Positions 1 through 64,000 of a stretch of 64,000 nt of DNA are shown here, piece by piece (within the stretch, counting starts at the first letter, position 1; each line of letters starts with the position of its first letter). The notes beneath the pieces were generated by a model. It made no database searches, was not told the DNA's origin, and was given only the letters and a program-made list of their open reading frames with translations. The stretch is from a virus. Location of the stretch: the IMG/VR virus record IMGVR_UViG_3300031371_000001, positions 1 through 64,000 of that record; one strand, written 5' to 3'. The position numbers and the translations under genes were made by a program.

Positions 1-368
1 TCCCCGGCGCGCGGCTTCAGCTTGGCGGCCATGTCGTCAAGCCTGTATTCGATCGCCTTCACTTCGTCGGCATAATCGTTATACGAAATCTCCGCTTCCT
101 CCCGGCGATGCTTCATGATCGAATCGCATTCGTCTTTGTCGAGTAGTTTGGAAAGCTTGCTATAGGCGTCGATTCGCTTCCGGGGAAACTTCGCCTTCGC
201 CGCCTTGACTTGCGCCTCGACGCAAGCGGCGTCGAAGGCGCGCGCCCATTCCCAAAAGGTCGAACGCAGTTCGGCCAGTTCTTCGAGTGTCGCCTTGAAG
301 TTCTTTCGACTAGCCTTCACGGTTCCTTCTCCAATACTCCGAAGTCGCCTCCTCGATTTCGTCGTCAT
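1..368 (-). CDS. hypothetical early protein (runs off the window start)
   Basis: Manual translation from ATG 368 (MTTKSRRR...KATLEELAELRSTFWEWARAFD...) stays open to base 1; absent from the ORF track because it has no stop in the window; an internal GTG start is possible. Confidence 0.6.
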   Translation of the reverse strand, partial: MTTKSRRRLRSIGEGTVKASRKNFKATLEELAELRSTFWEWARAFDAACVEAQVKAAKAKFPRKRIDAYSKLSKLLDKDECDSIMKHRREEAEISYNDYADEVKAIEYRLDDMAAKLKPRAG

Positions 369-370
369 GA

Positions 371-724
371 TCAACCCTCGATTCCGGACAGTGCACCGCG
401 GAGGTTCCGCTTGGCTTGCGCGATCCTGTTGTGCTTGACGTGAAGCTTTGCGAGCTTCGCGCTTTCGTGGACGAAACCGTTGAACGTGTTGGCGACGATC
501 CGATCCGCCGCCTTGACGATCGCGATCGAGTCCGCCGTGTCGTTCAGGCTCCGGACGTTCTTGCAAGTGACCGTGGAAATCTCGAAGGCGTCTTTGCCGT
601 GACGCGCGACGACGATTCCCCAAAGCGTCCGGACGGTGCCGATCTTCATTTCGGCAAGTTCGAGCTTCGCGGCCGTGACGTTCATTCCGTGATCCAGTTC
701 GGCAGTCGTGCAAGAAATCTTCAT
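371..724 (-). CDS. hypothetical early protein
   Basis: ORF 371..766; GGAGGG RBS before ATG 724 (MKISCTT...); lies directly downstream of promoter P1. Confidence 0.75.
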   Translation of the reverse strand: MKISCTTAELDHGMNVTAAKLELAEMKIGTVRTLWGIVVARHGKDAFEISTVTCKNVRSLNDTADSIAIVKAADRIVANTFNGFVHESAKLAKLHVKHNRIAQAKRNLRGALSGIEG

Positions 725-880
725 TGTTCCCTCCGTTGTTCCCGTGTTGTTGTTTCCCGTTGCCATGATTAAGTTATAGCCCGATAGGTATCGGATGTCA
801 AGCCTTAGAGTCGATTATTTTCGGGTCCTATGTCGTTTTTATGCTAAGTCGTTGAAACAATAGGCGAAACAGGAAATCCC
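722..880. repeat. ~150-bp direct repeat, copy 1 (promoter + leader cassette)
   Basis: Near-identical to 1636-1783: cattgttccctccgt...gccatgattaagttat...tgtcaagccttagagtcgattattttcgggtcc...gctaagtc.ttgaaac. Confidence 0.95.
773..801 (-). promoter_or_regulatory. sigma70-type promoter P1 with palindromic operator in the spacer
   Basis: TTGACA-N17-TATAAC; spacer contains CGAT-ACCT-ATCG (782-793). Confidence 0.85.
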
Positions 881-891
881 GATCCTGGCGC

Positions 892-978
892 CCGCATTCG
901 CCTTCTGAAGCCCCGGAGTCCTGGGGAATACAAGGGTAGCCGTCGCCGGCTCCCGGCGCCTTGACGGGCGCCTCCGGG
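892..978 (-). repeat. 87-bp dispersed intergenic element, copy A (inverted, most diverged)
   Basis: Reverse complement begins ccc.....cgc.cgt.aa and ends cgaatgcgg at the same 87-nt spacing as copies B and C. Confidence 0.5.
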
Positions 979-1057
979 CTTCCTGGAGGGTTCTTGTCGG
1001 GATTGTCTGAAGGGGTCGATTACTTCGAGGAAGGCGTGCCGGCTTCGATCTTCGTCG

Positions 1058-1366
1058 TCATGATCCCGCCTCCTCCCGCTTCGGAACGCTCGAAGTCCAA
1101 CCCTCCATCCCGACAGCCTTGACGCCTTCCGGAGTCGCAACCCATCCTCCCATTGGAATCGGAAGCTTGTTCCGATCCGCGAAGGCGCGCGCGCATTCTA
1201 TGAAGCCAAGAACCCGCAACGCTTCGATTGCCCGCTCCGAAGTTGACATTCCTCCGATCGGACTGTACCGGGGATCGATCGTCGCCTTCGCGGCGCAACG
1301 AAGTGTTTTCTTTAGGTATCCGGACGGATGATTGAAAATCTTTGTTGCCTCTTGCTTCGTCATCAT
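1058..1366 (-). CDS. hypothetical protein
   Basis: 102-aa ORF packed 2 nt behind 1369..1638. Confidence 0.65.
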   Translation of the reverse strand: MMTKQEATKIFNHPSGYLKKTLRCAAKATIDPRYSPIGGMSTSERAIEALRVLGFIECARAFADRNKLPIPMGGWVATPEGVKAVGMEGWTSSVPKREEAGS

Positions 1367-1368
1367 GA

Positions 1369-1638
1369 CTAGACCACCTTCGGAATGCTGTAGCTACCGA
1401 ACCGCCCCGCCTCCTGGATCGTCACGGGCGCCGGCGTGTCCCATTCGTCCCGGTTGAAAGGCGTATGAAGCGCCTCTTGCTCCGGAGCAAAGGGGATGTC
1501 CTTCGGGCAACGCGCATGAATCCATCCCTTCGAGGATTTGATGATCGCGCGCCCCGGTTGGATCCTTGCGCCGCAGTGCTTGCACCGTCCACCGAAACGA
1601 GCGTGCATGATTGGAATGCCGTTGTTCATCGTTGCCAT
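1369..1638 (-). CDS. small zinc-finger-like early protein
   Basis: ARFGGRCKHCGARIQPG...WIHARC (CxxC...HxxC); GGAGGG RBS before ATG 1638. Confidence 0.7.
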   Translation of the reverse strand: MATMNNGIPIMHARFGGRCKHCGARIQPGRAIIKSSKGWIHARCPKDIPFAPEQEALHTPFNRDEWDTPAPVTIQEAGRFGSYSIPKVV

Positions 1639-1783
1639 TGTTCCCTCCGTGTTGCTGTTTCCCGTTGCCATGATTAAGTTATGGCACGATACCTATCGGA
1701 TGTCAAGCCTTAGAGTCGATTATTTTCGGGTCCAATGTCGTTTTTCCGCTAAGTCCTTGAAACGATTGGCGAAAAAAGATCCC
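1636..1783. repeat. ~150-bp direct repeat, copy 2
   Basis: Matches 722-880 apart from a 9-nt leader deletion and scattered substitutions. Confidence 0.95.
1678..1706 (-). promoter_or_regulatory. sigma70-type promoter P2 with operator
   Basis: TTGACA-N17-CATAAC; spacer CGAT-AGGT-ATCG (1687-1698). Confidence 0.8.
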
Positions 1784-1841
1784 GACGATCGGGCGCGCGA
1801 TCATGCAAACCAGCGAAAACTCGACGTGTCTTCGAGAATGG

Positions 1842-1928
1842 CCCTAGAACGCTCGTGAATCGATCCAAGCCCCGGGGGATACCCTCGCAAGGGGACGACG
1901 CCCTGGACGCCCTGACGGACGAATGCGG
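1842..1928 (+). repeat. 87-bp dispersed intergenic element, copy B
   Basis: ccctagaacgctcgtgaatcg...cgccctggacgccctgacggacgaatgcgg. Confidence 0.7.
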
Positions 1929-2089
1929 ACCTCCAGCAAGCCCAACAAGAAAAGCGCCCGTCGGTTAGGTTGGGGGGATACCTTCCGAGGGGCGCCAGAG
2001 TCCAGGTTATCGCCTGTCCGCTTCGTTCGTCAAGCCTTGCCCGTCCGAACGCCGCGGGCGCCTGTTCCATAGTTGAAGGGCAGGAGGGA

Positions 2090-2281
2090 ATGATGTTCCA
2101 GGAAACGCCGCGAAGGTCCGATGCTTGGCTCACGATGTCGCTCGCATTCGCCGCTGTCGCCGTGTGCGATCTCTTTTTCTACCTCCTCGACTTCCCACGA
2201 ATCGCAGATTGGTTCGGCCCCTTCTCCGGAGCAATGATCCTGTTCGCGATCTGGCTTCACCTATATCGAAAGGGAAAGTGA
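2090..2281 (+). CDS. small membrane protein (two hydrophobic segments)
   Basis: AGGAGG RBS before ATG 2090; WLTMSLAFAAVAVCDLFFYLL and FGPFSGAMILFAIWLHL. Confidence 0.65.
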   Translation: MMFQETPRRSDAWLTMSLAFAAVAVCDLFFYLLDFPRIADWFGPFSGAMILFAIWLHLYRKGK

Positions 2282-2608
2282 ATGTCGCTTACAAAGAAGG
2301 TCGAAGCGTTGAAAGCGGAAGTTGCCGAACTCGAAAAAGAGAACACGCGGCTTGAAGGCGAGTGCGCCAAACTCGAAGGGCGAAATGACGAATTGAGTTC
2401 AGAGTTGAATAGCGCGGAGGAAGAAGTCGAGAAACTGAAAGATCAGTTGCTTGAATTCTACGGCAACGAAGAAGTGATCCACACCGCGAAGGAATTGATC
2501 GAACACGTCGAACGACATTTCCCCGGCGGTAAGATTCCAAAGACGAAAGATCGCGACTTCGGGATCTTCTTCGAGCGGTTACACAACGAAGTCAGGAAGG
2601 CGAGATAA
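2282..2608 (+). CDS. coiled-coil hypothetical protein
   Basis: Heptad-rich N-terminus; abuts both neighbours. Confidence 0.75.
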   Translation: MSLTKKVEALKAEVAELEKENTRLEGECAKLEGRNDELSSELNSAEEEVEKLKDQLLEFYGNEEVIHTAKELIEHVERHFPGGKIPKTKDRDFGIFFERLHNEVRKAR

Positions 2609-2817
2609 TGGAGATCCACAACACGATCGAAGGCGATTCGATTTCCGGCGGCGGTAAGATCGCGATCGATTGCGAAAGCCCGAATAGTTGCAAGCCGTTC
2701 ACCTTCACGATCGAATACACTGACGGAGGCTCGAAGAAGAAAACCTTGATTTGCCTTGACAGGACGGGTGCCCTTCAGCTTGCCTTGACTCTCGTTAAAG
2801 CTATCGCGCTACTGTGA
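2608..2817 (+). CDS. hypothetical protein
   Basis: TAATG stop/start overlap upstream, GTGA overlap downstream. Confidence 0.7.
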   Translation: MEIHNTIEGDSISGGGKIAIDCESPNSCKPFTFTIEYTDGGSKKKTLICLDRTGALQLALTLVKAIALL

Positions 2818-3398
2818 ATGACGAAGCCGAAAATCCCCGGTTCATATCGGGTGATATCGCCGCACTCCGCAAGGGGATCCACGAAAACAAGGTTGGGGAA
2901 CTCACGAAACAGATCGAGGAGGCGAAGCTTCGCATTCATGAATTGGAGATCGAAAGCGAAGCGCGCCTTCGACAGTTGAACGAACGCGGCGCGGCGCTTG
3001 TAAAAGCCGAAGCAAAGATCGACGAACTCAAAAACGAATTGAAGTGGAGGATCGATCGCCTTCAGGCAATCGAAAGCGACGGTAACAAGCCAAGCGAGAA
3101 CAAGCCAAGCGAGTTTGACGATTACTTCGGTGTTGAAATCCCGAAAGGCGAGCTTGAAATCCTTCGAACCGCAGTCGAGGCTTATGAACACGTCGATCGC
3201 TTTTGGGCGGGTTTCTTTCCCGGAGGTTCCATGCCGGTCGATCCGCAACTCGAACTGATTATAGTCAAGATGCTCGAAGCCTGTAAAAAAGAATACGGGC
3301 CGAAGCCTAATGATAGTTTTCCTAAAGGTAACTGGAACTCGAAGAAGCACGTATTGAACCCAACCGTGACGTCGCAAAAGAAGGACACGGACGAATGA
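2814..3398 (+). CDS. hypothetical protein with coiled coil
   Basis: 194-aa ORF coupled to both neighbours by 4-nt overlaps. Confidence 0.7.
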   Translation: MNDEAENPRFISGDIAALRKGIHENKVGELTKQIEEAKLRIHELEIESEARLRQLNERGAALVKAEAKIDELKNELKWRIDRLQAIESDGNKPSENKPSEFDDYFGVEIPKGELEILRTAVEAYEHVDRFWAGFFPGGSMPVDPQLELIIVKMLEACKKEYGPKPNDSFPKGNWNSKKHVLNPTVTSQKKDTDE

Positions 3399-4027
3399 TC
3401 GAAACCCCGAAGCTGGATCAGTTGAAGTCGCTTATCGAATATCTCGAAGTAACGGGCGGCCAGCGTTGCAAGACTGTCAACGACTTCTTCAACGCGATCG
3501 ATGATTCGCCTCCCGATGATCCGGACGAAAGGAAATTCGCGGCCGTGTTCCGGGAACAGTTATTCAAGGAGGCGATCGCCGGAACGCGCGCAACCTTCGC
3601 CATGTACTCGCCGCGATTCTTCTACGTCCACGACGGGACAGCCGATCCCGAAGCCGGCTTGTTCCTCCGGTTCGTCTACCTTCGCCCCGTGCTTTCGATC
3701 CGCTTCGCCGCCATGACGATCGCCCCGGGTGACAACACGTTCCTTGACGTGCTGTTCTCCGGATATGCGACGGGGATCCAGTTCGAGCGAAAGTCCGTCC
3801 AAGCCGCGCCCCTGGCGGCGTTGAAGGTTGCGGAGTCGATAGCGGACGCAAGGGGAACAACCGACTTCGCCCAATTCCTCCCGCAATCGCTTGACGAAAT
3901 TTACGGGAGGTTCCTAGCAACCCTCCTTGAACAGTTGAAGGACGGTTGCTTTCGATCGAAGGGTGGGACGCAAGCGCCGCAAGGCGGAAGGACGATCAAG
4001 CAATGGGACGACTTGAAGAAGGACTGA
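3395..4027 (+). CDS. hypothetical protein
   Basis: 210-aa ORF, ATGA overlap. Confidence 0.7.
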   Translation: MIETPKLDQLKSLIEYLEVTGGQRCKTVNDFFNAIDDSPPDDPDERKFAAVFREQLFKEAIAGTRATFAMYSPRFFYVHDGTADPEAGLFLRFVYLRPVLSIRFAAMTIAPGDNTFLDVLFSGYATGIQFERKSVQAAPLAALKVAESIADARGTTDFAQFLPQSLDEIYGRFLATLLEQLKDGCFRSKGGTQAPQGGRTIKQWDDLKKD

Positions 4028-4287
4028 AGCCTCGTGACATGGAAGAATTGGATCTTTGCCATAACGTCGATCGATTCGCGATCGCCATGAAAGAAAAGCT
4101 GATCCGCAAGGCGCGCGAAGGCTTCAGGGGTTGGAATCACGGTCACAACAAGATCCGGCTTCGACAACACTTCAAGGATCATCTTTACCGATACCTGACA
4201 GGGGACGACGCGCGGCCGATCATGCTGATTGATATCGCAAACTTCGCCTTCTTTCTTTGGTATCACTCGAAGGACGACGAATCGTGA
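4003..4287 (+). CDS. small all-alpha phage protein, possibly NTP-pyrophosphohydrolase (MazG-like) fold
   Basis: FAIAMKEKL..KAREG..GW...H......IDIANFAFFL pattern; start uncertain (4003 or 4039). Confidence 0.45.
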   Translation: MGRLEEGLKPRDMEELDLCHNVDRFAIAMKEKLIRKAREGFRGWNHGHNKIRLRQHFKDHLYRYLTGDDARPIMLIDIANFAFFLWYHSKDDES

Positions 4288-4526
4288 GATTGAATCTAAG
4301 CAAGGAAAAGCTCGAAAAAGTGAGGGACGCAATCCATGAAGCACAAGTCGCAAGACAAGTTCAAGCCGCAAGGTGCCTCCACTTCGCAAAACGAGAAGAA
4401 GACGAAGCAAAAGCGGCAAAGCTCTATCGCAAAGCGAAAGCCCATTCGGAGAAGGCGAAAGAGTACGAAGCGATCTTCGTCATGCTCGCAAGGGAATCGT
4501 ACTCTGACAATCGCATTCGACGTTGA
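4284..4526 (+). CDS. hypothetical helical protein
   Basis: GTG 4284 overlaps the previous stop (GTGA). Confidence 0.6.
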   Translation: MRLNLSKEKLEKVRDAIHEAQVARQVQAARCLHFAKREEDEAKAAKLYRKAKAHSEKAKEYEAIFVMLARESYSDNRIRR

Positions 4527-5052
4527 CGGAGTGCTTCGGAATCTCATGTCCGTTTACGTCGAACGCCTCGATCCTCCCCGGCGTGTCGAGGAAATCACGA
4601 CGTATCAAAGCGCCATTGATTTCGTCGGAAGCTTCGGAGATATGATCAAGATTCTTGACGACGAACGTTGTTGGATCGACGCGCCTTCGCACCTGGATCT
4701 CGTCTCAATGCTAAAACATTGCAAGTCGATCGGACATCGGGTGATCATCATTACGAACAACCCTTCATATCTTGGGAGGGTAATGACGATCCATTGGTTG
4801 AAGATCCGGGGAGTCCTCGATTGCGATCTTCACTTCACGAAGGACAAGTTGGAGATCCCTTTCGACGCTATCGTTGAAGACGATCCGGCAATGGCGAAGA
4901 AGTGCGCGATCGCGGGACGACTCGCCTTCATGGTGCGGCGGCCGTGGACCGTGCGCGTTCGATCGCTTTGGAATGTCGTCAGGTTGCCAGCGGACGAAGA
5001 AGCCTTTGAGGTCTTCTTCGATCGTCTGAACGATTGGAAGGCTACAGGGTAG
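4504..5052 (+). CDS. HAD-superfamily 5'(3')-deoxyribonucleotidase-like phosphatase
   Basis: IAFDVDGVL (HAD motif I), IITN, K..., IVEDD (motif IV); start uncertain (ORF track start 4336; possible CTG at 4504). Confidence 0.75.
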   Translation: MTIAFDVDGVLRNLMSVYVERLDPPRRVEEITTYQSAIDFVGSFGDMIKILDDERCWIDAPSHLDLVSMLKHCKSIGHRVIIITNNPSYLGRVMTIHWLKIRGVLDCDLHFTKDKLEIPFDAIVEDDPAMAKKCAIAGRLAFMVRRPWTVRVRSLWNVVRLPADEEAFEVFFDRLNDWKATG

Positions 5053-5401
5053 CGATCCAATCGACAACGCCTGTAAAGGCTACGCTTGTCTTGACAGTGA
5101 ATCCCGCCGTCGATTTCGCTGAAACGTAAGTGTTGACGTTCCCGTTCGGAGTCACGACGATCTTCGGAGTCGAAGCGAACGCGGTTGCGAACGTAACGGC
5201 AACAGTATCGACAGCCGCGAAGACCGCCGATCCGCGTTGCGTTGCGTCCGGAGTAACGTTCAACTTGTCGATGATTTCGTCCGTCTTGTCGATGACCGCA
5301 TTCAGGATCTCCGCAAGGTCGGAATCGGAGATCGTGTCCGTGACGTGTGCGCCGCCCGCAAACCATTGGTTGTCGATGTTCGACAGCTTAGTGATCGCCA
5401 T
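5042..5401 (-). CDS. small virion fibre/decoration protein with an H-type-lectin-like C-terminal domain
   Basis: Short coiled coil, then VTFATAFASTPKIVVT...STAGFTV...VDWIA, a typical fibre-tip pattern; GGAGG RBS. Confidence 0.55.
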   Translation of the reverse strand: MAITKLSNIDNQWFAGGAHVTDTISDSDLAEILNAVIDKTDEIIDKLNVTPDATQRGSAVFAAVDTVAVTFATAFASTPKIVVTPNGNVNTYVSAKSTAGFTVKTSVAFTGVVDWIATL

Positions 5402-5413
5402 GATTCACCTCCA

Positions 5414-6031
5414 CTAGACCTGAAGCGCGATCGCAGAAATGATCCAGGAATTCACCTTCACGGCTGTAACCCCGTCGTCCATGACTTGCAGCTTGCAAGT
5501 CCGGGCGCCCGCGGCAAGGCCGGCCTGAAGGTGATGAGCCATTCCGGGAAGTGCGTCTTGCGTTGCGAGAAGATCGACGGGGATCGCTTGTCCGTTGTTG
5601 CCGTCGATCACGACCCGGAATTGGGCTTGCACTGCCGCCGCTGCGTTCGCTTCGGCCGAAGCTTGCGCGATCGCCATTGCGGCGCCGGCGTCGTTCAACG
5701 TGACGTCCACCGAAGCGCCCGTCACATCCTCCCAGGTTCCGCCTCCGCTCGAAGTGAACGGCCCGGTCGAAGCGTCGGAGGCGGAAGGAACCGCCTTCTT
5801 CACTTCATCGGGTCCGCTTTCGTGCGAAGCGGCGTGCGCGGTCGGCGTCCGCGCGTCCGTCATGCGGGAATCGGAATCCGAGACGTAGGGATCCCCGGCG
5901 GCCGGCGTCCCGGTGCCAGCAAGTGCCGCCTTTTCGTCAGCACTCGGAAGTTGTCCGGGGATGTCCTCCCCGTTGACCGTTGCGGTTCCCGCGCCGATCA
6001 CAATTCCATCGGTTCCAAATTCGCCGGCCAT
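5414..6031 (-). CDS. putative virion fibre protein
   Basis: DSRMTDARTPTAHAASH His-repeat seen in tail fibres; Ala/Gly/Thr-rich beta domain; AAGGAGG RBS. Confidence 0.55.
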   Translation of the reverse strand: MAGEFGTDGIVIGAGTATVNGEDIPGQLPSADEKAALAGTGTPAAGDPYVSDSDSRMTDARTPTAHAASHESGPDEVKKAVPSASDASTGPFTSSGGGTWEDVTGASVDVTLNDAGAAMAIAQASAEANAAAAVQAQFRVVIDGNNGQAIPVDLLATQDALPGMAHHLQAGLAAGARTCKLQVMDDGVTAVKVNSWIISAIALQV

Positions 6032-6124
6032 GATTCCTCCTTCTTTCCCCCGCGTCGTTCGCTATATTGTCACGATTCTGTTTGCTTGTCGAGAGGTTGG
6101 CTAGATCCGCCTTATCAAAGCGGT

Positions 6125-6361
6125 TCAGGTGTTCATCTTGAAGTTCGGCCCCGCGTTGACTTCGATCCATCCCTTCTTTTCTTCGTCCCATCCTCGAAGT
6201 GTGTTGTCCTTTGTGTCAATGACGAAGCGATTTCGCTTTGACTTTCCGGGGAATGCATCAAGGTCTTCAGGATCCGGATATTCGGCCGGCCCATAGCATC
6301 GTTGAAAGCCTCCGAGACTTGCAATTAGATTCCTGACATTCGGAATTCTCAGGATGAACAT
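6125..6361 (-). CDS. small hypothetical protein
   Basis: GGAGG RBS; FVIDT....RGWD....W resembles fibre-associated motifs. Confidence 0.6.
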   Translation of the reverse strand: MFILRIPNVRNLIASLGGFQRCYGPAEYPDPEDLDAFPGKSKRNRFVIDTKDNTLRGWDEEKKGWIEVNAGPNFKMNT

Positions 6362-6370
6362 CGCTTCCTC

Positions 6371-7546
6371 CTACGGAATTACTGTTCCGGCACCGTCAAC
6401 CCATGCAAGCCCGGTCCATCGCAACGGCGTACCCGCCGGCCCGATATCGAGCGCCAAGAATTCGTAACCAATCGGGATCCCTGTCGGACGTTGATCGGGG
6501 CCGCCGGCGCCTGTCGTACCGTAGCCAAACGTTCCTGTCCAAATACGAAGACAAGCCCCCGCAACGTTCCAACCGTTCCAAGGTGCGGTGCCAAGAGCGT
6601 CGATTGCAACGTCCCCAATCAAAAGGATCGAAGTCGGGTCCATATCGATCGGAGTCGTTATCCCGCCTCCAATGTTTTGAGTCTTCAACAGGAACGCAGT
6701 CGATCCGTTACGCCCCTTGATCCCCGTCGCGGCTTGCCCGATCATCGTATCGAGCGAAACGAAAAATCCTCCGTCCATGTCGATAACGGTTCCCGTCGCA
6801 ATGTTCGGATTGATCCCGAAATGGTTTCCGACCATAGCAAACCCGCCGTCACAAACGATCCCGCGATCCGGACCCGGAGTTCCGAACGATCCGCCACTTC
6901 CTCCCAGGAAGAAGATACAACCGCCATTTTCGAGATAGGCGGCGTCCCCTCCGTTATCGCCGTCAACGCCGCAATAGATGCAAATCAGGTTTGCATCTGG
7001 ATCCGGGTTATCGACGTGAAGCGCACGGGCGCCCGATCTCGATACGAAGTGACTGTTGACAACGAACGATTCGGACGAAACACCGATCGGCGCGTCGTTG
7101 AAAAAGTGAAGCGCCGTGTCTGTCGGATCCGTTGATTCCGTAACGATCTCGACGCCAAAAATCAACGATCCACGATGCGGCATCTTACAGGTGATTTCAT
7201 CCGAGACAACACGAGTGGCGCCGCTGATCCCAAATCCGACAGGGCTTACAAGCGAGAAGTTGCGGCGCAACTCGAAGACGTCTTCGTAATCACGCCCCGG
7301 CATAAGTTGAAGGATATATTTATTGTCTTCGGCTTCGTCCGTGATATCTGCAAGAGCGTCAGAAGGAAGGCGATAGTCGCCACCTTCGTGATCGATAACA
7401 ACGACGTTGCTTCCACGGGCCGCATTCAGATTCGTAATGATCTGATTGATCAAAGTCGCAAGATCGTCATTGCCGTCAGCGAATCGTGTAATGTTGTCTT
7501 GTCCGTCGAAATGGTCGTAAGGGATGGGTGGCAATGGGGTTCGCAT
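6371..7546 (-). CDS. putative beta-helix tailspike-like virion protein
   Basis: GGDYRLPSDAL entry motif, Gly/Ile/Asp-rich beta-helix-like body, C-terminal RPTGIPIG...PLRWTGLAWVDGAG module; AAGGAGG RBS. Confidence 0.55.
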   Translation of the reverse strand: MRTPLPPIPYDHFDGQDNITRFADGNDDLATLINQIITNLNAARGSNVVVIDHEGGDYRLPSDALADITDEAEDNKYILQLMPGRDYEDVFELRRNFSLVSPVGFGISGATRVVSDEITCKMPHRGSLIFGVEIVTESTDPTDTALHFFNDAPIGVSSESFVVNSHFVSRSGARALHVDNPDPDANLICIYCGVDGDNGGDAAYLENGGCIFFLGGSGGSFGTPGPDRGIVCDGGFAMVGNHFGINPNIATGTVIDMDGGFFVSLDTMIGQAATGIKGRNGSTAFLLKTQNIGGGITTPIDMDPTSILLIGDVAIDALGTAPWNGWNVAGACLRIWTGTFGYGTTGAGGPDQRPTGIPIGYEFLALDIGPAGTPLRWTGLAWVDGAGTVIP

Positions 7547-7620
7547 ATTGGCCGCCTCCTTCTAAGGCTTTACCATGCTTCGGTGAACGTTTCTAGTCAA
7601 GGTGAAACGGAATTTGCTAT

Positions 7621-7632
7621 CGATAGGTAACG
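7621..7632. promoter_or_regulatory. operator-like site CGATAGGTAACG upstream of a TTGACT -35-like hexamer (7595-7600)
   Basis: 11/12 match to the P1/P2 operator; intergenic; the -10 element is weak. Confidence 0.4.
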
Positions 7633-7642
7633 CGCGCGAAAG

Positions 7643-9283
7643 CTAATCGTCGGAAGGTTCGGAAGAATCACCGATGATAAGGCGATCAAGGTCTTCAACG
7701 ATCTTCTCCGAAATGCGCCCCATGTAATCCTTCATGAAGTCGTCTTCGGAAGCCAGCTTCGGATCGACTCCTTCAGGAATTTCGACCTTCACCTTGAAGG
7801 TTTTGGCGTCTTTCACTTCTTCGATCGCCGGAACCGTTCGCTTCCAAATGAAACCGTTTTCATCGAAGCGATAAGTTGCGAGGATCACACCGTCGATATC
7901 CTTGAAATCGATCGTGCGATCGCCGTGAAGCGAATCCGTTTCGCGCGTTGCCGAAACGACGTCAAATTTCTTCAGTTCATCCAGCGTAGCAGGTAGATCA
8001 TTGATTTGAATTTCAGCCGGGAAGATTGTAAGACCGTCTTTGAATTCGACTTTCGGCTTTGCTGAAGACGCCTTCTCGATCGTCGTCTCGATTTCTCGCT
8101 TGCCTGCTTCGTCGGACGGCTTCGAGAATTTCGCACGGAAGTCTTCGAGCGATTCGTCTTTCATCGGTTCGTCTTCAGAATCGTGCTTGCCCTTCTCGAA
8201 CAAATCGGGTGGGTCTGTTCCCTTCAATCCGGTGAAGACTCCGATCGTTTTCCCGTCAACAACGATCTCGAAGTCGGGTCTTGCGTGTTCGGGCAAATCG
8301 AACCCAAGCGGTTCGGGGGGCGCCGGCGGCTTCGCCGTCGCGACGAAATCTTCATATCGCCCCGCTTTTTCAAATGCGATGATCGATCTTCTGTATCCGC
8401 GGCCGTCCGACATCCGGATCTTGAAGATCAATCCGAACTCTGAAACTTCAATCCTCCACCGTCCGCTCGAATCAGTCCCTTCATTGATGATCGATAAGCC
8501 GCCCGAATCCATCCCGGCACGATTGAAGGCGCGCATGATTGCCGATCGCAGATCAAGATCCCAAAGCGCCTTCAACTCTTGTTCAAGCACGTCAGCAAGT
8601 TCCGGAGGTTTGGCGATGTCAACGACGGGCGCCGCCCTTTCCTTTATCGTTCGAGCATAGGAACGCATGGCCTGAAGTGCGCGTTCGTGAGTTACTGCGA
8701 ATCGCTTTGAGACTTCCTCCCGTTCGTAGTCAAGCTTGCGAACGTCGAAGCCTACGCTTTCGATCCGCTTGACGGCGGCGGACATCGCTTCGGCCTGAAG
8801 GATTCCGATATCTCCCCCGCCACTATCGATCTTCGCGACTCTGAAAGATGATGTCGGGTAGTGTCCTCCGACTTCGACAGCGAACAGCGTTGCAAGTCGC
8901 CTCTTGTTTTTCGCGTTGTCTATCCAGTCGATCCCGACGACTCCAACCCCGTGTTCGGATACGCGTCCTCCAATCGCCCCATAGCTGAAATCCCAACCCT
9001 CCCCGGGCGAAGCGCCGGCTTTCGTCATGATGTCATTGATCGGTTTGGCAAGCTTCATATAGAACGGGGATCCGACATCCTCCGTGCTCCCCCACGTAAC
9101 TAGCAACCCTGTCAACGATTGTCGCAATCCGATCACGAAGCCTCGTGTCCAATCCGGCAATGGTTCCGGATTCAAGTTCGGGAAACCCGACTTCTTTGGG
9201 GCCGGTCCACGGATAGCTCCCGGATCTTTTGAAAACGCCTCCCGGAATTCTTCGAGCGTGCCGCTTGTCTTCGTCATGCTCAC
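7643..9283 (-). CDS. large mosaic hypothetical protein with two copies of the LE[ED]FRxxF tag
   Basis: 546-aa ORF; LEEFREAF at the N-terminus and MKDESLEDFRAKF internally; GGAGG RBS. Confidence 0.8.
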   Translation of the reverse strand: MSMTKTSGTLEEFREAFSKDPGAIRGPAPKKSGFPNLNPEPLPDWTRGFVIGLRQSLTGLLVTWGSTEDVGSPFYMKLAKPINDIMTKAGASPGEGWDFSYGAIGGRVSEHGVGVVGIDWIDNAKNKRRLATLFAVEVGGHYPTSSFRVAKIDSGGGDIGILQAEAMSAAVKRIESVGFDVRKLDYEREEVSKRFAVTHERALQAMRSYARTIKERAAPVVDIAKPPELADVLEQELKALWDLDLRSAIMRAFNRAGMDSGGLSIINEGTDSSGRWRIEVSEFGLIFKIRMSDGRGYRRSIIAFEKAGRYEDFVATAKPPAPPEPLGFDLPEHARPDFEIVVDGKTIGVFTGLKGTDPPDLFEKGKHDSEDEPMKDESLEDFRAKFSKPSDEAGKREIETTIEKASSAKPKVEFKDGLTIFPAEIQINDLPATLDELKKFDVVSATRETDSLHGDRTIDFKDIDGVILATYRFDENGFIWKRTVPAIEEVKDAKTFKVKVEIPEGVDPKLASEDDFMKDYMGRISEKIVEDLDRLIIGDSSEPSDD

Positions 9284-9342
9284 CTCCAGGATTGCGAGAT
9301 CCAGGACGAAAACGCCACGCTTCGGCGCCCCGCCGTCACGCC

Positions 9343-9429
9343 CCCTAGAATGCGCGTGAATCGCCTCGAAGCACTATCCATGCGAGCATACCTCCGGGCG
9401 CCCTGAAAGCCTTCAGGGGCCGAATGCGG
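9343..9429 (+). repeat. 87-bp dispersed intergenic element, copy C
   Basis: ccctagaatgcgcgtgaatcg...cgccctgaaagccttcaggggccgaatgcgg; same length and ends as copy B. Confidence 0.7.
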
Positions 9430-9446
9430 CGCCGTGGCGTGGCACC

Positions 9447-9716
9447 TCAAACGATCGAGCGAATCCACCCCGCCTCCCCCGTCGAAACGTACCCTAAGCC
9501 GTAGGAGGTGAACACCCCGCGCCCCTCGATCCCGATCACGTCTCCATCCTGTTTCACCTTGTATCCAGCGAGCCTCCACTTGCCGAACCAGCGAAGGCGT
9601 GCGGCCTCCGTGAACTCCGAAGGGAACATCCAGGTTGGAGGGTCCTTGCGTTCCTCCCCGCCTTCCTTGCGAAAGACGTTCCGCAAGTCGTCCAAGTTGC
9701 CGCTTGTGCTGTTCAT
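9447..9716 (-). CDS. hypothetical protein, tag-bearing; paralogue of 9713..9988
   Basis: MNSTSGNLDDLRNVF...FPSEFTE.....W...WRLAGY; GGAGG RBS, ATGA overlap. Confidence 0.75.
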   Translation of the reverse strand: MNSTSGNLDDLRNVFRKEGGEERKDPPTWMFPSEFTEAARLRWFGKWRLAGYKVKQDGDVIGIEGRGVFTSYGLGYVSTGEAGWIRSIV

Positions 9717-9988
9717 AGCTTGCGCCTCCACTTCTTCGCCGGCCCGTTCAAGAAATAGATCGCGTCCTGGATCATGCGTCCGCTTGGACTCACACCATAG
9801 ACGACCGCCGAAAACTCGCTTGTCCTGTTCGCTTCGTATCCCTGCGAACGCCAAAGTTCGATCCATTCGTCAATCAAATCCTCCCTGATTTCCTCCGGGA
9901 AGAAAGTGTTTACGATTGGATCTGGTTTCTGTCCCTTCGCGATCCGAAATAACGCCCGGACTTCTTCTATCGTCGTCGTGTAGATCAT
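9713..9988 (-). CDS. hypothetical protein, tag-bearing
   Basis: MIYTTTIEEVRALF...FPEEIRE.....W...WRSQGY; ATGA overlap with the upstream gene. Confidence 0.75.
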   Translation of the reverse strand: MIYTTTIEEVRALFRIAKGQKPDPIVNTFFPEEIREDLIDEWIELWRSQGYEANRTSEFSAVVYGVSPSGRMIQDAIYFLNGPAKKWRRKL

Positions 9989-10509
9989 GGCGTGTCCCAA
10001 TGATAAAGCTTTCCGTCCTTGCCGCAGACAACACGCTTCGAGATCGCGTCCGCCCAATGGCCGCCCTTCCCCGCCTTCGATGCGTTCAGGATCACGACGT
10101 ATCGCCAGTCCCCATGCCGCGGCGAAGACGTGACGACGATCGCCGGCTTCCAACGACACGTCGATTGACGATCGAAGATCACGAGGCGATCCTCCTGTCC
10201 CTTCCTCGCATGATAGGCGACGGCATAGGCGCAAAGTGCCCGGTCGATCATCCGGTGCCTCGAAACGTGATCGGTCCCACGGAAGACATGGAAGCGAAAC
10301 TTCCTGAAGTTCGGCTGATTGTCCGCCGTCCAGTTGATCGCGTTCACCTGTTCTTGATCGTGGACGCACATTTCGGTTGCTTCCCTGTCGGGAAGAAGAA
10401 ACGTAGGACGGATCCAAGCCTCCCCGTCCGCAACCTTCGGCTTCGGCTTCTTCGGCTTGTCCTTGACCGGCGCGCGGAATTTCTCCCGCAAGTCATCGAT
10501 TCCTGTCAT
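9985..10509 (-). CDS. hypothetical protein, tag-bearing; first gene after P3
   Basis: MTGIDDLREKF; ACAACGGAGG leader. Confidence 0.8.
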   Translation of the reverse strand: MTGIDDLREKFRAPVKDKPKKPKPKVADGEAWIRPTFLLPDREATEMCVHDQEQVNAINWTADNQPNFRKFRFHVFRGTDHVSRHRMIDRALCAYAVAYHARKGQEDRLVIFDRQSTCRWKPAIVVTSSPRHGDWRYVVILNASKAGKGGHWADAISKRVVCGKDGKLYHWDTP

Positions 10510-10532
10510 GGTTCCTCCGTTGTCTATATGGG

Positions 10533-10561
10533 GTTATACCACGATGGGAATCGGTTGTCAA
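10533..10561 (-). promoter_or_regulatory. sigma70-type promoter P3 with operator
   Basis: TTGACA-N17-TATAAC; spacer CGAT-TCCC-ATCG (10542-10553) in the same register as P1/P2. Confidence 0.85.
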
Positions 10562-10563
10562 GC

Positions 10564-10923
10564 CTAATCTTCGGATGGTATCGCTTGCTTACTGTAAGGC
10601 GTAGGGCGGAAGATCCGCTTGTCGGACTCTCGATACGGTCCAACGACGTAAAGCTTCCATTCGTTTCCCTTGCGATTGAACAGGAGGCGCGCGTCCCCCG
10701 TGGCGTCCGACGCGACGATCATTCCTTGTCTTTCGTTCTCCGCAACGGCGGCAACCTTCACCTCGACGCCCCCTCCTTTCAGCCGCGCTTCAACGATCTT
10801 CGCAAGGTCCCGGAGCGAACCGACTTCGATCACCGTCGAGGGTTGCGCGACAGTGATCACCTTCGCGATCCGCTGTCCCAACGCCGCGCCGGCAACCTGG
10901 GGACACTTCTTCCCTTCCTTCAT
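10564..10923 (-). CDS. hypothetical protein
   Basis: AGGAGG RBS, ATGA overlap. Confidence 0.7.
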   Translation of the reverse strand: MKEGKKCPQVAGAALGQRIAKVITVAQPSTVIEVGSLRDLAKIVEARLKGGGVEVKVAAVAENERQGMIVASDATGDARLLFNRKGNEWKLYVVGPYRESDKRIFRPTPYSKQAIPSED

Positions 10924-11363
10924 GATCCCTCCTTTACGTCTTCAGGAACGGGAATCGAGAACGCGCCCGCCTCGCAATGCTCCTCGACGGAAACGATCTT
11001 CCAGTTCCCATATACACGAAGCCCCTGATCCTTCGGCAAAAGGTCTTCCGCCTTCGCGCCCTTGAAGACGCCCTTGATCACCTGTTGCGGATCGTCGGGT
11101 CGGACGACGACGACGGCCGGCATGGTTTGGGTTAGGTGATTCGCCTCCCCGCCGGAAGGAGGGATCGCCGTCACGTCCCGGGCAAGCGTCACCATGAAGA
11201 CCGGGAGATCCTCCCCCGGGGCTTCACCCTTCATGGCGGATTCGAATCCTAGTTCCTCGATATGAAGCGCCTCGACTTCCGCCCGAAGCTCCGGATCCGC
11301 CTTCGCGGTTTCCAACGCGATCAATGCGTCAGCCAAGATTGCGCTTTTGTTCCGTGTGGTCAT
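10920..11363 (-). CDS. hypothetical protein
   Basis: 147-aa ORF in operon context. Confidence 0.7.
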   Translation of the reverse strand: MTTRNKSAILADALIALETAKADPELRAEVEALHIEELGFESAMKGEAPGEDLPVFMVTLARDVTAIPPSGGEANHLTQTMPAVVVVRPDDPQQVIKGVFKGAKAEDLLPKDQGLRVYGNWKIVSVEEHCEAGAFSIPVPEDVKEGS

Positions 11364-11408
11364 TAGGTAATTACCATCCTACTTGGTTATATGGAATTGT
11401 GCTTCTAA

Positions 11409-11945
11409 CTATTCGTTGAAACCCAATTCGAGATCCCCGATCACGTCGAGTCCCCACGAATCCCAACCCTTCCGCGTGTCGCGTGCGAACAATTCGACTC
11501 GCGGCGTCAAGTGGGTCTTTTCGAGAATCGAATAGACGCGATCCGGTTTCTGCGAATGACGACGCGGCGCATCCTCGAAGTGATTTCGCATTGCGAAGTG
11601 GAATGCAGGCACCTTGCCACGGATCCCGAACAACAAGACTTCGACGTTGCCGCGGAACCAGTATCCCAAGCCAAGCCTTCCCGTCTTGATCCAGAAAAGC
11701 GCCGTCTTGTATTTGAATCCCCACGCCTCCATGACTCGAAAGCCTTCGTCAAGCAACGGCACCGTAACCCAAAGAAAGCAAGCCGAGTCACGAGCGGCGA
11801 TCGAGCGAACGTCAAGCTTGCAAAGTTCGTCCGTCGTCAACGTCGGATATTTGTCGGCTGAACCGGAGGACATCGAACCTCCTGTTTTCTTGCTGTTGTA
11901 AGTCCAGGGTGGATCAGCTAACAGAAGTCGATACGGTTCATCCAT
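11409..11945 (-). CDS. MT-A70 family adenine methyltransferase
   Basis: ADPPW, FLWVT, GFKYKT..W.K, HSQKP, ELFAR, GWDSWG motifs. Confidence 0.92.
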   Translation of the reverse strand: MDEPYRLLLADPPWTYNSKKTGGSMSSGSADKYPTLTTDELCKLDVRSIAARDSACFLWVTVPLLDEGFRVMEAWGFKYKTALFWIKTGRLGLGYWFRGNVEVLLFGIRGKVPAFHFAMRNHFEDAPRRHSQKPDRVYSILEKTHLTPRVELFARDTRKGWDSWGLDVIGDLELGFNE

Positions 11946-11953
11946 ACACTAGA

Positions 11954-12121
11954 CTATGGATTCCGCTTCGACCTCGTTTCGTTGATTCGAGGACGTTTCG
12001 GCAAGGTAGGGCCGCCGTTCAATCCAAGAGTCGCGAACCAGATATAAAGCGTTCCGAGGATCACGAACGCTCCGATCACCTTCAGCACGTCAACCGCGAT
12101 CTGCCCTGTTTCTGGCGTCAC
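11954..12121 (-). CDS. small membrane protein (55 aa, below the ORF-track cutoff)
   Basis: GTG overlapping the upstream stop; MTPETGQIAVDVLKVIGAFVILGTLYIWFATLG... Confidence 0.55.
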   Translation of the reverse strand: MTPETGQIAVDVLKVIGAFVILGTLYIWFATLGLNGGPTLPKRPRINETRSKRNP

Positions 12122-13254
12122 TTCTTCCCCCATGCTTCCCCTAGCGTGGTAGGGTCAAGGGGAAAATCCTCCCCTAGCCTGTCGATCCATTCCTGATTTT
12201 CTTCGATGCTAGGAACCTGCCCTTCGAGTTCGGGCCAAAGGTAGCATTTGCAATGCTTCGAGTCCCCCGGGTAGGGAAGGAGGTTCGCGGGTCGAACCGG
12301 GATGATCGGCTCCGTCCACGGGATACCGTTCGGGTACATAGGTGAAAAGATTTCAACGCCAGCCCTTCCGCGCGCGAAGCGGAAGAATACGCGCCCCGGA
12401 TTGCGTGCGAGCATCGAATAAACATCGTAAGTGTAGAATTTGCCCTTCCCCGTCTTGTCCGCCCAATGACCCCACTTCAAAACACGATCGTGCGGCTTTG
12501 AGTATTTCAACGTCCCGTCGTCGTTCGTCCGAAGCGCCCCGCTTCGCTGGATCAAGTAATCGACTTTATTGGAGCCGATCGCGCCGCAAGCGCCGGCAAG
12601 TAACCATTGCTGTTCAAGCGGCGCTTGCGTCACTTGCGGCCAGCGTTCCCGTAGCTTGATCAATCGAAGGTTCCTGAAGTATCCGGAGGCGTAGATGTTC
12701 GCTTCGGGTTGGCAAGCATTGACGTCCGCCTTCTGCGCGTGAAGATTATCGATCGATGCAAGGCCGCATTCTTGCGTTTTCGATTTCGTCTTTGAGAACG
12801 TGACACCTTCACTTTCAGTCCGGATCGTTCCCGCCATGAAAAGACCGGCTTTCCCACCTGTGTACTTTTCGATCCACGCCAAGAACTTCATATAGATTTT
12901 GAAGCTTTTATTCTGTTGAGTGAAATAGCACTTCGGCGGCTTGCCCCCTTTCTTATTCGGCAAACACCAGTGAAGGCCGGCGAAGATCCCGTCAGCTACA
13001 GAAGGACAGTATTGACCGGGCGGACAAATCTTCTTCCAAGGTTCTTCGTCGTCAGGAAGCGGAACGACCTCCCCGGCACCCGCCTTCTTCGTCGCTTCTT
13101 CATATTCCTTCCAAGCTTCTTCTTCGGCTTTCGGATCGTAGCTTGGATCGGATGGGTCAATCGAGTTGTCTTCGATCTTCGCAAGCGCCGATATCGAGAT
13201 CAGGAAAAGGACCACGAGTATAAAACAAGCCTTGTAGACGAAACCGTTTTTCAC
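12118..13254 (-). CDS. secreted lytic-transglycosylase (SLT/lysozyme-like) domain protein
   Basis: GTG 13254 with AAGGAGG RBS; signal peptide ...ILVVLFLISISALA; IRTESEG (catalytic E-S), GLASI, PEANIYASGYF; Cys-rich. Confidence 0.6.
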   Translation of the reverse strand: MKNGFVYKACFILVVLFLISISALAKIEDNSIDPSDPSYDPKAEEEAWKEYEEATKKAGAGEVVPLPDDEEPWKKICPPGQYCPSVADGIFAGLHWCLPNKKGGKPPKCYFTQQNKSFKIYMKFLAWIEKYTGGKAGLFMAGTIRTESEGVTFSKTKSKTQECGLASIDNLHAQKADVNACQPEANIYASGYFRNLRLIKLRERWPQVTQAPLEQQWLLAGACGAIGSNKVDYLIQRSGALRTNDDGTLKYSKPHDRVLKWGHWADKTGKGKFYTYDVYSMLARNPGRVFFRFARGRAGVEIFSPMYPNGIPWTEPIIPVRPANLLPYPGDSKHCKCYLWPELEGQVPSIEENQEWIDRLGEDFPLDPTTLGEAWGKK

Positions 13255-13292
13255 GCTTTCCTCCTTGTTGAATTGTTGAGATTGGATCGGGG

Positions 13293-13802
13293 CTATTTGT
13301 CGAACATGGATGCAACGACCTTTGCGGCCCTTGCCTGAACGACGGCCGCGATCTTCTTCTCGGAAAGCATCGCGTCCCGTTCCTTGTCCGTCAGCCCTTC
13401 GCCTCCGATCAAGGTGTCGATTTCCTTGATCCTGTCGTCGGCCGCCTTTTCGATCCATGCGAAATGAGAAGGAAGGAAAGAAGCCGACGTCTCGACGTAG
13501 CCTTCAACTTCCTTCGCCGTTGCGTCCGACTTGACTTCGACGCATTCGGGGCATTGCAGAAAGACGATCGGACGACGCGCGCCGTTTTCCAAATGGAAGA
13601 CGACGGAAACGCTGTCCCAAGATGTCGAATGACCAGCGGGACAAACGTAAGTCTTGCCCACGTCGCCAAGAGTCGCACGGGCCGAAAGCCTCTTGCGAAC
13701 ATCGGCCACGATCGAGGCTTGGTAACTTTCATCCCCGGGGGGAATCTTGCACAAGTCGAGGACCCTGTTGATCTCGCGTTCGATCACTTGTTCTTGCAGC
13801 AT
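13293..13802 (-). CDS. hypothetical protein with a zinc-ribbon motif
   Basis: CPAGH...CPEC; GAGGGG RBS. Confidence 0.7.
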   Translation of the reverse strand: MLQEQVIEREINRVLDLCKIPPGDESYQASIVADVRKRLSARATLGDVGKTYVCPAGHSTSWDSVSVVFHLENGARRPIVFLQCPECVEVKSDATAKEVEGYVETSASFLPSHFAWIEKAADDRIKEIDTLIGGEGLTDKERDAMLSEKKIAAVVQARAAKVVASMFDK

Positions 13803-13814
13803 GATCCAACCCCT

Positions 13815-14072
13815 CTATTGAAGCTTTGCGGACAAGTTCAAAGAAGCATCCTTGATCGCCTGTCGCGCTTCGTTCAGTTGCTTCAGACCTTCACGGAGAA
13901 CCTCCTCCGCGCCTTCCGGAAGTTCCTTGCGATCGAGTTCGGTGATCGCCTTCTCGATCTCGCCTTTCGAGAATCGGGCGTTCGTGATCGCCTTCGCGAG
14001 ATTGACGATCGCCCGATGCTTCGGCTTGCCTTCGGTTCGGCGTGCGAGTTCCGTTGCGTCGAATGCCGGCAT
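13815..14072 (-). CDS. small helical hypothetical protein
   Basis: AAGGAGG RBS. Confidence 0.75.
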   Translation of the reverse strand: MPAFDATELARRTEGKPKHRAIVNLAKAITNARFSKGEIEKAITELDRKELPEGAEEVLREGLKQLNEARQAIKDASLNLSAKLQ

Positions 14073-14126
14073 TTCTCGAACCTCCTTGCGGCTTATAATG
14101 CCCCCAAAGTCAACCCGTGTCCAGGT

Positions 14127-14537
14127 TCATTCATGGACATCGGAAAGTGACAGCACGAGACGAAGCGGTTTCTTCTTATCGATCCGCGTCTTGAAGAACT
14201 TTTCGATCCGTTCGTTCTCACGAACTGCAACGATGATCGAGACGCCGCCGCCCTGGATCGCGAAGCGTCCCTTCAACGCTTCGTAAACCTCGACCTTTTC
14301 GATCTCGATCATCTTGACGTCAAGACTTCCAGCGCCCGCCATGACGGAAAATCCGTCCGCAAGCTTCTTCAGATTCTCTCGCGTCCCTTGCGGAATGATC
14401 GAAACGCCCTTCTCACCTGATAGGATGATCGCGAAGGCTTCCTTTTCGTCGTCCTTGCCCGTCCAACCGGATCCCTTCTTCGCTCGATTCCAGAGTTCGG
14501 CAAACGGGATCCCCTTCGGCTTCTTACCATTGGGCAT
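14127..14537 (-). CDS. hypothetical protein
   Basis: Probable start MPNGKKPKG at 14537, overlapping the upstream gene end. Confidence 0.65.
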   Translation of the reverse strand: MPNGKKPKGIPFAELWNRAKKGSGWTGKDDEKEAFAIILSGEKGVSIIPQGTRENLKKLADGFSVMAGAGSLDVKMIEIEKVEVYEALKGRFAIQGGGVSIIVAVRENERIEKFFKTRIDKKKPLRLVLSLSDVHE

Positions 14538-15411
14538 CTTGGGGTTCCATCGAAAGGGAAGCTTCGAGGTTTTCGAGCGACACGCCGCGATCGTCAACGT
14601 AAACGTGCGCGAAAAGCTTTCGGCCTCCGAAGTCAACCCACGGGTTGCAGTTGACGAAATCGCAAGGGATCCCGTTCTCCCGGACGAAGGCAACAACGCG
14701 GTTCAAGTCACCTTCGGTTATGCTGGATCCGTTCGGTCGGATGAAACGATCCTCCCGGCAAGTGTGGAGGATAATGAAATGGTGCGGGTCTTCCCAAAGC
14801 CGCCGCATGATCTGGATCGTTGAATCGATCGGCCCCCCAACGTCCGGGAAACTGTTTTCAACGATCGTGCCGTCCACGTCGAAAGCGAAGAAGCGAAACA
14901 GCTTGTTATCGACTTCAACGATTTCGTCAATGCCTTCGAGCATTCGCGGCTTTTCGTACTTCGCCCGAAGCGTTTGGAACACGTTTGCCCACGTCGAAGC
15001 GAGAACGCCGCGCGGCTGTCGGATGCGACGATAGAGATCGGAATCATTCCCGGGGCCGAAGTCGTAACAGACGACTTTCACCTCCGGAGCCTTGCTATCG
15101 TGATATCGCCGCTTGTCTGAAATGAACTTCGCGATTTGGAGGAAGCGTGCGCGGGTCGCTTCGTCAAGGTTCGTGCGATCGACAATGACATCCCCTCCCC
15201 TCGTGAGGGTTCCGCCGATCACGTCCTCCTCCATTTGATGATAGACCTCCCGCATTTCCGGGACGTAAGCGCCGCCGTGCATCATGGACAAAAGATCGTC
15301 GTGACAAACACGGACGGCGCCGTTGACGACGAAGCGTTTCGAAAGAAGAGTCTTGCCGCTTCCGATGTTTCCAACCAGGAGGATCAACTTCGGTTCAGTC
15401 GTTACAGTCAC
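14524..15411 (-). CDS. polynucleotide kinase-like P-loop domain fused to a HAD phosphatase
   Basis: GNIGSGKT Walker A, VIVDRTN; C-terminal FDVDGT and YVDDR HAD motifs. Confidence 0.8.
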   Translation of the reverse strand: MTVTTEPKLILLVGNIGSGKTLLSKRFVVNGAVRVCHDDLLSMMHGGAYVPEMREVYHQMEEDVIGGTLTRGGDVIVDRTNLDEATRARFLQIAKFISDKRRYHDSKAPEVKVVCYDFGPGNDSDLYRRIRQPRGVLASTWANVFQTLRAKYEKPRMLEGIDEIVEVDNKLFRFFAFDVDGTIVENSFPDVGGPIDSTIQIMRRLWEDPHHFIILHTCREDRFIRPNGSSITEGDLNRVVAFVRENGIPCDFVNCNPWVDFGGRKLFAHVYVDDRGVSLENLEASLSMEPQDAQW

Positions 15412-15580
15412 GATCGGCCTCCAAGCACTCTAGACAAGTGCATTCATCGAAACACATTTTGAACCCGCAAAACGCGCGGATATTATCGTCGTCTTCCCAA
15501 TACCCGATCAGCTTGCCGCAATGACGACACGCGATAACGTCCGTTTCGTCAACGTCGTCAGGAAGTCGATCGTCGTTCAC
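15395..15580 (-). CDS. small Cys-rich hypothetical protein
   Basis: CRHC...CLEC; GTGA overlap. Confidence 0.55.
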   Translation of the reverse strand: MNDDRLPDDVDETDVIACRHCGKLIGYWEDDDNIRAFCGFKMCFDECTCLECLEADRDCND

Positions 15581-16044
15581 CGTTTGCGTGGGTCCTTGAT
15601 CTTGACGATTTGAGCGAAGGTGATTTCGTCTTCGTCGTCAAGGATGATCGAAACGGGAAGTGCCACTTCACGCCCGAAGACGTTGACGGCTCCACCGAAG
15701 CGGATCGAAGTCAGGACGCCCGTTCGGGTGATCCCTTCCTTTGTGTCAACCGCGATCTTCTTCCCGATAAGGGTCGAAAGATCGATGTCCCATGAGAATA
15801 CAACGTCTGTCGCCATTTGTTCCTCCACCGAATCCCATAGCCTTTGCAGTCGTTGATATATGGGATCGTCCTTCAGTTCAATGCCCTTCAGCTTGCAAAC
15901 AAGATTTCGATCGCGGATCATTTCAGCGAACGATTCGAGCATCAAAGAAACGTCGGGGATCTGCAAGTTACGCTTGACGGTCCCGGCGATTGCCGCCGCG
16001 CCGTCCGCCGCCTCGACTTCCTTTTCTTTCGGTTCGTCCGTCAT
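15577..16044 (-). CDS. hypothetical protein (Sm/SH3-like C-terminus possible)
   Basis: LIGKKIAVDTKEGITRTGVL pattern; ATGA overlap. Confidence 0.65.
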   Translation of the reverse strand: MTDEPKEKEVEAADGAAAIAGTVKRNLQIPDVSLMLESFAEMIRDRNLVCKLKGIELKDDPIYQRLQRLWDSVEEQMATDVVFSWDIDLSTLIGKKIAVDTKEGITRTGVLTSIRFGGAVNVFGREVALPVSIILDDEDEITFAQIVKIKDPRKR

Positions 16045-16595
16045 GATTTCTTTCTGAACAGATCCCGGACGCCTTCAAGATCCTTCGGTGTCGGAACCTC
16101 GATAGGTTCTTCGTCTTCCTCGAAGATCAAGATATCGTCGTCCGCCGTGTCTTCGAGTCGGACGGATTCGCCGCGCCTTCGCTTCTTCGTCTTATAGCCA
16201 GCCTTCGCCTTGTAACCGTCCGGAACATCCGTGGAGTCTTCGACTTCAACGGGTTCGTCAAGAGTCGAAGCAAGCGCAATCGCATTCGCGCGTGTCATTG
16301 GCAGGAGGACAAGTTCATTATGTCCAACCCTCTCGACTTGGAAGTGAAGACGGACCTTCGATGAAGAAGCCCCGCCAACCTCGATCAAGTCGTTGTTGTG
16401 TAACGTCCCAACCGAGAAGAAGACGCCAGAATAGGAACGGGGTTCAACACGTTTCAAGAACTTGCGATCGAATCCGTAATTGGGATCTGTTCCCTGGATC
16501 TTCGCAATGTACTTGACGCCTCCCGGCGCCGCGGCCTCGAATGCTTCGGATTCGATACAAGCGCGACCTCGGATCGTTGTAAGCCTGACTTCCAT
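16041..16595 (-). CDS. hypothetical protein ending in a tag-like helix (LEGVRDLF)
   Basis: YIAKIQGTDPNYGFDRKFL N-domain; acidic linker; C-terminal LEGVRDLFRKKS. Confidence 0.7.
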   Translation of the reverse strand: MEVRLTTIRGRACIESEAFEAAAPGGVKYIAKIQGTDPNYGFDRKFLKRVEPRSYSGVFFSVGTLHNNDLIEVGGASSSKVRLHFQVERVGHNELVLLPMTRANAIALASTLDEPVEVEDSTDVPDGYKAKAGYKTKKRRRGESVRLEDTADDDILIFEEDEEPIEVPTPKDLEGVRDLFRKKS

Positions 16596-16616
16596 TCTAC
16601 CTTGTATATATGGGAT

Positions 16617-17201
16617 TCAGCCCGTAACCGTTTCGACGGCAAGACTCAAGTCTTGTTTGAAGGCGGCCGTCCGTTCCTTTGAATGCGATCGGAGAAGTCC
16701 GGAGGGATGGAATGTCGCAAGCGCCTTGAATTCTTCCAGTTCGCCGGCGTCGTTGAAGACGTATCCGGGGAGCATCTTTCCATGATGCTTGCCGATCCCG
16801 ACCTCCCCGGTTAGCGCCGTCAGCGGCACGGCTCCGACAGCAAGGATCAACGAAGGTTGGAGGATCCGGATCGCCGCGTCGAACAGTTTTCGGCAAGCGT
16901 TCACCTCGGAAGCAACCGGCGCCCGGTTCCCCGGTGGGAAACAAGCGACAGTGTTGACCGTGAAGGCGTCCTCCATGTCGAACCCGATGTCCTCGAACGT
17001 CTTTCGGATCAGCTTCCCCGCGCGTCCCTGGAAAGGCTTTCCCGTCTTGTCTTCCTCGGCTCCCGGCGCTTGTCCAAGAATCACGAGCGGAACGGCGTAG
17101 CGCCCGGAGCCGTAAACGACGCGGCGCCGCGTGCGCGAAAGCCGGCATTTGTCGCAATGCTTCCAGGCTTTCGCTTCGTATAGCAACGCTTCAGGAATCA
17201 C
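16617..17201 (-). CDS. uracil-DNA glycosylase, family 4 (4Fe-4S type)
   Basis: CDKCRL, GQAPG..E...G.PF.G.AG, C.PPGNR.P...E...C, HPS. Confidence 0.9.
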   Translation of the reverse strand: MIPEALLYEAKAWKHCDKCRLSRTRRRVVYGSGRYAVPLVILGQAPGAEEDKTGKPFQGRAGKLIRKTFEDIGFDMEDAFTVNTVACFPPGNRAPVASEVNACRKLFDAAIRILQPSLILAVGAVPLTALTGEVGIGKHHGKMLPGYVFNDAGELEEFKALATFHPSGLLRSHSKERTAAFKQDLSLAVETVTG

Positions 17202-17400
17202 TATCGACCTCCTTGAAGTCGAAGATCAAGTTCAAGATATCTTCAGCCGCTTGATTGCGCGTCTTCGGATCCGTGATTCCGTATCGATCATGAAGAAGCA
17301 TTGCGACATTCGAGCGATAACCCTCCCGAAGATCCTCCTCCTTCAAATGCTTCGCCATTGTTCGACGCGCCTCCGCGAATTCGTTTTCAATCTTCGCCAT
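17191..17400 (-). CDS. hypothetical protein
   Basis: GAGGAGG RBS. Confidence 0.7.
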   Translation of the reverse strand: MAKIENEFAEARRTMAKHLKEEDLREGYRSNVAMLLHDRYGITDPKTRNQAAEDILNLIFDFKEVDSDS

Positions 17401-17647
17401 GATCTACCTCCTCGTTTCGTCCCATTGGATGAAAGAAGATCAACCAAGATGGATCTTCGTGCGGTTCCCGTGTGCTAATCGCGCCTATGAAATAGCGCGA
17501 ATGATCGTCCTTTTTTTCGTGAAACACTAGATCGTGCAAGTGCAAAGACAACCCGTTGATCCGAATCAAAGGTGCGTCCCCTTCTTTGAAGACAAGCATT
17601 GGCACTTGTGGAGCGACGACAAGCCCGGGATAAAATGGCTTCCTCAC
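17387..17647 (-). CDS. hypothetical protein
   Basis: GTGA overlap, GAGGAGG RBS. Confidence 0.6.
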   Translation of the reverse strand: MRKPFYPGLVVAPQVPMLVFKEGDAPLIRINGLSLHLHDLVFHEKKDDHSRYFIGAISTREPHEDPSWLIFFHPMGRNEEVDHGED

Positions 17648-18519
17648 TCGTCCTCCTCGATCAAAGACTCGAAGACGAACGGATCCAGGGCTTCACGGAT
17701 CTTGTGCTTGAAGATCAGCTTCTTCGCCTTCTTCCGATTGGCCGCCTTCTTCCGTTCCTTGAAGTCGATCAACCGAAGCGCCGCAAGCTTCCAGGACAGC
17801 ATTGCGGAATCACGCCCCGCTTGCATCTTTTCGGCAAGCTTCGGCGGCTTCACGTCGCCGTTATCGAGTGCGCGATAGATCGAGAACAAGTCCCCATATT
17901 GCTTGATCAGCTTGACGGCGTTGACGGGTCCGACTCCGTGGACGCCCTTGTAATTGTCCGACGAATCGCCGGCGATCGCCTTCAGCGTTTGGACCATTTC
18001 CGGAGGAACGCCAAGCTTCGATTCGACGTATCGCCTCGAAAGAGGCTTCCCTGTCGGATGCAAGACGAAGACCCCCGGGAACCTGACAAGCTGAAGAAGA
18101 TCCGCGTCCATAGAATAGACGATCACTGTCGGAGGGTTTTCTTCCTTTCGCGCCCGAATCACGATCGAATGGATCACGTCGTCAGCCTCGAACCCTTTCC
18201 GATAGGCTTGCGTGATTCCCATTGCTTCGAGCAACGGGATCAGAATCTTGATCGCATCCTTGACAGCGCCTCGCATCATTTCGAGGTTCGCGTCTTTGCG
18301 CCGCTTCGACTTGTAATCAACGAAGATCCGTTTGCGGAACGATTCGCCAACGTCCCACGCAACGATCGTCTTCTTCGTCTTGTGGTATCGCGGCAGGGTC
18401 GAAAGCCAACCCATGAAGCGGCCGGCGTGCTTGCTCGATTCTTCGAGCGGCGCCGCGCCGACAACGCGCCAGATCAATTGATTCCCGTCGATAACCGCTA
18501 GTCTCGTTTCACTATCCAT
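17644..18519 (-). CDS. 5'-3' exonuclease / flap endonuclease (PolI N-domain, T4 RNase H-like)
   Basis: IDGN, YKSKR, EADDVI, S.DADL.QL, GDSSDN..GV.GVG (H3TH). Confidence 0.92.
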   Translation of the reverse strand: MDSETRLAVIDGNQLIWRVVGAAPLEESSKHAGRFMGWLSTLPRYHKTKKTIVAWDVGESFRKRIFVDYKSKRRKDANLEMMRGAVKDAIKILIPLLEAMGITQAYRKGFEADDVIHSIVIRARKEENPPTVIVYSMDADLLQLVRFPGVFVLHPTGKPLSRRYVESKLGVPPEMVQTLKAIAGDSSDNYKGVHGVGPVNAVKLIKQYGDLFSIYRALDNGDVKPPKLAEKMQAGRDSAMLSWKLAALRLIDFKERKKAANRKKAKKLIFKHKIREALDPFVFESLIEEDE

Positions 18520-19199
18520 TCGCGCCCCAACAAGTTCACCGGGTTTGATTTCGTCGCACGTTGAAAAACTCGAATGACCCCTTCCGGCAGTTGATCGAGT
18601 CGGAGCTTTCCGAATCGAAGAAGTGCCTCCGTCCTGACAAGATCCGCCAATATGTAAGCGTCTGCCAAGTCGTAAGAGATCAGATCCTTGGACCCGACGT
18701 TGAAAGCCCCGAAGTCAACGTCCCTCTTTTCCTTTATGGCGTTTAGGACATCCTCCTTCGCGGCAGATCCGAAAGCGGTTGCGTAAAGCTTCACGTCGTT
18801 TGTCGTGTAGAGTCGGAAGGGAATCCCGGTGTGATAGATGATCAGTTTTAGAAGCCCTGCGATTTCTGCGATCGTATAGGCTTGCGTCCTGCGGCTGAAA
18901 GCGTAATCCTCGATCGCAACGTGCGTCGGTTGCAATTCCTCGATCACGTTCCGAAACGTCCTGTAATTGAACAACAGCCTTTGCGTTCTGAAGATATCCC
19001 GATCGGCGTTCTTTTTCTTCTTCGGGTGAAAGTAGCTTTTCGGATTGAATTCTCGAAGCGACCTCTTCCCTGCGAGATCGGCAAGCTTCTTCACGTCGCA
19101 AGTGAAGCGCGTTGCGAGTATTTCCGCCGTGTGATTCATGAGAACGAAGCCCGTATGATTCGGCGCAACGTCGCAACCTAGAAGTCGAAGTTCATTCAT
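18498..19199 (-). CDS. RuvC-like Holliday junction resolvase
   Basis: LLGCD....TG, VAIEDY, G.A.KE, DLADA. Confidence 0.85.
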   Translation of the reverse strand: MNELRLLGCDVAPNHTGFVLMNHTAEILATRFTCDVKKLADLAGKRSLREFNPKSYFHPKKKKNADRDIFRTQRLLFNYRTFRNVIEELQPTHVAIEDYAFSRRTQAYTIAEIAGLLKLIIYHTGIPFRLYTTNDVKLYATAFGSAAKEDVLNAIKEKRDVDFGAFNVGSKDLISYDLADAYILADLVRTEALLRFGKLRLDQLPEGVIRVFQRATKSNPVNLLGREWIVKRD

Positions 19200-19407
19200 G
19201 ATTGTTGATCTGATCTTCCAGGTTGTTGACGGTTTCCCATGCGGCGCCGATCGAAGCGTCGAGGGTTTTGACTTCGAGTTCTAGCGCCTCGATCTTCTCC
19301 GCCTGTTCTTCGATCGCGTTGTTCAATCTTCTTTCCGTGACAATCAAGGTTGCAAGCAACAGGAAGAAGGAAACGGCAACAAGCCAACGCCAATAATCAT
19401 TTTTCAT
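19192..19407 (-). CDS. small membrane-anchored coiled-coil protein
   Basis: MKNDYWRWLVAVSFFLLLATLIV then a coiled coil; AAGGAGG RBS. Confidence 0.7.
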   Translation of the reverse strand: MKNDYWRWLVAVSFFLLLATLIVTERRLNNAIEEQAEKIEALELEVKTLDASIGAAWETVNNLEDQINNHE

Positions 19408-20891
19408 AGATCCTCCTTTATCTCGATCGCTTCTTTCGCAATCTTCGCAAAGATAGGATCCTTCTCGATACCGATCCACTTCATGTTTTCTTCAATGGCG
19501 GCTATCGCCGCCGTGCCGCTCCCGATGAAAGGATCGAGAACGATTCCGTCCGGGGGAACGACAAGGCGAAGAAGCCAGCGGATCAAGGTGAGAGGTTTTT
19601 GTGTCGGATGGGAAGTGATTTCCCCGTGTTCCTTGTGGACCTTTCGCTTCCGGGCAGGGAAAGACCGTTCGCAAGCGTGACAGTAGATCCGGCGTTCTTT
19701 CCTGGCGGCCTTTGCGTTGTATTTGAACTGTGGAAAGAAACGGGCGGCGGTGCCGGTGTCGGCGCGTCCGGGTTCTTTTTCATCGGCTCCTCTCGCCTTC
19801 ATGCCCCACCCTGGCGACGTGGCCCCTTCACGTCCTTCCCTGGCAGACCAAATTCCCGTCGTGTCATGGCTGGACGTGACCCCGCTCATCTCCCCCAACG
19901 CCTTCACCGGGCAATCGTCGGCGCATCGCATGTCGGGCACTATCTCGGTGCCATAGCCGCCGGAAACGTCAAGTGTCCGATCCCCGTCCCCGTATAGGTT
20001 CGCAGCACCATACCCCCCCGCCCCTTGTCCGTGATTGCCTGATTTCACCCGCTTGACACCCACCTGCTCGCAGTCCGTGTGGCTGAAGCAAAGGTTTGGG
20101 GGCCAGCGACCGGAATTGTTTTCCCATGCTTCACCTTCTAGCGTCGGTTCGCCACGCCCCGCGCCTCCGGTGAACTTGCCCGTCTTGAAGCCGCAACCCG
20201 TCGTTGTTTTGATCGTTTCACTAGTGGCAACCTTGCAAGCTCCAACGTTGATCGCCCCCGCACCGTGCTTCAAGACGTTATCGACAAGCGTTCCCTTGAA
20301 AGGTTTTCGCGCAACGCAGATCGGTTCGTGCGCCGGCTTCAATGTACTATTCCAACCTTGCCAACGCTTCGCCTCCTCCGACGCCGCCTCCGTGACTTCG
20401 TATTTCCCGGGCCATTGATAAGAATCGTCGGAGTGAACGGAACCCCCTTGCGGTTGCGCCGCCGCGCCGGTGCGCCCCTTGCCTTTTCCGACAACCCTTC
20501 CTTTCACGCCGCGCTTCTTATCGATCGCCTTTGCTATGTTCGTTCCCTTCGGAAAGCCCGTTCCATAGATCCATTCGATCCCGTCCCGAATCTCGAAGCC
20601 AGCGTCTTCGATTCCAGCGATCATCCGGTGCGCCGTTCGAGCGCCGCCGAACGAAAGCAAGTAACCTCCAGGCTTCAAGACTCGCAAACATTCACGCGCC
20701 CATTGTTCGCACCATTGTTGAAACGCAAGTGGACTTTCGATCTTGTCCCATGACGCCCCCATGAATGCGATCCCATATGGCGGATCCGTCACGACGGAGG
20801 AAACGCTTTCGTCCGCGATCGATTCCATTGCTTCGATACAATCGCCAACAAGCAACGAACCGGACTTGAACTTGTATCGAGTGTCAAACAA
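19404..20891 (-). CDS. DNA amino-methyltransferase (N4C/N6A, beta class)
   Basis: GDC, TDPPY (motif IV) precedes HPTQKP and LDPFIGSGT (motif I); start approximate (TTG 20891). Confidence 0.92.
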   Translation of the reverse strand: MFDTRYKFKSGSLLVGDCIEAMESIADESVSSVVTDPPYGIAFMGASWDKIESPLAFQQWCEQWARECLRVLKPGGYLLSFGGARTAHRMIAGIEDAGFEIRDGIEWIYGTGFPKGTNIAKAIDKKRGVKGRVVGKGKGRTGAAAQPQGGSVHSDDSYQWPGKYEVTEAASEEAKRWQGWNSTLKPAHEPICVARKPFKGTLVDNVLKHGAGAINVGACKVATSETIKTTTGCGFKTGKFTGGAGRGEPTLEGEAWENNSGRWPPNLCFSHTDCEQVGVKRVKSGNHGQGAGGYGAANLYGDGDRTLDVSGGYGTEIVPDMRCADDCPVKALGEMSGVTSSHDTTGIWSAREGREGATSPGWGMKARGADEKEPGRADTGTAARFFPQFKYNAKAARKERRIYCHACERSFPARKRKVHKEHGEITSHPTQKPLTLIRWLLRLVVPPDGIVLDPFIGSGTAAIAAIEENMKWIGIEKDPIFAKIAKEAIEIKEDL

Positions 20892-21309
20892 GCTTCGTCC
20901 CGCCTTCGCCGTCGAGTTCCCAACGCCGCCCCCTGTAATCGACGTGTGGCCCTTCATGCCCCGCGCCGTCCGGGTGATAACAAGTCTTCGTGTTGAAGCC
21001 CCCATGTTTGCCCGGAACCTTCGGATTGCAGATCGATTGACGATTCTTCACGGCGTCTCGAAGCGCCTTCCAGGGCTTGAACCTCGCAAGCGTGACGACG
21101 TGCGATATATAGAACGAAGCGTCTTCGTCCATTGGATGATCGACCGGCGTTTGAAGACTCGAAAGGTAGAACTTGCCGAAACCGGGAATCCTGATCTCCC
21201 GCTTCGCCGTCAGTTCCCGAACGATGATCGCCGCCGCTTCGGCAAGGATCCCGCGTTCCTTTCGCGTCAGTTTCGCCGGCGTCAAGTTGAACAGATCGCC
21301 ACGTTTCAT
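20884..21309 (-). CDS. HU/IHF-like DNA-binding protein with a C-terminal Cys/His extension
   Basis: EIRIPGFGKF...RFKPWKALRDAV; tail C...C.H...H.GPH. Confidence 0.75.
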   Translation of the reverse strand: MKRGDLFNLTPAKLTRKERGILAEAAAIIVRELTAKREIRIPGFGKFYLSSLQTPVDHPMDEDASFYISHVVTLARFKPWKALRDAVKNRQSICNPKVPGKHGGFNTKTCYHPDGAGHEGPHVDYRGRRWELDGEGGTKLV

Positions 21310-21310
21310 T

Positions 21311-21628
21311 TCACCCCTCCGCTTTCTTCGTGTATGGCTTGCCGTCAAAGTCGAAGTAACCGACTTCCTTTCCGTCTTCGAGTTCAATCAACAGCGGTCC
21401 CCGGAACAAGCCGTATGAACACCAATTGCAACCGGCGTCTTCGAGATAGCGGCCGATACACTCTTGCGCCGGTGCCCAACCTTTGCCCTTCAATTCCGGG
21501 TAATTCTTCTTCGCCGTGTTGACGGACTGAACATCGCCGCAAGACGGACAGACGAAACGCCAGTTGCAACGATCCTCCCCGAAAAGTTCAACGCCCTTCG
21601 CTTCCCAATCGGCAAGCTTGACCGCCAT
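21311..21628 (-). CDS. VVA0879-like Cys-rich phage protein
   Basis: WRFVCPSCG..QS...QECIGRY...GCNW.SYGLF.GP. Confidence 0.7.
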   Translation of the reverse strand: MAVKLADWEAKGVELFGEDRCNWRFVCPSCGDVQSVNTAKKNYPELKGKGWAPAQECIGRYLEDAGCNWCSYGLFRGPLLIELEDGKEVGYFDFDGKPYTKKAEG

Positions 21629-21629
21629 T

Positions 21630-21812
21630 TCACGCCTCCGGTTTCAGGACAAGAATCTTGTCCGGGTAGATTGAATCGAGGGTTTTGATCCATCGCAACT
21701 TGTAAACGCGCCCGCACTTGCGACAGGTTCGCTTTTGACACGATCCATCTTGCGGCCGCTTGTCGCTCGAAAAACCAATGCGAAAGCCGCAACAAGTGAT
21801 CGTGAAATGCAA
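21630..21812 (-). CDS. small zinc-finger protein
   Basis: TCCG...CRKCG; GGAGG RBS. Confidence 0.55.
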   Translation of the reverse strand: MHFTITCCGFRIGFSSDKRPQDGSCQKRTCRKCGRVYKLRWIKTLDSIYPDKILVLKPEA

Positions 21813-21813
21813 A

Positions 21814-24711
21814 TCACGCCTCCGCGATCGTCGTCCGGTTCCCTTTGCGAACCGCGATCAAGACGTTATCGAAAACGGCTGAAAGTTCGGCGTCATGAGA
21901 AATCACGAACGCCGCGCCTTTGCGCCTTCGCAGTTCGTCAATCAACGTGACAACCCGCGCGCGTCCTTCGGCGTCCAGCCCATCGAGGATTTCGTCCAGG
22001 ATCACGAGTCCGATTTCCGCCCCGTCGCGTTCCGACAGGATATCCATGAAGGCAAGGTCAGTTGCGATCTCGATCTTCTTCCGCTGTCCCCCGCTTGGCG
22101 TTGCGTCCTCGATTCCCTCGACGTCGAAGGTGACTGCGATCTGTTCCGACTCTGATCCCCGCTTCGTCGTCCGGGTGGCGGAAAGCCGGATCTCGATATC
22201 TCCGTCCGTCAGAATCGACAGGTAGCGGTTCGCGTATGCTTCGAGCTTCGGGAGGTAGAGTTCAACCAGGAACGAAGCCAATCCCCGGTTCCCAAATCCG
22301 GCAACCCAAAAGTTCAAAAGTTCAACGGCCCTGGAAAGCTTCGCCGCCCGCCCCTTCGACTTCTTCAGATCCTCGCGGCTGGATTCCAAGTTTTCCTTCG
22401 TCTTTTCGATGGCTTCCGTGTGAGCGTTACGCCAACCCTTCGCTTCCCGAATATCGGCTTTCAGCCGTTCCCGGGTATCCTCGACGTGCGAAAGTTTCGC
22501 TTCGAGCGCCCGGATCGACCCGGAGAAGGTTTCGGCACGGAGGCGCGCGTCCCTGGAGGCCAGTATTTGCCCGTCAAGCCGTTCGATCGCCGCCTTGACC
22601 TTGGACACCTGTTCCCCGATTCCGTCGATTCTAGCGCCATTCTCGCGCGCCGTGGACTTGCTCCGGGAGATCCGGGCGGAAACGTCCTTCAAATGCGCCC
22701 TGATATGGTCCGAATCGGCCGGCGTCCCACACGTCGGACAGCGCCCTTCGTCAAATTTGGCGATCGCCACTTCATCGATCCCGATCATCGTTTCGAGCTT
22801 CGCGGTTGACGACTCGATTTCGGACTTGTCGGAGGCCAGTTCTTCAAGCCGCTTCTTCAGCTTGTCCCGGGACGCGATCGCCTTTTCCTCCCCGGCGCAT
22901 TCCTTGTAAGCGTCCGCCTTCCGCTTCTTCAGCTTTCGGAGCTTCGCCTCCGCGCCGGCGACGTCCGGGAGTTCGTCCAGTTCGACCTCCAAGCTTCGGA
23001 TCTTGGCGGCCCGTTCCTCCTCGAAGGCGTTTGAAGCCTCCTCGAATTCGGACGCCTGTTCTTTCAGCTTCAGGATCCAACTTCGCGTGTTCTCGATCTT
23101 GCCGTTCTCGACGGACAGATCGGCGGCCTTTCGCGACTTGAATTCGGAGGCGGCCTTCTGTCCCGCCTTGATCGTGTCGTCTATATCGAGCGCCGATCGG
23201 AAGATCCGCTTGCGTTCTTCGTCCTTCATTTCGGGATCCGCGAATCGCATCCGATCCCCTTGCCCGAACAGGACGGAATTTCTGAAGGACAAGAAATCAA
23301 GCCCTAGCAGTCGAACGATCTTCGCTTGCGTGTCCTTCTGCGAACCTTCGGCGCTTACGTCTTCGCCGTTCATCGAAAGCGATAGCTCGCCTTTCGACTT
23401 TCCCCGACGTCTGACAATCTCGTATTCGTCGCCGCTCTTCTCGAACGTCAACTTCACTTCGGCAACCCCACGGGCGCCCCGCGTCCGGACGTCGATCTTC
23501 CCCTCTATCACTTCACCGTAAAGCGCCCAAACGATCGCACGGAAGAAGGTAGACTTCCCCGCACCGTTCGAGACGGCGGCCGTCGTGTCGAGGTTGCGTC
23601 CGATAACGAGAGTCACCCCCGGACGTTCGAGATCGACGGGGTGCATTCGCTCGAAGCAAAGGAAGTTCGACGCCTCGACGGACTTGAAGGTGACAAGCCC
23701 GGGGATTGAACCAGCGCGGGAAGACGTATCGCCTATCAGACGACAGCCCAACTCGACAAGCTTTGTCTTGTCGGATTCTTCCGGAGCCTTTAAATCGACG
23801 TATTGCGCGATCGCTTCTTCGAGCGTGAAACGTTCGGCGTCGAGTTCGAGGCGCCCCCGCGATTCGATTTCCTCCGTCCGCTTCGTCGTCAGAAGACGCG
23901 CGCGGCCGTGTGGTTCTTCTTCGGGATCGAAGACGATCACGTAATCGTCTTTTCCGAAGTGTCCCGGTTCCCCCTCAAAGGTCCGAAACCGCGGCATCTT
24001 GCTTTCAACGAAGTCGAGTTCGAGCGTTTCGGTGTCGAACCTATGGAAGCCTTGAACCTGATTCGCCTCCCTGAAGTCGAGGTTGTAAGTAGACCCGACG
24101 AACTGGACCCTCCCGATCCGTTGCTTGTGGTGCGCGTGTCCAGCCAACACGAGATCGAATGGGTTGAAGATTTCAGGAGGAACGTCTGTCGGAAACTCCA
24201 TCCCGGCTTGCTTCACGCCCTTGACGTATTGATGAACCAACGCGACGTTTTCGTAGTCGTCGTCAAGCTTCGAGATCCCCTCCTTCACTGATTCGATAAA
24301 TCCCTTCGGCGGCAGGTACGGGAAGGCGTGAAACACAACGCCTTCAACCTCGACGGTTTGCCCGTGCTTCAAGATCGTGATCTTGTCGTCTTCGAGCGCC
24401 TCCAGGTATTGAAGCGTGTTGTGATTCCCTGCCGCGTCTTCGGTGTCGTGATTGCCGGGGAGTAACCACACGAAACCAGCGTTTCGCGCAAGGTGTTTGA
24501 TTGCGCGCGTGACGACCTTGATCGTCACGGCGTCGAGGCGGCGCCTATCGAATAGATCCCCAAGGACGATCACGCCTTCGGGTTTCGACTTCGACAATCG
24601 AAGGAGGAAGCGCGCAACGTCCTTCAGACGGTCGGAGATCCCATCCGTCCCCGCGCGCGAATATGGGAGGTTATTTGAAGCGTGAAGGTCTGAAAGGATG
24701 GTAACGTGCAC
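21814..24711 (-). CDS. single-chain Mre11(SbcD)-Rad50(SbcC) fusion nuclease-ATPase
   Basis: SDLH, GDLFD, GNHD, HQ, GHAH phosphoesterase motifs; then NGAGKST Walker A, GQG Q-loop, CPTCG hook, SGGQ, LDE, ISH; one continuous ORF. Confidence 0.92.
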   Translation of the reverse strand: MHVTILSDLHASNNLPYSRAGTDGISDRLKDVARFLLRLSKSKPEGVIVLGDLFDRRRLDAVTIKVVTRAIKHLARNAGFVWLLPGNHDTEDAAGNHNTLQYLEALEDDKITILKHGQTVEVEGVVFHAFPYLPPKGFIESVKEGISKLDDDYENVALVHQYVKGVKQAGMEFPTDVPPEIFNPFDLVLAGHAHHKQRIGRVQFVGSTYNLDFREANQVQGFHRFDTETLELDFVESKMPRFRTFEGEPGHFGKDDYVIVFDPEEEPHGRARLLTTKRTEEIESRGRLELDAERFTLEEAIAQYVDLKAPEESDKTKLVELGCRLIGDTSSRAGSIPGLVTFKSVEASNFLCFERMHPVDLERPGVTLVIGRNLDTTAAVSNGAGKSTFFRAIVWALYGEVIEGKIDVRTRGARGVAEVKLTFEKSGDEYEIVRRRGKSKGELSLSMNGEDVSAEGSQKDTQAKIVRLLGLDFLSFRNSVLFGQGDRMRFADPEMKDEERKRIFRSALDIDDTIKAGQKAASEFKSRKAADLSVENGKIENTRSWILKLKEQASEFEEASNAFEEERAAKIRSLEVELDELPDVAGAEAKLRKLKKRKADAYKECAGEEKAIASRDKLKKRLEELASDKSEIESSTAKLETMIGIDEVAIAKFDEGRCPTCGTPADSDHIRAHLKDVSARISRSKSTARENGARIDGIGEQVSKVKAAIERLDGQILASRDARLRAETFSGSIRALEAKLSHVEDTRERLKADIREAKGWRNAHTEAIEKTKENLESSREDLKKSKGRAAKLSRAVELLNFWVAGFGNRGLASFLVELYLPKLEAYANRYLSILTDGDIEIRLSATRTTKRGSESEQIAVTFDVEGIEDATPSGGQRKKIEIATDLAFMDILSERDGAEIGLVILDEILDGLDAEGRARVVTLIDELRRRKGAAFVISHDAELSAVFDNVLIAVRKGNRTTIAEA

Positions 24712-24721
24712 GGGTCAAGGT

Positions 24722-25792
24722 TCAGTCAAGCAAGGAATCAAGATCGTCGTCTTCGTCGCCGTCGTCCGATCCGCCGTCGTCCGTCCCGGTGTCGTCTTCC
24801 TCCTCCTCCGGGGCTTCGTCGCCCTTCGACTTGCCTCCCGCCTTTTCCTGACATTCCCCGACCATCTTGCAAGCCTCGCAAGCCGGATCGTCTTCGTCGT
24901 AATCGATCCCGAAACAAGGAGGCTTCTTCACCTTGTCCTTCTTCTTCCCGTCGTCCTTCTTCGTCTTCTTCTTCTTCGAGGAGGAGGATGACTTCTTCTT
25001 CTCCGTCTTCTTTTCCTCCCCGTCGTCCGATTCCTCCCCGCCGGCGTCGTCGTCCTCGAACAGATCGTCCGCCTCCTTCGGTTCGTCCTCGACTTCCATC
25101 CCGTCCGCCGCTGCGGCGAGTTCATCGCCCGTCTTCAGCATTCGGACAAGGATCTTGTGACAGTCGCAAGCCCCGTCCTCGACGGCGGCCTCCAGGACCA
25201 TTGCCGCATACTTCTTCGGAAGTGGCTTCGGGTCCTTCAACGACTTCATGTGAGCCATGACGGTGTATTCCGTGTCGTTCTTCTTCCGACCGGAACGCTT
25301 GATCTTGAAGAAGACGGCGCCCTTCAGATCGCAGATCGACTCCCCGACTTCGAGAAGAAGATCGGCAACCCCGTTCCAAACGGAACGCGGAGCAAGGTAG
25401 GGCCGAACCTCGATCGGATCGTACTTTCCCCACTCACGATCGCGCGGTCCCTTCAGTTGGAGCGGAAGGACGGCCATCATGAACTTGACGGAAGGCTTGT
25501 TGCCCTTCTCGCAAAGCGGACAGGTCTTCGGAAGCTTCTTCCCTTCCCCCTTCAGGACGGAGCGGAAGATCGGATCCTTCAGGATTGGGTTCTTCTCCGC
25601 ATTGGCGCAAACGATCCCGGCGTCCCCCGTGTAATGCATCGCAACGGGATAGTAGGGTTCGCTTGCATCCCGGATCGGTGGGCAAAGAAAGATGATATGC
25701 TCCCCCTCCGCAGCGGCGAAGAACGGGGCGCCGTCGCCTCTACCTTGCTTGTATCTGTCCTTGTCTGCGGCGATCTTGTCCTTGTCGATCAT
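24722..25792 (-). CDS. gp32-like single-stranded DNA-binding protein
   Basis: H...C...CPLC metal site, IKRSG...TEY, long acidic tail ending DDDLDSLLD; position between DNA polymerase and SbcCD. Confidence 0.7.
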   Translation of the reverse strand: MIDKDKIAADKDRYKQGRGDGAPFFAAAEGEHIIFLCPPIRDASEPYYPVAMHYTGDAGIVCANAEKNPILKDPIFRSVLKGEGKKLPKTCPLCEKGNKPSVKFMMAVLPLQLKGPRDREWGKYDPIEVRPYLAPRSVWNGVADLLLEVGESICDLKGAVFFKIKRSGRKKNDTEYTVMAHMKSLKDPKPLPKKYAAMVLEAAVEDGACDCHKILVRMLKTGDELAAAADGMEVEDEPKEADDLFEDDDAGGEESDDGEEKKTEKKKSSSSSKKKKTKKDDGKKKDKVKKPPCFGIDYDEDDPACEACKMVGECQEKAGGKSKGDEAPEEEEDDTGTDDGGSDDGDEDDDLDSLLD

Positions 25793-25809
25793 GTTTCTTC
25801 CCTTTCCTG

Positions 25810-26148
25810 TTAGCCCTTGATTGAGTGGGTTCCTAGAAGCGTCCGGAGAATTTCAACGTCGTGTTCCGCTTCGAGGAATCGCTTTCTTCTGGCGACGTAT
25901 TCGCGAGATTCCTTGACCTTGATTCGCCCTTTCCACTCTGCAAGCTTCGGTTCGCTTGCAAGCGCCTTCGTCAAGAAATCGGCCTTGAAGTATTCGAGAC
26001 GGAGATCGGCAACCGCGCGGTTCTTCAACGCCTCCGAAAGAAACTCGACAAGATCCCCCTTCGAGGTATCAACAGCGACACGTCGTCCTTTGCCGCCCTT
26101 TCCTTCTTCGTCGGGTTCCTTCTCGAAGACTGTTTGAAGCGTGATCAT
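25810..26148 (-). CDS. hypothetical helical protein, possibly a UvsY-like recombination mediator
   Basis: Helical ~110 aa immediately upstream of the SSB; weak resemblance only. Confidence 0.4.
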   Translation of the reverse strand: MITLQTVFEKEPDEEGKGGKGRRVAVDTSKGDLVEFLSEALKNRAVADLRLEYFKADFLTKALASEPKLAEWKGRIKVKESREYVARRKRFLEAEHDVEILRTLLGTHSIKG

Positions 26149-26444
26149 GATTTGCTCCCGGAGTGCGCTGATAGTGCCTTGTTCGCTTGCTTGGAAGAAT
26201 TGAAGTGAAGCACCTTGCGTGCCTCGACGTGGACTTCTTCATCGCCAAGCATCAACGTCCGCTCCGCATAGTCGCGCGCCGTGAATCTTCCGAAGCCTCG
26301 AATCCTGACTTCTCCGTGCTTTCGGATCAGAAGAACGATAGCGGAGAAGACCCGCTTGACATCGCCCATTCCGAGATCCGCGGCCTTTGCCAGTTCTTCA
26401 ACGCCAACGAATGACGGCGCCGGCTTGCGTTCCTTGTTCTTCAT
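26145..26444 (-). CDS. HU/IHF-like DNA-binding protein
   Basis: EELAKAA...GEVRIRGFGRF...R...ARKVLHF. Confidence 0.85.
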   Translation of the reverse strand: MKNKERKPAPSFVGVEELAKAADLGMGDVKRVFSAIVLLIRKHGEVRIRGFGRFTARDYAERTLMLGDEEVHVEARKVLHFNSSKQANKALSAHSGSKS

Positions 26445-26466
26445 GGCTACTTACCTCCTATGGAAA

Positions 26467-29079
26467 TCATGCCTTCCGTATTCGTTGGAAGATCACGGAA
26501 CGTTTCCCGTCCCGCATTTCCTTTTTGATTTTCAGTTTGACGGGATCTCCGTATCGGATCCTTTCGTCCTTCACGTCGATCCAGCTTGACGAAAAGCAAA
26601 CGCCGTCCGCCGCCTTGCCCGGTCCCTGGACCGTAACGAAAGCCATTTCGTTGCCGTTCTTATCGTTGATCGTCCGGGCGCCGGCGTAGATCCGAAGCCC
26701 CCGGGGAAGTTCCTTGCGGATTATCAGTTCCCAATAGTCGAGGTCCGCCCCTTCTCGAAGCTTGTTGTCGAGGTCCGAAACCGACACGAGGAATTGGAGG
26801 ACGGGTGCCTTCCAGCCCCGGTGATAATGGCCGATCACGAGATCCCCTTCCATCGCTTCCGGATTGCAAGCGTTCAAAGCTTCTTCGTCCATCTTGAAGC
26901 GATTGGGTTTTATGTCCCCGCCGTCGATCGAAAGCGAACCGTAAATCCGAGTTTCGCCCTTCGAGTTGATCGATTCGTTGATCTTGCATTCCTTCAAGGC
27001 TCCGATGAAGAATCCGTCGTCCGTCTTCTCGACCCTTTCGGGTTCGACAGTCTTGACCTTGACGACACGTTCGACAAGTTCGGCCGAACGCTCCAACGGG
27101 TGAGTCCTGATCACGAATGGGTTGACCTCCGAAGCAACGTCGTTGAATTCGTCGTTGTCGAAATCGTCCTTCGCCTTCGACGCTTCAAGGAACTTCAGGA
27201 TCTTGATCTTCCCTTCTTCACTCGCCTTCAACCTCCAAAGCTTGTCGAATCGCGCCAACGTCTCGCGTGCGTTCGGGATGATCGCCTCCATCGCCCGCGC
27301 CTGAATCAACGTCGAGACAACACGCTTGTTCGCAGACGGGCAACGTTCGATGAAGTCGATCAAGTTCTTGAACGGCTGTCCCTCTTGGATTTCATCAACC
27401 GCCTTCTTCGATACGAACTTGATATCCTCCAGGGACGGGACGATCTTTCCGTCAACGACCCTGTAGACCCCGCCGGCGTTTTGCACGTTCGGCGGCTCGA
27501 ACCCGATCCCCCGGCGTTCGAGTTCCTTGACGTATGCAAGGATCTTTTCTTGCTTCGGTTCGTTCTTCATGACTGCGAGAAAAAACGCTTCGGGATAATG
27601 GACCTTCAACCATTGTGTCCAATAGGCGATCACGCTGTAAGCCGTAGCGTGGGACTTGTTGAAGCTATAGCCCCCGAACTCGCAAAGCTGATCCCAAAGC
27701 CCCTCCGCGCGATCGCCTCGCATCCCGGCGCCCATTGTCGCGCCGTCAATGAACTTGCCAGCGTATTCACGCAAGGCGTCCGCCCCCTTGGACTTGCCGA
27801 TTAACTTTCGCACCTTGTCGGCTTCTTCCGGCGTGAAGCCGCCCAACTCGCGGCAAAGCTTGATAACGTGTTCCTGAAAGACGGGAACCCCCAACGTGTC
27901 AGCCGTGATCGAATCATAGACGGGATGCAACGATTCGATCTTTTCAGGATCCGCGTTTCGTTCGAGGTAGGCTTGTGCGAGTCCGCTTCGAGCGGTCCCA
28001 GGACGATCAAGGCTTGTCATCGCAACGATCACGTCAAAGTCCGTGAACTCGACTCCGCGGCAAAGCGCGATCGCTGAAGGTGAATCGAACTGGAAGACCC
28101 CAATCATATCGCCAGCCGTGAAAGCGTCGAGTGTCGGCCGGTCGTCAAGGTCGATCTTCGTCAAGTCGATTTTGTCCCCCGTCATTGCGTGCGCCACTTC
28201 GATCGCGTCCTTCACGATCGAAAGCGTCCGCAAGCCGAGAAGATCAAGCTTCAGCAATCCGCAATCCTGGACACCCCACATATCAAAAGCCGTGACAGCT
28301 TCACCGTCGCGCGCCTCGATAGGTGTGATCCTCGACAACGGAACCGGCGACACGACGACACCCGCCGCGTGGACTCCAAGGTTTCGGACGTGCCCCTCGA
28401 TCACTTCGGCGTATTCGAGAACATCCGGGTATTTGTCAAGGAAGGCTTGGACGTGTTCGCTTGCATCGGCCGACATCGCAAGCGGAACCTTCGGATCTAT
28501 CGCTTCGGAAACCTTGTTCACTTCGTCCAGACTGATCAGCATGACGCGCCCTAGATCCCTGACTAGAAGGCGTGCGCCCATTTTGTTTACAGTGCCGACC
28601 CTGGCAACACGATCGCGCCCGTATCGTTCCGACAAGTAGCCGATCAATTCGTCGCGGCGCCTGTCCTCGAAGTCGAGGTCAACGTCCGGAAGATCGATCC
28701 GTCCGGGAGCAAGGAACCGTTCGAACAACAGATCATGCCGAATGGGATCAACGTCCGTCACTCCAAGCAAGTAGAGGATCAGCGAACCGGCGGCGCTTCC
28801 ACGTCCCGGTCCTACCAGGATCCCGCGGCGCTTCGCCTCCGCGACAAGATCACGGATGATCAGGAAGTAATCGATCACCCCGCGCCTGTCGATTTCCTTG
28901 ATCTCGTGTCGAAGCCTTTTCGTGTAGACCTTCAGGATCTTCGACTTCGGGACGCCGCGCCGCCCGCCAAGCGCCTCCGCGCGCGTCGGAATCTCGCGTT
29001 CCTTCCAGCCTAACTCGCAAAGGTATTCGAGATAATGGAGGTTCCGCTCCCGCTCGATCGTCACTGTTTCACTTTTCAT
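26467..29079 (-). CDS. dnaE: DNA polymerase III alpha, catalytic part (palm/fingers/HhH/OB), lacking PHP
   Basis: GPGRGSAAGS, LLFERF, PDVDLD, HAAGVV, KLDLLGL, YSFNKSH; ATG 29079 overlaps the upstream stop (ATGA). Confidence 0.93.
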   Translation of the reverse strand: MKSETVTIERERNLHYLEYLCELGWKEREIPTRAEALGGRRGVPKSKILKVYTKRLRHEIKEIDRRGVIDYFLIIRDLVAEAKRRGILVGPGRGSAAGSLILYLLGVTDVDPIRHDLLFERFLAPGRIDLPDVDLDFEDRRRDELIGYLSERYGRDRVARVGTVNKMGARLLVRDLGRVMLISLDEVNKVSEAIDPKVPLAMSADASEHVQAFLDKYPDVLEYAEVIEGHVRNLGVHAAGVVVSPVPLSRITPIEARDGEAVTAFDMWGVQDCGLLKLDLLGLRTLSIVKDAIEVAHAMTGDKIDLTKIDLDDRPTLDAFTAGDMIGVFQFDSPSAIALCRGVEFTDFDVIVAMTSLDRPGTARSGLAQAYLERNADPEKIESLHPVYDSITADTLGVPVFQEHVIKLCRELGGFTPEEADKVRKLIGKSKGADALREYAGKFIDGATMGAGMRGDRAEGLWDQLCEFGGYSFNKSHATAYSVIAYWTQWLKVHYPEAFFLAVMKNEPKQEKILAYVKELERRGIGFEPPNVQNAGGVYRVVDGKIVPSLEDIKFVSKKAVDEIQEGQPFKNLIDFIERCPSANKRVVSTLIQARAMEAIIPNARETLARFDKLWRLKASEEGKIKILKFLEASKAKDDFDNDEFNDVASEVNPFVIRTHPLERSAELVERVVKVKTVEPERVEKTDDGFFIGALKECKINESINSKGETRIYGSLSIDGGDIKPNRFKMDEEALNACNPEAMEGDLVIGHYHRGWKAPVLQFLVSVSDLDNKLREGADLDYWELIIRKELPRGLRIYAGARTINDKNGNEMAFVTVQGPGKAADGVCFSSSWIDVKDERIRYGDPVKLKIKKEMRDGKRSVIFQRIRKA

Positions 29080-30125
29080 TCGGCCGCCCCCTTGCCGTGA
29101 CGTTCCCGACGCCACTTGTCGAAACCGTCCAACAAGCCGGGTTCGATCTCGACAGCCGGGAGAAGGGCCGCGAATTTATCGACCTTGAAGGTTGCGTTGC
29201 AACGTTCCCCGATTTCATCGGTCGAAGCGATCGCTTCGTCTATCGCGTTCCCGTCGAGTCCTTGCGCCTCGAAACCTTCGCGCATTTCCTCCTCCGATTT
29301 CATCCAGTATTCGGATCCGGTGAACCGAAACCGCTTCGGTGAAATCAGGTTCCCGTGTGTCGTGATCGCAAGCAACGCTTCGTGAGCCGCCGAGTCGCCG
29401 GGTTCGGTGTAATGCGCGTCCTGAGTTGCTACCAGGGGGAGATCGTATCGGCGCGCGATCTTCACAAGCCCCTGATTCGCCTTCGCCAAATCCTCCCCAA
29501 GCGATACGTGGGGCATGATTTCGAGGTATAGCCTAGAATCTCCGTAAATAGCCCGTAGACGCTCCAAGTGTCGAAGGGCTGTCCTTGCGCGTCCCTCCCT
29601 GAGTTCGCGCGCCACGGGGCCAATGGGACAGCCTGACAGGCAAACGACGCCTTCGGAGTAGTCCTCCAGGATCCCGAAGTCGAGTCGGGGCCGCTTGAAG
29701 GCGAATCCGTCGATCCATCCCCGGGAGGAAAGCTGGAAAAGGTTGGAAAGTCCTTCGTCGTTCTCGGCTAGAAGCGTCAGGTGATAGCGCGGCCGGATCC
29801 CAAGCTTAATTTCCGCCTGATACGTCGCCTCCCGCTGTTGCGACCTCGGGAAGCTCGCCTTGATTTGCTCCGACACGTCCGGGGGAAGTTCTTTCGTGAA
29901 CCTGTCGTTTGCAAGATAAGCTTCGAAACCGAAGATAGGCTTGATCCCGATCTCCGAAAGCGTCTCGTTTTGATTGCGGACTCCACGCATCGATCCATGT
30001 TCAGTGAAGGCGATCGCCGTATGTCCAAGCGACTTCGCCTTTTCACCGAATCGCTTTTGCGAACCGCAACCGTCGAGGATCGAGTATTCGGAATGAACGT
30101 GCAAATGGATCAAAGGATCCTCCAT
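29076..30125 (-). CDS. dnaE: DNA polymerase III alpha PHP domain encoded as a separate gene
   Basis: HLHVHSEYSILDG, TEHG, IKPIFGFEAY, HLTLLA, LSGC, YLEIMPH, ATQDAHY. Confidence 0.92.
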   Translation of the reverse strand: MEDPLIHLHVHSEYSILDGCGSQKRFGEKAKSLGHTAIAFTEHGSMRGVRNQNETLSEIGIKPIFGFEAYLANDRFTKELPPDVSEQIKASFPRSQQREATYQAEIKLGIRPRYHLTLLAENDEGLSNLFQLSSRGWIDGFAFKRPRLDFGILEDYSEGVVCLSGCPIGPVARELREGRARTALRHLERLRAIYGDSRLYLEIMPHVSLGEDLAKANQGLVKIARRYDLPLVATQDAHYTEPGDSAAHEALLAITTHGNLISPKRFRFTGSEYWMKSEEEMREGFEAQGLDGNAIDEAIASTDEIGERCNATFKVDKFAALLPAVEIEPGLLDGFDKWRRERHGKGAAE

Positions 30126-30556
30126 TCGTCCAGGAAGAACGGTTCGGGAAGGGTCGGAAGCTCAATCACCCCAACGTCAACAAGCCTCCGGATCATCCTC
30201 GCCGCTTCCTTCGCCTCGCAAGCCGTGAATTTGACAAGTGTTCGATATCGCTTTTTCCTATCGCGAGTCGCCTTCAATGGTGCCGCGTGTTTTGAGACTC
30301 CACTAAACCTATATGGCAAATACATTAGAATCCGATCACCATCGAACCATAACGAAAGGAAAGCGGAGGGTGGATGGGTTCCACCGTTCAAGATCGTGAC
30401 GGTTCGCGCGTGCTGTTCCCCAAGGTGATCCTTGATCCAGAATTGCCCCGTGACGTCGAACCCCTCCTTCGCGAAGCAACGTCCGGGGAATAGTTGTCGG
30501 AATTCCTCCAGGAAGATCGCAACCGCTCGAAGCGCCGCTTCACTCTGATTCGACAA
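30110..30556 (-). CDS. hypothetical protein
   Basis: Fills the gap between the sigma-like gene and PHP; probable TTG start 30556 after GAGGAGG. Confidence 0.55.
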   Translation of the reverse strand: MSNQSEAALRAVAIFLEEFRQLFPGRCFAKEGFDVTGQFWIKDHLGEQHARTVTILNGGTHPPSAFLSLWFDGDRILMYLPYRFSGVSKHAAPLKATRDRKKRYRTLVKFTACEAKEAARMIRRLVDVGVIELPTLPEPFFLDEWRIL

Positions 30557-31034
30557 TGCGCCGCGCCTCCTCGATAGAACGAATGATCGCGGCGACAGAA
30601 ACGCCAAGATGCCGCGAGAGATCCAAGTATGAAGGGACTGTCGGAATCGGCTTGTCGACACGTTCGTAATAGTCGGACATTGCGCGCGGATCGAGTCGGA
30701 GTTTGATCACCTCCCGTGCCTCCGATGAGAGCGATTCGATCACTTCGTTGACGAAGACCTCCCCTTCAACGTCCGTCGCTTCGTCCTTCGGATCGTAGAA
30801 GTATCTAAAGTCCGAAAACTTGTGAAATGGGATCACGCCTCCCTCCGGATAGCGTTTCTTCGCGCGTTCCCTTTCGATGATCATTCCGAGTGCGTTTCGA
30901 ACCGTCCGGTTCCTGTATCCGGCCGGCTTGGATGCAACCGGGAGTTCGGCAAGTGCCGCCTCCTGTTCGAGATCCTCACTGTCGATTCCGTGTCCATAAG
31001 GGATGTAAAATCCCCGTGCCTTTCGTGCCATCAT
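30540..31034 (-). CDS. sigma-70-like phage transcription factor
   Basis: EDLEQEAALA (region 2-like); IESLSSEAREVIKLR...SYLDLSRHLGVS (region 4 HTH). Confidence 0.7.
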   Translation of the reverse strand: MMARKARGFYIPYGHGIDSEDLEQEAALAELPVASKPAGYRNRTVRNALGMIIERERAKKRYPEGGVIPFHKFSDFRYFYDPKDEATDVEGEVFVNEVIESLSSEAREVIKLRLDPRAMSDYYERVDKPIPTVPSYLDLSRHLGVSVAAIIRSIEEARRIVESE

Positions 31035-31049
31035 TTCCTCCGTTGTTCC

Positions 31050-32900
31050 CTACCTACCAAGCGCGCGCCGAAGCTTACGGAACAGGACCCCCGGCAGTTG
31101 CGAGAGATCGTCCACGGTAACGGCGTTCTTGTAATAGTTCGTGATCCCACTATACCGAAGTCCGATCGCGATCACCTCGACGCCCTTGTGATTGTCGATC
31201 CAGCCGGTGATCCGCTTCAAGTGCTGTTGCTGTTTCGTATCAGGTCCACAAATAGGCGATCCGTCCGACAGGACGAAAAGCACCTTGCGCGCCTCCGGGC
31301 GATGAAGAAGACGCTTCGCCGCCCACTCGACGGCTTCGCCGTCGCCGTTCTCGCAATCGGCTTGCGCCGATCCAAGCCGCGTCTTCTCGGTTTCCCATGA
31401 TTCCCCGAACGCCTTGTAAACGTTGAACCGGAAAGGGAGGGTCCTGTCGTATCCGTCGCGGCTCGGCGGCGTACCGCTGTAAACGTTCGTGAATCCGTTG
31501 ATCTCGAACTTGATCCCGATCTGATTCAGCGCCCGGGAAAGTGCGACGACGGCGGCGATCGTGTCGTCCATGTCCCCTGACATCGAACCCGATTCGTCAA
31601 TCAGGATCCCGACCGCTGTATCGGCATAACCGATTTCCCGCTTGTCGTCCCTCTTGAAAACCTTCGTGTTGAACCGGGCAAGCCTCGCAAGCTTCGTCCT
31701 ATCGATCTTCCCATGACGAAGCCCGTAATCCGTCGAGTGATCCGTTGACAGGAGGACAAGACGAAGGCGGCTGGCAAGTGCGCCAACAATCTTCTTCGCC
31801 TTTTCGTCACGAACCCTGAATCTCGCAACGTTCTTCGGCGCCCTGACGATCCTATCGTTTTGGAGTGCGATCGGATGGGTCGAGTAGACCCCGCGTGTTT
31901 CCTCCTCTGCAATCCGCTTCGTTTCTTTGTGAAAGGTCCCGGTTTCTCCGTCCGAACCGGACGCGGCCTTCAGCGCCTTGATCAATCCGGCCAGATTTTC
32001 GGCTTCCTCCTTCGTCAGCTTGATCGCCTTCCCGCCGCTCGCCGCTTCGCCTTCCTTCCCCTCGGAAGCCTCGACGCCAGCCGCGGAACCGCCTTCGCCT
32101 TCCTCCCCTTCGCCTTCGCCGTCCCCGCCGATCGTGATCACAAGGTCCCCCTCCGCTTCGTCGGCGGCCTTGCGCGCCTCCTCCGCTTCATCCCCCATTT
32201 CCTCCAGCCGATCGCAAAGCTCGATCGCAAGATCAAGCGTGTCGTCCGTCCAACGCGATTCTTTAGCCCGGGGAATGAAGTCGGAAAGATGCTCGATAAC
32301 GAAGGCCGCTCCCGCCTGAAGGATTTCATTCTTCGACTCACGAAGCGACGGCGACAGCGCCTCCGCGATGAAAGCCTTTCCAACGGCGTCGGCAAATTCG
32401 GGTGGCTTCGGCTCCGCTTCCAACTTCTCGATCATGAAGAAGCGAGTTCGAGTTAGGTTGACGTGGACACCGGCCCAACGCTTCATTCCCTCCGTCTCGA
32501 TCGATACGTCCTCCAAGACGTTCAACCACATTGGGAGGATCCCGTATTTCTCCGGGTTCGATTTCTTCAATTCGTCGGCCCGCTTCGCGCAAGCCTCCCA
32601 GGTTGCTGACTTCCTCTTGATCGCGTTCTTCAACGCCTTTTCGTTTCGGAGGACGTGCAACCATTCGTGATCGAGTTCCCCGTCAACGATCCACCGTTCG
32701 GCGTACATTTTCGGGAGCGTGATCGTTGAAGTCGTGTCAGTGTAACAGCCCGTCCCGAAGTTCACCTTGATCCCTGTGTTCTTCGAGAACACTCGCGCGA
32801 TCTTCTCGCAATACCTTTCATCAACTTTCTTGCGATAGTGATCGCCAACGTCGATCGTCAGTTCGGAAGGAAGCGGGGTTTCCATCGTTGCGGCCGACAT
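31050..32900 (-). CDS. CobT-like VWA-domain protein (AAA+ partner)
   Basis: DHEWLH and NVLED N-domain, acidic Gly/Glu linker, MIDAS DESGS, LSDG.P. Confidence 0.85.
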   Translation of the reverse strand: MSAATMETPLPSELTIDVGDHYRKKVDERYCEKIARVFSKNTGIKVNFGTGCYTDTTSTITLPKMYAERWIVDGELDHEWLHVLRNEKALKNAIKRKSATWEACAKRADELKKSNPEKYGILPMWLNVLEDVSIETEGMKRWAGVHVNLTRTRFFMIEKLEAEPKPPEFADAVGKAFIAEALSPSLRESKNEILQAGAAFVIEHLSDFIPRAKESRWTDDTLDLAIELCDRLEEMGDEAEEARKAADEAEGDLVITIGGDGEGEGEEGEGGSAAGVEASEGKEGEAASGGKAIKLTKEEAENLAGLIKALKAASGSDGETGTFHKETKRIAEEETRGVYSTHPIALQNDRIVRAPKNVARFRVRDEKAKKIVGALASRLRLVLLSTDHSTDYGLRHGKIDRTKLARLARFNTKVFKRDDKREIGYADTAVGILIDESGSMSGDMDDTIAAVVALSRALNQIGIKFEINGFTNVYSGTPPSRDGYDRTLPFRFNVYKAFGESWETEKTRLGSAQADCENGDGEAVEWAAKRLLHRPEARKVLFVLSDGSPICGPDTKQQQHLKRITGWIDNHKGVEVIAIGLRYSGITNYYKNAVTVDDLSQLPGVLFRKLRRALGR

Positions 32901-32901
32901 C

Positions 32902-34059
32902 TTACAGGCTCCCCGGGATATGGCGCTGAATCACCCCGTCCACGAAGTCCCTGTCCTCCGTCAGCCTGTCCAGGACGGAAAGCTTCGACGCAAGCTTGAA
33001 GTTCTTGAGATCCTGAATCGAGCGCCCCCACGCAATCAGCTTGCGAGTCGAGAACGTGCAAGCGCAATCTTCGTTCTTGAATCCCTGTCGAACGTCGCGC
33101 GCGATCTTGACCATTTTGGAAGCCAGCTTCGGATCGACTCCAAGCTTCTTCAGGATCTCGACCTCGACCTCCTCCGAAGGGTATTCGGTGCGGTAGACCC
33201 TGAAGCGATCGATCGAAGCTTCGTTCAGGATATGGGTTCCGTCGTAAACGACGCCTCCCTCCCCCTTGCCGACCGTGTTCCCGGTTGCAAGGATCCGAAA
33301 CAGCTTGTGCGGCACGATGATCTCGCCCGTGTTCGGAACGGTGAAGTAGCCGTCATTCAAGATTTGCTGAAGGCAAAGGATCGTTCCGCTCGAAGCGGCG
33401 TCCATTTCGTCGCAGATCAACCAGGACCCTTCGATCATCGCCTTGATCAAGATTCCCGGCTTGAAGGTCGTAACCGGGGCGCCGTCCTTCACGTCGATCG
33501 CGTCCTCCCCGATGAAGTGCGATCCGTCCGTGTCGTGTGAAAGGGAAATGTGGCGAATGGGCTGATTCACCATCGCCGCAACCTCCTTCAACAAGGACGT
33601 CTTCCCGCAACCCGTGTCCCCGACAAGGTACAGGGCTTGCTTCGTGCGAATGCAATACGCGATCACCTCCAACCGTTCGTCGTTCGGGTCAACGACGTAT
33701 CCGGGATCGTGCTTCGGGATGAAAGGGTGATCGTCCGCCTTGCGGATCTTCAAGGACTGCGATCCGAAGTAAAGACGATCATTCTCGAAGTCGGGATCGA
33801 CAGGGTGGATATCGTCCGCTTCCGCGGCAAGAGCATTCGCCGCCGCGCGCGAAGCCGTCGCCGTCGCCTTACCCTGATTCTTGAAGGGATTGAATTCGTC
33901 CCTCAGACCGTCCGCCAAGATCGGGGCGTCCGGGAACTTCGCTCGATAGTCGTCCGCCGTGATCCCGTGCTTGCTGTTGAGGTGAACGGGAAGCGCCTTG
34001 AAGTGTCTGCCGCAGATTCGGCAAACGATCTTCCCGTCCGTCGTCGTTGTCGTGTCCAT
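32902..34059 (-). CDS. CobS/MoxR-like AAA+ ATPase with an N-terminal Ros/MucR-like zinc finger
   Basis: CRICG..FKAL..HL..KHG.T.DDYR.KF; GDTGCGKT, ICDEMD, ATGNT, DRF, STRKL. Confidence 0.88.
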   Translation of the reverse strand: MDTTTTTDGKIVCRICGRHFKALPVHLNSKHGITADDYRAKFPDAPILADGLRDEFNPFKNQGKATATASRAAANALAAEADDIHPVDPDFENDRLYFGSQSLKIRKADDHPFIPKHDPGYVVDPNDERLEVIAYCIRTKQALYLVGDTGCGKTSLLKEVAAMVNQPIRHISLSHDTDGSHFIGEDAIDVKDGAPVTTFKPGILIKAMIEGSWLICDEMDAASSGTILCLQQILNDGYFTVPNTGEIIVPHKLFRILATGNTVGKGEGGVVYDGTHILNEASIDRFRVYRTEYPSEEVEVEILKKLGVDPKLASKMVKIARDVRQGFKNEDCACTFSTRKLIAWGRSIQDLKNFKLASKLSVLDRLTEDRDFVDGVIQRHIPGSL

Positions 34060-34100
34060 TGAACCCTCCGTTGTTCCGTTGTTTCCCATAACCTACTAAC

Positions 34101-34129
34101 CTTATAGCCTGTTACCTTTCGAGAGTCAA
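34101..34129 (-). promoter_or_regulatory. sigma70-type promoter P4 with degenerate operator
   Basis: TTGACT-N17-TATAAG; spacer CGAAAGGTAACA in the same register; GGAACAACGGAGG leader. Confidence 0.75.
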
Positions 34130-34196
34130 GCCGAAAAGCCGATTACTATACGTTTATAGCCTAAATGTACGAAATGGTTAGGAATTCGGAAGGTAG

Positions 34197-35141
34197 CTAG
34201 TAGCTGATTCCGGACAGTTTCGCGAGAATCCAGCTTCGATCCGCGGCCTCGATAGGCGCCGCGCCGCGTATCCGTTCGGCAAGTTCGGCTTCCTCGTGAT
34301 CGTCGGGATCGCCTTCCTTCAACAATGCACAAGTGACCGGGAGGATCGATTGCAGTTGCGCGGCGATTTGGCGTGCTTCCAACCATGCGTCGGAATCGAG
34401 CATAACGACAAGCCGGGACAATTTCAGTTCCTTGATCCTTCGTCGTTGCGTCCGTCCAAGCCCCTTTCCCAACAAGGCAAGCGGGGTGAATCCGGCTTGA
34501 TAGACTCGCAACGCATCGAACGGACCTTCGACAAGAACGGCCGACTTGCGCGCCCTGGCGAATTGCCAACCAAGGAGGAAACGGCGCCCGTTGCCTTCGT
34601 CAACTTCGGGACCGATATATCCTGGCCGCATTCCCGGCAACGCGGCGCGCGCAACGAAGGTCGATTCGTCGCCACTGACGACAGGGATCACAATTCGATC
34701 CTTGTATCTTCCGCGTTGACAGAAACCGATCCCCCAATCCTTGATCGTCTTCTTCGTAACGCGACGGCGCTTCAAGTAAGTTGGGATCCTCCAGCGTCCC
34801 TCCTCGAAGCACGGGATGAATTCCGGAGGAAGCTCGATCTTCACTTCTTCATCGGGTTCTTCCTCGATCGTTCTCTTGAAATCGAGCGAACGGATACCGT
34901 CCGACTTGATTTCGATCAAGGCTTCTGAATACGTCATGCCGGCAAGTTCGGCGTACAACTTCGGGAGGTCCCCGCTTTCGTTGCACTTGAAACAGATCCA
35001 AAGACCAGTCGAAGCCGAAGCGTAAAGGTGCCTTCTCGAATCGCAATAGGGGCAACGGTCAATGATGATCTGGCCGCTTCCCGTCTTCTTCCAAGACCAT
35101 TCCGCAAGGAAGGCTTCGATGATATCGGCGTCCGCCTTCAT
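34197..35141 (-). CDS. DNA primase (Zn finger + TOPRIM)
   Basis: CPYC...H.....CFKC; RIVIP; VEGPFD; LDSD; DP. Confidence 0.9.
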   Translation of the reverse strand: MKADADIIEAFLAEWSWKKTGSGQIIIDRCPYCDSRRHLYASASTGLWICFKCNESGDLPKLYAELAGMTYSEALIEIKSDGIRSLDFKRTIEEEPDEEVKIELPPEFIPCFEEGRWRIPTYLKRRRVTKKTIKDWGIGFCQRGRYKDRIVIPVVSGDESTFVARAALPGMRPGYIGPEVDEGNGRRFLLGWQFARARKSAVLVEGPFDALRVYQAGFTPLALLGKGLGRTQRRRIKELKLSRLVVMLDSDAWLEARQIAAQLQSILPVTCALLKEGDPDDHEEAELAERIRGAAPIEAADRSWILAKLSGISY

Positions 35142-36529
35142 GCCTCCGCGCCGCCCCCTCCTTCTTCGCCGTCGTCGTCTTCGCCCGCTAGTTCCTCGAA
35201 GAACATCGTTGGACGATCGACCTTCACGGGAACAAGGAATTTGTCTTCACCGTCTCGATACTTCGCCAGATATAGATCCAGAAACCGCTTCACGTCCTCG
35301 CGGCCCTTCGTCTTGCTCCGGTTGATTGAAATAATTATGTCCGCAATCCTCGACTTGTCGTAAGACTCCGCGGCGCCTTCGGCTTTGATTAGACGATCAG
35401 CCCATTCCTTCGACGCATGAGTTGACGTAATGATCGCGCAATCGAGTTCTTGTGCCAACGCTTTCAAGTCCCAATAGACGGCGGCTTGTTCGTGTCGAAA
35501 CGCCTCGAATTTTCGAACGCTTCGCATATGATCGGCACTGTCCACGATCAACAAGTCGGTTCCCTCGATCCCCCTGTCCTTCAACGAAGTCATGATCGAA
35601 CGAAGAGTATTCCCGTCGCATTGATGAACCGGGACATGGACTATCTGAACGCGCCCGTTTAGCTTGTGAGCGGCAAGCCGTTTCTTCGCATCCAAGACTT
35701 CTAGTTGTTCGGGTTCAAAGTCGAAGTTCTTGAACAGTCGCGCCGATAGGCGGCTCCATCGTGCATCGTATCGAGTAGCGACTTGATATTCCGACATTTC
35801 AAGCGTGACGTGCGTTACTTGAAACCCCATCGCCGCCGCCTTGAAACCGGAGTGAACAAGGATCATCGACTTTCCGCGCGCGGTTGGCGCAAGCATCAAA
35901 GCCAACTCGCCGCGCGCCACCCCGCCGTCAAGTGCTTCGTCTATCTTGGCGAACCCGGTTGGAACAGTCCGGAATGGATCGTCACTCGATTCAAGCCGCT
36001 TCGCTTGTCGTTCGTCCAATTCTCCGAACCAGTCCACGATCCGAACGCCTGTCGGCCGCGCGTCCCTGACGACAGCTTTCCCGACAGCTTCGTAAGCGCG
36101 ATCGGGATCCTTCTCGATCGCTTCGGTAGCTTCAACCAAAGCTATATGAAGGCGCCGCGTTCGAAGCCAGTTGTTCAGTTCTTCAAGTGCAAGCCGTGGA
36201 TAACCTTCTTCGTCGTCGTCAAAGACCTTCGCTATCAGTTCGAGCTTTTCTTCTGATCCACGCTTCGAACGTGCCGCCCGTCGTTCGAGAACGAGACGCG
36301 GCACGGCTTCATGGTGCTTCGTCCACACGTCAACGATCTGTCGATACACCCACTTCAGATCACGATCCGGCAAATCGTCGGAATCGAGCGACGTGATCAC
36401 GGACTGGAGGTAACGAGTGTCTTTCAAGCAATGATGAAACGTTTGAATCAGAATTTCGGCGGCGCTTTCGCCAATCCCGGGATCTTCTAGCATAGCGCCT
36501 CCTCGAACGAACCGCGAAGAAGCCGACAT
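35138..36529 (-). CDS. DnaB-like replicative helicase
   Basis: PTGF..ID....GG, APTARGKS, TLEM, IVDSAD, AKYRDG; start may be slightly downstream (MLED). Confidence 0.9.
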   Translation of the reverse strand: MSASSRFVRGGAMLEDPGIGESAAEILIQTFHHCLKDTRYLQSVITSLDSDDLPDRDLKWVYRQIVDVWTKHHEAVPRLVLERRAARSKRGSEEKLELIAKVFDDDEEGYPRLALEELNNWLRTRRLHIALVEATEAIEKDPDRAYEAVGKAVVRDARPTGVRIVDWFGELDERQAKRLESSDDPFRTVPTGFAKIDEALDGGVARGELALMLAPTARGKSMILVHSGFKAAAMGFQVTHVTLEMSEYQVATRYDARWSRLSARLFKNFDFEPEQLEVLDAKKRLAAHKLNGRVQIVHVPVHQCDGNTLRSIMTSLKDRGIEGTDLLIVDSADHMRSVRKFEAFRHEQAAVYWDLKALAQELDCAIITSTHASKEWADRLIKAEGAAESYDKSRIADIIISINRSKTKGREDVKRFLDLYLAKYRDGEDKFLVPVKVDRPTMFFEELAGEDDDGEEGGGGAEA

Positions 36530-37923
36530 TTCAAGCCTTCGGCCCGATAGTGCTTCAAGCGTTGCTTCGAGTGCTTTCGAAAGTCCTTGTGATTCACGTC
36601 TGCGAAGTCGAGAACGAAAGCCGTTTCCTTGCCTTCGTGCGCCGTCATGTTCCGGAGCTTTTGAATCGTGCTTCCCCGGGACGCGCCGCCGCTTGCGTTG
36701 ATCACGATTTCAGCCGGGGGAAGGTCGACCGTTTCGTTGAAGACGGTTCCGACAAGCACGCAAAGATCGGAGTCGGGATCGCAAAAGCTGTCGTAAGCTT
36801 TTCGGCGTTCCCACAATTCGACGGGTCCTGTCAGGACGGCGTGCTTGACCTTGCGCGCCTTCAAGAGTTCCCCGATCGCCTTCGCTTGTTCAATTCGACT
36901 TGTGACGACGATCACTTTCTTCCTCGCGGCGGAACAGACTTCAGCGGCGTCAACGATCTTGCGATTGCGGAAGGGATGATTCAAGAGTTCCTTGAACGCC
37001 TCTTGATAGTTTGGAGCTTCGATCCTCCCTTTGAATGGAAGGAAGAAAACCGTTGGCTCAACAAGGTAGCCGAGTTCGATCAATCGTCGCATTGAAATCG
37101 AGTAGACGATCGGACCCGCGATCGCCCGCAACCAAATATCCTCCTCGTTTACTTCGCGTTCGTCAAGGTAAATCGTGCCGCTGAATCCCACTTTGTACGG
37201 AACGTCAAGCCCCTCGACAAACGAACGCCAGCCCTTGCCCTTCTTTCCTTTCGTGTAGTGGTGGAATTCATCTATCAACAGGAGGGAAACGTCCTTGAAA
37301 AGTGCCTCCGCTTCACGCTTATCGAACGACGACGATTGAACGGACGCGATAGTGATCGGGCGTGCCGATCGCTTCCCGTCACCGAAGACTCCGACCTCCC
37401 CGCGGCCGAATACCTTTCGGAATACCTTGTATGTTTGCTGAAGCGCGCTTTTCGATCCGACAAGGACGACGCAACGGCGCCCGTGCTTGTGAGCTATTCG
37501 AGCTTGAATGATCGTCTTCCCGCTTCGGATCGGGGACCGGACGATTCCGTGAAGATTCCCGATCCCTCCCCTGAAGACGGATTCGACGGCGGCCGTTTGA
37601 AAGTCGCGCGCCTCGAATTCCGCCGGCCACTCCGGACACTCGATCGCCTTGTCCGGGAAGTCCCTCCCTTCGATAATCTTGAAATCGCCAAGCGCCTCCA
37701 AGCTTTCGATCGCTTCGTCCCACAATCCGAAAGGCAAGTGTGCGCCCTTGCTGTTGACACGAAGAAGGCGGACCCTTCCATCCCAACGCCCCTCCCGGAA
37801 CGCCGGCGTGAACTGGAAGCCTTTGACCCTGTAGCTTGTGCGCCTGTCAAGTCGTCGGAGCGCCGCCCGTGAAATGGCCCCCCGAATTAGAAGCCTTTGA
37901 GAAGTGATCCCTAGCCTGTTCAC
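36487..37923 (-). CDS. superfamily 2 helicase (UvsW/XPB-like)
   Basis: RDFQ, PIRSGKT, IDEFHH, GFSGT, ETVDLP, LDFAD. Confidence 0.88.
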   Translation of the reverse strand: MNRLGITSQRLLIRGAISRAALRRLDRRTSYRVKGFQFTPAFREGRWDGRVRLLRVNSKGAHLPFGLWDEAIESLEALGDFKIIEGRDFPDKAIECPEWPAEFEARDFQTAAVESVFRGGIGNLHGIVRSPIRSGKTIIQARIAHKHGRRCVVLVGSKSALQQTYKVFRKVFGRGEVGVFGDGKRSARPITIASVQSSSFDKREAEALFKDVSLLLIDEFHHYTKGKKGKGWRSFVEGLDVPYKVGFSGTIYLDEREVNEEDIWLRAIAGPIVYSISMRRLIELGYLVEPTVFFLPFKGRIEAPNYQEAFKELLNHPFRNRKIVDAAEVCSAARKKVIVVTSRIEQAKAIGELLKARKVKHAVLTGPVELWERRKAYDSFCDPDSDLCVLVGTVFNETVDLPPAEIVINASGGASRGSTIQKLRNMTAHEGKETAFVLDFADVNHKDFRKHSKQRLKHYRAEGLKCRLLRGSFEEALC

Positions 37924-37934
37924 TCAATCGACCC

Positions 37935-37984
37935 AAAAAGAAAATTTCGCCCTTCCCTTTCGGCCGAAGCCTCCAGGGAAGGGC
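37935..37984 (-). terminator. intrinsic terminator ending the late/lysis transcript
   Basis: 10-bp stem (37949-37958 / 37975-37984) followed on the minus strand by GAAATTTTCTTTTT. Confidence 0.6.
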
Positions 37985-38050
37985 TAGGTTTGGGAACAAC
38001 GGAGGTGTTCGGCCTCCTACTTGATCACTATGGCAAACGAACGACGGAGA
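37985..38050. promoter_or_regulatory. inverted copy of the early-gene leader motif (candidate antisense/decoy RNA element)
   Basis: Plus strand TAGGTTTGGGAACAACGGAGG (37985-38005) with a second degenerate copy CGAACGACGGAG; opposite orientation to all other copies. Confidence 0.45.
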
Positions 38051-38051
38051 T

Positions 38052-38426
38052 TCAAGGAATGTCCTTACAAGATGCCGTCTTCTTCGAATGGCACTCGATC
38101 CGATGTTTGAGTAACTTTCGATCGGTATCGCCGTCAACGGCTTCGAGGATTTCTTCTTTCATCACCTTCTGTTCGTCAGAAAGATCGGACACGTCGTCGG
38201 ACACGTCTTCGATCGCATCGGTGTTCTTGTTCACCTGTTCGATCACTTCGTATTTAGTATCCTTGATGTCCGCTCGAAGCGTGTTCGTCATTTGGAAATA
38301 GAAAGTGATCCCTCCACCGATGATCACAATGATCTGAATTGCAAGAGGGATCGCGATCTTTGCGTGTCCATTGATGACGAATTTCCGGGGGGGTATGCTC
38401 GGTTTGACTTCGCTACTAGATGACAT
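38052..38426 (-). CDS. membrane-anchored coiled-coil protein (lysis accessory; i-spanin/holin-like topology)
   Basis: One TM segment then a coiled coil with terminal Cys pair; last gene of the lysis cluster. Confidence 0.55.
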   Translation of the reverse strand: MSSSSEVKPSIPPRKFVINGHAKIAIPLAIQIIVIIGGGITFYFQMTNTLRADIKDTKYEVIEQVNKNTDAIEDVSDDVSDLSDEQKVMKEEILEAVDGDTDRKLLKHRIECHSKKTASCKDIP

Positions 38427-38459
38427 TTACCGACTCCGAACGAAATAGGTTTTCTGCCG

Positions 38460-38684
38460 TTATATCGGAAGCCCCAAGGCTTCGCGTTGCGCCGTCTTGA
38501 TCTTGTCGTTGAATTCGGTTCGGTATTCGTCAGGGATCAGTTTGCGGACCTCATGATCCGTCACGTCGTCGCCAGCCATCGCCTTGACAACGAAATCTCG
38601 AATCTTCGGAGCAATGTACTTGACGACTTCGAACACGAGACTTGCGATAGCCGCGGCTTGCGCGGGATCGATCTTCTTCGTCAT
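38460..38684 (-). CDS. small hypothetical protein (lysis cluster)
   Basis: MTKKIDPAQ..., GGAGG RBS, ATGA overlap. Confidence 0.7.
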   Translation of the reverse strand: MTKKIDPAQAAAIASLVFEVVKYIAPKIRDFVVKAMAGDDVTDHEVRKLIPDEYRTEFNDKIKTAQREALGLPI

Positions 38685-39259
38685 GATCCACCTCCGGAAA
38701 GGTATTCGTAACAGACCGAATCTTTCAACGCCTCGAAGGTGAATGCGAATTCGATCTTCGGCCGCCCGATCAATCCCGACAGGAACCCCCAAACCTTATC
38801 GAGCATTTCCGGAAGCTCGATCCCCCATAGCTTCAGCATATTGATCACCCCGTCGATCGCGGCGATCACTGAAACGGAAAGGTCAAGCCATTTCGACTTA
38901 CTGGATAGAACGTCACTCCAATCGGCGTCGGTTGAAGTTCCGAGTTCCTTCCGAGTCTCGTATGTATCGAGCGCCTTTTCCCAAAGGAGGATCGCGTCGA
39001 GTGCCTCCGTCAGAAGGACCCTCGTTTGAGCCAGCATGAAGGCCGCGATCTTGTTCCGGCAATACGCAACGGTATCCTCCGGGGGAGCATTCCCGTAAAG
39101 ACCGTCGATCGTCTTGTCGGTTGTGTCGGCCGCGATTGCGGACGCTTCGACGGCTAGTCTCGCATCCTTGATCCCGTTGTGCTGTTTGCGGACAGCACAA
39201 GCGACAGACGTTAGAGAAAAGGCGAGAAGGACAACAAGGAAAAGGCTTCGCCGCTTCAT
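38681..39259 (-). CDS. lipoprotein (lysis cluster)
   Basis: MKRRSLFLVVLLAFSLTSVA-C lipobox-like signal; ATGA overlap. Confidence 0.7.
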   Translation of the reverse strand: MKRRSLFLVVLLAFSLTSVACAVRKQHNGIKDARLAVEASAIAADTTDKTIDGLYGNAPPEDTVAYCRNKIAAFMLAQTRVLLTEALDAILLWEKALDTYETRKELGTSTDADWSDVLSSKSKWLDLSVSVIAAIDGVINMLKLWGIELPEMLDKVWGFLSGLIGRPKIEFAFTFEALKDSVCYEYLSGGGS

Positions 39260-39834
39260 GATCTCTTTTCCCTTTCGTTCTTCGACGTGACAACGGAAAT
39301 GAATTCGTGGAATCCGCTCGATCCGAGTCCAGCAAGGACGCCAGCAAGGATCGTCGCAAAGACGCTTTGCCCCGTGTAGAAAGCGGACACGGCGCCTCCG
39401 AATCCACCGAAGATCGCGGCGAGAACAGGGCGAAGCCATTTGATCCCATTCGCCTTCAGGAACCGATCGAGGGGTCCGAACTTCGATGCAAGAACGAGCA
39501 AGTAAGCGATCATCATGACGCCAACAAGCCAGCCGAATTGTTGCCAGTTGTCGATCGTCTTCATGACGGTGCCGCCGATTTCTTCGATCTCCGTCTCGCC
39601 TTCAGGAACGACGGGAACGACGGGCGCCTCCTTGATCTCGGCTTTCGCAACGGGCGCCGCAACGATTGGAGCCGCAACGGGCGCCGGCGTCTCGACGGGC
39701 GCCGGGACGGCAACGGGATTGTCGGGAGTGACAGCCGCGGGCGCCGAAGCGTCCGGGGCTTGCGCCACGGTTGCCGGCGCAACCGAAAGGAAGCACGCGG
39801 CGAGAAGAACGAACAACAGACTTCGAGGCTTCAT
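39256..39834 (-). CDS. holin-like membrane protein with signal peptide and Pro/Ala linker
   Basis: N-terminal signal, PA-rich linker, three C-terminal hydrophobic segments with GVLAGLGSSG.HE; adjacent to the endolysin. Confidence 0.6.
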   Translation of the reverse strand: MKPRSLLFVLLAACFLSVAPATVAQAPDASAPAAVTPDNPVAVPAPVETPAPVAAPIVAAPVAKAEIKEAPVVPVVPEGETEIEEIGGTVMKTIDNWQQFGWLVGVMMIAYLLVLASKFGPLDRFLKANGIKWLRPVLAAIFGGFGGAVSAFYTGQSVFATILAGVLAGLGSSGFHEFISVVTSKNEREKRS

Positions 39835-39859
39835 GAGTTCCCTCCTTGTTCTTAGGTTG

Positions 39860-39888
39860 ACGATAGAAGCTTATTCGCCCGTCGTCAA
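39860..39888 (-). promoter_or_regulatory. candidate internal promoter for the holin/lipoprotein genes
   Basis: TTGACG-N17-TATCGT upstream of an AAGGAGG RBS. Confidence 0.45.
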
Positions 39889-40776
39889 GATTGCACGGGC
39901 GGCGTTGACATCGAATGGCGGTTGTGGATCTACCTTCTTCGGTGTGTAATCGTTATGTCTTCCGATCAACTCGACAGGGATCGAATAGGCTTCAACGACA
40001 GCCCGCAAGACTTCGATCCACGTCTGAACCTGAAGTTCAGAAGGTTTCTGATAGACACGCTTCCCAACCGTGACGGTTGGGAGGTTCTTCCAGGACGGGT
40101 GAGCCTTCAGACGTTTCGCTCCGATCTGTCCGACGTTCATAATCTCGATCCCAAAGCCTACAGCATTCGGGGACCACACGATCCGATCCTTTCCGTGCGC
40201 GTCCGTGACGTGCGGCCATTGCACGTTTTTTCCGTCGAACCGAATGTCTCCGTCGAGAGTCTTGATCACCTGCCCCTTGTATTTCTTGCGCCACTCCCAA
40301 AGCTTGCCGGGACCGGCATTCCAGCTTCCGACAGTTTCGAAGTTCGGCGTGTATTGGCAGACGAAAACGCGGCCGTCCTTTTCCATCCCGATGCAAATTT
40401 CCCAACTTGCCTTTCGAGGCTTCCCCGCGTTTTGCAAGCAAAGCGAAACGGCGTCAGGGATGAATCCGATCGCTTCGAGATCCGATCGCAGTTCGTCAAC
40501 GCAAGACGGAACGATCTTCGCCTTTGCAAGTAGCTTGTCGAGATCCTTGATCGTGCGATGCGAAGCGATAACCGCCGTGTAATGATTCTGGACGACAAGA
40601 GGCTTGCCCCCGGTCCACTCCGGGCGATCGTAATACTTCCAGCTTGTCGGAGCATAGATCACGTCCGGGCCGATCAAGCGCCCGTCTTCGATCCGATACC
40701 TTCCGGGAGATTCCATCGAACCCGCGTTTGGAATCGGCTTCGGTCCTCCTGGAATCAAATCAAGCCTGTCGTCCAT
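39871..40776 (-). CDS. endolysin, N-acetylmuramoyl-L-alanine amidase (Amidase_2-like)
   Basis: NHYTA, W.AG, N...GIEI.N, Q......L......Y.I....I.RH.D....K.DP. Confidence 0.8.
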   Translation of the reverse strand: MDDRLDLIPGGPKPIPNAGSMESPGRYRIEDGRLIGPDVIYAPTSWKYYDRPEWTGGKPLVVQNHYTAVIASHRTIKDLDKLLAKAKIVPSCVDELRSDLEAIGFIPDAVSLCLQNAGKPRKASWEICIGMEKDGRVFVCQYTPNFETVGSWNAGPGKLWEWRKKYKGQVIKTLDGDIRFDGKNVQWPHVTDAHGKDRIVWSPNAVGFGIEIMNVGQIGAKRLKAHPSWKNLPTVTVGKRVYQKPSELQVQTWIEVLRAVVEAYSIPVELIGRHNDYTPKKVDPQPPFDVNAARAILTTGE

Positions 40777-40839
40777 CTTTCAGCCTTCCTCGGCTCTCGG
40801 ATCCGGCTCCGGTTCGTCGCCGTCAGAATTGCGAGTTTC

Positions 40840-41328
40840 TTACGATTTTTCGTCCGTTTCAGGAGGCGCCCCGCCGTCCGCATCCGCGCCGTCAGGACCG
40901 GAGCCTTCAGCGTCCACGGAGGCGCCCGCACTTGCCACCTGAAGCCCGTTTCCGCCTTCCCCCTTGTCCTTGTCCGTGTCGGGGACTGAAGCGCCTGAAG
41001 GGGACAATTTGCCCCCTGGCAAGGAAGCCAGCGCGTCCGCCCGGATCGCGGCCTCCTCCTTCTTCATTTGCTGAAGCATTTCGAGCGCCCCAAGCCCCTT
41101 CAGAAGTTGCTGTTTCACTTCCTCCCGCTTCGCGTCCAGTTGCTTCAAAGCCGCGTCGAGGGATTGGACTTGCTGTTGCGTTTGCTTGATCTTCTGATCC
41201 AGGTAGCTCGATTGTCCCTTCGACTTGCGCGGATCGGACAAGTCGGGACGCGGCTTGCGGGGTCCGACTTGTGACAATTCGGCAACGGGCGGCGGTTGAC
41301 GGTGTTCCTTACGACGATCTTTCGACAT
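40840..41328 (-). CDS. coiled-coil hypothetical protein (possible fibre chaperone)
   Basis: AGGAGG RBS; directly follows the tail fibre. Confidence 0.65.
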   Translation of the reverse strand: MSKDRRKEHRQPPPVAELSQVGPRKPRPDLSDPRKSKGQSSYLDQKIKQTQQQVQSLDAALKQLDAKREEVKQQLLKGLGALEMLQQMKKEEAAIRADALASLPGGKLSPSGASVPDTDKDKGEGGNGLQVASAGASVDAEGSGPDGADADGGAPPETDEKS

Positions 41329-41354
41329 GATTCCTCCTGCCCTTCTTCTATGGA

Positions 41355-44300
41355 TTAGGGGGGAGTTATGTTATGCGCGAGATCGTTTCCGGTTCCTGCG
41401 TCAGCCGTTGAAGCCTGATTCGCGATCACCTCGTTATTGTCCGCACCGGCAACAAGGTTGATCCCGATAGTCCCCGGCGTCTTCACGACGTTTCCGTAAA
41501 TCGTGCAATTGTCCGCACCGCTTGTCGTATTGATCCCGTAGGAACCAGGGAGATAAATCACGTTGTTGCCAACCGAGTTCAAGGCACCGTCGAGAAGGAT
41601 TCCTTCGACGGCTTGATCCTGAAGATAGTTGTTCGAGATAACGCAACGTTCGGAAGTCGGGTAGCCGCTGATCCCCGTCTCGCCTCCTTCGATCGAGTTC
41701 CCGATCACAACGATCCCGTCTTCGCCTCCAAGGTCGATCCCGATCGATGTCGAAGCGGCGTTCTCGTAAACGGAAATGATATTCCCTTCAACGATCGTGC
41801 CTGCGGCTCCCGACAGGGTTATTCCGTCAACCCCGTCGTCGTAGCAATAGACGTGATTCCCGACAATGAGGTAATCCGTACCAGGGCCGGCCGTTATCCC
41901 TGACTCGATCGCGCTATCTACGCCAGCGCCTCCAACATAGTTCCCGACGATCGCAACCCCGTCCTTCGTCGGACAAATGATCCCGGTTGCTCCAATGGTG
42001 AAGACTTGATTTGCTTCAACCCTTGCGCCGTCAGTCTGAAAAGCTCCGGAAACTTGAACCCCAAAGGCGTTCGATCCTCGATAGCCCTGAACTTGATTCC
42101 CGACAACGGTTGTGAACGTGCCTCCAATCGTCGCCGTCGAAGCAACCTCGATCGCCGTTCTCGAACTCGCATCCCCGGAATCCCCTCCGTTTGCAACAGC
42201 GTTATAACAGACGAACGATTGACTGTCGCAAAGGATAGCATTCACCATGAATGCCGACGTTGCTCCAAGCTTGTTCAGACAACCGTTATAGATGATCTGG
42301 CAATTCTCGGTTCCGCCGAGATCGATCCCATGATCGTAAGGGGCGGGATCGCCAATGATGACATTGTGAGCAACAAGCACTTCTTCGGAATTGATGCACT
42401 TGATCCCCTCCAAGTGCTGTCCAATCCCCATATCGTTCTGAAGGTAGTTGTCGCGAATAAAGACCCTCGAAGAACCGTCCCCAACGTCAATAGTGATCAC
42501 CGTTGTTGAAGGCGTCCCGCCTGTCGATCCTTTGCTAACCGCGTTTTGCTCGATATAGACGTAATCGAAAGAGCCTCCCGCACCGTCGAACAACGCGAGA
42601 TCGCCATAGACGAAACAGCCTTTGATGATCAAGAACGCGAACGTTGCGCCTGTTGCTTCAACAAGCCCTGTCGTCCCTCCGTAGCAAAGGCCAGCGGACG
42701 GAATCAAGTAGACCCCATCCATTTCGAGAAATTGCCCTGTCGTCGTTACGGCGTTCGCATTCACGACATAGGCGTTGTCGATAGCCGGCGTCCCCGTGTT
42801 CGTATAATAGAAGATCGCTTGTCGGATCGAGAACCCGGAGAATCCATCCGATAGGTAGAAGTAAGGGCCGTCACCGTCCCATTCAAGCCGATACTCGAAG
42901 CTCCCGATGATCTCCAGCCCTTCGATCGTTGCAGGGACGGTGATCCCGTTTCCGCTGTAAGTCGGAACATCCCCGATCACCCGAAGGCGATAACGCCGGC
43001 GACGTGTCGAGGCGGACGACGTTTGCGAAAGCATATCGAGATAATCGATCGCGGTTTGAAAGTCCGGGAAGTGTCCGCTATCTCCGACCGTGTATTCAAG
43101 CACGTCGTCGGCACCGTGCGCCGTCATGCGGCGCGCGTCCCTCCAAAGTGTGACGCTCGAACCGTCAGTCTCGACATAGGCGAGAACGGCACCTCCATCG
43201 TAAGCTGTATTTGCAACGGTCGTGAACACGAGTCCGCCATTGCTGGCAACGTAAACCCATCCTTGCGAAGAAGCCGGAAGGGTGACAAGTTGCGGGGAAG
43301 CCCATTCAACCCGCTTGCCATAGACGATCGCTTCGCCGGCGGCAAAGACGATCCGGATCGGAGCCGTCAACGTTACCGTCACGTTCATTCCGGAAATGAT
43401 CGTGTTTCCAAGCGCCGCAGCGAATTCGTCAAGGTGATCGTCTATCCCGCCAAGAATGCTTTGATGATAGGTGTTAAGTGAAGCGTAACCGACCTCCGAC
43501 AGTGCGACGGGCGATCCCATCAAAGAATCCTGGAATTGCATTGATGTGAAGTTCGCGACGAAAAGCCCTTTGTCGGATCGGATCTCTCCTTCGACGTTCA
43601 GTTTCAGTTCATACGTCGCGTCGAGATTTTGCATGAAGATCGAGAAGTCAGCCGCCGCATAGTTCGCGTTCATAAAAAGGCTAGGACCGTTCAGGTATTG
43701 ATCCAGACTTCCAAACGAATTCGTCAAAACGAAATTCGGTGAAATCACCGCCGAACCGTCCCCGATTTCGACATCATGAGTGAACAGCGCGCCAACGCCG
43801 CCGCCCGCTCCGAGGTTCTCGAAGCGAACCGTTCGAGTCGCCGCTTGCGCGTCGTTCCTTCCGAAGTAGAACGCCGGCACCGTTTCGTCTGCGAAGATTT
43901 CCCAATCGACATTAGATCCGCCGGCAGGATCGAATTTGATCGCCGGCGTCTTCGTCGTGCTATTGTCGAATTCAGCGTCCTTCGAAAACCAAGCTCGAAG
44001 ATCCGTGATCGTCAAGACGTTCCCAAGCGAGTTATCCCAAACGCTGATTTGCGGTTCGTCAACGTCCAATGCGTCCGCCGTGACGCGGATCTTGACCTTC
44101 CCGTGCGCGTCCTTGTAGAGAACCTCCGCAACGTCGGCAACAACGTCGAAGACGGTTTGTTGTGTAGTGTCGAACGTCGAAGGCGCAAATCCAGCGCCGG
44201 CGCCTTGAACGGCTCCGATATAGCAAAGCCCCGGAGTTCCCTTCAGCGTCCCCGGAGCGCCAACCGCCCGAACGCTTGGACCGTCAACAAGGACTTCGTA

Positions 44301-44921
44301 ATCGGCGGCGACAAGTGAAGGCGTCGATTGTCCAAGCGTCCCCGTGATCGTGACAATGTTTTGCGTCCCACTCCAAGTGATATTCACAGTCTCGAATGCA
44401 GTTGCGGGAACATTCGTCGCCGCCTTGCCAGTCAACCAAACCGTCGCACTTCTTCCAGCGTGCGAAGTTCCAGGGCCTCCGAGCAACGTGTCAACGACGA
44501 ATTGAAGTCCAGGTCCGGGAAAAGTTACGGAATCAGGGTTGCCAAGATCCCCGATCGCTTCTTCCGTGTTCTCATATTCAAATTCACCCGTGCGCGGGTT
44601 CGTTTCGATGTTTTGATCCGGGACTTCCTGATAAAAGAAGCCGACGTCATACCATTGAAGATTCGTGTTCTCGAAAGACCAGTTGCCGGCAACTGCGGCA
44701 AGGTGTCTTCCCTGATCGTCCATTCCGTCAAGTGCCGAAAGGTCGAACATATCGGGAGCGGATCCAGTGATCGCCACGGCTGAAAATACGCCTTCACCGA
44801 AGACAAGGGAAATCAGATCCGCGCTTTTGTCCTTCAAGTAATCGAAAAACTTGGTTTGAAGCGCAACGTCACCAATGATCTTTTTTCCGTATAGGTGAAC
44901 GAAGCTATCGCCCGTTGCCAT
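41355..44921 (-). CDS. tail fibre/tailspike with C-terminal right-handed beta-helix (putative depolymerase)
   Basis: 1188 aa after the baseplate wedge genes; TVG..G.F...Q.AI entry motif and many I.GN/V.GN repeats. Confidence 0.85.
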   Translation of the reverse strand: MATGDSFVHLYGKKIIGDVALQTKFFDYLKDKSADLISLVFGEGVFSAVAITGSAPDMFDLSALDGMDDQGRHLAAVAGNWSFENTNLQWYDVGFFYQEVPDQNIETNPRTGEFEYENTEEAIGDLGNPDSVTFPGPGLQFVVDTLLGGPGTSHAGRSATVWLTGKAATNVPATAFETVNITWSGTQNIVTITGTLGQSTPSLVAADYEVLVDGPSVRAVGAPGTLKGTPGLCYIGAVQGAGAGFAPSTFDTTQQTVFDVVADVAEVLYKDAHGKVKIRVTADALDVDEPQISVWDNSLGNVLTITDLRAWFSKDAEFDNSTTKTPAIKFDPAGGSNVDWEIFADETVPAFYFGRNDAQAATRTVRFENLGAGGGVGALFTHDVEIGDGSAVISPNFVLTNSFGSLDQYLNGPSLFMNANYAAADFSIFMQNLDATYELKLNVEGEIRSDKGLFVANFTSMQFQDSLMGSPVALSEVGYASLNTYHQSILGGIDDHLDEFAAALGNTIISGMNVTVTLTAPIRIVFAAGEAIVYGKRVEWASPQLVTLPASSQGWVYVASNGGLVFTTVANTAYDGGAVLAYVETDGSSVTLWRDARRMTAHGADDVLEYTVGDSGHFPDFQTAIDYLDMLSQTSSASTRRRRYRLRVIGDVPTYSGNGITVPATIEGLEIIGSFEYRLEWDGDGPYFYLSDGFSGFSIRQAIFYYTNTGTPAIDNAYVVNANAVTTTGQFLEMDGVYLIPSAGLCYGGTTGLVEATGATFAFLIIKGCFVYGDLALFDGAGGSFDYVYIEQNAVSKGSTGGTPSTTVITIDVGDGSSRVFIRDNYLQNDMGIGQHLEGIKCINSEEVLVAHNVIIGDPAPYDHGIDLGGTENCQIIYNGCLNKLGATSAFMVNAILCDSQSFVCYNAVANGGDSGDASSRTAIEVASTATIGGTFTTVVGNQVQGYRGSNAFGVQVSGAFQTDGARVEANQVFTIGATGIICPTKDGVAIVGNYVGGAGVDSAIESGITAGPGTDYLIVGNHVYCYDDGVDGITLSGAAGTIVEGNIISVYENAASTSIGIDLGGEDGIVVIGNSIEGGETGISGYPTSERCVISNNYLQDQAVEGILLDGALNSVGNNVIYLPGSYGINTTSGADNCTIYGNVVKTPGTIGINLVAGADNNEVIANQASTADAGTGNDLAHNITPP

Positions 44922-44934
44922 TTAAAGCCTCCGG

Positions 44935-46047
44935 TTATGGTCCTATCAGGACATATTCAAGCGGCGTTTCAAACACTTCGACATTATCGGTTTCAACGTC
45001 GTTTGCCGCATTCTGGTTTTCGATCTCGATTCCGCCGCTAGTCCAAAGCGGAGGGTTTATATAATCTTCAGCTTCAAGGTTCACGTCAATAAAGACGCGA
45101 ATATGGATCCCTGTCGTCTTCCATTCCCGAACTTCAACCCGAAGCTTGTATTGCTCCGCAAGGAACACCTTCGTCGTTGTCACAAGGACGGTTTCAACAC
45201 CACCATTTCTTTCGATGATCCGAACGCCGTTCGGCCGCAGTTCGGCAATATAGCAGTTGTCCAAGTCTTGAACATAGAACCGCATTCGGAAAACGTCCGT
45301 TGTCGGATCAGTGATCCGCCGCGCAGACGCAACGGCTACAAAGTAATTCCATCCAGTGATCCACGAAACGTCAATCCGCTCCCGCCCCGTCGCCGGAATG
45401 ACCATTCGATGATTCACCGCGTCGAGGTATCCTTCAGCGCCTCCGACCTCGTGTGACCAGTAACGAAGGTCTTCGTTGAACCAGTCAAGAAAGTCGAGAT
45501 AGACAAGCTCGATCCTTTCGTTGAAAGGACGCTCGATTTCAACGACACGTTCGAGCAACGTGTGATCGAGATCCGGGGAATCCATGACTCGAAGGTTCGA
45601 GTAATATTCCCCGTAATCGCTGATCTCGCCTCCAAGGATCCAAGGGTCCGATCCGGCTTGTTCTTCCCAAAGCCCGGTTTCCCCAAGGATCCAGCGGAAC
45701 CAAAACCAGTTGGCATAGATCACGTTTTTGCCCGTCAGCAAACGAGCGAGATTGACAAGCCCTAGCTCCGTTCCTTTCTGTTTCCAGATAGGGATCGCAA
45801 GCGTGATCAGTTTGCGAAGTTCGCGCGCCGTCAACGAAGACGTGATCCCCGTGTCGTCCGTCCAGCCGACAAGATCCTTCGCGTATTGCAAAAGGTCGTC
45901 AGGGATCAAACGCGGATCGACGTAGGTTGGAACCTCCACGATCTTGCTATTGAGTTCCCCACGCCAGTATTCCATGCGTTCGAGGTATCGAAGAAGAAGA
46001 TCGTTCCGGAGCGGTTCGATCACCATTTTGTAAAGCGTCGGCTTCAT
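44935..46047 (-). CDS. baseplate wedge protein (P2 gpI-like)
   Basis: DP......L....L.GW...R.LI..AI..WKQKGT..G; follows gpJ. Confidence 0.8.
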   Translation of the reverse strand: MKPTLYKMVIEPLRNDLLLRYLERMEYWRGELNSKIVEVPTYVDPRLIPDDLLQYAKDLVGWTDDTGITSSLTARELRKLITLAIPIWKQKGTELGLVNLARLLTGKNVIYANWFWFRWILGETGLWEEQAGSDPWILGGEISDYGEYYSNLRVMDSPDLDHTLLERVVEIERPFNERIELVYLDFLDWFNEDLRYWSHEVGGAEGYLDAVNHRMVIPATGRERIDVSWITGWNYFVAVASARRITDPTTDVFRMRFYVQDLDNCYIAELRPNGVRIIERNGGVETVLVTTTKVFLAEQYKLRVEVREWKTTGIHIRVFIDVNLEAEDYINPPLWTSGGIEIENQNAANDVETDNVEVFETPLEYVLIGP

Positions 46048-48222
46048 CTAGATCACCGTGATCGAAATCGTCCCCGCCTTCGGCAATTCGCGCGCGCCTA
46101 GCACAACGTCCGCCGCCGGCGTCGTTATCGTTACATTCGTCACCCCGCTAATCCCGAAGAATAGCGCGATCAAAGCCGACAGGTAAACGGTATCCCCGAA
46201 TTCCCAACGATAGTTTGGAGGCGTTTCGTCGTCCAATGCTTCGGGATCAAGCCAACCGACGATCGCCGTTTCGATCGCCGTCTTGTTCCCCCCTTGAACC
46301 GTTGCCGTCACGTCGATCACCTTCGGAACGTAATTCGTCGCGTGAAGTTCGGAATTCAATTGAACGACTCCGCGCCGCGTCGGATCCCCCGTGACTCCGT
46401 TGAAGTGTTCTTCGATATCCGAAAGCACGCCCGGGGAAAGGGGCGCCCCTCCAGTTGCAACGCAAACGGCTTCGATCGTCTTCGGGCCTAAGCCTTCTTC
46501 GATAGCGAGGCAACGGGCGATCGGGCGCGCGCCGCTTGTCACGTCTTCCCAATCTAGAACCAGGGCTTCGACATCTTGCGAAGTAACCGCCCGTTCTTGC
46601 GCCCTGAGTTGCGCCGGGTGGGTTCGCTTTGCCTTCGCGAGATCGGCGGCTGTCGAACCTTCGCGCGCCGCGTAGCCGCTAGCGGCTTGCGGGTTCGTGA
46701 CGCTTTCAATCCATCCGACACCGGAGCGGTTGATCTTGATCATACCTGCCCCGACGTTTCCGTTTTGCCCTTCGACGAGCGTTCGATAGATAGCGGATAT
46801 CGCGTCGGCGGCCGGGGGAATCTTTCCGTTCTCGCCGTCACCGAAGATCCCGGACGCTTCGCCGTCGTCCCCGAAGTCAACTTCGTAATGCTCCGAAAGT
46901 TGATCGCTCGAAAGTAGGTTTTCCTGGCGTTCCCACTCGACGGCGGCGACGTAATATTTCAACGTCGCGTCGTCGATCACCGGGTATCGTGAAGCCGTGA
47001 AAGACTGATCCGCCGTTCCGTCAGAAACTCCGAGCGGATCATCCTCTCGCGTGCGACCCTGATAGATCGTCGGAAGTTGATAAAGTCTATCCTCCTCGAT
47101 CGAAACCGCGTTCAGAGTCGGGGAAGAAGGGGCGCCCCCGATCTCGACAATTCGATACCGAAGCCAACAAGCTTCATAATCGCCAAGCACCGAATCCGAG
47201 ACGATCCCTTTTTGCCAAAGGCGGCTTTGCGTCCAGGGCGGATCGAATTTGATATGTTTCGTCCCCGTTGCGGAGAAGTCGAGGATCGTGTCCTCCGTGA
47301 CTTCAAGTTCGTGCCAAAGCGTCCCGACCGTGTAATCGGAGGCGTCCGTCGAAGGGCTTGTCTGTCCAAGGAAACCCGTCGTCGTCGCGAGATTTTGTCC
47401 ACCTGAAAACGTCGAGGTGACGTCTTCGTATGCTCCGGTTTGATTGTAGGTGATCCGGACTGTCAGACCTTCGCGAGTCGCGCCCGGATTCCCAAGCATC
47501 CCGTCGATCGCGAATTCAAGAGCCGTCCCAAGGTTCGTCACGCTATCGGGGATGTCATCATACCAATTGTCGTCATAGAATTCCCAAACTCCGGTGATAT
47601 CGGCCCCGATACTGTTGACAAGAATTTCGAGCATATCCCAAAAGAGATCGTCATGTCCGAAATAGATCGAATCCCCAACCGCCGGGGCGCCGGCCCACGG
47701 ATTCCAGTTCGCCGGCGTGTTTACTTGTGTCGTGAAGTCGGTTGCGGACCCGGACTCGAAAGCCCAAACCTTCGACATCGTATCGGAGGGATCCGTCGTC
47801 ACGTCTTCGAGGTTTTCGTATTCGATCGCTTCTTCGCTTGCCGTCGCTTCAGTTGCGAAGACGCTTCGCGCCGGGATCGTCGTCAATGCCGTCGAGAACT
47901 TCCGGGAGAACTTCACGAGGAGGGGCACCGTCGCCGGGGAAGCTTGCGCCAACGAATCAGCGATCAAGTGGAGGTGTGCGTCAACGCTTGCCCGAAGTTC
48001 GGCTGTCGTGAAGAAGGTTTCCTTCGCCCAAAGATCGATGTCAACCGCGTTCAGGTGAGACGATAAAGAGAACGCCCGCATAAGCTGAATCGTCGGTTCG
48101 TGCGGGTCTTCATCGGAAAGTTCAGGAAGATAGATCCGCTTCCACCGGATCAGATCCTCCAGGATTTCGTAGTAATAAAACCCTGTGGTCTTGAAGTCGG
48201 GGAAAGTGATCGTCGTCGTCAT
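46048..48222 (-). CDS. baseplate J-like wedge protein
   Basis: E.F..TA..R.S, G.SDGTADQ.F, FGDGENGKIP, GNVGAG, RAVT..D. Confidence 0.9.
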   Translation of the reverse strand: MTTTITFPDFKTTGFYYYEILEDLIRWKRIYLPELSDEDPHEPTIQLMRAFSLSSHLNAVDIDLWAKETFFTTAELRASVDAHLHLIADSLAQASPATVPLLVKFSRKFSTALTTIPARSVFATEATASEEAIEYENLEDVTTDPSDTMSKVWAFESGSATDFTTQVNTPANWNPWAGAPAVGDSIYFGHDDLFWDMLEILVNSIGADITGVWEFYDDNWYDDIPDSVTNLGTALEFAIDGMLGNPGATREGLTVRITYNQTGAYEDVTSTFSGGQNLATTTGFLGQTSPSTDASDYTVGTLWHELEVTEDTILDFSATGTKHIKFDPPWTQSRLWQKGIVSDSVLGDYEACWLRYRIVEIGGAPSSPTLNAVSIEEDRLYQLPTIYQGRTREDDPLGVSDGTADQSFTASRYPVIDDATLKYYVAAVEWERQENLLSSDQLSEHYEVDFGDDGEASGIFGDGENGKIPPAADAISAIYRTLVEGQNGNVGAGMIKINRSGVGWIESVTNPQAASGYAAREGSTAADLAKAKRTHPAQLRAQERAVTSQDVEALVLDWEDVTSGARPIARCLAIEEGLGPKTIEAVCVATGGAPLSPGVLSDIEEHFNGVTGDPTRRGVVQLNSELHATNYVPKVIDVTATVQGGNKTAIETAIVGWLDPEALDDETPPNYRWEFGDTVYLSALIALFFGISGVTNVTITTPAADVVLGARELPKAGTISITVI

Positions 48223-48224
48223 AT

Positions 48225-48596
48225 CTAAGCCCCTCCCCCGCTTGGGGTGTATTGTAAGTTTTCGCTTCGATCGGTCAGCATATCGAGATATTGAATATCG
48301 ACTATAATTTCTTCATTCTTCGACGTGAAGGTGTACTGCGAAAGCTTCGCGCGGTTTTCGTCTTCGAGGCGATTGAAGACTTTCTTGATCCTTCTGGCAA
48401 GCCTCGATTGTGTCGACACGTCGTTGATATCGAAAACCGGATAGTCGATCCCCACGTCGTCGTTGAACGGGTTTTCAGAAGGACAGAAGTTCAAGGCAAG
48501 CATTATGATCTTCTTCGTCTGATCCGAATCGATCTCCGTCGCAAGTCCCCCGTTCTTGTTCGCTTGCAACGGTGCCTTCAGTCCCTTGTATTCCAT
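48225..48596 (-). CDS. gp25-like baseplate protein
   Basis: Size, position before gpJ, G...P.F.IN pattern. Confidence 0.7.
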   Translation of the reverse strand: MEYKGLKAPLQANKNGGLATEIDSDQTKKIIMLALNFCPSENPFNDDVGIDYPVFDINDVSTQSRLARRIKKVFNRLEDENRAKLSQYTFTSKNEEIIVDIQYLDMLTDRSENLQYTPSGGGA

Positions 48597-48600
48597 TCGC

Positions 48601-49332
48601 CTATTCTACCTTTTGATTCGTTGAATTCAAATCGGTTGGGACAGACGGAGGAGGCGCCGAAGGAGGCGAAGGTGCGCCCGGTGCCGCTGTCGGGTGCATA
48701 TGCGCCAACTTCCAAGCGTAATCTTGATTTAGATACGTCAAAAGCTTGTCGCCTCGAACGATGAAATAGGTTGCGGCCGCTCCAAGCTTCGAGTCGCCGT
48801 CCAAGGTTATATTCGTCCCGTCGAGGGTCAGCTTGTCGCCTCCCTTGTGTTCAAGTTCGATCTTGTCCCCGTCAAGAGTCGCCTTGTTGCCGTCCTTCTG
48901 TTCGAGAGTGATCACGGCTTCCGTCACGTCGATCCGGCTTCCGTCCTTGAAGACGACAGCAAGATCCCCGGTCGACTTGTTGATCGTGATATAGCTTCCA
49001 TCCGGCGCCCAAACCGCCATGACGTCCGGATATCCGTCAAGGATTTCATCCGGGATCACGTCTTCGTCAACGAATGCCGGTTGCCAACGGATCGACCTTT
49101 CGTTGATCCTGGCGGCATCTTGGTTATCCGCCTTCCCTGCGATGATCAGAAGTTCGACACGATCGCCTATCGCCGGGACGTCCCAAAGGCGGGCGGCGGA
49201 AGCCGGCCGGATCCAGAATGGAAGCTCTGCGTCTTCACGAACGATAGCAGGACAACGGACCTTAACTCGACGTTGCTTATCCGGATCGCCGTTGTCCGTG
49301 ACTTCTCCGAACACCTTTTCAAACAAAGCCAT
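48601..49332 (-). CDS. baseplate spike (gpV/gp5 OB-fold)
   Basis: G.V.DN.DP...RVKV.CP, VP.IGD.V, beta repeats, C-terminal HMH iron motif; start 49332 after GGAGG. Confidence 0.85.
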   Translation of the reverse strand: MALFEKVFGEVTDNGDPDKQRRVKVRCPAIVREDAELPFWIRPASAARLWDVPAIGDRVELLIIAGKADNQDAARINERSIRWQPAFVDEDVIPDEILDGYPDVMAVWAPDGSYITINKSTGDLAVVFKDGSRIDVTEAVITLEQKDGNKATLDGDKIELEHKGGDKLTLDGTNITLDGDSKLGAAATYFIVRGDKLLTYLNQDYAWKLAHMHPTAAPGAPSPPSAPPPSVPTDLNSTNQKVE

Positions 49333-49343
49333 TCGTCCACCTC

Positions 49344-50522
49344 CTACGGAACCGCATCGGTCGGAATCATTTCCTTGTTTGCGACGAAGCGGCATTTGTA
49401 ACCGCCGCCGGCGAATTCGTGCTTTACCGAAGTGAAGTAATACCCTCCGGAAAACCTGTTTCCCAATCCGTCAAGCTTGTGAACCTGTCGGGGCTTCAAG
49501 CTTTCAAGTCCAATCACCGATCCGCGTCCGACAAGGAAGCCGTCCTTGCGCGCGCGGAACCATGCTTCAGCGAACGTCGTTGCTTCTTCCGCCGTGTGCA
49601 AGATGCGATCGGGAACAACGTCTATCGAGTGACCGGCCGCCACGATCCGAATCGAGGCGGCGTTATCGAGTTCTTCTGTCACGTCGTCACCGCTACCTTG
49701 AAAAAGCCGCGGGTCCGCAACGTCGCCGCCCTTCTCGACAAGATCGACCGAACGCCATTCCTTATCGTTCAAGTCGTAATACATAACTTTCAGTTCGGTT
49801 ATGTCCTGTCGCATCCCGTATTGCGGCTCGAAGTTCAACAAGGTCCCGACATCAGATCGATAGGTGAATGTGTAAACCTTCGATTGATTCCGTGAAGGAC
49901 GCTTCCAGTGAAGGGTCCACGCCTTCATGTCCTTGTCCCAATCGATCCAGAAATCTCGATCGTTCAGGTTCGCAAGCCCTTTGATGAATTTGAAATCAGA
50001 AGTCCCCTTCTTCTGAACAAGCGTTTCTTTCTTCGTCGTCGCGTCGATCTCGACTTCTAGTCCCCACTTACCGGCGATTTCTTCGACCATTGACGAATGG
50101 GACATATCAACGAACGATCGCCCTTCTTCGTCCGTCGCAAGCCCTAGTTTCTTGTGCGCGGTCTGCGAAGCTTTGATCTCCGATTCTTCGTCCATTAGCT
50201 TGAAGCTGTAATCGTAAGCGCGAATCGTCATAACCGGAGTTCCAGATTGCGGGAACTTCGGGAGGTGCTTCGCAACGATCGTCCTCCCCATGAATTCAAG
50301 TTCGGTTCCGTATCCGGCGTAAAGATCGATCGCGTTCCCCGGTTGAAGCGCCCGATGATCTGTAAGCCGCAAGTTCTCGTTCGTAAGATCAAGTTGCAAT
50401 GCGTCCATAAGCCCGATCGTCTGTTCGAACGTGAGCTTTTGAACGTGTGCCGGGAAGTCTATCGGGGCGCCTTCAATGTAAAGCTGGAAGTTCGGCGCAA
50501 GGTCTTTGTACCCATTCGTCAT
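49344..50522 (-). CDS. baseplate hub (late control gpD-like)
   Basis: GYG.....M, Q...SD.KF...LA, G.G..IG...L.P, GLG.RFSG.YY...V.H. Confidence 0.85.
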   Translation of the reverse strand: MTNGYKDLAPNFQLYIEGAPIDFPAHVQKLTFEQTIGLMDALQLDLTNENLRLTDHRALQPGNAIDLYAGYGTELEFMGRTIVAKHLPKFPQSGTPVMTIRAYDYSFKLMDEESEIKASQTAHKKLGLATDEEGRSFVDMSHSSMVEEIAGKWGLEVEIDATTKKETLVQKKGTSDFKFIKGLANLNDRDFWIDWDKDMKAWTLHWKRPSRNQSKVYTFTYRSDVGTLLNFEPQYGMRQDITELKVMYYDLNDKEWRSVDLVEKGGDVADPRLFQGSGDDVTEELDNAASIRIVAAGHSIDVVPDRILHTAEEATTFAEAWFRARKDGFLVGRGSVIGLESLKPRQVHKLDGLGNRFSGGYYFTSVKHEFAGGGYKCRFVANKEMIPTDAVP

Positions 50523-51271
50523 TATAGGATATGCGAGACGTAGGTATAATTTCGCGCGTCGAACATCGCCTTCCGATAATCAATCCGTTCCGCCGTTCTC
50601 TCGAACGGGATCGACTGCGGCGTGACTTGTTCAGTTCGCAAAACCCACGCTTCCGGGATCTCGACTTTATCACCCGGGGAAAGGTTGACGAATTGAGGAT
50701 TGCGCCTCCTGATCAGATCGCCCCACGAAGGTTGCTCGAAATAATAGGCGGCGATCGATTCGAAAGTGTCGCCGTCCTTCGCGAAATGAATGAAGCTTTC
50801 ACCGTTCGTCAGTTCTTCAACGGCGACTTCGTATTCTTCATATCGAACAAGTTGAATCTGAAGGACGCAACCCCGGATCGTTCCGTCGATCTTGATATCG
50901 TCGTATCGAATGCCACCGATCGAAGGGCAAACGCATTGCATCGAAATTTCCCTTCCCCACGTAAAGAGGAGGGGAGGCGGCGAACGACGATCGGGATCCT
51001 TCCTTGTAAACGACTTCAGAGTTTCGAGCTTCGACGTGATCGATTCAGCGATCGACGCGGCGTAAAGCCGCGCCGTGAAAGCGATAGTGTCAAGCTTCCC
51101 GTTCGTCCATTGCGTGACAGGGTATTCGGCGCCGAAACCGGACGTGAAGGCGAACTCCGTTGCGATCCCTTCTTCAAGTTCGGTCGGTATGAATTGTCCT
51201 TCGACATATTGAGTCGGATCGTCAAGGACTTCGAGCTTCCAAGGTTGCTTGAACATGGATGCAAGACTCAT
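50522..51271 (-). CDS. tube initiator/LysM-domain baseplate protein
   Basis: QF.P.EL, PP.LLF.WG, C-terminal LysM-like GDT.ESIA..Y.....W..I...NP. Confidence 0.85.
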   Translation of the reverse strand: MSLASMFKQPWKLEVLDDPTQYVEGQFIPTELEEGIATEFAFTSGFGAEYPVTQWTNGKLDTIAFTARLYAASIAESITSKLETLKSFTRKDPDRRSPPPLLFTWGREISMQCVCPSIGGIRYDDIKIDGTIRGCVLQIQLVRYEEYEVAVEELTNGESFIHFAKDGDTFESIAAYYFEQPSWGDLIRRRNPQFVNLSPGDKVEIPEAWVLRTEQVTPQSIPFERTAERIDYRKAMFDARNYTYVSHIL

Positions 51272-54225
51272 GTTGGAACGCCTCCAGTTGCCGGGATCGC
51301 TCCGACTTCGAGGATCTTTCGCTGTTGCCAGGGCGTCGTTTCGCCGCCGGAACGTTCGGAAATCTCGGCTTGATGCTTCGCTGAAGCAACAGACATTTCT
51401 GAACCGTCAACGCTAAGATCAGACTTCACATCAACGCCAACCTTGTTATCGACCGTCACGCAAGGTTGTTGCGCCCCGACTGTTTGCCCTTGCTGTTGTG
51501 CCTTTGCCTTCATTGCCTTCGTTGCCGGGGATTTCTCCGCTGCTTCGATGGAACCTTCTTCAACGGCTTTCGCCAACGGTTCGCCCTTGATCGCTTTGAT
51601 CCCGGTCGTCGCAACCGTCGTTTGAAATTTCTTCACTGCTTCAAGAGAAACGCCAGCAAGCTGAAGCGCCGCCTTCCCGATCTCCGTCCCTGCGATCTTC
51701 TTTATGATCCCTGCGATGAAATCGAGGACGGTTTGAAATGGGGCGGCAAGGATCGTCGTGAGCTTTCCGAAGATCGAAGCCGCGACGTTTCGAATCGACG
51801 TCAACGCACTAACGAAGGCGTCTCGTATCTTGGAGGCGATTCCCTTAATCCAATTCCAAGCCGGCAAGATCACCTTGTCAGTGATCCAACTCCAAGCCTT
51901 CTTTGCAACGTTGGCGACCCATTGCCAAACACCGGCGATGAACTCCCCGGCTTTCTTTACGACAGGCATTATCACTTCAGCGATAGCGCCCCAAATCGTC
52001 GTCGCCATATCCCAATAGGCTTTTGCAATGATCTTTGCAGCTTCCCAAAGGTTCGCAAGATACGCGATCACGTTCTTGACTCCATTGACGACAAGATCCC
52101 AAACCGGGGCGAACTTATCACCGATCCAACCTGCGACCTTCACGACAAGCCCGAAAATCCAAGCGACACCTTCGATCACTTTTCCGAGCAACGGGAGGAG
52201 GACTTTGTAAGTCAAGATGAAGCCGCCGATCACCGGGGCGAAGTTGACAAGCAAGATCGGCTTCAAGATCGTCCAGATACCTTTCAATGCAGGAAGAAGC
52301 GAAGTTGCAACCGTGCTTCCGGCCTTGATCAACGAAGTCAAGAACGATTCCATTGAGGGGCCGAAGAACTTATAGAACGACGAAGCGAACCCTGCGATTG
52401 TTTTCCCGATCGCCTTCCAGTCGGTTTCAAGAACGCCAGAAGATTTCACGATGTCTTGGATCTTCTTTTGCGCCCCTGCTACTTCCTTCCTCAAATTCGA
52501 CAGCATATCAACAGCGACCTTGAAGGCCGGTTGTATTCCTTCCTTGTATCCTTGCGCGAATTGCTTGATCGCATTCCAAGCATAGGAAACGCCAGCCTTG
52601 ACGTTATCGAAGATCCTTTTGAAAGTGTCCATGACGCTTTCGCCGTCCTTCTGGATCAATACGAAAGCTCCAACGACAGCGGCGACAAGGCCGGCGATCG
52701 CAAGGCCGCCAAAACTGAAGACGGCACCGAAAATGGTTCCCAACCCCGTAACGATGGATGCAAGCCCGGAGAATGCGATCCCCAAGGTGAAAGCGATAGC
52801 ACCTATCGGAGCAAGGGCCGCAAGGATTGCAACAATGATCGTCCCAACCTTCGCAATTTGTGTGATCATGTCGCCGCCAAAGGCGAACCCGAATTGCTCG
52901 CCTATCTTGCGAACCCAATTGATCGAAGTTTTGATCGCATTCGATATGAAGTCGATACCTTGCTTCAACCCCTTCGCCACACGACCAGCGGTTGTCGTCG
53001 CAAGTTCATACTTCACCATTTCCCCGTTGACGTCCTTGACTCGTTCCTTCTCGCCTTGAAGGGTCAACACGAGATCGGCAATGAAAGCCGTTAGACCCTG
53101 GACCCCTTCCTTCAACGCAGTCTGTTTCGTAATATACCCGCCAACCTCGATCGACAGACCTTCCCATGCCGATTTCAAAATTGTGACAGCGCCGGCGATG
53201 TTATCGAGTCGGGTTCGTGCCATTTTTTCAGCGGCTCCGACACCTTCGCTTGATTGTTCGAGCATCTTTGTCAGATCGGAAATCGCCTCCGGACCCGCCG
53301 CGGCAAGTGCACTAAACGCTTTCTGTCCACGAATACCGAAAAGTTCAGTCATGGCGGCGGCGCGTTGAACAGCGCCGGGGATTGCATCTATATTCGTCTT
53401 GAATTGTCCGACGATTTCGGACAGCGGTTTGATTGACCCGTCCGCGTTTTCAAGTTCAATGCCCCATTGTTTCATATAAGCTGTCGCCTTCGCAGAAGGA
53501 CGGCCCAACTTGACAAGCATATTCGTGAATGAAGTTCCGGCCAAAGTTCCTTTGATACCAGAGTCGGAAATCTTTCCGAGTGCCGCAACTGTTTCTTCAA
53601 GACTGAATCCAAGTGTCCTAGCTTGCGGAGCTGCGAATTTCATCCCTTCGCCAAGAGAAACCATGTTTGTATTCGCTGAAGCGGACGCTAGAGCTAGAAC
53701 GTCAGAGACGTGGGCGGCATCCGTTGCTTGGAGGCCCATTCCACGAATCGAGTTCGCGACAATATCCGCGGCTGTCGCAAGCTCCATCCCTTCTGCCGCC
53801 GCGGCTGAAAGAATCGCGGGGGTTGCCGAAAGAACTTCGTTAACACTGAAGCCGGCGCGCGACAAGAGTTCTTGTGCTTCACCTGCTTGAACAGCCGTGA
53901 AAGCCGTTGTCGCTCCAAGCTTCTTTGCTTGCGAAGTCAAAAGCTTCATGTCTTCGGCGCTTGCCCTGGACACGGCTTGCACTCCGGACATTTGCTGTTC
54001 GAAATCAACGAACTTCTTCGTCATGCTTCCGACGACAAGACCGGCGCCCGCTCCGACGATCGATAGCTGGCCTAGACCCATCCCCATTTGACGAACGCCG
54101 GCGCCCATTCTCTTTGCCGACGTTCCTAGGGATTTGAAAGCCGCCTTCGCCCGATTCATCCCACCGATCGCGCGCGTCGGATCAAATGAGAGGATCCCGC
54201 CAAGCCCTATCTTTTCGAGCGCCAT
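51268..54225 (-). CDS. tape measure protein (TP901 family core)
   Basis: FEQQMSGV.AV, LGATTAFTA, G.KG..AGT; amphipathic W-periodic repeats. Confidence 0.93.
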   Translation of the reverse strand: MALEKIGLGGILSFDPTRAIGGMNRAKAAFKSLGTSAKRMGAGVRQMGMGLGQLSIVGAGAGLVVGSMTKKFVDFEQQMSGVQAVSRASAEDMKLLTSQAKKLGATTAFTAVQAGEAQELLSRAGFSVNEVLSATPAILSAAAAEGMELATAADIVANSIRGMGLQATDAAHVSDVLALASASANTNMVSLGEGMKFAAPQARTLGFSLEETVAALGKISDSGIKGTLAGTSFTNMLVKLGRPSAKATAYMKQWGIELENADGSIKPLSEIVGQFKTNIDAIPGAVQRAAAMTELFGIRGQKAFSALAAAGPEAISDLTKMLEQSSEGVGAAEKMARTRLDNIAGAVTILKSAWEGLSIEVGGYITKQTALKEGVQGLTAFIADLVLTLQGEKERVKDVNGEMVKYELATTTAGRVAKGLKQGIDFISNAIKTSINWVRKIGEQFGFAFGGDMITQIAKVGTIIVAILAALAPIGAIAFTLGIAFSGLASIVTGLGTIFGAVFSFGGLAIAGLVAAVVGAFVLIQKDGESVMDTFKRIFDNVKAGVSYAWNAIKQFAQGYKEGIQPAFKVAVDMLSNLRKEVAGAQKKIQDIVKSSGVLETDWKAIGKTIAGFASSFYKFFGPSMESFLTSLIKAGSTVATSLLPALKGIWTILKPILLVNFAPVIGGFILTYKVLLPLLGKVIEGVAWIFGLVVKVAGWIGDKFAPVWDLVVNGVKNVIAYLANLWEAAKIIAKAYWDMATTIWGAIAEVIMPVVKKAGEFIAGVWQWVANVAKKAWSWITDKVILPAWNWIKGIASKIRDAFVSALTSIRNVAASIFGKLTTILAAPFQTVLDFIAGIIKKIAGTEIGKAALQLAGVSLEAVKKFQTTVATTGIKAIKGEPLAKAVEEGSIEAAEKSPATKAMKAKAQQQGQTVGAQQPCVTVDNKVGVDVKSDLSVDGSEMSVASAKHQAEISERSGGETTPWQQRKILEVGAIPATGGVPT

Positions 54226-54443
54226 TAGCGCCTCCCTTTCGGGCGCCGCCCCCTTCCGGCCGCTTTCTTGATTTCCTTTTCTTCGTCCTTCAGTTGTTTC
54301 GCGTACCTTTCAAGATACCACGAAATTTCCTCCGGCGTCTTCCGTTCGGCTTCGCTTGGTTGCATCTTGCATCCGTACAAAAGCGCGAATTCTATTTCTA
54401 GGACTTCCTCCCATCGCCGGATCTGGAGGAAGTCGCGAAAAAA
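54225..54443 (-). CDS. tail chaperone -1 frameshift extension (gpGT-type)
   Basis: Slippery T TTT TTC at 54443-54437; the -1 frame reads FFRDFLQIRRWEEVLEIEFALLYGCK...EISWYLERY... to a TAA overlapping the TMP ATG. Confidence 0.8.
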   Translation of the reverse strand, partial: FFRDFLQIRRWEEVLEIEFALLYGCKMQPSEAERKTPEEISWYLERYAKQLKDEEKEIKKAAGRGRRPKGRR

Positions 54444-55237
54444 GCGTCATAGTTCCAATCTAACATTTGGCTAAACGAAGAACGGCAACGCTTACAGCGC
54501 GTATCGATCACCATTTCCAGACCCGGCGCCTTTTCGTTGATGAACTCCGAAAGATCATCAACGTCCAGCTTCGAAAGATCGTCCAGGAATCCAGTTGCAA
54601 GAACCGCCTTCGTCGTCGCTTCGTCAAGCTCCCCAAGAGTCTTGATCGCGCCCTTCAAGATCCCTTCGAGGATCAAGGCGTCGTTCGAGAATTCCTCCGG
54701 GGTGATCATTTCGATTTCACTCCACCGGGGCGGCTGAAGAACGGCCTTCGAGATCGAAGAATCCGTTTCCCCGACCTTCGCCGTATAGGTTTCGGTGAAG
54801 TCGAACTCAGTTTCAAGATCGGCAGGATCATCGATCACGCGAACCATTGTCGTTTCGAGATCGACGATATCGCGAAAGCGATTCTGACAGAAAGGACAAG
54901 TGATCATCGGTTTGAAGATCCGCCCCTTCGCCTTGATCCGGATCGCGAAATAGAGCGCCATTGCGTCAGCCATCCAAAGACGATTGACGAACAACGTTCG
55001 TTCGTGCGGTTTCATTTCATCGAAGGTCTTTCCTCCGATGTGTTCAACGAAACGCGAAATCACCTCCGAGGCGAAGCGCCCCGCCGTGATCGAATCTTCA
55101 CGTCGCTTCGCAAGTTTCTTGTCGTCCTTGAAGGTGTAACGCTTGATCGCGTATTCCTTGACGAAGCCGCTTCCAGTCGGATCGAGGATCCCGACAGGAA
55201 GATTGAAACCTAGTTCCTTGAAAGACTGTTTCTTCAT
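54398..55237 (-). CDS. tail assembly chaperone (two CxxC-containing repeats)
   Basis: Between tube and TMP; CPFC and CKRC; GGAGGG RBS before ATG 55237. Confidence 0.8.
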   Translation of the reverse strand: MKKQSFKELGFNLPVGILDPTGSGFVKEYAIKRYTFKDDKKLAKRREDSITAGRFASEVISRFVEHIGGKTFDEMKPHERTLFVNRLWMADAMALYFAIRIKAKGRIFKPMITCPFCQNRFRDIVDLETTMVRVIDDPADLETEFDFTETYTAKVGETDSSISKAVLQPPRWSEIEMITPEEFSNDALILEGILKGAIKTLGELDEATTKAVLATGFLDDLSKLDVDDLSEFINEKAPGLEMVIDTRCKRCRSSFSQMLDWNYDAFFATSSRSGDGRKS

Positions 55238-55297
55238 GCGTCCCTCCAAACGCCCATTCCGGGCTTGTGAAGAACCTTAAAGGTTGGAGCCGCCTCC

Positions 55298-55738
55298 CTA
55301 CGTGGGGAGGAGGCGATCGATCGAAAGCGTATAGGTGTAATTCAGCATTTCACCTTCGTTGTTGCGATCGAGGTCGGCCGTCATTCGCTTCGTGATGAAG
55401 ACTCCGAGCATTGTGAAGGTCCGGGGAACCTGTCCGGTGACGTTCGACTCTTGAAGAAGGGTTGCAACCTTCTTATAAGTTGGCGTCACGGGATCCTGGC
55501 ATTCCGCGTACCATGCCTCCATTGCGGCGATCTCGACATGATGGTGTGCGGGGATCGCAACGTCGGTTTCAACGGATCGGGTTTCCCCTCCGCTTGCCTT
55601 CGTTCGATCCGGCAGTTCAACAACGTCGAGTTCCTCCTCCAGCGCGCCGATCGTGATCGGTGTCAGCGGCGGAAGGCCGGCGACAAGCAATTGGAACTTG
55701 TTGACGGGGATATGGGCTTCCTGGATATCACCTTTCAC
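55298..55738 (-). CDS. tail tube protein
   Basis: 146 aa directly after the sheath; ...W......K...L..., DLD, L.ID pattern. Confidence 0.8.
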   Translation of the reverse strand: MKGDIQEAHIPVNKFQLLVAGLPPLTPITIGALEEELDVVELPDRTKASGGETRSVETDVAIPAHHHVEIAAMEAWYAECQDPVTPTYKKVATLLQESNVTGQVPRTFTMLGVFITKRMTADLDRNNEGEMLNYTYTLSIDRLLPT

Positions 55739-55771
55739 GGCTTCCTCCTATCGGGTTTCTTGCCCGTCCGA

Positions 55772-58060
55772 CTATGCCAACGACTCGAAGACGCCAGCCT
55801 TGCCGATCGTGATAATGAACCTTTCCACGGTGTCGGAAAGACGCAACGTGATCTCAGCGTTCAAGTCGCCAGCGGCGCGCGTCAAGTCGGTGTTGATTTC
55901 GTTGTCCACCTTGATCGAAGCGGCCTCCTCGAACGTGTCGCCGCGGATCGCACGCTTGACCCATTCGGGAATGAAAAACGATTTGAGTGCGGACAACGCC
56001 TCTTGTTGCGTCACGGGATCGTTGATCGCGAACACAATCCAATCGAAGTTTTCGAGGAGGACGTGTTCATAGTGCGACATGAGTTCCCTTTGATGCTTCC
56101 ACTTCCAGGAAGGATCGGAAGCAACGGTTCGATCGCCCCAAATGACGAAGTTGCCCTTGACCTTTTTGATCACCCCGATGCCGCGCGGGTTGAGCTTTTC
56201 TTCATTCAGGACCGTATCGCCGGTCGGCAGTTCAACGATTCGCGGAAGCGTCACGTCGATACCGGCGGCCGCCTTGTGGAATCCGTTGTAATTCTTCGCA
56301 ACCAGCGCCTCCCTCCCGTGGATCGCTCCAGTCGAAGAAATGGTCTTCAAGGCGGTCAGTTCCTCCACTTGCACCTTGCCGAACGACGGGAACGAAACAA
56401 CGGCGAAGTCATTTCGTCCAAGCGTGTCGTCAATGTGAGAAATCGCGGAATCTTCGTCCGTCGTCCCGGAGGGGATCTCGTATCGCCATTCATAGCCGAA
56501 GGCTTCGGCCAACGCGGCGCCCGCCTTCTGAACGGCTGTAGCCGTGACACCAGGGGAGGCCAGCTTGATCAAGCCCTTGTTCTTCCCCTGGAATTGCTTG
56601 ATCAACGTCGTCGCCGGATTCATGGCGGACGTGTAATCGGCGTCCGCAAGGTCCGCGATCCCGTCGTACCCTCCCTCCAGTTCGGAAGGGAAGGACGCCA
56701 TGAAATCCTTTCCGGCGGCGGTAACTGCCGTCAGGTCAATGGAAGCGTCCACCGTGATCGTGTCGTGATCGTTGTCCGTCACTCGATAGGACAACTTCGG
56801 CGTGTCCGTGTAGTTCGGGAACAGTTCATGTCCGATCAATGCGTCCGGTTCGAGGGGCATATAATCGAGCGTGATCACGTCACCGGCGGCGAGGATGGTT
56901 CCGCCATTCACGACGGAGATCGGGGGAACATACGGGCAATCAGGTGCCCACGCGCCGCCGATCGTGTGCGTCGGGCCGATCGCGCCGAACTTGTCGGATA
57001 CCCAATCGATCCCGGTTGCCAGCGCGTCCACCGTTCCGACAAGGCGATCGGGAACCATGTCGTCAGTCGTCGCGCCAAGCGTGACGGTCGGATCGGCGCC
57101 CGTGACGGAAGCGACGACGTGTTGGAAAAGCTCCCGCGTCAGGATATTCGCGGACACGACGTCGACAACCCCAAAGGCGTTGGCGGGTCGAATCTCCGGG
57201 GTGTAACCTCCGGTCCAGAGGTTTTCAACCAAGATTTCGTAATTCGCCCCGTCTTCATTGACGACGGCTTCAACGTTGTTCTTCTTCGTGGGATCTTGGT
57301 TACAGTTCGGGAACGGCTTGATAAGCGCGCCGTCAACGTAACATTCGATCCCGTATTCGTTCGTCGGATCGTCTTCCCCGCCTTCGAGGAACTTGACGGA
57401 AAGCGCCTTGCCTTCGTTGTCCAGCTTCAAGAGATATCCGAGATCGCCTCCACCTCCAGCCGTCCAGTCGGTTTTCATGGTTGCGTCGGCTTCGACCGTG
57501 ACAACGCCGGCAGTCGTGTTCCCGATGATCTTGTATGACTTGGTTGGCACTTCGTCCAGGACGATATACCCGCCGACCCATTCGTCGGTCAGCATGGTAA
57601 GGCCGGTCGTGAGAGTCGTTTCCGTGATATCGCCGGCGCCGGAAACTTCGTTCCAAAGGCGATTTTTCTTCCCACCCCAACGGCCTCCGTTGTGAGCCGT
57701 CACCTTCAGGATCTTCGTCAGGGTTGCCCCCTCCTTGCGATTCCAGAAGGTAAGTTCCGACTTCCTTTCGTTGCCGTCCGTGACACGAATCAACCAGAGT
57801 TCCCCGGCGCCTTGTGAGTGTTGCCAGAAATCTTCGCAAGCGTCCGGGCCGACAAGCGAGAGATCGTCAAGGCGAGTCCCGCACTTGCGGAACAGATCGC
57901 GGGATCCGTTCGTGGGGATCAACTTGTCCATGTCCCCCTTTTCGAGAACGGCAAAGTAGCAAGTCACGCCAAGCGGCGCTTGCTCGATCGGCTTGGAAGC
58001 TTCCTTTTCTACAACCACGACACCTGCCGCAAGCGTGGGTCCAAAGCGCCTTTGAGCCAT
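55772..58060 (-). CDS. tail sheath protein
   Basis: GV.V.E N-terminus; HKAAAG, LNP.GI, IWGDRT, VFAIND, ERFII. Confidence 0.93.
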   Translation of the reverse strand: MAQRRFGPTLAAGVVVVEKEASKPIEQAPLGVTCYFAVLEKGDMDKLIPTNGSRDLFRKCGTRLDDLSLVGPDACEDFWQHSQGAGELWLIRVTDGNERKSELTFWNRKEGATLTKILKVTAHNGGRWGGKKNRLWNEVSGAGDITETTLTTGLTMLTDEWVGGYIVLDEVPTKSYKIIGNTTAGVVTVEADATMKTDWTAGGGGDLGYLLKLDNEGKALSVKFLEGGEDDPTNEYGIECYVDGALIKPFPNCNQDPTKKNNVEAVVNEDGANYEILVENLWTGGYTPEIRPANAFGVVDVVSANILTRELFQHVVASVTGADPTVTLGATTDDMVPDRLVGTVDALATGIDWVSDKFGAIGPTHTIGGAWAPDCPYVPPISVVNGGTILAAGDVITLDYMPLEPDALIGHELFPNYTDTPKLSYRVTDNDHDTITVDASIDLTAVTAAGKDFMASFPSELEGGYDGIADLADADYTSAMNPATTLIKQFQGKNKGLIKLASPGVTATAVQKAGAALAEAFGYEWRYEIPSGTTDEDSAISHIDDTLGRNDFAVVSFPSFGKVQVEELTALKTISSTGAIHGREALVAKNYNGFHKAAAGIDVTLPRIVELPTGDTVLNEEKLNPRGIGVIKKVKGNFVIWGDRTVASDPSWKWKHQRELMSHYEHVLLENFDWIVFAINDPVTQQEALSALKSFFIPEWVKRAIRGDTFEEAASIKVDNEINTDLTRAAGDLNAEITLRLSDTVERFIITIGKAGVFESLA

Positions 58061-58062
58061 GA

Positions 58063-58914
58063 CTAAACCTCCGTTTGCCTTTCAGCAATTAAAGCGCGAA
58101 AGTATTGTGTCCAATACTCCCGATCGTGCAAGTTAGTTTTCGAATGGCAAGAATGGCAAAGCGTGATCAAGTTCTTTGGATCAAGATTCGCCTTGTCGTA
58201 ATCTATGTGATGGACACTCAAGGACTTGCCTTCTTCGTCCTGTTGCTTACCGCATTCGACGCAACGATAGCCGTCCCTTTCCCTTATAAGTTCTTTAAAC
58301 TTATTCGTCCATCCTATCGGATACGGCGCAAACGAAGAACCGCCCTTCCATGCCGAAGAATCAGGGCCGGATTGAACCGGCTTCCTTCCAATTGCGTAGG
58401 CTTCAAGTACAGCATTTGAAATGCGCTTCTTTGTTTCTTCTGAATGCTTACAACCAATGCGCGGATCCGGCTGTTGCATCCTAGAAGCGCGAAGCTTTTT
58501 CTTCGTTCCTTCTGAATGCGATTTGCCGAAGAATGGGTTTGCTTCGCCCCGAACCATTGCGCTAGTTGTCTCGCTCATTTTGCGCTTGGACGCTTCAGAG
58601 TGTTTCTTGCCTTGCATTGGATGGACAATCGAACCTTCGGTATAACGCCGCTTCAAGGTTTCCGAAATCTTCCTCCGTTGTTCTTCAGAAATCGAAATTC
58701 CATTGTTGTGCGGCACGTTGCCTTTTTTGAACCTTCCGCTTCCTGGATTCGCGCGCACACCTTCAGATATCTTCCTCTTGTGTTCTTCGGAGTGCTTCTT
58801 CCCAAGTCTTGCGTTGACTTGCCGCGTGCGGTGTTCGGGATCTTGCCAACTCTTTTTGTGCGAAGCGGACATTTTTGCCCGTGCTTCTTCGCTATGTCGG
58901 CTTCCCTTTTTCAC
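58063..58914 (-). mobile_element. free-standing NUMOD3-repeat HNH homing endonuclease
   Basis: Repeated KHSEExKxKIS/MS (NUMOD3); RDGYRCVECG...VHHID....N....NLITLC.SCH; AT-richer than its flanks; probable GTG start 58914. Confidence 0.88.
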
Positions 58915-58918
58915 GATC

Positions 58919-60157
58919 CTACGCTTCTTTTTGAAGGTCAAGGTTAAACGTCTTGACCCCGTGCGTTTGCTCCGCGGCGCCTTCAATCATCGCATTCTTC
59001 ACAGTCACGCGATAGCGGGAAGAAAGACGACCCTTGTTATCGGGTCCACTTCGCCCGCCGTATGATTCGTCAATGACGACATCAAAGCGTTCATCCAGCG
59101 CCAGTGATCTAATTTGGTTCAATGTAGCAAAGAACTGTTCCGCTTGTCCAGTGACCCGGAGGTGATCCGACGGATCCGACGTCTCGATCGCCATATAGAT
59201 CAGCACGTCCCCAACGCGCGTGTTCTTCCATTGATAGGCTTCATTAGTATCGCGCCTCAAAACGTGATTGCGATACTTACCGCGAACCGTCTTAACCGAA
59301 GCGTCCTCGATCCAAATCGCCGGGACTTTCGATGTTTCGAGATAATCAACGTCCGTCGCAAACGCCACTTGCGGCGAGTATTCGAGATCGATCCATAGGA
59401 CGTGCCCGGTTGAAACAACGGACGTCAATGTCAGGACCGGATCCGCCCAACTCGAAAATAGGTTGTTGTTGTGATTCGGGTCAACGTCGTGATCGTAGAC
59501 CGCAAGGATCGAGACGATCGACAAGTCGAGTTCCGGAGGGTATTCGGTCGAAAGGTTGAAGGTGTCGGAATCGGCTGTCACTTCTAGGACGTGTTGACGC
59601 CAAGCGACGAAGTTTTCTTTCAGTTCTTCCGTGAAGGACGTTATCAAGTCCTTCAGGAAATCGATCCGCCCGCTGTATGCAAACCGCAGTTCGAGGACTT
59701 CCGGCGTGATCGTCTTATCGCTTGTTCGAGGATTGACGATAACCCCGATCGTGTTCCCGCTCCAAGACGAAAGCCCTTCGTTGATCTCTTGTTCGGTGTT
59801 CCAAAGGGTTGTCGAAACGGTCCACGCGGCGCCTGTCCAATAGAATTCGTCCGTCCCATCCGTCAGCCTGAAATAGTAACTCGTGACAACCGTTCCGGTG
59901 TCGTCCTTCTTCTCCGTCGTGATCGCCTCGAATGCCAACCATTGAAGGCAAGCTTCCGGGGAGGTCGTCCAGGTCGTAACGTAGGCGTCCGAATCATTCT
60001 CCGGATAGTAGCCGTCCGAATCCTTCTTCAAGAGGACTCGCAACAATTCAGGCGAAAGGCGAATCTTCGTCGTGTCGGAGAACGTCAGGAGGGATCGGTT
60101 CTTCTCGATCAACTCGAAAAGCTTGATTAGGTTCCTTGCCGCATAGGTAGAGGTCAC
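58919..60157 (-). CDS. putative tail terminator/neck protein with extended N-terminal domain
   Basis: Position before the sheath; C-terminal P.I.I...terminator-like pattern. Confidence 0.55.
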   Translation of the reverse strand: MTSTYAARNLIKLFELIEKNRSLLTFSDTTKIRLSPELLRVLLKKDSDGYYPENDSDAYVTTWTTSPEACLQWLAFEAITTEKKDDTGTVVTSYYFRLTDGTDEFYWTGAAWTVSTTLWNTEQEINEGLSSWSGNTIGVIVNPRTSDKTITPEVLELRFAYSGRIDFLKDLITSFTEELKENFVAWRQHVLEVTADSDTFNLSTEYPPELDLSIVSILAVYDHDVDPNHNNNLFSSWADPVLTLTSVVSTGHVLWIDLEYSPQVAFATDVDYLETSKVPAIWIEDASVKTVRGKYRNHVLRRDTNEAYQWKNTRVGDVLIYMAIETSDPSDHLRVTGQAEQFFATLNQIRSLALDERFDVVIDESYGGRSGPDNKGRLSSRYRVTVKNAMIEGAAEQTHGVKTFNLDLQKEA

Positions 60158-60798
60158 GACTTGATCGCCTTCTTCAACGCGCGCTTCACGGCGTTTTGCA
60201 TTTCCACTTGAAACTTAGCACGGAACGTTTCATCAGCAAAGGAAAGCCTGATCCAAGGACGCGACGGGATCACGATATGTGTCGTTGTCCTGCGAAGGGG
60301 CTTCCAATGCTGGTATCGCTCGAACAATACCTTCGCACGTCCGGTCAACTCGCCCGGATCGATATGACCTTCCGAAGCAAGCGACAGATACCAAAACATC
60401 CGCCGCATTTTTGCAGTCACTTCGATCCGCATTCCCTCGTGTAGACCTTCACCGATGTTCACAAGCGACTTCCCGTCGCGCGCCTTCGCCGTCGCAAGAA
60501 CTCCGATGAAACATTCCATCCCGTCAGACGACAACCTATGTGTTTGAGCGGCGAAAAGATCCCCGTAATCCGCAAGAGGTGTCGTTGATCCCTTGATCGC
60601 AATCGTCAAGGCGGCGTTCTTCACTCCAACCTTGCCCGTGATATGACTTCGCATTGTCTTTCGCATCGCAAAGCCGGCGACGTCGAGTGACTTTTTGATC
60701 TCAGGTTTCAGGAACTTCATGAAACGAGGGTGGGATAACGCCTTCTCGTAAACCTCCCATCCCTTGTCAAACTTGAAATGTACGGGAGTGACGGGCAT
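60154..60798 (-). CDS. neck/tail-completion protein (virion morphogenesis family)
   Basis: NA.LT...KGS..PL.D.G.L, HEG, IPSRPW. Confidence 0.75.
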   Translation of the reverse strand: MPVTPVHFKFDKGWEVYEKALSHPRFMKFLKPEIKKSLDVAGFAMRKTMRSHITGKVGVKNAALTIAIKGSTTPLADYGDLFAAQTHRLSSDGMECFIGVLATAKARDGKSLVNIGEGLHEGMRIEVTAKMRRMFWYLSLASEGHIDPGELTGRAKVLFERYQHWKPLRRTTTHIVIPSRPWIRLSFADETFRAKFQVEMQNAVKRALKKAIKS

Positions 60799-61190
60799 TA
60801 CTTCACGGGCGATCGATCGTGATAGAAGATCCGGACAAGGGTTTGACCGTCTTGATCCGTATATCCGGCCTTGTATTCAAGGCGAGTGACATAATAGACG
60901 ACGGTTCGCTTCCCGACCTTCACGATCTTGTCCCCGATGTTGATCGTGATCCCCGCCTTGTCTAGATCATGCGTCCTCGCAAGAACGTAGCCCTCCGCAA
61001 GTTCCTCCCGTCCGCCGGGATTCATTGCAAGTTGATCATGTCGCTTGTTCGACAGTTGCGCGCGGATCGTCACGGTCGATCGAACCGGGGATCCGACAAC
61101 GGTTCGGGTTCGCGGATCCGTGATCGTCTTCGTGTCGTCCTTCTGTTCAATGACGACGTTGACAGGATGGATCAGATTGGGGAGGACCAT
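60798..61190 (-). CDS. head closure protein
   Basis: Size, position, GD.I pattern. Confidence 0.6.
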   Translation of the reverse strand: MVLPNLIHPVNVVIEQKDDTKTITDPRTRTVVGSPVRSTVTIRAQLSNKRHDQLAMNPGGREELAEGYVLARTHDLDKAGITINIGDKIVKVGKRTVVYYVTRLEYKAGYTDQDGQTLVRIFYHDRSPVK

Positions 61191-61933
61191 TACGGCGACT
61201 CCATGAAATCGCCGGGTTCGGAGTAGACGACGGCGACGATTCGCGGCGCCATGAACATTTTCAATATCCCATTGATGACAGGATCTTGCACAACGTCAAT
61301 CCAATCCGTCTTTTTCGCACCCGACGAACCCCACAAGGAAGCGTATTCGATCGAATGTCCATCCGTGACTTCTCGACGCTTCAAGGCGGCAAGAGGATCG
61401 ACGCCCGGGCCGGAACCTGGATCGCCAAGCTTTCCAAGATGATTGATCACGAGCTTTTTCAAAGCATAGATGATCCGCGCCGGCGTTGCGCCGTTTTCGA
61501 GATAGCCGAAGTGGCCCTTCACTTTCTGATTAAGGTGGCCCTTCTCGAAAACGCGATTCAGGAAGGCTTGATCGTAGATCGTCCCGTCAACGTCGCGGCT
61601 TCGCTTGATCGATATCCGGGGATTCTTCCTGTCGTCCTTCAGCGCGTCCGAAGGCGTCCTGTTGTAAACAGCGATCGCATCCAGGTCAACGGCGTTCGTG
61701 AAGTCGCCGTTGATATAGAGTTCGTCCAAGCTGATCACGGGGACTTGGAACCAAAGCGATTCCATCCCTGTTCCGTCAATGTAGAATTCGACAAGCCGAT
61801 CTTCGAACCATTGCTTCGTCGCAGCTTCGATGAACTCTTGCCAAAGATCGATCTGGATCTGAACGTCGGGAGCCGGGTAATCCGCCGGATCGATCCCTTC
61901 GTCGTAAATGTCGGTGGGGGTTATGTAACTCAT
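61190..61933 (-). CDS. head-tail adaptor
   Basis: MSYIT..D, G..N.KV.G.FGY, P..I..A, E.TDGHSI.Y. Confidence 0.75.
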   Translation of the reverse strand: MSYITPTDIYDEGIDPADYPAPDVQIQIDLWQEFIEAATKQWFEDRLVEFYIDGTGMESLWFQVPVISLDELYINGDFTNAVDLDAIAVYNRTPSDALKDDRKNPRISIKRSRDVDGTIYDQAFLNRVFEKGHLNQKVKGHFGYLENGATPARIIYALKKLVINHLGKLGDPGSGPGVDPLAALKRREVTDGHSIEYASLWGSSGAKKTDWIDVVQDPVINGILKMFMAPRIVAVVYSEPGDFMESP

Positions 61934-62250
61934 GGCCCGACGCGCCTCCCTAGTCTTTCAATACCCGAAACCGCGATCCCCGACAAGTATAGCGTGATCG
62001 TGTAGACGACGGAACCGGCGAAGTATCGAACCCGGACGCCCTTGAATTCGTCGCCCTTCTTCATGGGTTCTACCTTGACGTTGCAATGTCGGAACTTCCG
62101 GGGCGGCAGGAAGCGCGAAGCCGTCGCGCCGTTTTGCAAGGTGAAGCCGCGCGCTTCACTCGACTCGATAATGGAAGCCCATTCTTCCCATTGCTCGAAC
62201 GGGAAGGTTAGTGTCTGGCCGCTTGAAAGGTTTACGAGGAGGGACGGCAC
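61930..62250 (-). CDS. hypothetical protein
   Basis: Operon context, ATGA overlap. Confidence 0.6.
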   Translation of the reverse strand: MPSLLVNLSSGQTLTFPFEQWEEWASIIESSEARGFTLQNGATASRFLPPRKFRHCNVKVEPMKKGDEFKGVRVRYFAGSVVYTITLYLSGIAVSGIERLGRRVGP

Positions 62251-62265
62251 GGCGGCGCCGCGCGA

Positions 62266-62754
62266 CTAGCCGGCGGTGATCTTCGCAAGCTGAATCAGAT
62301 CATCCTTGCGGGCGTTCGACGGATAGTCAACGCCGGCGCCGTCAAGGTAGGACTTCAGTTCCGAAACCGTCATTCCGTCGAAGTCTTCTGGTTCGTCGTC
62401 GCCGTCGTCTTCGTCGTCAAACGGGTCCGCTTCGTCGCCGTCGTCGTCGGGATCTTCGGGTTCACCGTCAGAATCGCCGGAATCGGCCCCTGAAGCTCCG
62501 GAGTCGTCGCCCCCGTCCTCCGGGTCGTCTCCGTCTTCGGGGACGATAGGAGGCGGTTCAGGCGCCTTCCTCGGCTTTTCCGTGACAGGGGAAAGCCTGA
62601 ACTTCTGGCCGCCTTCCATTTGACGCAATGCGTCGGCTTCGGCGTCCGTCAGTTCGAGGTTCGCTGGACGATTCTGGTAGAAAGTCCGTCCCGTCGAATC
62701 CGTGTAAGAAAACCCTTGCACGAGAACGACGTTGTAAAGCTTGCGTTCGGGCAT
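62266..62754 (-). CDS. HeH/LEM-domain protein with acidic linker
   Basis: C-terminal MTVSELKSYLDGAGVDYPSNARKDDLIQLA. Confidence 0.8.
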   Translation of the reverse strand: MPERKLYNVVLVQGFSYTDSTGRTFYQNRPANLELTDAEADALRQMEGGQKFRLSPVTEKPRKAPEPPPIVPEDGDDPEDGGDDSGASGADSGDSDGEPEDPDDDGDEADPFDDEDDGDDEPEDFDGMTVSELKSYLDGAGVDYPSNARKDDLIQLAKITAG

Positions 62755-62774
62755 TGTTTCCTCCGATTCCCGGA

Positions 62775-62809
62775 AGCGAAAGCGCGGGGCGCCTCGACGC
62801 CCGCGCGCT
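62775..62809 (-). terminator. GC-rich hairpin/terminator after the major capsid gene
   Basis: AGCGCGCGGGCG-loop-CGCCCCGCGCT followed by TTCGCTT. Confidence 0.5.
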
Positions 62810-62826
62810 ATCGTCCGAAGGAATGG

Positions 62827-64000
62827 TTAGATCGTGTCCCCGACGTTGTAGCCCTTGACCAGCGCGGACAGTTCCTCCACCTGGACCGCGACCTTCGCCG
62901 TGATCGCGTATTGGTTCACCCGCTTGAAGATATCCCGGTCCTTCTCGATCCGGATGTCGCGGCCGATCCCAATGATGAAGTTGTCCATGTGGGTCAAGAT
63001 AACCTGCGGCATCGCCTGATACGTCACCTTGACGGCGGCGCCGAACAGCGAAGCGGCAGGGGTGATCGTCCCGTTCGTGGCATCGAACGTGTAGTCCGTC
63101 CCGGCGCCCGTGTACGGAGTCACCGGAACCTCCGCAAGGGTCTGATCCGTCACGATGTCGCTTCCCACCACAAGAGGCTTGTAACGAAGCGTGTAAGGGG
63201 TCGCACCACCGGGGAGGGTGATATGCTCGACCACCGTGGGGTTGAACGGCATGAGTGCAACCGGGACGATCGGGATCCCGAAGGCTCCCGGCGGCTTGTC
63301 CATTCCGAGCGCCGCATCGCCAAGACCCGTCGCACGGGTCGAAAGCTTTTCGGCGTACAGTTGTGCGAGGTCCGCCGGGACGAAGTAGCGGAGATTCGCG
63401 AGGTTCTTTCGGAACTTCGTAGGCATCGCCCGCTTCAGCTTCGCGAAGACTCCCGCGCCGATCGAAGCGTCGGAAATGTCGACGGTGTTCCCGCCGTCCG
63501 CCAGCCGTGCCCACCCGTTGAACATCGCAAGGTAGCTGTCCTTGATCACCTGCGAAGTCGATCCAGGAGGATAGATGTTATCCTCCAGGTCCGCGATTCC
63601 AAGCACGTCAGCATTCAGGTACAACTCCTCCAAGTTGTTCCCAAGTTGACGGGCCATCATGCGGATAATGTGGTCTTCCGCACCATCGCCTTCGATGTTC
63701 ACTTCCTTGAAGTTGTCGGAAATCTCGAACGGCACGATGATTTCCTTGGGGGTGAGCGTGATCTTGCTTGTCGTCACGCCGCGACGGTGCGATGGAGCAA
63801 CCGCCTCCGCGGCCGGCATTGCCACGCGGCCGCCGACACCGATCTTGTCGATGTCGAGGTCTTCGTTGCGGAAGCGAACAACGCGGGCGTTGTTCTTCAG
63901 AAAAGTTTCATCGATCACGTAATCGATGAACTTGTCGGATTGCTTCGCGTTCAGCTTGCCGGCAGTTGCGATCGTGTCAGTCGTGATCGCCGCCTTCTCA
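62827..64000 (-). CDS. major capsid protein (HK97 fold), 5' end outside the window
   Basis: Frame is open to the window edge (...AGKLNAKQSDKFIDYVID...); NIEG, LEEL.LN.D, N.IIGI.RDIRIE; contains a beta-rich insertion. Confidence 0.9.
   Translation of the reverse strand, partial: EKAAITTDTIATAGKLNAKQSDKFIDYVIDETFLKNNARVVRFRNEDLDIDKIGVGGRVAMPAAEAVAPSHRRGVTTSKITLTPKEIIVPFEISDNFKEVNIEGDGAEDHIIRMMARQLGNNLEELYLNADVLGIADLEDNIYPPGSTSQVIKDSYLAMFNGWARLADGGNTVDISDASIGAGVFAKLKRAMPTKFRKNLANLRYFVPADLAQLYAEKLSTRATGLGDAALGMDKPPGAFGIPIVPVALMPFNPTVVEHITLPGGATPYTLRYKPLVVGSDIVTDQTLAEVPVTPYTGAGTDYTFDATNGTITPAASLFGAAVKVTYQAMPQVILTHMDNFIIGIGRDIRIEKDRDIFKRVNQYAITAKVAVQVEELSALVKGYNVGDTI

Follow-up and report, generated by a model that had tools for sequence, protein, structure and literature searches.

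In phage T4, a capsid-targeting sequence (CTS) of about ten residues forms the N-terminal propeptide of the internal proteins IPI-III, and is cleaved by the prohead protease (PMC9026906, PMC3012670). Its carriers are late virion proteins, the mature parts of which are fast-evolving accessory or anti-defence proteins. Encapsulin cargo-loading peptides (CLPs) may stand at either terminus, and suffice to send different cargo to an HK97-fold shell (PMC7355545). Clamp motifs, including the β-clamp CBM and the PIP box (PMC11139829) as well as those of the T4 gp45 clients (PMC2988020), represent a third arrangement: one short linear motif (SLiM), present in the disordered ends of many proteins, addresses one hub.

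A different mode of recognition is found in MoxR/VWA systems, such as CbbQ/CbbO, Mdn1(Rea1)-MIDAS (PMC4660213), and the vWA-MoxR conflict systems (PMC7159879). Here, the MIDAS site of the VWA domain grips a single acidic side chain or peptide of its client, and remodelling of the client falls to the AAA+ ring. MoxR-VWA pairs have been proposed to capture peptides (PMC4660213, PMC7159879).

The uncultivated salt-marsh phage considered here, whose genome is one circular contig of ~100.4 kb, carries a peptide tag that invites comparison with each of these systems. A preliminary description covered the window, a stretch of 64,000 nucleotides (positions 1 to 64,000 of IMG/VR record IMGVR_UViG_3300031371_000001), and named six copies, in genes A, B, C, D (two copies), and E. 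All six are present, on the minus strand. The set is larger than reported, however: the whole genome encodes 13 copies of G-[ST]-[LI]-[DE]-[DE]-Φ-R-x-x-F-[SR]-K-P in 12 proteins, and seven of these copies (in F, G, H, I, J, K, and L) lie outside the window. The carriers are as follows.

9985-10509, minus strand: gene A, 174 aa; tag IDDLREKFRA (10471..10500, minus strand; residues 4-13; protein start MTG-IDDLREKF-R), then linker PVKDKPKKPKPK, then an ORFan body
9713-9988, minus strand: gene B, 91 aa, a weak paralogue of C; tag IEEVRALFRI (9941..9970, minus strand; protein start MIYTTT-IEEVRALF-R)
9447-9716, minus strand: gene C, 89 aa; tag LDDLRNVFRK (9666..9695, minus strand; protein start MNSTSGN-LDDLRNVF-R)
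7643-9277, minus strand: gene D, 544 aa; tag D1 LEEFREAFSK (9227..9256, minus strand; residues 8-17; protein start MTKTSGT-LEEFREAF-S) and tag D2 LEDFRAKFSK (8120..8149, minus strand; residues 377-386; MKDES-LEDFRAKF-S, with Met at 8164)
16041-16595, minus strand: gene E, 184 aa, between a uracil-DNA glycosylase gene and a kinase/phosphatase-type gene; C-terminal tag LEGVRDLFRK (16050..16079, minus strand), followed by KS and the stop (protein end LEGVRDLFRKKS)
76.9-78.3 kb: gene L
83.6-84.4 kb: gene K
95235-100051: genes F, G, H, I, and J, translationally coupled

The ATG at 8164 was considered as a second start within gene D and rejected: no Shine-Dalgarno sequence precedes it, so D2 is an internal tag. 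Overall, seven tags are N-terminal, one is near the N-terminus, three are internal or between domains, and two are C-terminal.

A chance origin of the motif is excluded. The regular expression originally proposed matches ten times in the genome, always in minus-strand frames, whereas 2000 residue shuffles gave 0.04 matches on average and never more than 1; of the ten, four fall at 64001-100651, in DNA outside the window. A profile built from the copies returns 13 hits at 21-29 bits, the next best scoring 8.5 bits, and in leave-one-out profiles the thirteenth hit stood above background in every round. Five columns admit no exception: L/I at position 0; D/E at +1 (13/13); R at +4; F at +7; and R/S at +8. 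Others are looser, with an acidic residue at +2 in nine of the 13 tags, G at -2 in seven, S or T at -1 in eight, and Pro at +10 or +11 in ten. Identity among the copies is 40% at codon position 3 versus 67% at positions 1 and 2, showing that the protein, and not a DNA repeat, is what is conserved. An artefact of repeated DNA or of the promoter cassettes was rejected on this ground and because the coupled genes B, C, and G-J have no cassette.

The earlier suggestion of a peptide address is partly supported, in that the tags behave as portable address or docking peptides. They accompany dissimilar bodies and, whether terminal or within linkers, have Gly/Ser and Pro as boundaries and disorder-type flanks. 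The Lys/Pro-rich linker noted previously is likewise evident: the flanks are rich in K, P, E, and D (fraction 0.42, versus 0.25 for background), whereas hydrophobic residues are scarce in them (0.21 versus 0.32). The bodies themselves have no detectable mutual similarity except within the pairs I/J, B/C, and F/G. Most are ORFans; five carriers contain zinc ribbons, in the order tag-linker-zinc ribbon, and one contains an OB fold. "Effectors", the term of the preliminary description, is a putative label for such proteins. Together, I and J comprise about 15 zinc-ribbon modules. Pfam and PHROGs searches of the carriers and their neighbours returned only zinc ribbons and DUF2958, and no homologue was found among 5.8 billion proteins for D or G, nor in IMG/VR for D. 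For D and A, the ESM Atlas gave poor models and zero hits, and the AF2 model of D alone (pLDDT 34) was unusable.

Carrier L provides the only confident carrier model (AF2, 20-sequence alignment; mean pLDDT 84.7). Residues 1-17 fall below pLDDT 50, with the tag forming a helix at residues 5-11, and the body exceeds 90 from about residue 21. The model thus places the tag, as a short helix, in a low-confidence tail that is separate from the confident body. Orthologues of L from other metagenomes (40-50% identity; the family is absent from IMG/VR) retain an N-terminal Φ-x-D-Φ-R-x-K-F. Conservation in homologues, raised in the preliminary description, goes no further than the spacing, the R, and the F, and does not exceed that of the remaining protein; these N-termini score below 0 against the tag profile of this phage.

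Promoter context also unites most of the tagged genes. Two of the promoter regions involved are these.

10533..10561, minus strand: promoter P3, TTGACA-17-TATAAC with spacer CGAT-N4-ATCG, then leader ACAACGGAGG and the ATG of gene A
773..801, minus strand: promoter cassette P1, leading via gene 371-724 and junction gene Z, which spans the contig ends, into F-G-H-I-J

P3 is one of five related cassettes, at 801, 1706, 10561, 34129, and 79039. Eleven of the 13 tags are encoded in three operons behind the σ70-type promoter/operator cassettes P1, P3, and P5, and P4, a cassette of the same type, drives the phage cobS and cobT genes. The tagged set is co-regulated through this shared cassette type. 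Within operons, F-J and A-C are translationally coupled through 4-nt overlaps, the stop of A with the start of B, and the stop of B with the start of C, each overlapping by ATGA. The carriers map at 7.6-10.5, 16, 77-78, 84, and 95-100 kb, away from the capsid gene (62827-64026), which has its own promoter without the operator; the head genes occupy 62.8-75 kb. A shared cassette and co-regulation are compatible with any early function.

Together, these results favour a general model, to which a probability of about 0.5 may be given, in which the tag is a short linear docking motif, private to this lineage, and a single shared partner reads every copy. The tag would form an amphipathic helix of two to three turns, with G-[ST] as its cap and K-P at its end; Leu/Ile(0), Φ(+3), Arg(+4), and Phe(+7) would share a face, and +1 is acidic in every copy. 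A flexible Lys/Pro/Glu-rich tether would hold this helix at the end of, or between the domains of, 12 co-regulated accessory proteins, which the partner could then recruit or handle as a group. The motif, its statistics, its placement, its detachment in L, and the co-regulation are observed; the single reader is a proposed, if most likely, partner. The tag was kept while the bodies diverged beyond recognition and synonymous sites were randomised, which points to selection acting on the tag. As the motif is unused elsewhere in the data searched, a phage-encoded reader is more likely than a conserved host hub.

Which protein might serve as reader? The preliminary description listed the phage AAA+/VWA machine among possible destinations, and two genes are relevant.

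31050..32900, minus strand: CobT-like protein, 616 aa, with a C-terminal VWA domain and an intact MIDAS (LIDESGSMSG); CobT_C E=1.8e-28; candidate reader
32902..34089, minus strand: CobS-like MoxR AAA+ protein (AAA_5 + CbbQ_C), bearing a ROS/MucR zinc finger at its N-terminus; its gene is the first after P4; putative partner of the reader

This co-regulated pair, a VWA/MIDAS adaptor with a MoxR AAA+ ring, is the first candidate for the reader, though a tentative one. What survives of the earlier proposal is circumstantial, namely the common cassette type and the intact MIDAS. As in known MoxR/VWA systems, a VWA protein with an intact DxSxS MIDAS motif is encoded next to a MoxR AAA+ protein, and the tag has an invariant acidic residue, the exposure of which is seen in the L model only. 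The metal site of the MIDAS would be completed by the +1 carboxylate, with specificity coming from the hydrophobic face. By extension, the tag could be a client handle: the CobT MIDAS would grip the acidic residue and, early in infection, a DNA-tethered CobS ring would load, unfold, or release a dozen tagged zinc-ribbon and OB-fold proteins. This fuller scheme is rather unlikely. Counting against the CobT reading, MIDAS binds extended or unstructured peptides and not a helical face (PMC7159879). No MoxR-VWA system is known in which a dozen clients share a helical tag. The cobS and cobT genes also occur in many phages that are not reported to carry such tags.

Other explanations compete with a docking helix read by one partner. 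The preliminary description had suggested the procapsid, with co-injection of the carriers; the tag would then be a capsid-targeting or cargo-loading peptide that binds scaffold, inner capsid, or portal, so that carriers are packed in proheads. The architecture is indeed that of the T4 CTS and encapsulin CLPs (PMC9026906, PMC7355545): like the former, it is an address peptide of about ten residues on otherwise diverse phage proteins; like the latter, a terminal peptide with a flexible linker, common to different proteins. An HK97-type head module, including an XkdF-type protease, is also encoded by the phage. Nevertheless, the gene context disfavours procapsid targeting, since the tags belong to cassette operons shared with cobS/cobT and not to the head module, far from the head genes and under an operator that the capsid promoter lacks; nor do carrier genes adjoin the capsid gene, as encapsulin cargo genes adjoin that of the shell. 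Placement differs too: the T4 CTS is strictly N-terminal, and internal copies, of which there are three here, are not known for encapsulin CLPs. There is no consistent T4-type cleavage site, L/I-x-E occurring after the tag in 0/13 copies and inside it in only 4/13, with the proviso that L/I-x-E is the T4 rule and the XkdF-type protease of this phage may differ. Finally, a zinc-ribbon array of 447 aa and a DNA-binding protein with an OB fold would have to be among the cargo. Packaging for co-injection is consequently an improbable role. Assembly is another alternative: tags would bind each other, or the zinc-ribbon repeats of I and J, to build one large hetero-complex or condensate in place of docking on a separate reader. 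The charge pattern of the tag is self-complementary (acidic N-half, basic C-half), the overlaps within F-J and A-C suggest stoichiometric co-production, D is multivalent by virtue of its two tags, and the ribbon-bearing carriers bring some 15 I/J modules to face 13 tags. Yet a helix of about ten residues is short for stable pairing, and E, K, and L are encoded elsewhere, in other operons, which leaves this assembly doubtful.

Viruses commonly mimic host SLiMs, and the operons, with their σ70 consensus promoters, look early. The tag might accordingly dock on a conserved host hub (RNA polymerase, protease, chaperone, clamp, or SSB) for host takeover, as had also been suggested. A host hub predicts that the motif occurs elsewhere, however, and none was found in the databases searched; one strict DNA pattern gave 2 single hits in IMG/VR, 63 in JGI metagenomes, and 50 in GTDB genomes (596 Gb), all at chance level. 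The clamp motifs Qφx[L/M][F/L], Qφx[L/M]x[F/L], and QxxφxxΩΩ (consensus in PMC11139829) are absent from all carriers, which are ORFans rather than the polymerase, helicase, or primase. The DnaN family (PF00712) has no match in the phage genome, though a divergent clamp could escape this search and the host clamp could serve instead; the 356-aa, acidic-tailed ORFan after DnaE (24722-25792) likewise gave no match. Mimicry of the RNAP β flap-tip helix (LLRAIFGEK) was rejected, since both profile and PSSM miss E. coli RpoB 901-909. Docking on a host hub is thus a distinctly unlikely function. Less probable still is a shared degron or processing signal, or a relic of a common N-terminal module without joint function. 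Terminal, exposed placement would suit a degron, and the paralogues I/J, B/C, and F/G indicate that duplication spread some copies; but retention of the tag despite diverged bodies and randomised synonymous sites speaks against both, and internal copies fit terminal degrons poorly.

The motif appears to be confined to this phage in the data searched. Scored against 8000 word-sharing candidates from 5.8 billion proteins, the tag profile recovered the 12 proteins of this phage and no others; neither those 5.8 billion proteins nor IMG/VR, JGI metagenomes, or GTDB genomes yielded a comparable tag set, and the full set is known from one genome only. A sequence search of the PDB with the profile gave nothing meaningful. 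The preliminary description knew of no account of this motif, and no published one was found here either. Where the context of strict-pattern hits could be identified by eye, they lay inside globular stretches resembling SOD, HisF, and ABC transporters.

About a tenth of the phage's genes, which encode roughly 110 proteins, are marked by one peptide, in what would be a hub-and-spoke arrangement of accessory proteins. Ordinary annotation would miss such an arrangement, since every carrier is an ORFan. If there is one reader, a single interaction assay would place 12 proteins of unassigned function in a common pathway. If the reader is CobS/CobT, the phage pair would acquire a concrete, testable role, as the first multi-client "tag code" for MoxR-VWA proteins. 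Being short, autonomous, and placed at either end, the tag could also serve as a portable recruitment handle.

The nearest IMG/VR terminase is 25% identical. The phage is present in three salt-marsh DNA runs and listed in no RNA run; it is identical in all three, without variants.

Twelve proteins of this phage (A to L) share a ten-residue helical peptide, the tag, in 13 copies (D carries two, D1 and D2). We read the tag as a docking or address peptide, with a probability of about one in two, and infer a reader for it. This reading follows from its form and setting: a short, capped amphipathic helix; a flexible tether; unrelated protein bodies; and placement at either end or between domains.

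Tag carriers and placement of the tag (N-terminal, residues 4-10)
9985-10509, minus strand: A, N-terminal
9713-9988, minus strand: B, N-terminal
9447-9716, minus strand: C, N-terminal
7643-9277, minus strand: D, N-terminal (D1) and inter-domain (D2)
16041-16595, minus strand: E, four residues ahead of the stop
95.2-100.1 kb: F, four residues ahead of the stop; G and H, inter-domain; I and J, N-terminal
83.6-84.4 kb: K, near the N-terminus, start codon uncertain
76.9-78.3 kb: L, N-terminal

The peptides encoded by the four genes behind promoter P3 and by gene E match exactly those quoted in the preliminary description. The second copy in D, reported there to follow an internal Met, is also present, but no ribosome-binding site precedes that Met. 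The start of L is ATG 78309, which a strong Shine-Dalgarno sequence precedes and which the database gene call also gives.

Alignment of the copies gives the extended consensus G(-2)-[ST](-1)-[LI](0)-[DE](+1)-[DE](+2)-Φ(+3)-R(+4)-x-x-F(+7)-[SR](+8)-K(+9)-P(+10 or +11), with positions 0, +1, +4, +7, and +8 exceptionless across all 13. The Ser/Thr cap, acidic start, basic end, and closing Pro are as expected for a short autonomous helix, in which residues 0, +3, +4, and +7 would, by helix geometry, share one face. Its flanks, 20 residues each way, are rich in K/P/E/D (0.42 vs 0.25) and poor in hydrophobic residues (0.21 vs 0.32). Identity among copies is 40% at third codon positions vs 67% at positions 1 and 2, so it is the peptide that is under selection rather than a DNA element.

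The motif first proposed, [IL][DE][DE][LVF]RxxF, matches ten times in the six-frame translation, always in minus-strand frames. Its enrichment is borne out: 2000 residue shuffles of the minus-strand proteome gave a mean of 0.04 matches and a maximum of 1. Four of the ten lie at 64-100 kb, beyond the sequence from which the motif was drawn, and so provide an independent test. Looser searches bring in E (LEGVRDLF), H (LEAVRDAF), I (LERMRSLF), and L (IETTRSLF). On a profile of the 13 copies, each scores 21-29 bits, and no other segment of the six-frame translation exceeds 8.5; with leave-one-out profiles, the thirteenth match stood above background in every round. One strict match, LEEFRQLF in a 183-aa protein (30488-30511, minus strand), scores 3 bits and has neither the cap, the [SR]K-P ending, nor tag-type flanks; it was set aside as probably due to chance. 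The tag is absent from the recognisable replication, repair, packaging, and virion proteins of the phage.

Outside this phage, the profile was compared with proteins above 70 aa in a collection of 5.8 billion (8000 word-sharing candidates scored), and recovered the phage's own 12 proteins only. A strict back-translated pattern gave single matches near chance expectation (2 in IMG/VR, 63 in JGI metagenomes, 50 in 596 Gb of GTDB genomes), with no stretch in these collections holding two; matches whose context could be identified by eye fell within globular proteins (SOD-, HisF-, and ABC-transporter-like stretches). Two orthologues of L with N-termini, 50% and 40% identical, lie on JGI/IMG contigs of 4.8 and 2.7 kb, and begin ...SATVIDIRAKFTGK and MTTQITDIRSKFINK. 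Both keep the hydrophobic spacing, Asp, Arg, and Phe in place; the remainder of the peptide differs, and they therefore score below zero on this phage's profile. These N-termini are compatible with, without proving, a re-spelled tag in relatives of the phage. Docking peptides common to several proteins are familiar (CTS, CLP, clamp-binding motifs, acidic tails); for this sequence, its carriers, or its context, no description was found in the libraries and literature covered.

In all-against-all BLASTP, I matches J (zinc-ribbon arrays, E=4e-18), B matches C weakly, and the N-domains of F and G match each other; the other pairs align at the tag only. Pfam and PHROGs identify zinc ribbons in G-K and nothing else. 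I (447 aa, about 7-9 repeats) and J (299 aa, about 6) are paralogous arrays of CPxC ... CxxCGxx[WYF] (L002 11235-13474, minus strand; L001 and L002 are stretches of the record beyond the window). D and G have zero homologues among 5.8 billion proteins, and the single-sequence model of D was unusable. L has relatives, and AlphaFold2 with a 20-sequence alignment gave a confident model (mean pLDDT 84.7). Model comparison identifies its C-terminal domain (364-459) as an OB fold resembling RPA, SSB, PriB, and the PolC OB domain (VIA: Z 8.4 with rmsd 2.1-2.9 across 78-91 residues; Foldseek: TM about 0.6 against SSBs). Residues 1-17 have pLDDT <50 and include a short helix (5-11), the tag; pLDDT exceeds 90 from about residue 21. 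Direct structural indication of the tag as a free helix on a tether, outside the fold, comes from this model alone. L (L001 12930-14309, minus strand) also contains a Cys-rich domain, DWRPL...CxLCGHxP...VGSEC, which is conserved and recurs in 18 further metagenomic proteins.

The virus record is a single sequence of 100,651 bp (98% complete by CheckV), its first 64 kb being the window, from salt-marsh metagenomes; the identical sequence occurs in three runs at differing depths. Positions 1-203 recur at 100449-100651 (L002 16449-16651) with a single mismatch over the 203 bp, which makes the genome, of about 100.4 kb, circular or circularly permuted. Gene Z (about 252 aa) spans the junction and links promoter P1 with the F-J operon. 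Nearly all genes lie on the minus strand. Those recognised include terminase, portal, and an XkdF-type protease fusion (packaging and head); split DnaE, DnaB-type helicase, primase, UvsW-like helicase, RuvC, HU-like protein, uracil-DNA glycosylase, and methylases (replication and repair); and a CobS-like MoxR AAA+ gene adjoining a CobT-like VWA gene.

Five near-identical promoter cassettes, and the genes that follow
773-815 (P1, at 801): gene 371-724, Z, then F-G-H-I-J, successive genes overlapping by 4 nt
1678-1720 (P2, at 1706)
10533-10575 (P3, at 10561): A-B-C, probably D
34101-34143 (P4, at 34129): CobS-like (32902-34089, minus strand) and CobT-like (31050-32900, minus strand) genes
L001 15011-15053 (P5, at 79039): small gene, DUF2958 gene (L001 14368-14754, minus strand; upstream neighbour of L), then L

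The cassettes follow the pattern GGCTTGAC(A)-17-TATAA(C), in most cases containing a CGAT-N4-ATCG spacer, then a leader ending ACGGAGG. Three of the five (P1, P3, P5) precede 11 of the 13 tags, and a fourth (P4) drives the AAA+/VWA pair. ATGA overlaps join A to B and B to C; D starts 165 nt later. E is flanked by the uracil-DNA glycosylase gene and by a gene of kinase/phosphatase type. The capsid gene has a separate promoter without operator. At four cassettes an Asn/Gly-rich leader peptide (MATGNNN..., MGNNG...) is in frame with the Shine-Dalgarno-led start, its ATG 7 nt past the -10 box in P1, P2, and P5 and further downstream in P4; the same leader precedes an L orthologue from another metagenome (P0015).

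The addressing proposal of the preliminary description stands at even odds. Procapsid targeting on the pattern of the T4 CTS or of encapsulin (PMC9026906, PMC7355545) agrees with the tag architecture only: operon context disagrees, some copies are internal, and a cleavage site is missing. If the destination were a conserved host hub, proteins of hosts or of other phages should carry the motif, and the searches above did not find it there; a phage-encoded reader therefore seems more likely. The carriers do not match the β-clamp/PIP consensus (PMC11139829), and mimicry of the β flap-tip helix was tested and likewise rejected. Self-assembly through contacts between tags, or between tag and zinc ribbon, is a serious rival, favored by the translational coupling of carrier genes and by the two tags of D.

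Circumstantial evidence makes CobT the leading candidate for a phage-encoded reader of the tag, and likewise favors the AAA+/VWA machine as destination. CobT shares its cassette type with the tag operons and retains an intact MIDAS motif (LIDESGSMSG), which could engage the tag's invariant acidic residue: a MIDAS site holds its client through an acidic side chain (PMC4660213), and MoxR-VWA pairs are proposed to capture peptides (PMC7159879). Against CobT, the peptides that MIDAS binds are, in the latter source, extended or unstructured rather than helical faces. A ROS/MucR-type zinc finger at the N-terminus of the CobS-like protein (E=3.5e-8) points to an AAA+ ring tethered to DNA; such a DNA-binding finger would suit carriers that look like nucleic-acid binders.

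K (L002 1-384 / L001 19605-20000) contains two copies of a cysteine mini-domain, C[FH]x[IV]D[YF]-x5-7-CxxC-x5-C; single copies lie in a plus-strand 198-aa gene (L002 7918) and, at 24916, in a 356-aa ORFan (24722-25792, minus strand) that follows DnaE and the HU-like gene. This ORFan, without match in Pfam, PHROG, or PDB, is rich in Lys and Ser over a long stretch, and its acidic tail, with DEDDDLDSLLD at the end, resembles those of phage SSBs. A 452-aa protein (L001 94-1452, minus strand), encoded between the capsid gene and the XkdF-type protease fusion, matches a PHROG head-maturation-protease family (E=5e-9), and may represent a second protease or scaffold-like gene.

Follow-up and report, generated by a model that had tools for sequence, protein, structure and literature searches.

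A candidate anti-leader RNA upstream of a strong terminator between the lysis and replication genes of an uncultivated salt-marsh phage

The lysis–helicase spacer

The window analyzed here is the first 64 kb (64,000 nt) of IMG/VR virus record IMGVR_UViG_3300031371_000001, a 100,651-bp sequence from a salt-marsh metagenome that represents an uncultivated phage; positions beyond 64,000 lie outside the window and are given as genome positions. At ~100 kb the record has a CheckV completeness of 98%, its minus strand carries nearly all genes, and the non-coding share of the genome is 6.3%. Among cultured phages, megablast returned no match and tblastn none above 26% identity (best ~25%), and no DNA of close relatives was found in IMG/VR (by protein, profile, and DNA-pattern searches), JGI metagenome contigs, or GTDB genomes.

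The locus, which we refer to as site A, is a 128-nt non-coding spacer (37924–38051) in which the minus strand carries, in order, a promoter-like cassette, a GGAGG/CCUCC hairpin, a predicted single-stranded stretch complementary to the leaders of other phage genes (the anti-leader), and a terminator. On its upstream side is a minus-strand lysis cluster with an amidase gene (39871–40776) and a holin-like gene (39256–39834), both assigned by family match, and, as its last member in the ORF list, a 124-aa ORF (38052–38426) with one predicted membrane helix. This ORF had no family match, and its codon-usage log-odds, from a model trained on 15 long genes, is +0.18, where real genes score 0.225 ± 0.08. 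Downstream on the same strand, a UvsW-like superfamily-2 helicase gene with Pfam and PHROG matches (36487–37923) is the first of a helicase/DnaB/primase block. Its homologs P0002–P0004 are 62–64% identical, the N-terminus MNRLGITSQ is kept in P0003 and P0004, and its GTG at 37923 lies 11 nt past the U tract of the terminator without a Shine-Dalgarno sequence. The initial annotation had placed the site in the 3′ UTR of the lysis transcript; the spacer is also the 5′ UTR of the helicase gene.

The spacer begins within a 44-nt element on the minus strand (38012–38055), termed here the class-2 cassette, which is composed of a −35-like hexamer TTGAAT (38055–38050), 17 nt, TG-CATAGT (−10 at 38032–38027), and GATCAAGUAGGAGGC; the TGA stop codon of the 124-aa ORF (38054–38052) falls within the hexamer. 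Its layout makes an extended −10 promoter with an orphan Shine-Dalgarno sequence possible. The promoter pattern agrees with the consensus at 8 of 12 positions, and equally good patterns are expected by chance about 3.4 times per genome. The cassette is collinear with the spacer before GTG 91354 of the genome (site B; 23/25 in the core), which has the GTG at the place where the class-2 GGAGG is followed by CAC and no start codon, and it is also related to genome 76853–76825, at the locus termed site C below (score of 32, compared with 16.6 ± 2.5 for shuffles). The second, degenerate copy of the anti-leader that had been noted near here was located at 38030–38049 (minus strand CUCCGUCGUUCGUUUGCCAU, plus strand ATGGCAAACGAACGACGGAG), and by local alignment it is closest to the leader at genome 78962–79010, behind the promoter at genome 79039. 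Because it overlaps the −10 element and spacer of the class-2 cassette, it would be present only in transcripts that arrive from upstream.

Past the cassette, minimum-free-energy and centroid folds both contain hairpin 1 (GGAGG-CCGAACA-CCUCC, minus strand, 38001–38017), in agreement with the GGAGG/CCUCC hairpin described initially; its two arms are the orphan Shine-Dalgarno and the CCUCC at the end of the anti-leader. The anti-leader itself (37985–38005) reads CCUCCGUUGUUCCCAAACCUA on the minus, coding strand (38005–37985) and TAGGTTTGGGAACAACGGAGG on the plus strand, and 16 nt of it (GUUGUUCCCAAACCUA) are predicted to be single-stranded between hairpin 1 and the terminator. The intrinsic terminator (minus strand, 37935–37984) has the stem GCCCUUCCCU...AGGGAAGGGC with an inner GGC-UUCG-GCC, followed by GAAA and the U tract UUUUCUUUUU (37944–37935). 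Its stem (37984–37949) has a predicted energy of −26.4 kcal/mol, and in a genome-wide scan for hairpins of −14 kcal/mol or stronger followed by T4-N0-2-T3 it was the sole hit and is the strongest terminator of the genome; the 4-nt GAAA between stem and U tract is atypical. An 87-nt RNA modeled from this region (38024–37938) is predicted to fold into hairpin 1, a 16-nt open seed, and the terminator. Rfam, including its C4 family, gave no relevant match at E-values up to 10 in positions 37700–38300, and none at the gathering threshold in the window.

Several other constructions of the spacer were considered and rejected. A bidirectional terminator is a poor fit, as the plus-strand hairpin is followed by CUAGGUUUGGG, which makes a poor U tract. 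A small minus-strand ORF from a TTG 13 nt past the orphan GGAGG would cross the terminator and run out of frame into the helicase gene. No invertase accompanies the inverted 14-mers and contigs show no alternative joints, which speaks against an invertible segment between them. Assembled DNA contigs from three sequencing runs matched the phage only as the source contig itself and as a few 151-nt pieces identical to it, which contained no variants and none of which covered site A. A search for public RNA runs that contain the phage gave none.

The plus strand offers little coding potential at this site. With a usable ribosome-binding-site spacing defined as a start codon 4–12 nt after GGAGG, the plus-strand GGAGG has none, the next start codons being TTG at 38022 (16 nt away) and ATG at 38030 (24 nt away). 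ORFs on this strand score −0.10 to −0.22 in codon-usage log-odds, with antisense frames at −0.25 ± 0.17; this antisense-type codon usage argues that no plus-strand gene is hidden at site A, and the initial view that the plus-strand GGAGG is not a ribosome-binding site therefore stands.

A leader family and its complement

The sequence to which site A is complementary belongs to a family of leaders. Putative sigma70-type promoters of the form TTGAC-N18-TATAA, with a palindromic spacer, occur on the minus strand at 801, 1706, 10561, and 34129, and at genome positions 64075, 79039, and 95012. Their predicted transcripts start with ATGGCAACGGGAAAC and continue with at least one GGGAA(A)CAAC unit before GGAGG-N5-ATG, and the promoter/leader cassettes at 801, 1706, and genome 79039 are nearly identical. 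In full, the leader unit reads (UAGGUUU)GGGAACAACGGAGG.

The anti-leader of site A is the exact complement of the leader 14-mer GGGAACAACGGAGG. On the minus strand this 14-mer occurs at 730–743 and 31037–31050 (14/14 each) and at 34065–34078 (13/14), and outside the window at genome 78315–78328 (13/14); its only plus-strand occurrence is at 37992–38005. The initial annotation was thus accurate on the exact complement before the terminator and on the match to the CobS-like leader at 34065. When up to two mismatches were allowed we counted five matches, compared with a mean of 0.84 in shuffled sequence, and none of 100 shuffles reached five. A further 12/14 copy at 58672 was rejected as a leader; it sits within a gene. 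A DNA-pattern search of IMG/VR for the 14-mer followed by ATG returned 10 unrelated contigs, a count at or below chance, without protein similarity.

Four leader-bearing genes emerge as predicted targets. For the 117-aa ORF with its ATG at 724, the predicted target is the leader at 730–766, behind the promoter at 801–774. The second target comprises the leader and Shine-Dalgarno of a sigma-like ORF (30540–31034), where the unit occurs in an intercistronic position (31037–31050; UAGGUAGGGAACAACGGAGG-AA-AUG). This ORF was initially annotated as sigma-like; a Pfam search gave no match, but in the ESM Atlas it resembles sigma-70 r2/r4 clusters (feature score 0.95–0.96, structure TM 0.62), so that it is sigma-like only by language-model and structure look-alikes. 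In the same operon is the gene for a CobS/MucR-finger AAA+ ATPase, whose 5′ UTR (34065–34096, promoter at 34129–34102) could pair with about 26 nt of the candidate small RNA, over a stretch that begins close to the predicted transcription start and ends at the start codon. The fourth is a 459-aa gene at genome 78309, whose leader contains the unit as direct repeats (genome 78366–78315). The 10-nt match reported at 10514–10523 in the leader of the P3 operon is also present, as a partial and weak match (ACAACGGAGG, 10514–10524, minus strand) in the leader behind the promoter at 10561–10534, and it falls outside the top predicted targets.

The extent of the similarity is well delimited. At site A the likeness to the leaders stops sharply at ~21–26 nt with no residual similarity in the flanks, and for the CobS-gene leader it spans the interval between the approximate predicted transcription start and the start codon, which corresponds to the 5′ UTR without any promoter or coding part.

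Complementarity and predicted pairing energies

The complementarity of site A to the leaders is beyond chance. In a word test we took the 19 11-mers common to at least three translation start regions and sought their reverse complements on the coding strand. These were found at two loci only, 38005 (14 nt) and genome 76925 (11 nt). The observed count was 5; shuffled words averaged 0.77 and never exceeded 4, and none of 200 shuffled sets reached 5.

Predicted pairing energies single out the same sequences. We co-folded the 87-nt model RNA with the 171 start regions preceded by a Shine-Dalgarno sequence and subtracted the unfolding cost. The four leader-bearing genes rank first at a net energy of −23 kcal/mol, with the next best at −17 kcal/mol and a mean over all 171 of −6.7 ± 4.4, and when 5,030 windows covering the coding-strand transcriptome are ranked, the same four leaders occupy four of the top five loci. 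In the reverse direction, a scan of 20,124 coding-strand windows of 30 nt returned site A and site C as the best predicted partners of the four leaders, at −32.6 kcal/mol each (next-best window −28.3 kcal/mol, background −11.2 ± 3.7). On the opposite strand the best window reached −28.9 kcal/mol once the leaders' own complements were set aside. Both top windows are non-coding and located directly 5′ of a G+C-rich hairpin.

A second module and elements in distant relatives

Site C (genome 76925–76872; scan window 76936–76907) is a second module of anti-leader plus hairpin. It occupies part of the 3′ UTR of the 459-aa gene, the last gene of the operon read from the sigma70-like promoter at genome 79039, and its order is stop codon, AUUCC-CCGUUGUUCCC-CCGUUGC, a G+C hairpin of 12–13 bp, UUCGUUUAU, a third copy of the class-2 cassette, and the ATG of the next gene. 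An 11-nt anti-leader core is common to sites A and C, and their hairpins and flanks are unrelated. The predicted partners of site C are the leaders of the genes at 724 and 1638 and at genome 78309 and 78962. Site B (genome 91316–91330, plus strand) was tried as a third anti-leader and rejected: it has a 13-nt complement to the 5′ end of the leader and is no outlier in the energy scan.

We also examined the whole genomes of two distant relatives, G2 and G3, whose helicases are 34–35% identical to that of the source phage. In G3, a complete genome of 105 kb, the promoters follow the same design, and the start region GGAGAACCGGCCATG is found at ten or more genes. Only one same-strand antisense copy of this motif is present (TGGCCGGTTCTC at 44698), and it is intergenic and inside a hairpin with a 10-bp stem. 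In the shuffled-word test 2 of 200 sets reached the observed count, a result that we grade as significant; co-folding shows no net gain in this case because the hairpin that holds the antisense copy is stable.

In G2 the corresponding element (57955–57885) consists of a stop codon at 57955, a 30-nt pyrimidine stretch, and a G+C hairpin, and it is an inverted homolog of the ~60-nt hairpin-plus-leader cassette of gene 60248. Six early start regions are predicted to pair with it at −28 to −34.5 kcal/mol, compared with a mean of −12.2 ± 7.2. By raw duplex energy and in the word test it is no outlier, however, and we grade this case as equivocal. Since the antisense copies in G2 and G3 each match the leader motif of that genome, which differs from the one here, the theme appears to recur with different sequences, and judging from sequence the elements in G2, G3, and site C point to a recurrent design. 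From the G2 element it is also clear that such elements can arise by plain inverted duplication.

Candidate function and alternative explanations

We tentatively propose, at what we judge to be slightly less than an even chance, that a terminator-proximal small RNA masks the translation start regions of the leader family in trans. On this reading the spacer is a non-coding boundary between transcription units on the minus strand. The candidate RNA would either form the 3′-terminal part of transcripts from the lysis cluster or be an ~87-nt species begun at the cassette (38055–38027). Ending at the terminator, it would present a 5′ GGAGG/CCUCC hairpin, an exposed pyrimidine stretch of 16–21 nt, and a terminator hairpin with a U tail; as predicted, this layout of hairpin 1, open pyrimidine stretch, and terminator is the anatomy of a base-pairing small RNA. 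The single-stranded segment would nucleate on a leader just upstream of the Shine-Dalgarno sequence, and pairing would then extend into CCUCC, opening hairpin 1 and covering the leader GGAGG. Four mRNAs would thereby be closed to 30S binding, those for the sigma-like factor and the CobS/MucR ATPase and those of the 117-aa gene at 724 and the 459-aa gene at genome 78309, and the site C module would do likewise for an overlapping set of leaders. We infer the existence and stability of this RNA, its start point, its pairing in vivo, the repression, and its timing.

The initial annotation had suggested a trans-acting antisense RNA that is made late and silences early genes. The first part of this suggestion is consistent with a non-coding site on the transcribed strand, 5′ of a strong terminator, with a predicted open seed and the leaders as its top partners; the second is not sustained. 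Site C falls within the 3′ UTR of an early-type operon (promoter at genome 79039) and site A may have a promoter of its own, which leaves the proposed timing unsupported. The promoter-like element at site A likewise means that the RNA need not be a by-product of a late transcript. A search for a late-promoter motif in the intergenic regions at 38–75 kb gave nothing clear.

Some features weigh against a trans-acting RNA. The CCUCC end of the anti-leader is, in the predicted fold, paired within hairpin 1, and the promoter reading of the class-2 cassette is weak. The spacer may also be mainly an attenuator: with the helicase GTG 11 nt beyond the U tract, expression of the replication genes would need read-through of the terminator, and in such read-through RNA the seed could possibly pair in cis with the helicase start region.

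The main alternative, which we consider a serious possibility although on balance unlikely, is that the anti-leader is a neutral by-product, an inverted duplicate of a mobile leader cassette that has no pairing role in a spacer that is only a terminator/promoter junction. The leaders belong to repeated, mobile-looking promoter/leader cassettes, so an inverted copy can arise without selection, and recombination shuffling such cassettes (the near-identical ones at 801, 1706, and genome 79039 among them) would supply it. The patchwork character of the spacer agrees with this, with its first 44 nt collinear with another intercistronic spacer and an orphan Shine-Dalgarno without a start codon, as does G2, in which the anti-leader and hairpin are plainly an inverted copy of a ~60-nt cassette; such inversions do happen. 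A decaying larger duplication is nevertheless a poor fit to a 14/14 core with sharp edges and no similarity in the flanks. Nor would neutrality lead one to expect that both antisense copies fall in the ~6% of the DNA that is non-coding, on the coding strand, and directly before a hairpin; that sites A and C have a core in common amid unrelated hairpins and flanks; or that another phage with a different motif (G3) shows the same arrangement.

A less probable explanation, to which we assign a small but appreciable chance, is that the spacer works in cis. Transcription of the helicase–DnaB–primase block would start at the class-2 promoter, the terminator in the 5′ UTR of that block would be an attenuator, and the pyrimidine stretch would pair locally with the orphan GGAGG or the helicase start, setting termination or helicase translation, so that the match to the leaders is secondary. 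Attenuation is a live alternative because the region is also the helicase 5′ UTR, and the helicase gene starts just past the U tract without a promoter of its own. In all four modules (site A, site C, G2, and G3) the gene that follows lacks a Shine-Dalgarno sequence, site C likewise folds into an extended stem, and lytic phages often have a terminator in the 5′ UTR soon after a promoter (PMC10914365). In the minimum-free-energy fold of the read-through RNA, UUGUUCCCAAACCUA pairs with UGGGUCGAUUGAGUGAACAG across the terminator, but the z-score of this fold is only −1.67, and the predicted duplex of seed and helicase start (−14.9 kcal/mol) is far from the −24 to −32 kcal/mol predicted for the leaders. 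Inspection revealed no convincing antiterminator alternative structure, and a function in cis leaves the 14/14 identity to distant leaders unexplained.

It is quite improbable that GGGAACAACGG is instead an orientation-independent DNA site at leaders and terminators, bound by a phage or host protein such as the MucR-finger ATPase or an HTH/sigma-like protein. Conservation in both orientations would follow from such a site, and the direct repeats of the unit in the leader of the 459-aa gene are iteron-like; the unit has no dyad symmetry, however, the early promoters already have a separate palindromic operator in their spacers, and placing the antisense copies on the coding strand only, in 3′ UTRs beside hairpins, would be needless for a DNA site. 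A function on the plus strand, whether as the ribosome-binding site of a small gene or as the initially suggested decoy RNA titrating a leader-binding protein such as CsrA, is scarcely credible despite two tandem leader-like units (37985–38005 and 38030–38049), the second with GGAG 9 nt before an ATG at 38059, since the first unit lacks a start codon at usable spacing, the ORFs have scores typical of antisense frames and are contained entirely in the 124-aa gene, and there is no promoter-like site upstream, the sole plus-strand match being at 37649.

We retain masking in trans by a terminator-proximal RNA as the preferred reading of site A. Its extension to the phage group as a whole is more speculative, and we regard it as possible rather than probable. 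Under this extension, a shared leader and ribosome-binding motif on many early and regulatory genes would be matched by one or two anti-leader RNAs, each associated with a terminator or hairpin, that mask the whole set simultaneously, the sigma factor mRNA included, and the motif/anti-motif pairs would co-evolve (GGGAACAACGGAGG here, GGAGAACCGGCC in G3, and (GGAACGG)n-AGAUC in G2). If true, masking of this kind would explain why near-identical leaders are kept on unrelated genes, and matched leader/anti-leader pairs could be reused as orthogonal translational switches.

Comparison with known systems

Most known phage small RNAs act on genes of the host or, in temperate switches, on one phage gene; in bacteria, terminator-proximal base-pairing small RNAs derived from 3′ UTRs include CpxQ, DapZ, and SroC. 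Phage examples are VpdS and PreS (review PMC12197685). The candidate RNA resembles both groups in its predicted open seed, Rho-independent terminator, and U tail, and in its position behind a stop codon, whether or not an internal promoter is present; the A/C-rich (AAC)n tracts of the predicted targets may in addition resemble ARN motifs. It differs from them in that its predicted targets are the phage's own leaders with one repeated motif, not host genes, and in the presence of two modules per genome. If our reading is correct, one short RNA would recognize the leader motif of a whole set of the phage's own genes, the sigma factor included.

The T4-type PeSL elements are mobile cassettes of a repeated stem-loop and an early promoter that are found at gene boundaries and are able to recombine. 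They are direct repeats, and we know of no description of an antisense relation to leaders. Were site A a scar of cassette shuffling, it would document the movement and inversion of regulatory cassettes in this phage group.

The nearest known system is the c4 antisense RNA of P1 and P7. As described in PMC8198154 (after Citron & Schuster 1990), c4 is a phage small RNA that blocks translation by pairing in trans with the icd/ant ribosome-binding region; it derives by processing from the 5′ part of the operon under its control, pairs through two short loop sequences, and functions in lysogenic immunity. Site A is similar in being encoded near regulatory genes on the same strand and, as proposed, in acting on the phage's own mRNA. 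Unlike c4, it would present a linear seed of 16–21 nt beside a terminator and address several dispersed targets, and there is no sign of lysogeny.

The arrangement of the spacer also has a counterpart in lytic Pseudomonas phages, in which a promoter and a terminator within ~90 nt upstream of a gene yield an abundant short RNA together with some read-through; such short terminated 5′ UTR RNAs are common in lytic phages and were found by sequencing, with no known targets (PMC10914365). The order of elements at site A is the same; here the transcript is predicted only, whereas a set of targets is evident.

In T4, the RegB endoribonuclease, which cuts GGAG, and the translational repressor RegA shut off a class of the phage's own mRNAs via the Shine-Dalgarno region (PMC3014915). 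These are proteins rather than RNA and have no homology to the anti-leader element, and we view them as functional analogs. If the trans-acting reading is correct, the anti-leader would constitute a simple and portable post-transcriptional off-switch for a class of genes, an RNA counterpart of RegA and RegB.

Anti-leader modules and class-2 cassettes

A second module carrying an antisense copy of the shared ribosome-binding leader (the anti-leader) lies outside the window, at positions 76932-76825 of the whole 100,651-bp record (genome coordinates; L088 about 826-933). In this module, site C, the stop codon of a 459-aa gene is followed by CCGUUGUUCCC and a 12-13-bp G+C hairpin with UUCGUUUAU, after which come the third copy of the class-2 cassette (a promoter-like element) and the ATG of the next gene. 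Another copy of the cassette, site B, occupies the plus strand at genome 91306-91353 (L087 3307-3354), flanked by a denV-like endonuclease V gene on one side and a 69-aa ORF on the other; the upstream portion of this site, CUUCCCGUUGCCAU, complements the first 13 nt of the class-1 leader (AUGGCAACGGGAA). The gene directly 3' of each anti-leader module lacks a canonical Shine-Dalgarno in all four cases (window 37923; genome 76829; 57822 in G2 and about 44740 in G3, two distant relatives). Two window terminators, at 1953-1940 and 37944-37931, have similar tails, GGGCG..TTTTCTT(G/T)TTGGG. In the lysis cluster, the ORF at window 38681-39439, which follows the holin-like gene, has an internal start and then MKRRSLFLVVLLAFSLTSVAC, a lipoprotein-type signal; it may encode a spanin component.

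Leaders and start regions in other genomes

The ribosome-binding site of G3 (105 kb; L092, L093) is unusually uniform: at least 10 genes, including those at 67502, 70842, 87115 and 92634, have an identical 15-nt start region, GGAGAACCGGCCATG. Around 60983-61010 of G2 (L098), the Shine-Dalgarno of a minus-strand gene is sequestered by a cis hairpin, CUCCGUC-N7-GACGGAG. In three unrelated IMG/VR contigs (L099, L103 and L106), where the leader 14-mer acts as a ribosome-binding site, its complement stands in front of it (TTGTTCCC-TGAT-GGGAACAACGGAGG), and the two form a local hairpin immediately 5' of the Shine-Dalgarno.

Leader transcripts and their promoters

The predicted +1 of leader transcripts coincides with an ATG about 7 nt 3' of the -10 box (window 766-722 and 34089-34057; genome 79002-78960 and 78366-78305). 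In four of five cases this ATG shares the reading frame of the annotated start, an excess that is not significant, and in-frame initiation would add Asn/Gly/Thr-rich extensions (MATGNNNTGTTEGTM...); the "leaders" may be translated as part of leaderless mRNAs. Between the -35 and -10 of the sigma70-type promoters (window 801-774, 1706-1678, 10561-10534 and 34129-34102; genome 79039 and 95012) lies a dyad, CCGAT-N4-6-ATCGG, and G3 promoters share the design (TTGACT-TCCAATTCAATTGGA-N-TACAAT). The spacer dyad resembles an operator for a dimeric repressor.
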